DNA of 10,789 bases from a virus (taxonomy: Duplodnaviria > Heunggongvirae > Uroviricota > Caudoviricetes): positions 1 to 10,789 of IMG/VR virus record IMGVR_UViG_2541047124_000012. One strand, 5' to 3'. Both the position numbers and the translations under genes were made by a program. Positions within the stretch are counted from its first letter, which is position 1, and the number at the start of each line of letters is the position of its first letter. This document shows, piece after piece, positions 1-10,789 of this stretch. The notes below the pieces were generated by a model. That model was not told where the DNA came from and searched no databases. It saw only the letters and a list, made by a program, of their open reading frames with translations.

Positions 1-220
1 CAGACTCCCAGGTATCTTTCAGCGTCTCCTGAACAAAAGTTTTTGCAGAATCTTTATCGGCGGTGCGAGTAACTGAAAGGCCATCGTTGCTGGTGGATTT
101 GATGATCACTTCTACATCGTCATAACGTTTACTGACACGTCGCAGCATTTCTTGTTGCAGGGCAGGAACAGAACCTTTTGGCATTTTGTTGATTTTGGCT
201 GCGGGGTATCTGTGGGGCAT
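1..220 (-). CDS. Hypothetical protein, N-terminal part only (gene continues past the window start)
   Basis: Minus-strand reading frame open to the window edge; ATG at 220..218 gives [35 protein letters not shown]...; alternative in-frame ATG about 36 nt downstream (MPKGS...). No clear Shine-Dalgarno for either start. Confidence 0.45.
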
Positions 221-397
221 ATATGGGACATAAAAAGGCCTCAAATAAACAGCAAAATCGAGATTAGGGATTTTTAGAAAAAATACAACCATCTGAAAAA
301 ACTTAGAAAACACCCAAAAACCCACAGAATAGTAAAAAACATCTATGAATTATGGATTTCAAGAGTCATTCAATCTAACTAATTGATAAATAAAAAA

Positions 398-934
398 TTA
401 ACTTTTCATCGCTTCGTTATGGGGCATGGTTGGGGCAAACTCGCTTAACTGTGTATTTAACAGCGTTACCTGCGCATTATTATTTTCTGACATCCATTTC
501 CCGTACACCTGAAACACCATTTGCGCATCTGCATGGCCCATCTGGTTTGCAATGAATGCCGGGTTAGCTCCTGCTGTTAACGACCAGCAGGCATAAGTGT
601 GTCTCGACTGATACGATTTGCGATGGCGGATTCCGGCACGCTTTACCGCTGCGTCCCACATCTGCCTTATTGAGTCAACGGTAAAATGGTCGCCATAATT
701 TTTTACTTTCGCTGACACTTCAGGTTGAAAAACAAAGGTACATTTTTGTTTCTCTGTTCTGCCGAATTCTCTGAGGTGAACATCGATGATATGCTCTTTG
801 CTCAGTCTCGTTAGTGCCATCTGACTCCGGAGAGCGTCGATTGCGGGCTTAATAAGGTGAATCACACGATTGGTTCCCGCCTGTGTTTTTGGTACTGTAA
901 AACGGTCTTTTGCCAGATTTCTTCTGATTATCAT
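398..934 (-). CDS. Tyrosine recombinase (phage integrase family), catalytic domain only
   Basis: Track ORF 398..949. Catalytic residues readable in the translation: R in GTNRVIHL, H-x-x-R in SRHTYACW, H in QMGHAD, nucleophile Y in VFQVYGKW. I place the start at ATG 934..932, which overlaps the TGA stop (933..931) of the upstream gene; the track start at 949 is a TTG. No N-terminal arm-binding or core-binding domain is present. Confidence 0.8.
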   Translation of the reverse strand: MIIRRNLAKDRFTVPKTQAGTNRVIHLIKPAIDALRSQMALTRLSKEHIIDVHLREFGRTEKQKCTFVFQPEVSAKVKNYGDHFTVDSIRQMWDAAVKRAGIRHRKSYQSRHTYACWSLTAGANPAFIANQMGHADAQMVFQVYGKWMSENNNAQVTLLNTQLSEFAPTMPHNEAMKS

Positions 935-2175
935 TCTGCCATTGCGCAAGATGGTTGCGGTTTTTCTTCATCATTTTCTTCTTCTGTTTCCTGCTTAGCA
1001 GACAGTTCGCGGTTAACTTCTTCCAGGATATCTTTTTCCGGTGTATGTCGTGCAGCAGTGAGAGTTTCCTTGCTGGGGTTCTCGTGATCAGTCTCCGTTA
1101 AGTAGGCGTTGATATACCCCTGAAGGCGTCCCGGGTAGTGATAAAACTCAGGGTGAGCGCTCCGGATAAGTGCAAAAATAGCGGCGCGGGAATAGTCCAG
1201 AATACCCGGGGTTGCGCGAAGTGCTGCGGACCATTCTTTGAACGGACTTTCTCTTTTCAGGACGATTTCTTTTGCGCGACGATAAACGCTGCCCGGAATT
1301 TCATAAATATTAAAATCCATCGGAAGTGTGGCTGCTGCAATCTCCACATCCAGCGTATCGAAGGTGTGTACTAAATTCGGATTGCGATCGGTTTTGTTCC
1401 CGCCACCGGCATTTGCACCGGAAGCCGTACGGGTGATACGCGAAACACGATTTCCTTTCATCCACTCTTTTGTCAGCAGACCCCGATCAGTGTAGTCAGC
1501 GTCCAGGTATGCCTCGAAAAAAGCAGTTATCAGTCCCAGGTCTGAATTACCGGGATTAGGGAAAACTTTGTCTGTGTCGCGTACCAGTTTGTGAAGGTCG
1601 CGAATCTCCAGCGGGTCGAGCAGCTTTGTTTTGTGAGAAATGGCCAGGGCAGTAACAGCCGGCAGTTCTTCCGCCCGTGCTATATGTAATGCCTGAAGTT
1701 CTTCCCGTGCAACGTGCGTTACCGGTTTTTCGCTGCCATGTTGCGCAAGCCAGCGAATGGGCAGTTCCTGACCGGAAATCGGCAGGAGCATATTATCCTC
1801 AATCTCAGCCATGTCTTCGCCATTGACGTTGGTATTGTCAGAGCTGGCTGGTTTGTCCTGAACTGAGGGGGAAGGCGCTATAAATATCATTGTGATGCCA
1901 TCTTCCCCGCCTTTTTCATAGCGGTTGCAGAATTCAGTATCGAACACACCTTCAGGCGGCAGGTCATTAACAATGGGCAAATTCACGCGAACAGGTTTTT
2001 TGAAATCCTCTTCGTCAAATCCAGCATCGTCCATTGCGACAACACCCCGTGATATTGCAACCGATAATTTTTTTGCTGTGCGCCAGTAAAAACCGCCTTT
2101 AATCCCAAGGCGTTTTCTGACTTTGTCATTTTTGGCTTCGTAATACAGTGCAATTTCTTCTTTATCAGTGCTCAT
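931..2175 (-). CDS. Hypothetical protein, 414 aa, translationally coupled to the downstream recombinase catalytic-domain gene
   Basis: Long uninterrupted minus-strand ORF; stop overlaps the recombinase ATG (ATGA). Acidic C-terminal tail (EEENDEEKPQPS). No motif I can assign to a family. Confidence 0.8.
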   Translation of the reverse strand: MSTDKEEIALYYEAKNDKVRKRLGIKGGFYWRTAKKLSVAISRGVVAMDDAGFDEEDFKKPVRVNLPIVNDLPPEGVFDTEFCNRYEKGGEDGITMIFIAPSPSVQDKPASSDNTNVNGEDMAEIEDNMLLPISGQELPIRWLAQHGSEKPVTHVAREELQALHIARAEELPAVTALAISHKTKLLDPLEIRDLHKLVRDTDKVFPNPGNSDLGLITAFFEAYLDADYTDRGLLTKEWMKGNRVSRITRTASGANAGGGNKTDRNPNLVHTFDTLDVEIAAATLPMDFNIYEIPGSVYRRAKEIVLKRESPFKEWSAALRATPGILDYSRAAIFALIRSAHPEFYHYPGRLQGYINAYLTETDHENPSKETLTAARHTPEKDILEEVNRELSAKQETEEENDEEKPQPSCAMAE

Positions 2176-2267
2176 TGATAAACCTCATAACTATTTTAAG
2201 GTTGTACGAATCCCTGCCATTGCTGGCATGCTTAATCAACGGGTATGGCGTTAATACGGCTGGCGGG

Positions 2268-2456
2268 TTATCCAGCCGGTATTTCGTTATTCAGGTACAG
2301 CGATACTTTGTTTAACGGGAGACATTCACCGGAAATTTTTTGCTCGTCTCTTGCCTGATGGCAGGATTCTTTACTGGCATAAATTCCGGTAATCACATTC
2401 TGTGGCTCACCTGTTATAAGAAAAACCGTCATCATCAGTGCAAATGCTGAAGTCAT
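2268..2456 (-). CDS. Small protein, 62 aa, with hydrophobic N-terminal segment (signal peptide or single transmembrane helix) and two Cys
   Basis: Track ORF; ATG 2456..2454 overlaps the TGA stop of the upstream ORF (ATGA). N-terminus MTSAFALMMTVFLITG is hydrophobic. AT-rich. Confidence 0.5.
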   Translation of the reverse strand: MTSAFALMMTVFLITGEPQNVITGIYASKESCHQARDEQKISGECLPLNKVSLYLNNEIPAG

Positions 2457-2641
2457 TGACGTTCTCCGAAAATACCAAGTTCAAGAAGGGCAATTCGGGA
2501 AAGTATGGAATTATCATTGAGCAGATAAGGCTCATATTTCCTCATATTAATGGCATCTTCAGTAAACTCCCGGTTACTGAGCAGAACACCAATATCAAAA
2601 CAACCTTCAGACGTATTAACGTTTGGTAATAACGTTTCCAT
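2453..2641 (-). CDS. Small hypothetical protein, 62 aa, first gene of a two-gene overlapping pair
   Basis: Track ORF; ATG at 2641..2639 preceded on the minus strand by GAGGA with 7-nt spacing; stop overlaps the start of ORF 2268..2456. Confidence 0.55.
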   Translation of the reverse strand: METLLPNVNTSEGCFDIGVLLSNREFTEDAINMRKYEPYLLNDNSILSRIALLELGIFGERQ

Positions 2642-2825
2642 TATCGCGTCCTCAACAATGAATTTTGTGATGCAGTGCCTGGTGCCTCCAGGTGACGTTA
2701 ACCAGTTAACAATTAACGTCGGGTTAGTTGATGCTCGTTACGCCAGTAAAAGACCGCCTTACTGCTTTAACTGTTCCGCGTGCGCATAGCCGCATTCACC
2801 GCATCACAAAATTCACTTTAAAAAG

Positions 2826-2845
2826 GGCGGATATCCATTTCCGCC
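2826..2845 (-). terminator. Candidate minus-strand intrinsic terminator
   Basis: Hairpin GGCGGA / loop TATCCATT / TCCGCC; on the minus strand it is followed by CTTTTTAAAG. Lies inside the 553-bp spacer with no ORF upstream of it on that strand. Confidence 0.3.
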
Positions 2846-3194
2846 GAATCACCAGAAAAGTGATAACAGAGGTTGTTGTGGCTGGGGTGTCACTTAAGCG
2901 TATGGTCAACCTGACAACCCGGTGTCCTCAACGGGGGAAGGAATAACCCCGCCATACTTACCGCCGCGCCATTTCGCGGATTGCCACAACCGGAAGCGCA
3001 CGGTCGAATTAAATTTAACGACGGCTCTAAGGGAGAAGGACTTCGCCGTGCACTTTCGTGTTATGCCCTGACTTTTCAGGGATATATCCTTTCAGTAAAC
3101 TGTCAGTGCCGGATTCTTATCTGTGTCCGGCGCACGACCACACGTAGCAGCGTGTTGGTCTCCATTTTTAATTCAGCCCTTAATGGAGGATAAA

Positions 3195-3380
3195 ATGCCA
3201 AACAAACCATGCCCTGCCTGTAACGCTCTTTCTGGCTTTTTAGAGAAGGGCGGTTATTACATTTTTAACTGTCCAGAACATGTTGAATTTCATATATCAA
3301 AACTTGACAGTATCATTACAAAGCCAAATCAGTATCAGTCTGATTTACTGAATAAAGAGTTAAACGCCGCCCGAGATTAA
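3195..3380 (+). CDS. Small putative zinc-ribbon protein, 61 aa (C-x2-C ... C-x2-H)
   Basis: Internal start of track ORF 3123..3380: ATG 3195 is preceded by GGAGGA (3185..3190). Translation MPNKPCPACNALSGFLEKGGYYIFNCPEHVEFH... contains CPAC and CPEH. AT-rich. Confidence 0.5.
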   Translation: MPNKPCPACNALSGFLEKGGYYIFNCPEHVEFHISKLDSIITKPNQYQSDLLNKELNAARD

Positions 3381-3566
3381 GGGCGTAGTGGCCCATTAAA
3401 AATATTGCAAAGACCAACTATTGTTGAACTGGATTAAACCAGTAATTCTCTATTGCTCTTATTGTTACCATCGGATGATTGCCGGGGGTTATTTTAAGTT
3501 CGGGAGGAAAAGGCTCTCCATCAGCAGCCATCATTGAGTATGTGAAATCCGCCGACGCAGTCCCTT

Positions 3567-3956
3567 TCATGATAATTCCGAATTTTTCAAGTAATGAGAG
3601 CAGTTCCGGTAATCCTGTGTCATCTGAATAACTTTCCTCATAGAAAGAAGCGATTGCCGCAGGAGATGACAGTTCTCGCTCTGCAATTTTTTTGTAGTTT
3701 TCCAGAATTCTTTTTTTGAATACTTTTCCTCGACATGAAAACCCATCACCGAGGCAATCCGCTTTGCAGTTTCTTCAGTATTCTGGTTGTTTGTTACCGA
3801 AACAGAGTACAATCCGGTAAACGCATCGCGCACATTACGAGCCATATTATCAATGTATTTCTTCGTTGCAGATTCTAATTCAACTTCGTTCAGACGTTGG
3901 TGAAGTGCATGTGCTGCAATTTCCTGGATTTCTTTTAGTAAATCTTTAAATTCCAT
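3567..3956 (-). CDS. Hypothetical protein, 129 aa, in the leftward operon downstream of the repressor
   Basis: Track ORF; ATG 3956..3954 preceded by GGAG 8 nt upstream on the minus strand. Contains two A7 homopolymer tracts in the coding strand (plus-strand T7 at 3677..3683 and 3711..3717). Confidence 0.65.
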   Translation of the reverse strand: MEFKDLLKEIQEIAAHALHQRLNEVELESATKKYIDNMARNVRDAFTGLYSVSVTNNQNTEETAKRIASVMGFHVEEKYSKKEFWKTTKKLQSENCHLLRQSLLSMRKVIQMTQDYRNCSHYLKNSELS

Positions 3957-3967
3957 CTTTAACTCCG

Positions 3968-4096
3968 TTAGTCGTTAGATTTTGCCGAACTGGAAAGCGC
4001 CTGTTTAAACTCACTGAAGCTGAGAGCTTCCTCGCCTTCGGCAAGGCCTTCGAAGTATTCTTCGTAAGCCTTTTCCATGATTGTGTCGAAATCCAT
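3968..4096 (-). CDS. Small acidic hypothetical protein, 42 aa
   Basis: Hand translation MDFDTIMEKAYEEYFEGLAEGEEALSFSEFKQALSSSAKSND; ATG 4096..4094 lies 1 nt after the stop of the upstream ORF and is preceded by AGGTGA. Below the size cut-off of the ORF track. Confidence 0.4.
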   Translation of the reverse strand: MDFDTIMEKAYEEYFEGLAEGEEALSFSEFKQALSSSAKSND

Positions 4097-4097
4097 A

Positions 4098-4253
4098 TCA
4101 CTCACCTGAGTTTCTTTCCAGCCAGCGACGGGCACCATTTTCGGTTTTAAACGTTTTGCTTTTGGTATACGTCATCGCGGTGAACGTGCCGTCCTGGTTG
4201 GGGAACACGCCACATACCAGAGATTCGCTGTTGCCAAGATCGATAGTATCCAT
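4098..4253 (-). CDS. Small hypothetical protein, 51 aa if started at ATG 4253 (the track ORF extends to a TTG at 4358, 86 aa)
   Basis: Track ORF 4098..4358 begins at TTG with no SD. The in-frame ATG at 4253..4251 has a GAGG 5 nt upstream on the minus strand, so I prefer the shorter form. Confidence 0.5.
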   Translation of the reverse strand: MDTIDLGNSESLVCGVFPNQDGTFTAMTYTKSKTFKTENGARRWLERNSGE

Positions 4254-4368
4254 GCTGACCTCATTTCCCCTTAACGCCGGGTAGCGGAACTGTTTGCTGA
4301 GAACACCGTGCGGTGTCTTGATGGGTGGTAATTTAGTTTTCTCATGAATGTTGGTCAAGTATTTTTAA

Positions 4369-4381
4369 TGAGAAAGCTCAA
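4369..4381. promoter_or_regulatory. Operator-like site TGAGAAAGCTCAA (left copy), between repressor stop and the leftward operon
   Basis: 12 of 13 identical to TGAGAAAACTCAA at 4902..4914; imperfect palindrome TGAG-N5-CTCA; flanked by repeated TTTAATG (4364..4370 and 4384..4390). Confidence 0.4.
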
Positions 4382-4442
4382 TATTTAATGCAAAATAAAG
4401 CCAATACATTGAAATGTAAGGCTTTAAAATTTGTGAAGGGGG

Positions 4443-4850
4443 TTACTGATGTTTGTTACGTTTGCGAGCTTCTAGTAGCTCGGTGAATAGGCGATTAAAA
4501 TTCTCAACGCGGGCACGGAGTTCGCTGATTTGTGCTTGCTGCTCTGATTTTGGAAGTGCGCGATACAATCGCAACATCTCCAACTCATCTTCCGATAAGT
4601 CTAAGGCGCTGTTGAGTGCAACTGGTGGATCTGGTGTTTTATCCTCGTCACCAAACAGTATCCAAGTTGGTGAACATTGCAATACCTCAGCCAGGCGATG
4701 CAAATTTTGCCCGCGCGGGGCTGTATGGTCGCTTTCCCATAGTGAAATTGATGAGCCAGATACGCCAGCGGCTTTGCTTAAATCGTTTTGACTTAAACCA
4801 ACCTGTTTGCGTCTTTCTCTAATTCGTTGACCTAAAGTTTTCTCGTTCAT
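4443..4850 (-). CDS. CI-like prophage repressor, XRE-family HTH, 135 aa, without a LexA/S24-type peptidase domain
   Basis: Track ORF; N-terminal HTH (LGQRIRERRKQVGLSQNDLSKAAGVSGSSISLWE) and a helical C-terminal region; divergent from the Cro-like gene. ATG follows the switch region with almost no leader. Confidence 0.85.
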   Translation of the reverse strand: MNEKTLGQRIRERRKQVGLSQNDLSKAAGVSGSSISLWESDHTAPRGQNLHRLAEVLQCSPTWILFGDEDKTPDPPVALNSALDLSEDELEMLRLYRALPKSEQQAQISELRARVENFNRLFTELLEARKRNKHQ

Positions 4851-4871
4851 ATTTAGATATCTTAATCACCC

Positions 4872-4914
4872 TTGACTTGAGATTCCTTGAGTGATTACTA
4901 TTGAGAAAACTCAA
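4872..4914 (+). promoter_or_regulatory. Candidate rightward promoter (pR-like) with overlapping operator-like palindrome
   Basis: -35 TTGACT (4872..4877), 18-bp spacer, -10 TACTAT (4896..4901), then TGAGAAAACTCAA (4902..4914) containing the perfect inverted repeat TTGAG-AAAA-CTCAA. Confidence 0.45.
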
Positions 4915-4927
4915 CTTTGGAGGGGTG

Positions 4928-5155
4928 ATGTTTAAATCAGACGTAATTAATTTTTATGGGACGAAAGCCAAAGTAGCGAAAGCTGCTGGTGTTGATCCAT
5001 CTGCTGTTTCTCAATGGGGGGAACTGGTTCCTGAAGGTCGCGCGATGCGCCTGCAAGAGGCATCCGGCGGGGAACTTCAGTACGACCCCAAAGTTTATGA
5101 CGAATATCGTAAGGCAAAGCGGGCGGGGCGGTTGAACAATGAAAATCACCACTGA
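4928..5155 (+). CDS. Cro/YdaS-like small HTH regulator
   Basis: In-frame ATG 4928 preceded by GGAGG (4919..4923); the track ORF starts at TTG 4901. Segment AKAAGVDPSAVSQW resembles the Cro/YdaS family pattern as I recall it. Divergent from the repressor. Confidence 0.75.
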   Translation: MFKSDVINFYGTKAKVAKAAGVDPSAVSQWGELVPEGRAMRLQEASGGELQYDPKVYDEYRKAKRAGRLNNENHH

Positions 5156-5690
5156 ACAGGTTTGTGAGGCTCTGGATACCTGGGTATGCCGACCAGGAAT
5201 GACACAGGAGCAGGCGACGATATTAATCACGGAAGCATTCTGGGCTCTGAAAGAACGCCCGAACATCGATGTTCAACGCATCACGTTTAATGATGGCGAG
5301 GTTGATCAACGGGCACTGGGCGTTAACCGGGTGAAGATATTCGAACGCTGGAAAGCTATCGACACCAGAGATAAGCGGAACAAATTCACGGCGCTGATTC
5401 CGGCAATTATGGAGGCTATCCGGATCAGCGATTTCAGATTGTATTGTGAGATCAGTGATGGAAAAAGCATTACGTACATGATCGCCGGATTAAACAAAGA
5501 ATATGGCGATGTGGTGGAGTCCGGGCTGCTTTTTGCGGATCCAGTTGTTGTGGAACGTGAGACTGACGAGCTTATAGAAAAAGCTATTGCTTTCAAGCAT
5601 GCGTATCGTCAGCAGTATCAATATTACTTTGCAGATAAACAAATATCTGCCTGGGGGGCGTATGAGTATCGATGCACTACGATGGGCTAA
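5139..5690 (+). CDS. YdaT/CII-like protein, 183 aa
   Basis: Track ORF; start overlaps the end of the Cro-like gene by 17 nt. Position and general features match the YdaT/CII-like gene that follows Cro in Rac-like prophages. Confidence 0.7.
   Translation: MKITTEQVCEALDTWVCRPGMTQEQATILITEAFWALKERPNIDVQRITFNDGEVDQRALGVNRVKIFERWKAIDTRDKRNKFTALIPAIMEAIRISDFRLYCEISDGKSITYMIAGLNKEYGDVVESGLLFADPVVVERETDELIEKAIAFKHAYRQQYQYYFADKQISAWGAYEYRCTTMG

Positions 5691-10789: not shown

Follow-up and report, generated by a model that had tools for sequence, protein, structure and literature searches.

The window analysed here, a 10,789-nt stretch covering positions 1 to 10,789 of a Caudoviricetes record (IMG/VR IMGVR_UViG_2541047124_000012), contains between positions 2268 and 2641 two short open reading frames (ORFs) that overlap by four nucleotides. 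An earlier note, made from the sequence alone, presented them as an uncharacterised candidate for a small toxin-antitoxin or membrane-acting accessory module. This raises the question of what the two genes are, and whether the product of one is an antidote to the product of the other. We find that they are already characterised: to judge by their sequences they are, with near certainty, dicB and ydfD of the Qin-type lambdoid prophages, and they very probably stand last among the small genes of an early-left ('dicBF') operon, repressed by DicA, in a defective prophage of this type. The dicB-ydfD pair is known, annotated, experimentally studied and found in most E. coli genomes, the window carrying a less-studied divergent allele; hence, the finding is real but ordinary. 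What it offers is an explanation for an apparent new toxin-antitoxin candidate; that DicB acts on YdfD in an antitoxin-like but indirect way is already known.

Identity of the two overlapping genes

Both genes lie on the minus strand, start with ATG and encode proteins of 62 aa: dicB at 2641..2453 and the ydfD homologue at 2456..2268. The plus strand reads TCAT at 2453-2456 and the coding strand therefore ATGA, so that the start of ydfD (ATG) overlaps the stop of dicB (TGA) at 2453..2456. The description of two equal-sized ORFs with a stop-start overlap in the earlier note is thus accurate when read on the minus strand, as is its mention of a good Shine-Dalgarno sequence for the first of them: dicB is preceded by GAGGA (2653..2649, minus strand), 7 nt 5' of its ATG. 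A Shine-Dalgarno-like GGAG (2467..2464, minus strand) lies within the 3' end of dicB, 7 nt 5' of the ATG of ydfD; the earlier note had no comment on this motif, and the equivalent site in K-12 is AAGGA.

The first product is recovered by profile searches over its entire length as a member of the DicB family of cell-division inhibitors (Pfam PF05358: E 6.4e-37, 125.5 bits against a cutoff of 27, positions 1-62 of 62; NCBIfam NF049927, 'cell division inhibition protein DicB': 114.2 bits, cutoff 100), and a PHROG search assigns it to phrog_1251 (E 6e-41). The exact protein is present on at least 1000 contigs in public databases, where it is already named DicB, and it shares 63% identity with K-12 DicB across the full length. 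The latter, encoded in the Qin prophage (b1575; PF05358), is likewise a 62-aa protein, with the same leader and Shine-Dalgarno sequence and the same site between dicF and ydfD in a DicA-controlled operon. The first 35 residues of the two proteins are almost identical, whereas the C-terminal 27 residues largely differ, with a mosaic breakpoint near codon 30. At the N-terminus (window, METLLPNVNTSEGCF; K-12, MKTLLPNVNTSEGCF) residues 1-15, including L5, are kept except for position 2, which has E for K. K-12 DicB cannot do without its first ~14 residues, L5 among them, for activity and MinC binding, while it tolerates substitution of K2 and loss of the final 8 residues (PMC4967827).

The second product matches the DUF1482 lysis protein family (Pfam PF07358: E 1.8e-14, 53.8 bits, cutoff 25, with residues 4-61 aligned to positions 1-57 of 57) and phrog_1092 (E 3e-33 in the PHROG search). 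It is 47% identical over the full length to K-12 YdfD, which is named 'lysis protein' in RefSeq, and the exact protein occurs on 42 E. coli contigs in public databases. The YdfD of Qin (b1576; PF07358, DUF1482) resembles it in size (63 aa versus 62 aa in the window), in the same 4-nt overlap with dicB, in a hydrophobic N-terminus, in two cysteines at the same positions, in the C-terminal EIPAG and in the exonuclease VIII gene downstream. The window protein differs from it in lacking the final Leu and in having its own stem-loop over the stop codon, which is missing in K-12. A PDB sequence search with DicB and with YdfD did not find solved relatives, and the single-sequence AlphaFold2 models are of low confidence, with a mean pLDDT of 53.0 for DicB and of 63.7 for YdfD, residues 1-21 of the latter falling below 50.

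The operon of a defective Qin-type prophage

The gene order around the pair is that of K-12 Qin: dicC, dicA, dicBp, ydfA-like genes, a DicF-like element, dicB, ydfD, an exonuclease VIII remnant and an integrase remnant; the order and overlap of dicB and ydfD are also as in the closest genome. The Cro-like dicC lies on the plus strand at 4901..5155 (NCBIfam NF007282, 167 bits, cutoff 130, over residues 10-84; Pfam P22_Cro) and probably has its real start at residue 10 of this ORF. The operon repressor dicA occupies 4443..4850 on the minus strand and matches NCBIfam NF007257 over positions 1-135 of 135 (238 bits, cutoff 101). A consensus scan places a dicBp-like promoter at 4330..4358 (minus strand; TTGACC, a 17-nt spacer and TAAATT); its -35 box and the leader transcribed from it can be aligned with the dicA-ydfA spacer of K-12. 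The promoter is followed by the ydfA homologue (DUF1391; 4253..4098, minus strand; PF07151, E 3e-27, residues 37-84 of a long ORF), for which the ATG at 4253 and the leader upstream of it are identical to those of K-12 ydfA, and by two further promoter-proximal small genes on the same strand, a 56-aa ORF (4138..3968) and a 129-aa ORF (3956..3567). The promoter-proximal small genes in 3567..4253 yield matches to phrog_751, phrog_2061 and phrog_1363.

Nearer to the pair, a short DicF-like element (2819..2858, minus strand) retains the DicF 5' end, the terminator hairpin (stem 2845..2826) and its T-run, and lacks the central and 3' part of K-12 DicF; an alignment with K-12 dicF correspondingly covers the 5' end and the terminator only. 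Rfam searches did not find DicF either across the whole window at the gathering threshold or in 2600-3150 at E values up to 10. The untranslated leader from this element to dicB (2642..2818, minus strand) is 100% identical to K-12 in its 3'-most ~60 nt, and the dicB Shine-Dalgarno falls within a leader segment that is identical across the window, K-12 and OkiPb01692. A weak match to Rfam STnc100 in this leader (2664-2813) is below threshold at 29 bits versus 47.

On the other side of the pair, 931..2175 (minus strand) encodes the N-terminal half of a truncated exonuclease VIII (RecE/YdfE-like; phrog_607), which matches NCBIfam NF007259 at positions 1-409 of 877 with 625 bits, below the cutoff of 1269. 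It abuts an integrase fragment and has the same place as the ydfE pseudogene of K-12. With DicA, DicC, the dicBp-like promoter, the ydfA homologue and the DicF-like element upstream, and ydfD and the exonuclease downstream, the location of the first gene is that of a dicB. The earlier note had set the pair apart from the early operon, between it and the recombinase module; in fact the pair belongs to that early-left (dicB) operon and makes up its distal part. Against this operon assignment we count an opposite-strand gene at 3123..3380 between dicBp and dicB, and the terminator-like hairpin in the DicF-like element.

Conservation of the pair and its allele families

The earlier note had called for a search for the pair as a conserved unit, and such a unit it proves to be within Escherichia. 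The dicB start lies exactly 185 nt before that of ydfD in all 11 Escherichia-type reference loci, which thus share the 4-nt overlap, and the dicB-ydfD junction, read in eight reference loci, is ATGA in seven and GTGA in one phage. Among phage records carrying DicB, the YdfD gene is directly downstream, with the same overlap, in 20 of 20; inducible or intact phages with the pair include mEp460, Tritos and the Stx2a-associated PPompW. When complete E. coli genomes were searched with a 751-nt region, some part of it was matched in 4649 of 5426, and at least 80% of the region in 1149. Of 16 gene-by-pair comparisons, 14 give a dN/dS ratio of 0.1-0.5, and the other two rest on 1 and 5 substitutions; against close alleles (dS 0.05-0.2) the ratio is 0.14-0.38 for dicB and ydfD. 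These values below 1 indicate that both genes are maintained as coding sequences under purifying selection. Taken with the family matches and with the frames and overlap conserved in relatives, they place both ORFs far beyond what chance would be expected to produce. Four alternative-frame or antisense ORFs that overlap this region (plus strand, 2438-2629, 2550-2789 and 2148-2315; minus strand, 2407-2535) are without a PHROG match and were set aside as spurious.

Beyond Escherichia, six Klebsiella phages encode a YdfD homologue without DicB at the same map position (cI, small genes, DUF1482, exonuclease VIII). In all six the upstream partner is an unrelated 37-aa basic ORF, with the same ATGA overlap with the YdfD homologue. 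Pairing with dicB is conserved within Escherichia and is not obligatory for the YdfD family, with the proviso that a scan of one genome per species gave 7 loci only, so that the family is poorly sampled outside Escherichia and Klebsiella.

Two main allele families of dicB-ydfD can be distinguished, which we term the K-12 type and the window type. They hardly differ in the dicB leader and over the first ~30 codons (89 of 90 nt the same from -59 to +30), beyond which identity collapses through the rest of dicB and the whole of ydfD, to 48% at the nucleotide level for the C-terminal half of DicB and 58% for YdfD. Such a pattern is typical of lambdoid mosaicism. That the window pair, with its diverged YdfD and co-diverged C-terminal half of DicB, has a specificity other than that of the K-12 pair is conceivable but improbable. 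A search for recombinants with chimeric queries did not find high-identity chimeras; what surfaced was a third allele combination, in which 17 genomes have a window-type DicB (89% identity) and a YdfD with a K-12-like C-terminal half. Such mixed alleles imply that the partners need not be matched.

Proposed mechanism

All functional statements made here on the window pair are transferred from the K-12 alleles. In K-12, DicA represses dicBp tightly, derepression occurs via the Rem antirepressor, under stress, or spontaneously in about 1% of cells, and a polycistronic RNA reaches ydfD, a ydfABC-dicFB-ydfD species having been seen (PMC10448788). By extension from K-12, the lifting of DicA repression in the window prophage would give one transcript that starts at dicBp, passes the ydfA-like genes and the DicF-like element and extends across dicB and ydfD. 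DicB would be translated from its own GAGGA, and ribosomes would re-initiate or load at the ATGA junction, with the result that the synthesis of YdfD would go along with that of DicB and probably not exceed it. The overlap and the ribosome-binding motifs fit a coupled translation of this kind, under which no YdfD would arise unless DicB is made as well.

K-12 DicB binds MinC and brings it to the septal ring through ZipA, upon which the Z ring is dissolved; it also blocks the ManYZ-dependent DNA entry of lambda and 434 in a MinC-dependent manner, conferring about 100-fold resistance (PMC6832061). DicB is itself toxic (PMC10448788). The window allele is likely to share the inhibition of division: it would recruit MinC to the septum via ZipA, and the same MinC-dependent activity would block ManYZ-dependent phage DNA entry. 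The thought that an exclusion gene might reside here is therefore supported, in the case of DicB, by these K-12 data on phage entry.

Expression of K-12 YdfD leads to rapid lysis, for which its N- and C-terminal domains are both needed, and one study reported that it binds IspG, by pull-down, FRET and ITC, with lysis relieved by overexpression of ispG or by HMBPP (PMC8835842). Lysis by ydfD is prevented by co-expression of dicB (PMC8835842, PMC11430063) and equally by SulA (PMC8835842, citing Masuda 2016). That either division inhibitor prevents lysis implies that killing by YdfD requires ongoing division, and the equal effect of SulA implies that the rescue by DicB is a division block and not a neutralisation of YdfD. 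In the window prophage YdfD would accordingly be expected to kill only dividing cells by lysis, through a hydrophobic N-terminal domain and a C-terminal domain that would both be needed, reportedly by binding IspG and so starving the envelope of isoprenoid precursors; DicB, in stopping division, would mask this lysis in an indirect way, unlike an antitoxin. A lytic activity of the window YdfD is somewhat favoured on these grounds, and IspG as its target is a tentative proposal that we hold to be rather doubtful for this allele. The residual interest of the window lies in these points: it carries the less-studied allele family, and the evidence for the IspG target and for the role of the N-terminus is thin.

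Other readings of the pair

On another reading, the main reason for keeping the pair would be to protect the host against phages: DicB would exclude superinfecting lambdoid phages at ManYZ, with YdfD as an abortive lysis back-up on strong induction. The about 100-fold resistance to lambda and 434 given by K-12 DicB via ManYZ (PMC6832061) speaks for it, as does the retention of the pair in the defective prophages of most E. coli genomes (part of the region is matched in 4649 of 5426), where its frames stay intact and dN/dS lies below 1; the window prophage is itself clearly defective, with truncated exonuclease and integrase genes. However, PADLOC gives no match for DicB or YdfD, no experiment ties YdfD to phage defence, and the pair is also found in intact inducible phages (mEp460, Tritos, PPompW), where it is just as likely to serve the phage itself in lytic development. 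We regard this reading as rather unlikely; in any case, it would add a purpose to the proposed mechanism and is not an alternative to it.

A second reading concerns the N-terminus of YdfD, which begins with MTSAFALMMTVFLITGEP and has a hydrophobic run at residues 4-15. Its mean Kyte-Doolittle hydropathy is 2.60 over 11 residues and only 1.27 over 19 (usual threshold 1.6), so the run is too short for a classical transmembrane helix. Invariant positions of the protein are F5, L7, T10, V11, G16, C32, C45, P47 and the C-terminal PAG, the cysteines being invariant in six homologues including one of a Klebsiella phage; the two cysteines called conserved in K-12 YdfD (PMC8835842) are those at positions 32 and 45 here. 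It could be supposed that YdfD is exported or membrane-inserted, with the run acting as a short signal peptide or anchor, the cysteines forming an extracytoplasmic disulfide, and lysis proceeding via an envelope target other than IspG. The run followed by the invariant G16, with an aliphatic residue at -3, would fit the -3/-1 rule of signal peptidase, and the cysteines are spaced 13 residues apart; mutants in them still bind IspG, which suggests that they serve another purpose, and lysis depends on active division (PMC8835842). On the other hand, a positively charged n-region is absent, the hydropathy over 19 residues stays below the usual threshold, the structure model is uninformative for residues 1-21, and the pull-down, FRET, ITC and the rescue by ispG or HMBPP in K-12 support a cytoplasmic target (PMC8835842). 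An exported YdfD is hence improbable in our view. The hydrophobic N-terminal segment, of 12-13 residues, that the earlier note pointed out is present and functionally relevant, while its interpretation as a single-pass membrane or signal peptide is unproven, the segment being shorter than a standard transmembrane helix. The signs of a holin or a canonical lysis cassette were likewise not found for YdfD, with a 19-residue hydropathy maximum of 1.27 and a location in the early-left operon beside exonuclease VIII.

A view of the two ORFs as remnants that decay unexpressed in a dead prophage and no longer serve any function is very improbable. The surrounding prophage is indeed defective, with the exonuclease cut to its N-terminal half and abutting an integrase fragment, the DicF-like element is shortened, and dicBp is tightly repressed in K-12 (PMC10448788). 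Yet both frames are intact over their full length and keep their start and stop codons, the overlap and the ribosome-binding motifs; dN/dS against close alleles (dS 0.05-0.2) is 0.14-0.38, the identical DicB and YdfD proteins recur on many contigs, and the repressor, promoter and leader have likewise stayed intact.

It is also very improbable that the two genes form a genuine toxin-antitoxin module, with DicB binding and directly neutralising YdfD and addiction stabilising the prophage: SulA protects equally, which points to rescue through division arrest (PMC8835842), DicB is itself toxic, and transcription is under DicA and not autoregulated (PMC10448788). The likeness to type II pairs lies in two small, adjacent, overlapping and co-translated genes, with the upstream product preventing killing by the downstream one; it also accords with such a module that co-expression of K-12 dicB abolishes lysis by ydfD (PMC8835842, PMC11430063), and that the C-terminal half of DicB and YdfD mostly co-diverge in two allele families. 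The differences lie in an indirect protection, a toxic 'antitoxin', the lack of autoregulation and exchangeable partners. In Pfam, NCBIfam and PADLOC neither protein has a match to a toxin, antitoxin or defence family, nor was a DNA-binding antitoxin found; and cognate, co-inherited partners are not what is seen, with 17 genomes pairing a window-type DicB with a largely K-12-like YdfD and the Klebsiella phages pairing their YdfD homologues with the unrelated 37-aa ORF in place of DicB. Of the proposal of a toxin-antitoxin or accessory module, the part that stands is that of a co-translated small toxic accessory pair in a prophage early region; the toxin-antitoxin part, though grounded in a real phenotype, falls on the indirect rescue, the toxicity of DicB, the control by DicA, the lack of family matches and the exchangeable partners.

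Relation to other small phage toxins

Lambda Kil and KilR of the Rac prophage are small toxic proteins encoded in repressor-controlled leftward early operons near recombination genes, and they block the FtsZ ring on derepression. Read as dicB-ydfD, the window pair shares with them the presence of a small division inhibitor in a lambdoid early-left operon; it differs in that no profile search revealed sequence similarity of either protein to them, and in that DicB works by way of MinC and ZipA, with no direct action on FtsZ or ZipA.

Single-gene lysis proteins with defined targets include phiX174 E (MraY), Q-beta A2 (MurA) and phage M Lys (MurJ). Like YdfD, these are small, non-muralytic proteins that lyse growing or dividing cells by blocking the synthesis of envelope precursors. 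In contrast to them, YdfD is encoded in the early operon of a tailed temperate phage with a holin-endolysin system elsewhere, there is no homology, and IspG, the target proposed for it, lies in the cytoplasm and acts ahead of lipid carrier synthesis. YdfD has been proposed to represent a fourth target class among such lysis proteins (PMC8835842).

The stem-loop over the ydfD stop and base composition

A G+C-rich stem-loop with a 7-bp stem (6 G-C pairs) and an 8-nt loop is present at 2257..2278 (minus strand), with a folding energy of -14.6 kcal/mol and z = -3.8 versus dinucleotide shuffles. The loop holds the TAA stop of ydfD, as expected from the overlap of hairpin and stop codon that had been remarked on before. 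Its 5' arm encodes the conserved C-terminal PAG of YdfD and its 3' arm is intergenic. The structure is found in all four window-type alleles (stems of 6-7 bp) and is missing from the K-12-type alleles. The coding strand after it reads UAUUAACG, in which a U-tract is absent; for this reason, and for its absence from the K-12-type alleles, a function as the operon terminator was ruled out. A role as a stabiliser or processing site at the mRNA 3' end is possible. The terminator-like call made by software at this hairpin is for the opposite strand and has a weak T-run.

The supposed AT-rich patch is only mildly so: the pair has a GC content of 40.1%, where the window as a whole has 46.8%, and so ranks within the lowest ~10% of 374-nt windows.

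The DicF-like element and the leader of dicB

Between the DicA-repressed promoter dicBp and dicB lies a shortened DicF-like element (minus strand, 2819-2858; TTTCTGGTGATTCGGCGGAAATGGATATCCGCCCTTTTT), which, on comparison with the DicF of the E. coli K-12 Qin prophage, retains the 5' end and the terminator hairpin and is about 19 nt shorter in the central and 3' region. The pairing of K-12 DicF with ftsZ involves sequences close to the 3' end of DicF (PMC5069750). For the window element, pairing with the ribosome-binding site of ftsZ is predicted to be weak and not better than that of shuffles: -16.8 kcal/mol, versus -38.5 kcal/mol for K-12 DicF. The element may represent a form of DicF that no longer controls ftsZ but still has the targets of its 5' end. 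It is not detected by Rfam. Near-identical copies are present in about 446 of the 5426 complete E. coli genomes, O157:H7 among them, and among the matches listed the single full-length one has no annotated feature at that place.

Closer to dicB, the K-12-type and window-type allele families, which are otherwise diverged, share about 99% identity across the dicB leader (2642-2730, minus strand) and the first ~30 codons of dicB, beyond which identity drops sharply. The segment marks either a hot boundary for recombination or an RNA element that has been conserved. A match to the Rfam family STnc100 at 2664-2813 is sub-threshold (29 bits versus 47).

An antiparallel gene within the leftward operon

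The leftward operon also harbors an ORF of 85 aa on the opposite strand (3123-3380, plus), flanked by the gene in the ydfC position and the DicF-like element. It bears a CxxC motif and matches phrog_10133 over residues 21-85 (E 7e-51); related prophages likewise have an opposite-strand gene at the equivalent place. This antiparallel gene could interrupt read-through from dicBp into dicB.

dicB-ydfD and DUF1482 loci in other genomes

Beyond the K-12-type and window-type pairs, a third combination of dicB and ydfD alleles is found in 17 genomes, among them E. coli AMSCJX02 (locus L014, 511-887): a window-type DicB is paired with a YdfD having a K-12-like C-terminal half, and a gene for a Rha-family regulator lies immediately upstream of dicB, replacing the dicF leader. 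In the Klebsiella phage ST16-OXA48phi5.1 (locus L003, 2391-2692), the homologue of the DUF1482 protein YdfD is preceded, in place of DicB, by an unrelated basic ORF of 37 aa (MNDFARKPARQQAVRLSPLSAFIRRVCYMLAQKGDPS), itself downstream of a hydrophobic ORF of 46 aa. The junction of the 37-aa ORF with the DUF1482 homologue is an ATGA overlap, as in dicB-ydfD; an architecture suited to coupled translation is retained here with a different partner. A K-12-type dicB-ydfD locus (95% protein identity for DicB, 86% for YdfD) on a contig whose label names a Veillonella parvula metagenome-assembled genome is most likely an Escherichia-derived binning contaminant.

Remnants and possible cargo at the ends of the window

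The minus-strand region 398-2175 combines an exonuclease VIII (RecE-like) gene, covering only positions 1-409 of the 877 in the model, that is, the N-terminal half, with a directly abutting C-terminal fragment of an integrase. It follows that the nuclease domain, the N-terminus of the integrase and whatever recT or xis genes were present have been lost by deletion, which leaves the prophage defective. At the far end, the gene for a secreted protein of 252 aa (8784-9542, plus strand), which adjoins a very AT-rich patch (30-37% GC), looks like virulence-associated cargo. In related STEC O103:H2 prophages the matching region carries the annotation paa, for the AcfC-family adhesin Paa. The secreted-protein gene is followed by a hok/sok-type type I toxin-antitoxin locus (9731-10033, plus strand), with an Rfam sok match at 9731-9880 (103.9 bits) and a 70-aa ORF that resembles Hok in its C-terminal part (MKQQKAMLIALIVICLIVIV...).

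Follow-up and report, generated by a model that had tools for sequence, protein, structure and literature searches.

The window analysed here, a stretch of 10,789 nucleotides of viral DNA, carries on its minus strand, between positions 3567 and 4442, a trio of small open reading frames (ORFs), each preceded by a Shine-Dalgarno (SD) sequence, of which the first ATG lies 189 nt past the stop codon of a repressor gene and behind operator-like sites. The question raised by this locus is whether these ORFs form an operon of unknown genes, as an earlier note on this DNA had it, or belong to a system that has already been described. The region very probably comprises the promoter of an early-left operon of the dicBF type, together with its first three cistrons, in a lambdoid prophage that resembles Qin and is probably defective, a reading directly supported by the gene identities, the synteny, the promoter and operator architecture with its covariation, the frameshift in the third gene and the coding constraint. 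The genes concerned are as follows:

4928..5155, plus strand: Cro/DicC-like gene, divergent from the repressor gene, ATG at 4928
4443..4850, minus strand: DicA-family immunity repressor, 135 aa
4098..4253, minus strand: ydfA, 51 aa, DUF1391, SD GAGG at 4262-4259
3968..4096, minus strand: ydfB, 42 aa, acidic (pI 4.05), SD AGGTGAG at 4107-4101
3567..3956, minus strand: gene 3, 129-aa truncated allele, SD GGAG at 3966-3963

The ORFs are packed as tightly as had been described, with gaps of 1 nt between ydfA and ydfB and of 11 nt between ydfB and gene 3. The first two are not unknown genes, as had been claimed, but ydfA and ydfB of the dicBF operon. YdfA matches Pfam PF07151 with 94 bits and is 96% identical to K-12 YdfA, and YdfB falls in phrog_2061 and matches K-12 YdfB at 41 of its 42 residues. 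The repressor was assigned to NCBIfam NF007257, 'transcriptional repressor DicA' (238 bits, the cutoff being 101), and to Pfam HTH_3, and is 56% identical to K-12 DicA, while the divergent gene matches Pfam P22_Cro (1.4e-17) and is 71% identical to K-12 DicC; a TTG at 4901, upstream of its ATG, falls within an operator. After the repressor, the cistron order in the window is ydfA, ydfB, gene 3, a DicF-like sRNA, dicB and a ydfD-like gene, which is the order annotated for dicC/dicA/ydfA/ydfB/ydfC/dicF/dicB/ydfD in the Qin prophage of K-12, except that the third gene differs. Since its first ORFs are ydfA and ydfB of a known operon, the locus is an ordinary one, of the long-known, repressor-controlled dicBF type.

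A predicted promoter and two operator-like sites lie between the repressor gene and ydfA, as in the dicBF operon, and make up the following control region together with the operator on the far side of the repressor gene:

4901..4914, unstranded: operator TTGAGAAAACTCAA, a perfect palindrome located at the rightward promoter
4390..4426, minus strand: terminator-like hairpin with AUUUUG, just past the repressor stop codon
4368..4381, unstranded: operator-like site OL2, ATGAGAAAGCTCAA, a repeat of TTGAGAAAACTCAA that precedes the -35 hexamer by about 10 bp
4330..4358, minus strand: predicted pL-type promoter, dicBp homologue, with -35 TTGACC (4358-4353), a 17-nt spacer and -10 TAAATT (4335-4330)
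4332..4345, unstranded: operator-like site OL1, TTTAGTTTTCTCAT, overlapping the spacer and the -10 hexamer
4254..4323, minus strand: conserved 5' leader with a hairpin GACACC-GCAC-GGUGUU (4317-4302), its start near 4323 being predicted

The palindrome TTGAGAAAACTCAA aligns with the position of the K-12 DicA operator Oc, TTGTTAGTCATAACTAACAA, which is experimentally supported and tested (PMC3441716). The second operator copy that had been noticed downstream of the repressor gene is real, and two operator-like sites, OL2 and OL1, surround the sigma-70-like promoter; no clear counterpart of the third K-12 operator was seen. A loose operator pattern occurred 7 times in the window where 5.7 were expected, which is no enrichment, and the sites are supported not by the pattern count but by their position and their covariation with repressor type in related loci. 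Across 97 such loci the operator sequence differs by repressor type whereas its position is constant, the position homologous to OL2 holding a palindrome specific to the repressor type and OL1 likewise covarying at a fixed position, and each of four DicA-type immunity groups has its own pair of palindromes at the same two positions. The -35 hexamer is kept in K-12, NY1601 and most DicA-type loci, and the 70-nt leader is near-identical in K-12 and NY1601. Because the TTG at 4358 is the -35 hexamer, the 51-aa reading of ydfA is the right one and the 86-aa alternative that had been offered beside it, starting at that TTG, is wrong, in agreement with a Pfam match that covers residues 37-84 of the longer reading. 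The leader was also considered as a nut/boxB-like site and rejected: its hairpin, of 6 bp with a 4-nt loop, is not boxB-like, the leader as a whole has no unusual structure (fold z = 0.52), no N-like protein is present and no nut site was identified.

This architecture also bears on a second claim, namely that the genes might be expressed in the lysogen as superinfection-exclusion or defence genes like rexAB or sieB, transcribed with the repressor gene or from a constitutive promoter. As in lambda rexAB and sieB, they lie directly downstream of the repressor gene on the same strand, but in the window the terminator-like hairpin (-12.3 kcal/mol, z = -3.74, 0 of 200 shuffles as good), which has an analogue after K-12 dicA, comes between the repressor gene and the promoter, and the operators overlap the -10 hexamer and the spacer and flank the -35 hexamer. 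RexB and SieB are membrane proteins, whereas the products of the small ORFs are predicted to be soluble, with no hydrophobic segment (maximum Kyte-Doolittle 19-residue mean ≤ 0.48), and none of them is matched by a defence family in PADLOC. Detectable amounts of ydfA transcript and of DicF are present in stationary-phase K-12 cells that were not artificially induced, which would fit lysogenic expression, but the homologous operon is repressed by DicA, deletion of dicA leading to a 22-fold derepression (PMC10448788). Likewise, the expressed operon does confer phage resistance, but via DicB, exclusion in K-12 being DicB-dependent and mapping to dicB and not to ydfABC (PMC6832061). The exclusion reading is disfavoured on these grounds and is very unlikely to apply to this locus.

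That a dicBF-type operon begins here leaves the question of whether its first cistrons act as proteins. It could be argued that they matter as RNA, the ydfA-ydfB-gene 3 segment being a long 5' precursor for DicF and dicB and its peptides functionless. Such a reading would accommodate the loss of toxicity of the induced K-12 operon once dicF and dicB are deleted (PMC5069750), the absence of ydfB from some operons among the 97 loci, the free exchange of the third slot and the retention of the module in the window even though gene 3 is broken. The patterns of variation among related loci, however, point to selection on the proteins: pN/pS is 0.10 for ydfA, where 17 of the 25 variable sites are third codon positions, a sign of strong purifying selection, and 0.25 for ydfB, a sign of moderate constraint. 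On the strength of these ratios ydfA and ydfB are coding. Furthermore, each ORF has a well-spaced SD sequence, and ydfA is the first gene after the repressor, and co-oriented with it, in all 97 loci surveyed, a position that it holds in six or more immunity types and with several kinds of leader. A role as precursor RNA alone is therefore highly improbable.

Profile searches linked YdfA to DUF1391 and to PHROGs without a function, and returned no informative family for YdfB in Pfam, NCBIfam, PHROGs or PADLOC; a sequence search of the PDB gave nothing credible for the small proteins. Comparison with Pfam, NCBIfam and PHROGs showed no resemblance of these genes to N, as had been noted earlier, nor to Kil or CIII, and the N-terminus of YdfA is not arginine-rich. 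Separately, YdfA showed a non-significant similarity to a phage head decoration protein (E = 0.32), which might relate to the label 'head-DNA stabilization protein D' in some phage records. YdfA and YdfB are real, conserved small proteins, predicted to be soluble, that would be made at the start of induction; as to their biochemical roles, we infer that they most probably act as dispensable modulators of host or phage processes and not as toxins.

The third gene departs from the K-12 order. Its 129-aa product, identical to the O157:H7 hypothetical protein WP_000394511, has no similarity to YdfC by BLASTP (E = 2.8), so that, to judge by sequence, the third gene of the window is not ydfC and is unrelated to it; the third slot varies across the 97 loci, and ydfC is thus not universal in the dicBF family. 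Three features lie within the gene and beyond it:

3711..3717, minus strand: first A7 tract, in frame (Lys-Lys), also kept in intact alleles
3687..3693, minus strand: second A7 tract, A_AAA_AAA in the 0 frame, site of a 1-nt deletion relative to an in-frame A8
3418..3686, minus strand: orphaned gene 3 C-terminal domain, an uninterrupted run of 89 codons in the -1 frame, ending with a 50-aa ORF (3570-3418)

Intact homologues of gene 3 are single ORFs of 177-186 aa, with an A8 or without the tract; at the DNA level, the A7 of the window corresponds to A8 in three intact relatives (L004-L006), and NY1601 lacks the tract. A protein reconstructed by restoring the -1 frame matches a protein of 179 aa (P0001) from end to end, with 94% identity. 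A 1-nt deletion, A8 to A7, thus makes the 129-aa protein a truncated product, with residues 1-90 authentic and residues 91-129 out of frame, and the ORF that overlaps its stop codon its orphaned C-terminus. The further ORF that had been suspected over this stop codon is indeed this 50-aa ORF, overlapping in ATGA and called elsewhere as a separate protein (P0121). By comparison with its homologues, gene 3 encodes about 180 aa when intact, and a frameshift has cut the allele in the window short. Both A7 tracts that had been flagged as slippage-prone are present and one of them is meaningful, as the site of a fixed 1-nt deletion; slipping or variability in the population was not seen. Exact-match probes for A6, A7 and A8 matched 0, 384 and 0 of the 386 carrier genomes, by which a phase-variable homopolymer was ruled out, and the A7 allele is fixed, the 384 complete genomes that carry it spanning several serotypes. 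An A6 allele (P0011) occurs in the wider protein collection.

The same allele could, in principle, be functional by recoding, programmed -1 frameshifting on A_AAA_AAA or transcriptional slippage yielding both the 129-aa and a 179-aa protein. The tract lies in a perfect slippery context (ACA AAA AAA TTG at 3695-3684, an X_XXY_YYZ heptamer in the 0 frame), a -1 shift yields exactly the protein of the intact A8 allele, and the -1 frame, open over its 89 codons, encodes a conserved C-terminal domain, as in genes with programmed -1 frameshifting such as dnaX and those of IS1 and the IS3 family. A-rich heptamers in E. coli allow low-level -1 shifting even without stimulators. Unlike in dnaX, IS1 and the IS3 family, no stable structure was predicted downstream of the tract (100 nt, z = 0.17, 104 of 200 shuffles folding as well) and no GGAGG-like, SD-like stimulator was present within 15 nt upstream of it; lacking a stimulatory RNA structure, programmed frameshifting is unlikely. 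The split arrangement is not conserved either, since the homologues are contiguous ORFs. In the lineage of the window, the C-terminal part has accumulated two nonsynonymous changes and one synonymous change, and one of the former, R to M, alters a residue that is invariant in all intact homologues. A module of 99% identity has spread recently, which accounts for the constancy of the A7 allele among the 384 genomes that might otherwise be taken as a sign of function. Recoding at the tract is accordingly most unlikely.

Read as a truncated allele, gene 3 belongs to a family which combines a conserved N-terminal region, with an invariant core of about 55 aa, with variable C-termini. When 1.84 billion representatives were searched exhaustively by HMMER, an intact homologue returned 31 matches, nearly all restricted to the N-terminal region and none of them a known family, and Pfam, NCBIfam, PHROGs and PADLOC offered no informative family for it. 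AF2 models were of low to moderate confidence and reached a pLDDT of 50 with a 9-sequence alignment and of 65 with a 56-sequence alignment, only an N-terminal two-helix hairpin attaining about 80, and a Foldseek search of the model against the PDB found nothing below E = 3. It is proposed that gene 3 occupies a variable cargo slot, filled by ydfC in K-12, and that its family consists of an N-terminal helical hairpin with interchangeable C-terminal domains. Going further, it is conceivable but quite improbable that this is an unrecognised modular family of early-left effectors, with an N-hairpin (MEFKDLP..IQ.IAA..L...NVRDAFTGLY) and swappable C-domains, perhaps for anti-defence or inter-phage competition, in which the A7 allele would be a functional split with both halves made. 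The N-module could then be the 129-aa product and the C-module could arise from ATGA-coupled re-initiation or from low-level -1 slippage, and the C-domain of the window may be paired with a co-inherited antisense zinc-ribbon ORF.

The operon does not stop at 3567, as the earlier delimitation had implied, and runs on through the DicF-like sRNA, dicB and the ydfD-like gene, with the zinc-ribbon ORF facing it:

3195..3380, plus strand: convergent 61-aa ORF, zinc-ribbon-like (CPAC...CPEH), phrog_10133 (6.9e-51), an annotated CDS in O157
2822..2862, minus strand: predicted shortened DicF-like sRNA with 5' end UUUCUGGUGA, terminator hairpin at 2845-2826 and U5
2453..2641, minus strand: dicB, 62 aa, Pfam PF05358 (125 bits)
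2268..2456, minus strand: ydfD-like gene, DUF1482, Pfam PF07358 (54 bits)

The zinc-ribbon-like ORF is antisense in 8 of the 8 fetched loci that have the gene 3 C-domain; lying inside the transcription unit, it could hinder read-through to dicB. The DicF-like element occupies the position homologous to K-12 dicF; its flanks and its 5' end are conserved and a terminator is predicted, and it gave no match to Rfam DicF even at E ≤ 5. A sub-threshold Rfam match to STnc100 (29.5 bits, gathering score 47) lies over the conserved dicF-dicB spacer. In nearly all surveyed loci for which the fetched sequence was long enough, dicB follows.

With K-12 Qin the window shares the divergent Cro-like gene, the 135-aa repressor, the operator-bearing promoter, the almost identical -35 hexamer and leader, and an exonuclease and an integrase gene after the ydfD-like gene. 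It differs from K-12 Qin in immunity specificity, with operators of the form TTGAG..CTCAA against TTAGT..ACTAA; in the replacement of ydfC by an unrelated frameshifted gene and a convergent zinc-ribbon-like ORF; in a DicF-like element without the central and 3' part that in K-12 pairs with ftsZ (PMC5069750); and in the divergence of DicB and the YdfD-like protein, which are 63% and 47% identical to their K-12 counterparts. In prophages of STEC serotypes O157:H7, O103 and O121, window positions 3300-4290 are 99.2% identical, including the A7 allele of gene 3, and the immunity region is 91-93% identical in the functional phages HannyBb and mEp460_ev081. None of the complete E. coli genomes in the collection covers 80% or more of the window, the best covering 78% at 94.7% identity, and the only O157 copy examined (L001, strain PV15-279) has, unlike the window, a RelBE pair and a different repressor before ydfA. 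The comparison with lambda pL made earlier stands as regards position: as in the PL operons of lambda and P22, a leftward, operator-controlled promoter adjoins the repressor gene, with repeated operators; the operon carries small accessory genes and an inhibitor of cell division, which is Kil in lambda and DicB and DicF in the window, and genes for recombination lie further to the left (PMC6832061). Unlike those operons, the one in the window showed no homologue of N, Ral, CIII, Kil or Gam on comparison with Pfam, NCBIfam and PHROGs, and a repressor of the window type is short and of an antirepressor-controlled class without a RecA-cleavable C-terminal domain (PMC10448788).

In K-12, the dicBp promoter upstream of ydfA, its control by DicA and the polycistronic transcript were shown experimentally (PMC5069750, PMC10448788), the transcripts being ydfABC-dicF and ydfABC-dicFB-ydfD (PMC10448788). 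By analogy, we infer the same DicA-type repression and polycistronic transcription for the window. The repressor gene (4443-4850) would end at its own terminator-like hairpin, and the DicA-family repressor would bind the two operators that bracket and overlap the sigma-70 promoter at 4358-4330, so that the operon stays silent in the lysogen. Once repression is lifted, transcription would start near 4323; in K-12 this is brought about by an antirepressor or when the DicA/DicC switch flips spontaneously, both Rem as antirepressor and the bistability of the switch having been described there (PMC10448788). A single polycistronic RNA would then carry ydfA, ydfB, gene 3, a long untranslated stretch from which the DicF-like sRNA may be cut out, dicB and the ydfD-like gene, and gene 3 of the window would yield its N-terminal module with a 39-residue nonsense tail, leaving the C-terminal domain orphaned.

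An annotator should accordingly enter this stretch as the beginning of a dicBF operon and not as a new operon of unknown genes. What the analysis adds is the covariation of operators with repressor type across immunity groups, the recognition that the common 129-aa 'hypothetical protein' of O157 type comes from an allele truncated by a frameshift, and a shortened DicF-like element that is unannotated in about 440 complete genomes. YdfA and YdfB are true y-genes, and since they are conserved, look translated and always come first after the repressor, they are reasonable targets for functional work, a point that K-12 had already made clear. The dicBF operon matters both for host physiology and for the biology of EHEC, DicB and DicF blocking cell division, altering sugar uptake and excluding some phages.

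The three ORFs that follow the repressor gene are, very probably, the first cistrons of a DicA-type repressor-controlled early-left operon, namely ydfA, ydfB and a cargo gene that has degenerated. The repressor scores 238 bits against the NCBIfam DicA model (cutoff 101) and shares 56% identity with DicA of E. coli K-12, the divergent gene is a P22_Cro family member with 71% identity to DicC, ORF1 is a DUF1391 protein 96% identical to K-12 YdfA, and ORF2 has 41 of its 42 residues in common with K-12 YdfB. To the left of the 129-aa gene (gene 3) lie dicB (Pfam DicB, 125 bits), a DUF1482 gene whose product is 47% identical to YdfD and, further on, a truncated ExoVIII-like gene and an integrase fragment. 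The K-12 annotation follows the same order (dicC, dicA, ydfA, ydfB, ydfC, dicF, dicB, ydfD, ydfE, intQ). Together, gene identities and gene order identify the locus as the promoter-proximal part of a dicBF operon, of the kind known from the cryptic prophage Qin.

Features of the locus
4850-4443, minus strand: repressor gene, 135 aa, separated from the 51-aa ORF by a 189-nt spacer
4253-4098, minus strand: ORF1 (ydfA), 51 aa, SD GAGG
4096-3968, minus strand: ORF2 (ydfB), 42 aa, SD AGGTGAG, 1 nt past the ORF1 stop
3956-3567, minus strand: gene 3, 129 aa, SD GGAG, 11 nt past the ORF2 stop
3717-3711 and 3693-3687, minus strand: A7 tracts in gene 3
3570-3418, minus strand: 50-aa ORF whose own ATG overlaps the gene-3 stop
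3195-3380, plus strand: convergent 61-aa ORF, CPAC...CPEH, zinc-ribbon-like, phrog_10133, inside the leftward transcription unit

The layout described in the earlier note, with three head-to-tail minus-strand ORFs after the repressor, each with an SD and with gaps of 1-11 nt, was found as described, as were the two A7 tracts and a further ORF across the stop of the 129-aa gene. ORF1 had been given as 51 or 86 aa; the shorter reading is correct and the 86-aa form is ruled out, since its TTG coincides with the first half of the -35 hexamer and the Pfam match begins only at its residue 37.

A sigma-70-like promoter is predicted at 4358-4330 (minus strand), with -35 TTGACC, a 17-nt spacer and -10 TAAATT. 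The proposed second operator copy ahead of the operon is matched by two candidate sites resembling TTGAGAAAACTCAA, the perfect palindrome of the rightward promoter (4901-4914), one with a single mismatch a short way upstream of the -35 (4368-4381) and one with two mismatches covering the spacer and -10 (4332-4345). A loose operator pattern is not enriched over the window (7 matches against 5.7 expected), so support for these operators was taken from comparison with related loci. The -35 is common to the window, K-12 and NY1601, a strain with a related locus, and the 70-nt leader is nearly identical in all three. K-12 has TTAGT..ACTAA-type palindromes at the exact positions of the TGAGA..TCTCA-type of the window. 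The K-12 operator Oc, TTGTTAGTCATAACTAACAA, aligns with the perfect palindrome of the window, and DicA no longer binds Oc in vivo once a single base of it is changed (PMC3441716). A survey of 97 ydfA loci, taken from genomes and viral contigs, includes four immunity groups of DicA type; the palindrome pair is specific to each group but always occupies the same two positions around the -35. The repressor stop is followed directly by a hairpin and AUUUUG (4426-4390; z = -3.74, none of 200 shuffles folding as well), an argument for the operon being a transcription unit of its own. The leader (4254-4323) hardly varies between DicA-type immunity groups and contains a 6-bp hairpin at 4302-4317 (minus strand), GACACC GCAC GGUGUU, followed by UCUCAGCAAACAG.

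In Qin, dicBp lies upstream of ydfA and gives rise to ydfABC-dicF and ydfABC-dicFB-ydfD transcripts, deletion of dicA leads to 22-fold derepression, and induction involves the antirepressor Rem and a bistable DicA/DicC switch (PMC10448788). The toxicity of dicBF induction is lost on deletion of dicF and dicB (PMC5069750), and it is DicB that excludes ManYZ-dependent phages (PMC6832061). By analogy, these K-12 data argue that the ydfA, ydfB and gene-3 proteins, all predicted to be soluble, would not be toxic or exclusion components, and it is very improbable that the three are exclusion genes expressed in the lysogen. The stretch is also very unlikely to be a mere RNA leader: among unique alleles of the surveyed loci, pN/pS is 0.10 for ydfA, where third codon positions account for 17 of the 25 variable sites, and 0.25 for ydfB.

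In all 97 loci, ydfA is the first gene downstream of a co-oriented repressor, of which at least six types were seen. ydfB follows in most loci, is missing in some (L004-L006, L010, L012, L019) and occurs in many as a 1-34 fusion variant. A search for close relatives returned ydfA loci only from Escherichia and Shigella, apart from a few MAGs whose taxonomic labels are implausible. Where the prophage repressor is not of DicA type (L001, L036-L060 and others), a different, highly conserved leader of ~170 nt, CCCACCCCGCCCCACAGAATGCAGGGCAATACTTCGAG..., replaces the operator/promoter found upstream of ydfA in DicA-type loci and could be a structured RNA or antitermination element. Seven loci (L013-L018, L020) have a 44-aa ORF, MVHYEVVQYLMDCCGITYNQAVQALRSNDWDLWQAEVAIRSNKM, which uses the same ribosome-binding context and lies upstream of a ydfA-like gene 86% identical to ydfA, with no dicB within 4 kb; in the O157:H7 strain PV15-279 prophage, a relBE toxin-antitoxin pair is inserted between repressor and ydfA (L001, 7231-7709).

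The product of gene 3 is identical to an O157:H7 'hypothetical protein', and its homologue in NY1601 is a single 186-aa ORF. Aligned with it, both the window and O157 are shifted by 1 nt at the second A tract. A -1 shift at ACA AAA AAA TTG, one A being re-read, restores a 179-aa protein with 94% full-length identity to the intact 179-aa homologue P0001, and this reconstruction aligns end to end with eight further intact homologues of 177-186 aa. Comparison of the DNA at the tract shows ACTGCAAAAAAAATTGCAG (A8) in intact alleles and ACTACAAAAAAATTGCAG (A7) in the window. The '129-aa protein' is therefore read out of frame over residues 91-129, and the 50-aa ORF represents the end of the C-terminal domain that the gene originally encoded. 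Programmed frameshifting at this tract, where the -1 frame is open over 89 codons, is given little credence: no unusual folding is seen in the RNA downstream (z = 0.17), no SD-like element precedes the tract, and relatives are unsplit. Low-level -1 slippage at the heptamer is possible, and nothing points to programming. When exact-match A7, A8 and A6 probes of 91-93 nt were compared with 5,426 complete E. coli genomes, 386 carried the tract region, 384 of them with exactly A7 and none with an exact A8 or A6 allele, indicating a stable tract. Positions 3300-4290 share 99.2% identity with the O157, O103 and O121 copies. The orphaned C-part has acquired two nonsynonymous changes and one synonymous change in the window lineage, including an R to M change at a position that does not vary among the intact homologues, which points weakly towards relaxed constraint. 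It is concluded that the A7 allele is a frameshift mutation, now fixed, and that the module carrying it has spread recently.

Gene 3, in which the earlier note had recognised no motif, has no family in Pfam, NCBIfam or PADLOC, and its PHROGs matches are only of unknown function. It is not related to ydfC. Depending on the locus, ydfB is followed by ydfC, by ydfC with a gene for the N-terminal module, or by a gene with both N-terminal module and C-terminal domain. An exhaustive HMMER search yielded 31 representatives sharing only their N-terminal 55-90 residues, with many different C-termini or none. AF2 predicted a two-helix hairpin at residues 8-53 (pLDDT ~80), the remainder being poorly modelled, and the model has no significant match among PDB folds. 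The convergent zinc-ribbon-like ORF accompanies the gene in all eight fetched loci with the gene-3 C-terminal domain and could be a partner or antisense regulator.

The dicF position is occupied by TTTCTGGTGATTCGGCGGAAATGGATATCCGCCCTTTTT (2862-2822, minus strand), a putative shortened DicF-like sRNA. Its flanks are conserved, and it retains the 5' UUUCUGGUGA, with the first 10 nt of DicF intact, and a terminator, but it lacks the central and 3' part and goes unrecognised by the Rfam DicF model. K-12 DicF uses its 5' end to pair with xylR and pykA, and its 3' region to pair with ftsZ (PMC5069750); the short variant may by analogy have lost ftsZ control. About 442 of the 5,426 complete E. coli genomes match at least 80% of a 111-nt probe around the element, with no annotated feature under the match in the ten hits listed. 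The strongly conserved dicF-dicB spacer gives a sub-threshold Rfam match to STnc100 (2609-2827, minus strand; 29.5 bits, gathering score 47).

Elsewhere in the window, a hok/sok-type toxin-antitoxin element lies at 9731-10033 (plus strand; Rfam sok 103.9 bits), with a Hok-like ORF at 9821-10033. The 252-aa ORF at 8784-9542 (plus strand) is a candidate paa: where the best-matching O103:H2 prophage regions align, the annotated features include 'paa: AcfC family adhesin Paa'. The left end (398-2175, minus strand) looks degraded, with an ExoVIII/RecE-like ORF of 414 aa against 813-823 aa in relatives and only a fragment of the integrase left (398-949), which suggests a defective prophage.

Derepression of the operon would yield a single transcript supplying the small proteins, the DicF-like sRNA, DicB and the YdfD-like protein. 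dicBF itself is a known system; what is left as new is the modular, so far uncharacterised family to which gene 3 belongs, and the short variant of DicF, which lacks annotation.

Follow-up and report, generated by a model that had tools for sequence, protein, structure and literature searches.

The question raised by this locus is whether a short sequence that recurs on both sides of a phage repressor gene is the operator of that repressor, so that a single protein could control two divergent early operons. The window, i.e., the whole stretch of 10,789 nt that was analyzed, is a lambdoid prophage of the Qin-like kind, which occurs in E. coli O157:H7 and its relatives. Region 4250–5160 is at least 80% covered in at least 797 of 5,426 complete E. 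coli genomes, and the best-matching E. coli records for this region, which include O157:H7, O145 and O103 strains, are 99.8–99.9% identical to it. The genes that bear on the question are the following.

4098–4253, minus strand: YdfA-like DUF1391 protein, first gene of the leftward operon (Pfam DUF1391, E 9.4e-28)
4443–4850, minus strand: repressor of 135 aa, a DicA homologue (Pfam HTH_3, E 1.2e-16)
4928–5155, plus strand: Cro-like regulator of 75 aa, a DicC homologue, divergent from the repressor gene (Pfam P22_Cro, E 1.1e-17)
5139–5690, plus strand: YdaT-family protein, second gene of the rightward operon, at the CII position (Pfam YdaT_toxin, E 3.8e-5)
10251–10511, plus strand: Rem homologue, a putative antirepressor (73% identity to K-12 Rem)

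The repressor is 56% identical to K-12 DicA over 128 aa; the helix-turn-helix has diverged and the C-terminal half is well conserved. Its N-terminal residues give an ungapped match to residues 1–72 of P22 C2 (PDB 1adr/2r1j, E 2e-15). Pfam analysis of this 135 aa protein shows only helix-turn-helix families and no peptidase S24 domain, the domain of RecA-cleavable autocleavage. The Cro-like gene begins with an ATG at 4928 that is preceded by a GGAGG Shine-Dalgarno sequence, and its product is 71% identical to K-12 DicC and matches the P22 Cro structure 1rzs (E 1.9e-12). The YdfA-like gene and its leader are near-identical to K-12 ydfA. In Escherichia phage HannyBb the counterpart of the YdaT-family gene is annotated as a 'CII-like transcriptional activator', and rightward of the YdaT-like gene in the window there are O-like and P-like replication genes.

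An earlier note on this DNA described two partly palindromic 13-mers that flank the repressor gene, and both are present: TGAGAAAGCTCAA at 4369–4381 and TGAGAAAACTCAA at 4902–4914, identical at 12 of 13 positions. The palindromic character is confirmed, as the right copy extended by one base is a perfect dyad, TTGAG-AAAA-CTCAA (4901–4914). The sole difference between the two copies is the G at 4376. It is located within the central 4 bp of the dyad, which are presumably not contacted by protein, and it is a minority allele, with A found in most related loci. The count of two does not hold, however. A third copy, TGAGAAAACTAAA, is found on the minus strand at 4332–4344, where it overlaps the core of the leftward promoter described below. 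When up to one mismatch to TGAGAAAACTCAA is allowed, the 10.8-kb window has three matches where 0.02 are expected, and none of 200 shuffled sequences reaches three. The three sites, given here with the names used below, are as follows.

4901–4914: OR1, the 14-bp dyad TTGAG-AAAA-CTCAA, within an 18-bp P22-type frame at 4899–4916
4368–4381: OL2, ATGAG-AAAG-CTCAA, within an 18-bp frame at 4366–4383; this is the left copy of the earlier note
4332–4345, minus strand: OL1, ATGAG-AAAA-CTAAA, within an 18-bp frame at 4330–4347; this is the copy that the earlier note missed

The unit is the 14-bp dyad inside an 18-bp P22-type site, rather than the 13-mer. Written as 7-4-7, the frames read TATTGAG-AAAA-CTCAACT (OR1), TAATGAG-AAAG-CTCAATA (OL2) and AATTTAG-TTTT-CTCATGA (OL1), with a half-site consensus across the three sites of nnwTGAG. 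The central A-tract of OL1 is inverted relative to that of OL2 and OR1, and the centres of OL1 and OL2 are 36 bp apart. A further motif-like sequence, CGAGAAAACTTTA at 4834–4847 (repressor codons 2–6), was rejected as an operator, as it is missing in Buttiauxella relatives that keep all three sites. A search of the literature for the motif string gave only unrelated human, fish and viral primer hits. The operator sequence of this immunity type is thus absent from the searchable literature; the kind of switch is well known.

A consensus scan of positions 4100–5100 shows exactly two promoter-like sites, designated PR and PL, and a hairpin is present between the repressor gene and OL2.

4872–4901, plus strand: PR, with -35 TTGACT (4872–4877), an 18-nt spacer and -10 TACTAT (4896–4901)
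4330–4358, minus strand: PL, with -35 TTGACC (4358–4353), a 17-nt spacer and -10 TAAATT (4335–4330)
4391–4433, minus strand: hairpin followed by AUUUUG, just 3' of the repressor stop codon and between it and OL2

PR would drive the Cro-like gene, with a transcript start predicted at about 4908, and PL would drive the leftward ydfA-like operon from about 4322. OR1 begins at the last base of the PR -10 hexamer and spans the predicted start at about 4908, in agreement with the overlap proposed for the right copy. OL1 overlaps the PL -10 hexamer; its outer half-site CTAAA departs from CTCAA because it is part of the -10 hexamer TAAATT. OL2 is about 9 bp upstream of the PL -35. The left copy was said to be situated between the repressor stop and the leftward operon, and it is found there, but it lies upstream of the -35 and it is OL1 that covers the -10. 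The hairpin has an RNA folding energy of -12.3 kcal/mol (z = -3.7; equally stable structures in 0 of 200 shuffles) and is conserved among relatives with an entropy of 0.10. It is probably the repressor terminator, which would separate the repressor transcript from the OL/PL region. For the repressor gene itself the scan of 4100–5100 shows no consensus promoter, and autoregulation cannot be placed; K-12 dicA is likewise reported to be without a consensus promoter (PMC3441716).

The closest studied system is that of K-12 Qin, where the operator Oc (TTGTTAGTCATAACTAACAA) binds DicA in vivo and a single base change abolishes binding. Oc overlaps the -10 of the dicC promoter and mediates dicA-dependent repression, which is restored by plasmid-borne DicA; DicA at Oc also activates dicA (PMC3441716). 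DicA in addition represses dicBp, the PL equivalent upstream of ydfA, and DicA and DicC form a bistable switch (PMC10448788). Binding and repression of both promoters are shown only for the K-12 type (PMC3441716, PMC10448788). An automatic MAFFT alignment of the PR regions from the window and K-12 was uninformative, and the correspondence was resolved by anchoring on the common -35 TTGACT. With this anchor, Oc and OR1 coincide in position. PL aligns with K-12 dicBp, with the -35 conserved and a near-identical ydfA leader, and the flanking slots hold TGAG...CTCA in the window and GTTAG...CTAA-type sequences in K-12. The gene order and orientation are also those of Qin: ydfA operon, PL-type promoter, 135 aa repressor, divergent Cro-like gene and YdaT-like gene. 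Both have one operator over the PR -10, two operators 35–36 bp apart that flank the PL -35, and a Rem homologue adjoining hok. The window thus has the components of a DicA/DicC-type module, i.e., a DicA-like repressor without an S24 domain, a divergent DicC/P22-Cro regulator, and one dyad that is present both at the Cro promoter, with -10 overlap, and at a dicBp-type promoter.

Conservation was assessed in the 117 loci of the same immunity type (62 PL haplotypes and 31 PR haplotypes). In all 117, the presence of the motif in homologous immunity regions, a check that the earlier note had proposed, was borne out by near-invariant sites: mean column entropy is 0.057 for OL1, 0.111 for OL2 and 0.054 for OR1, as compared with 0.364 for the whole PL region, and reaches roughly 1.8 bits in the short spacers between operators and hexamers. 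Per-site pairwise diversity, calculated from the 74 of 115 loci matched by a rigid regular expression for the PL layout, is 0.007 for OL1 plus the -10, 0.024 for OL2 and 0.005 for the -35; the comparison values are 0.091 at third codon positions of the repressor gene and 0.19–0.26 in spacers. The hypervariable spacers were considered as an anomaly but are not one, as their diversity is just 2–3 times that at third codon positions. All three sites are kept in Buttiauxella despite 75–76% repressor identity and diverged flanks. HannyBb, an isolated phage with a complete 45-kb genome, has a repressor that is 96% identical. This genome has exactly three occurrences of the motif at up to one mismatch, against 0.06 expected; each lies in the immunity region, and the arrangement is that of the window. 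OL1, the copy with the imperfect half-site, is conserved in both Buttiauxella and HannyBb.

A comparison of repressor and motif in heteroimmune relatives, also proposed in the earlier note, was carried out with approximately 210 related loci, drawn from viral contigs and from contigs of one genome per species, together with an additional O157:H7 module. The recognition helix of the repressor divides these loci into four immunity types, each with its own dyad at equal offsets.

Type A: this window; 117 loci, including Buttiauxella (75–76% protein identity); helix GVSGSSISLWES, OR1 TTGAGTTTTCTCAA, dyad TTGAG-N4-CTCAA
Type B: K-12 DicA and Citrobacter sp.; helix ISHVSVSQWER, OR1 TTGTTAGTCATAACTAACAA, dyad GTTAG-N6-CTAAC
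Type C: Citrobacter braakii and viral contigs; helix ISHATISLWES, OR1 TTGTTGAGTTTATTTAACAA, dyad TTGTTGAG...AACAA
Type D: the O157:H7 'DicA' studied in PMC6915034; helix VAHVTISQWER, OR1 CCTTAGATTTTCCTAAGG, dyad CCTTAG-N6-CTAAGG

The dyad positions are fixed across the approximately 210 loci, and the dyad sequence switches together with the recognition helices of both the repressor and the Cro/DicC protein. The repressor helix differs between types at P22 positions 32–34 and 37. In all four types the two PL-side sites are 35–36 bp apart and flank the -35, starting 25 bp upstream and 10–11 bp downstream of its start, and a positional equivalent of OL2 is present in each. When the 100 bp on the upstream side of the repressor gene and the 140 bp on its downstream side (the PR-side and PL-side regions) were searched without bias for their longest common word, types A, B and C each returned their own operator. 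For type D this word is the half-site adjoining the PR -35, and the dyad with its PL-side copies is read directly at the equivalent positions. In a cross-type matrix of 18-mer probes, types A and B score best on the diagonal, A and C overlap in part, and the diagonal for D is weak; the diagonal is incomplete because conservation does not extend to the outer positions and because A and C have the TTGAG half-site in common. The type B probe has 8–9 mismatches of 18 in the PL region of the window. The K-12 specificity (ISHVSVSQWER with TTGTTAG-N6-CTAACAA) is thus not that of the window, which has GVSGSSISLWES with TTGAG-AAAA-CTCAA, and the window type and K-12 Qin are therefore predicted to be heteroimmune.

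Since repressor and Cro both change along with the motif, the co-variation cannot by itself separate binding by one from binding by the other. The sites might then be bound by the Cro/DicC-like protein only, with the 135 aa repressor acting elsewhere or through other sequences; the Cro-like helix-turn-helix co-varies with the motif as well, and sequence alone cannot assign the sites to either protein. This explanation is nevertheless improbable. In P22 and lambda, repressor and Cro share operators, and the recognition helix that changes between types at the P22 positions given above is that of the repressor itself. Repression through K-12 Oc in vivo requires dicA and is restored by DicA from a plasmid (PMC3441716), and dicBp is derepressed by deletion of dicA, not of dicC (PMC10448788).

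It is slightly less probable still that the repeats are promoter-associated sequence, such as duplicated context or sites for RNA polymerase or a host factor, conserved for promoter function. Every copy does touch promoter-like hexamers, and the outer half-site of OL1 contains the PL -10 TAAATT. But the copies are placed differently, one after a -10, one over a -10 and one upstream of a -35, and they occur in both orientations. The -35 hexamers are common to all types (the PR -35 is TTGACT/C in all four, and the PR -10 varies among relatives only at its third and fourth positions, the two least critical), whereas the dyads switch with the helix-turn-helix. A host-factor site would not co-vary with a phage protein.

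There is even less to be said for an RNA hairpin, with a 5-bp stem and a 4-nt loop, in the leader of the Cro-like mRNA. OR1 is indeed a perfect inverted repeat at the predicted 5' end of the PR transcript. However, OL2 is probably not transcribed, as it is placed beyond the repressor terminator hairpin and ahead of the PL -35. The OL1 stem is imperfect (CTAAA), a 5-bp A/U-rich stem is weak, and a loop would not need the sequence conservation that the central AAAA shows. Chance similarity of two AT-rich 13-mers, in an AT-rich region where isolated TTGAG words are common, has a negligible probability and is already refuted by the window statistics (three matches against 0.02 expected, 0 of 200 shuffles), the HannyBb count and the footprint in 117 loci and another genus.

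The motif thus very probably serves as operator for a phage repressor of the DicA type whose DNA-binding domain resembles that of P22 C2. This role is supported by the analogy to Oc, the co-variation across approximately 210 loci, the footprint in 117 loci and the occurrence of just three sites in HannyBb. Within the known DicA/DicC (P22-like) immunity family, the element represents a heteroimmune member.

Additional elements are found at the positions expected of OR2 and OR3.

4876–4891: candidate weak OR2, CTTGAG-ATTC-CTTGAG, with both TTGAG half-sites (4877–4881 and 4887–4891)
4851–4866: palindrome ATTTAGATATCTTAAT at the OR3 position, abutting the repressor start codon (ATG)

The TTGAG half-sites that had been reported at 4878 and 4888 exist but start at 4877 and 4887, the reported positions being those of the TGAG part; such half-sites are not significant alone, as a 5-mer is expected about 20 times in the window. 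The two half-sites form a direct repeat and not a good dyad. The element has an entropy of 0.126 in the 117 type A loci, and this conservation may reflect the promoter because it overlaps the PR -35 and spacer. In Buttiauxella the half-site adjoining the -35 keeps the TGAG core (TTGAG to CTGAG) and the other becomes TTGCG. In type D the same slot has a type D-like dyad, CTTAGG-TTTC-TCTACG. The half-sites of the OR3-position palindrome, TTTAG and TTAAG, both depart from TTGAG at a single base. At an entropy of 0.013 the palindrome is better conserved than any other element of the PR region, and types A and C have it in nearly identical form; in types B and D the position is taken by half-sites of their own (K-12 'Oa', TTAGC-ATTA-GCTAA; type D, ATTAGA-ATTA-CCTAAT). 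The centres of OR1 and of these two elements are 24 and 25 bp apart, the centre of 4876–4891 being 24 bp from that of OR1, and the two elements correspond to K-12 'Om' and 'Oa'. They may not be operators, because K-12 DicA did not bind Om or Oa alone in vivo (PMC3441716). Position 4876–4891 is thus a weakly supported OR2-like site, and the two elements together are possible OR2 and OR3 sites, with any OR3 function conjectural.

The earlier note compared the arrangement to lambda OR and OL. The comparison is correct in that operators flank the repressor gene, which lies between leftward and rightward early promoters that both have one operator sequence, with a divergent cro and bistable-switch logic. 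In terms of the tripartite lambda layout, OL has two clear sites; OR has one strong site, accompanied by the OR2- and OR3-position elements, which are conserved in part and co-vary in part across types. The repressor fold subclass and the operator differ from those of lambda, which has 17-bp sites, and the window repressor has no RecA-cleavable C-terminal domain and so is not of the S24-autocleaved, RecA-induced type. The proper reference is DicA/DicC (Qin) and P22 immC rather than lambda. Similarities to P22 immC are the match of the N-terminal region to the C2 fold, the match to P22 Cro and the 18-bp frame with an A/T-rich central 4 bp. The half-site nnTTGAG differs mainly at one core base from the P22 consensus, ATTTAAG. 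There are differences as well: the repressor has 135 aa and no S24 domain and C2 has 216 aa, residues 44 and 46 are A and R in place of E and N in the P22 repressor, and there are two clear OL sites instead of three. The P22 repressor binds as a dimer to an 18-bp dyad and contacts positions 2–7 and 12–17 but not 8–11; A-tract centres are bound best and centres that contain G/C are bound less well (PMC4267663). The short repressor without a cleavage domain is also a property of the Gifsy prophages and of the Qin DicA/Rem system. As in the latter, a Rem homologue is encoded in the same prophage, and its action on the window repressor is putative. In K-12, Rem relieves repression, and the DicA-controlled dicBp is derepressed 165-fold (PMC10448788).

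Based on these comparisons, a repressor dimer would bind each site of about 18 bp, with the outer half-sites nnwTGAG contacted and the central AAAA not contacted. With OR1 occupied, RNA polymerase would be blocked at PR, since this site spans the last part of the -10 and the transcript start of the Cro-like gene. The leftward ydfA-like operon would be turned off by repressor at OL1, which overlaps the PL -10, and at OL2, just upstream of the PL -35. Control of both divergent early operons by one repressor, as originally proposed, is thus supported by position, homology to an experimentally studied system, co-variation and the footprint. The Cro/DicC-like protein most likely acts on the same sites and would shut off the repressor gene, which would give a bistable switch, and the weaker OR2- and OR3-position sites may tune PR and the repressor's own promoter. 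The switch is probably flipped by the Rem-like antirepressor, encoded 5.4 kb rightward, and not by RecA-stimulated cleavage, because the repressor is without an autocleavage domain and a Rem homologue is present in the window.

A broader interpretation is speculative and, taken as a whole, rather unlikely. According to this, the DicA family would represent a specificity-swap series of at least four types on a rigid promoter/operator scaffold, in which the specificity of type A comes in part from reading the shape of an invariant A-tract centre through Arg46, and 4851–4866 is a low-affinity cross-talk site. Two types are co-resident in single O157:H7 chromosomes. Arg46 may be of significance in that it replaces Asn46, which the P22 repressor needs for centres other than A-tracts. 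The near-invariant palindrome at 4851–4866 is common to the heteroimmune types A and C and could permit cross-talk at the repressor's own promoter.

These findings leave the understanding of such switches unchanged. They assign a concrete operator sequence and three exact sites to a very common immunity type, which is carried by at least 797 of 5,426 complete E. coli genomes, including O157:H7, and by at least one isolated phage. DicA-type modules control cell-division inhibitors of the dicB/dicF type and other prophage genes. Several heteroimmune copies occur together in one pathogen genome, and the pairing of repressor and operator is needed to interpret cross-regulation between prophages; the published O157:H7 'DicA/DicC' work (PMC6915034) concerns a different immunity type, type D. 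The series of four types represents a ready data set for the evolution of helix-turn-helix specificity.

The sequence ATTTAGATATCTTAAT at positions 4851-4866 is a near-perfect palindrome that adjoins the start codon of the repressor gene. It shows almost no variation across 117 loci and is nearly identical between the heteroimmune types A (that of the window) and C (Citrobacter braakii and viral contigs). The palindrome could represent an OR3-like site, a piece of the repressor promoter, or both. The repressor ATG has no Shine-Dalgarno sequence upstream, and the repressor mRNA may therefore be nearly leaderless.

A 152-aa repressor that begins at an upstream ATG within the OR region is annotated or readable in some records of related loci (L211, positions 2450-2908, phage HannyBb; also L003 and L004). 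Aligning the repressor with DicA and P22 C2 points to the 135-aa form as the one with the correct start. The motif-like sequence CGAGAAAACTTTA at positions 4834-4847 lies within repressor codons 2-6. Because Buttiauxella relatives do not keep it, it was rejected as an operator; it probably arises incidentally from the repressor coding sequence.

Two hairpins are found on the minus strand to the left of the repressor gene:

4391-4433 (-), conserved hairpin and U-run, directly 3' of the repressor stop codon
4300-4318 (-), small hairpin of the PL leader, with a 6-bp stem and a 4-nt loop

The first is likely the repressor terminator. A simple terminator scan with an 8-nt loop limit did not pick it up, probably because its stem is interrupted and encloses a loop that exceeds this limit. 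The second is a few nucleotides downstream of the 5' end of the inferred transcript from PL, the leftward promoter. Its sequence, ACACCGCACGGTGT, is common to types A, B (K-12 DicA) and D (the O157:H7 'DicA' of PMC6915034); at the same position, another inverted repeat, AATCACACGCAGTGATT, is present in type C and in some Citrobacter/Buttiauxella loci. The fold of the whole PL leader is not more stable than that of shuffled sequences. The spacers between the PL operators and hexamers (4346-4352, 4359-4367 and 4324-4329) are hypervariable among relatives with 99-100% identical repressors, with a per-site diversity of 0.19-0.26 compared with 0.09 at third codon positions. This was rejected as an anomaly, and it probably reflects unconstrained sequence plus recombination.

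The left arm of the window contains two short reading frames:

398-949 (-), integrase ORF of only 183 aa
931-2175 (-), 414-aa ORF with an exonuclease VIII domain

Their counterparts in O157:H7 TW14359 are 1131 nt and 2445 nt, respectively, which suggests a truncation or rearrangement in the left arm of this copy of the prophage, unlike the immunity region, which is intact.

One chromosome of O157:H7 strain TR01 holds both the type-A module of the window and a heteroimmune DicA/DicC module of type D, whose dyad is CCTTAG-N6-CTAAGG. The two loci of this chromosome are:

NZ_CP033605.1 1685190-1687639 (locus L213)
hit H15, same chromosome

Judged from its primer sequences, the published O157:H7 'DicA/DicC' study (PMC6915034) dealt with type D and not with the type A of the window.

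The right part of the window has the following features:

9731-10033 (+), hok/sok type I toxin-antitoxin locus, with an Rfam sok RNA match (9731-9880, 103.9 bits)
9821-10033 (+), HokD-like ORF of this locus
10251-10511 (+), Rem homologue, an 86-aa ORF with 73% identity to K-12 Rem

The Rem homologue is immediately 3' of hok, the same arrangement as in Qin, the cryptic prophage of E. coli K-12. Rem is an antirepressor in Qin, where it relieves repression by DicA (PMC10448788).
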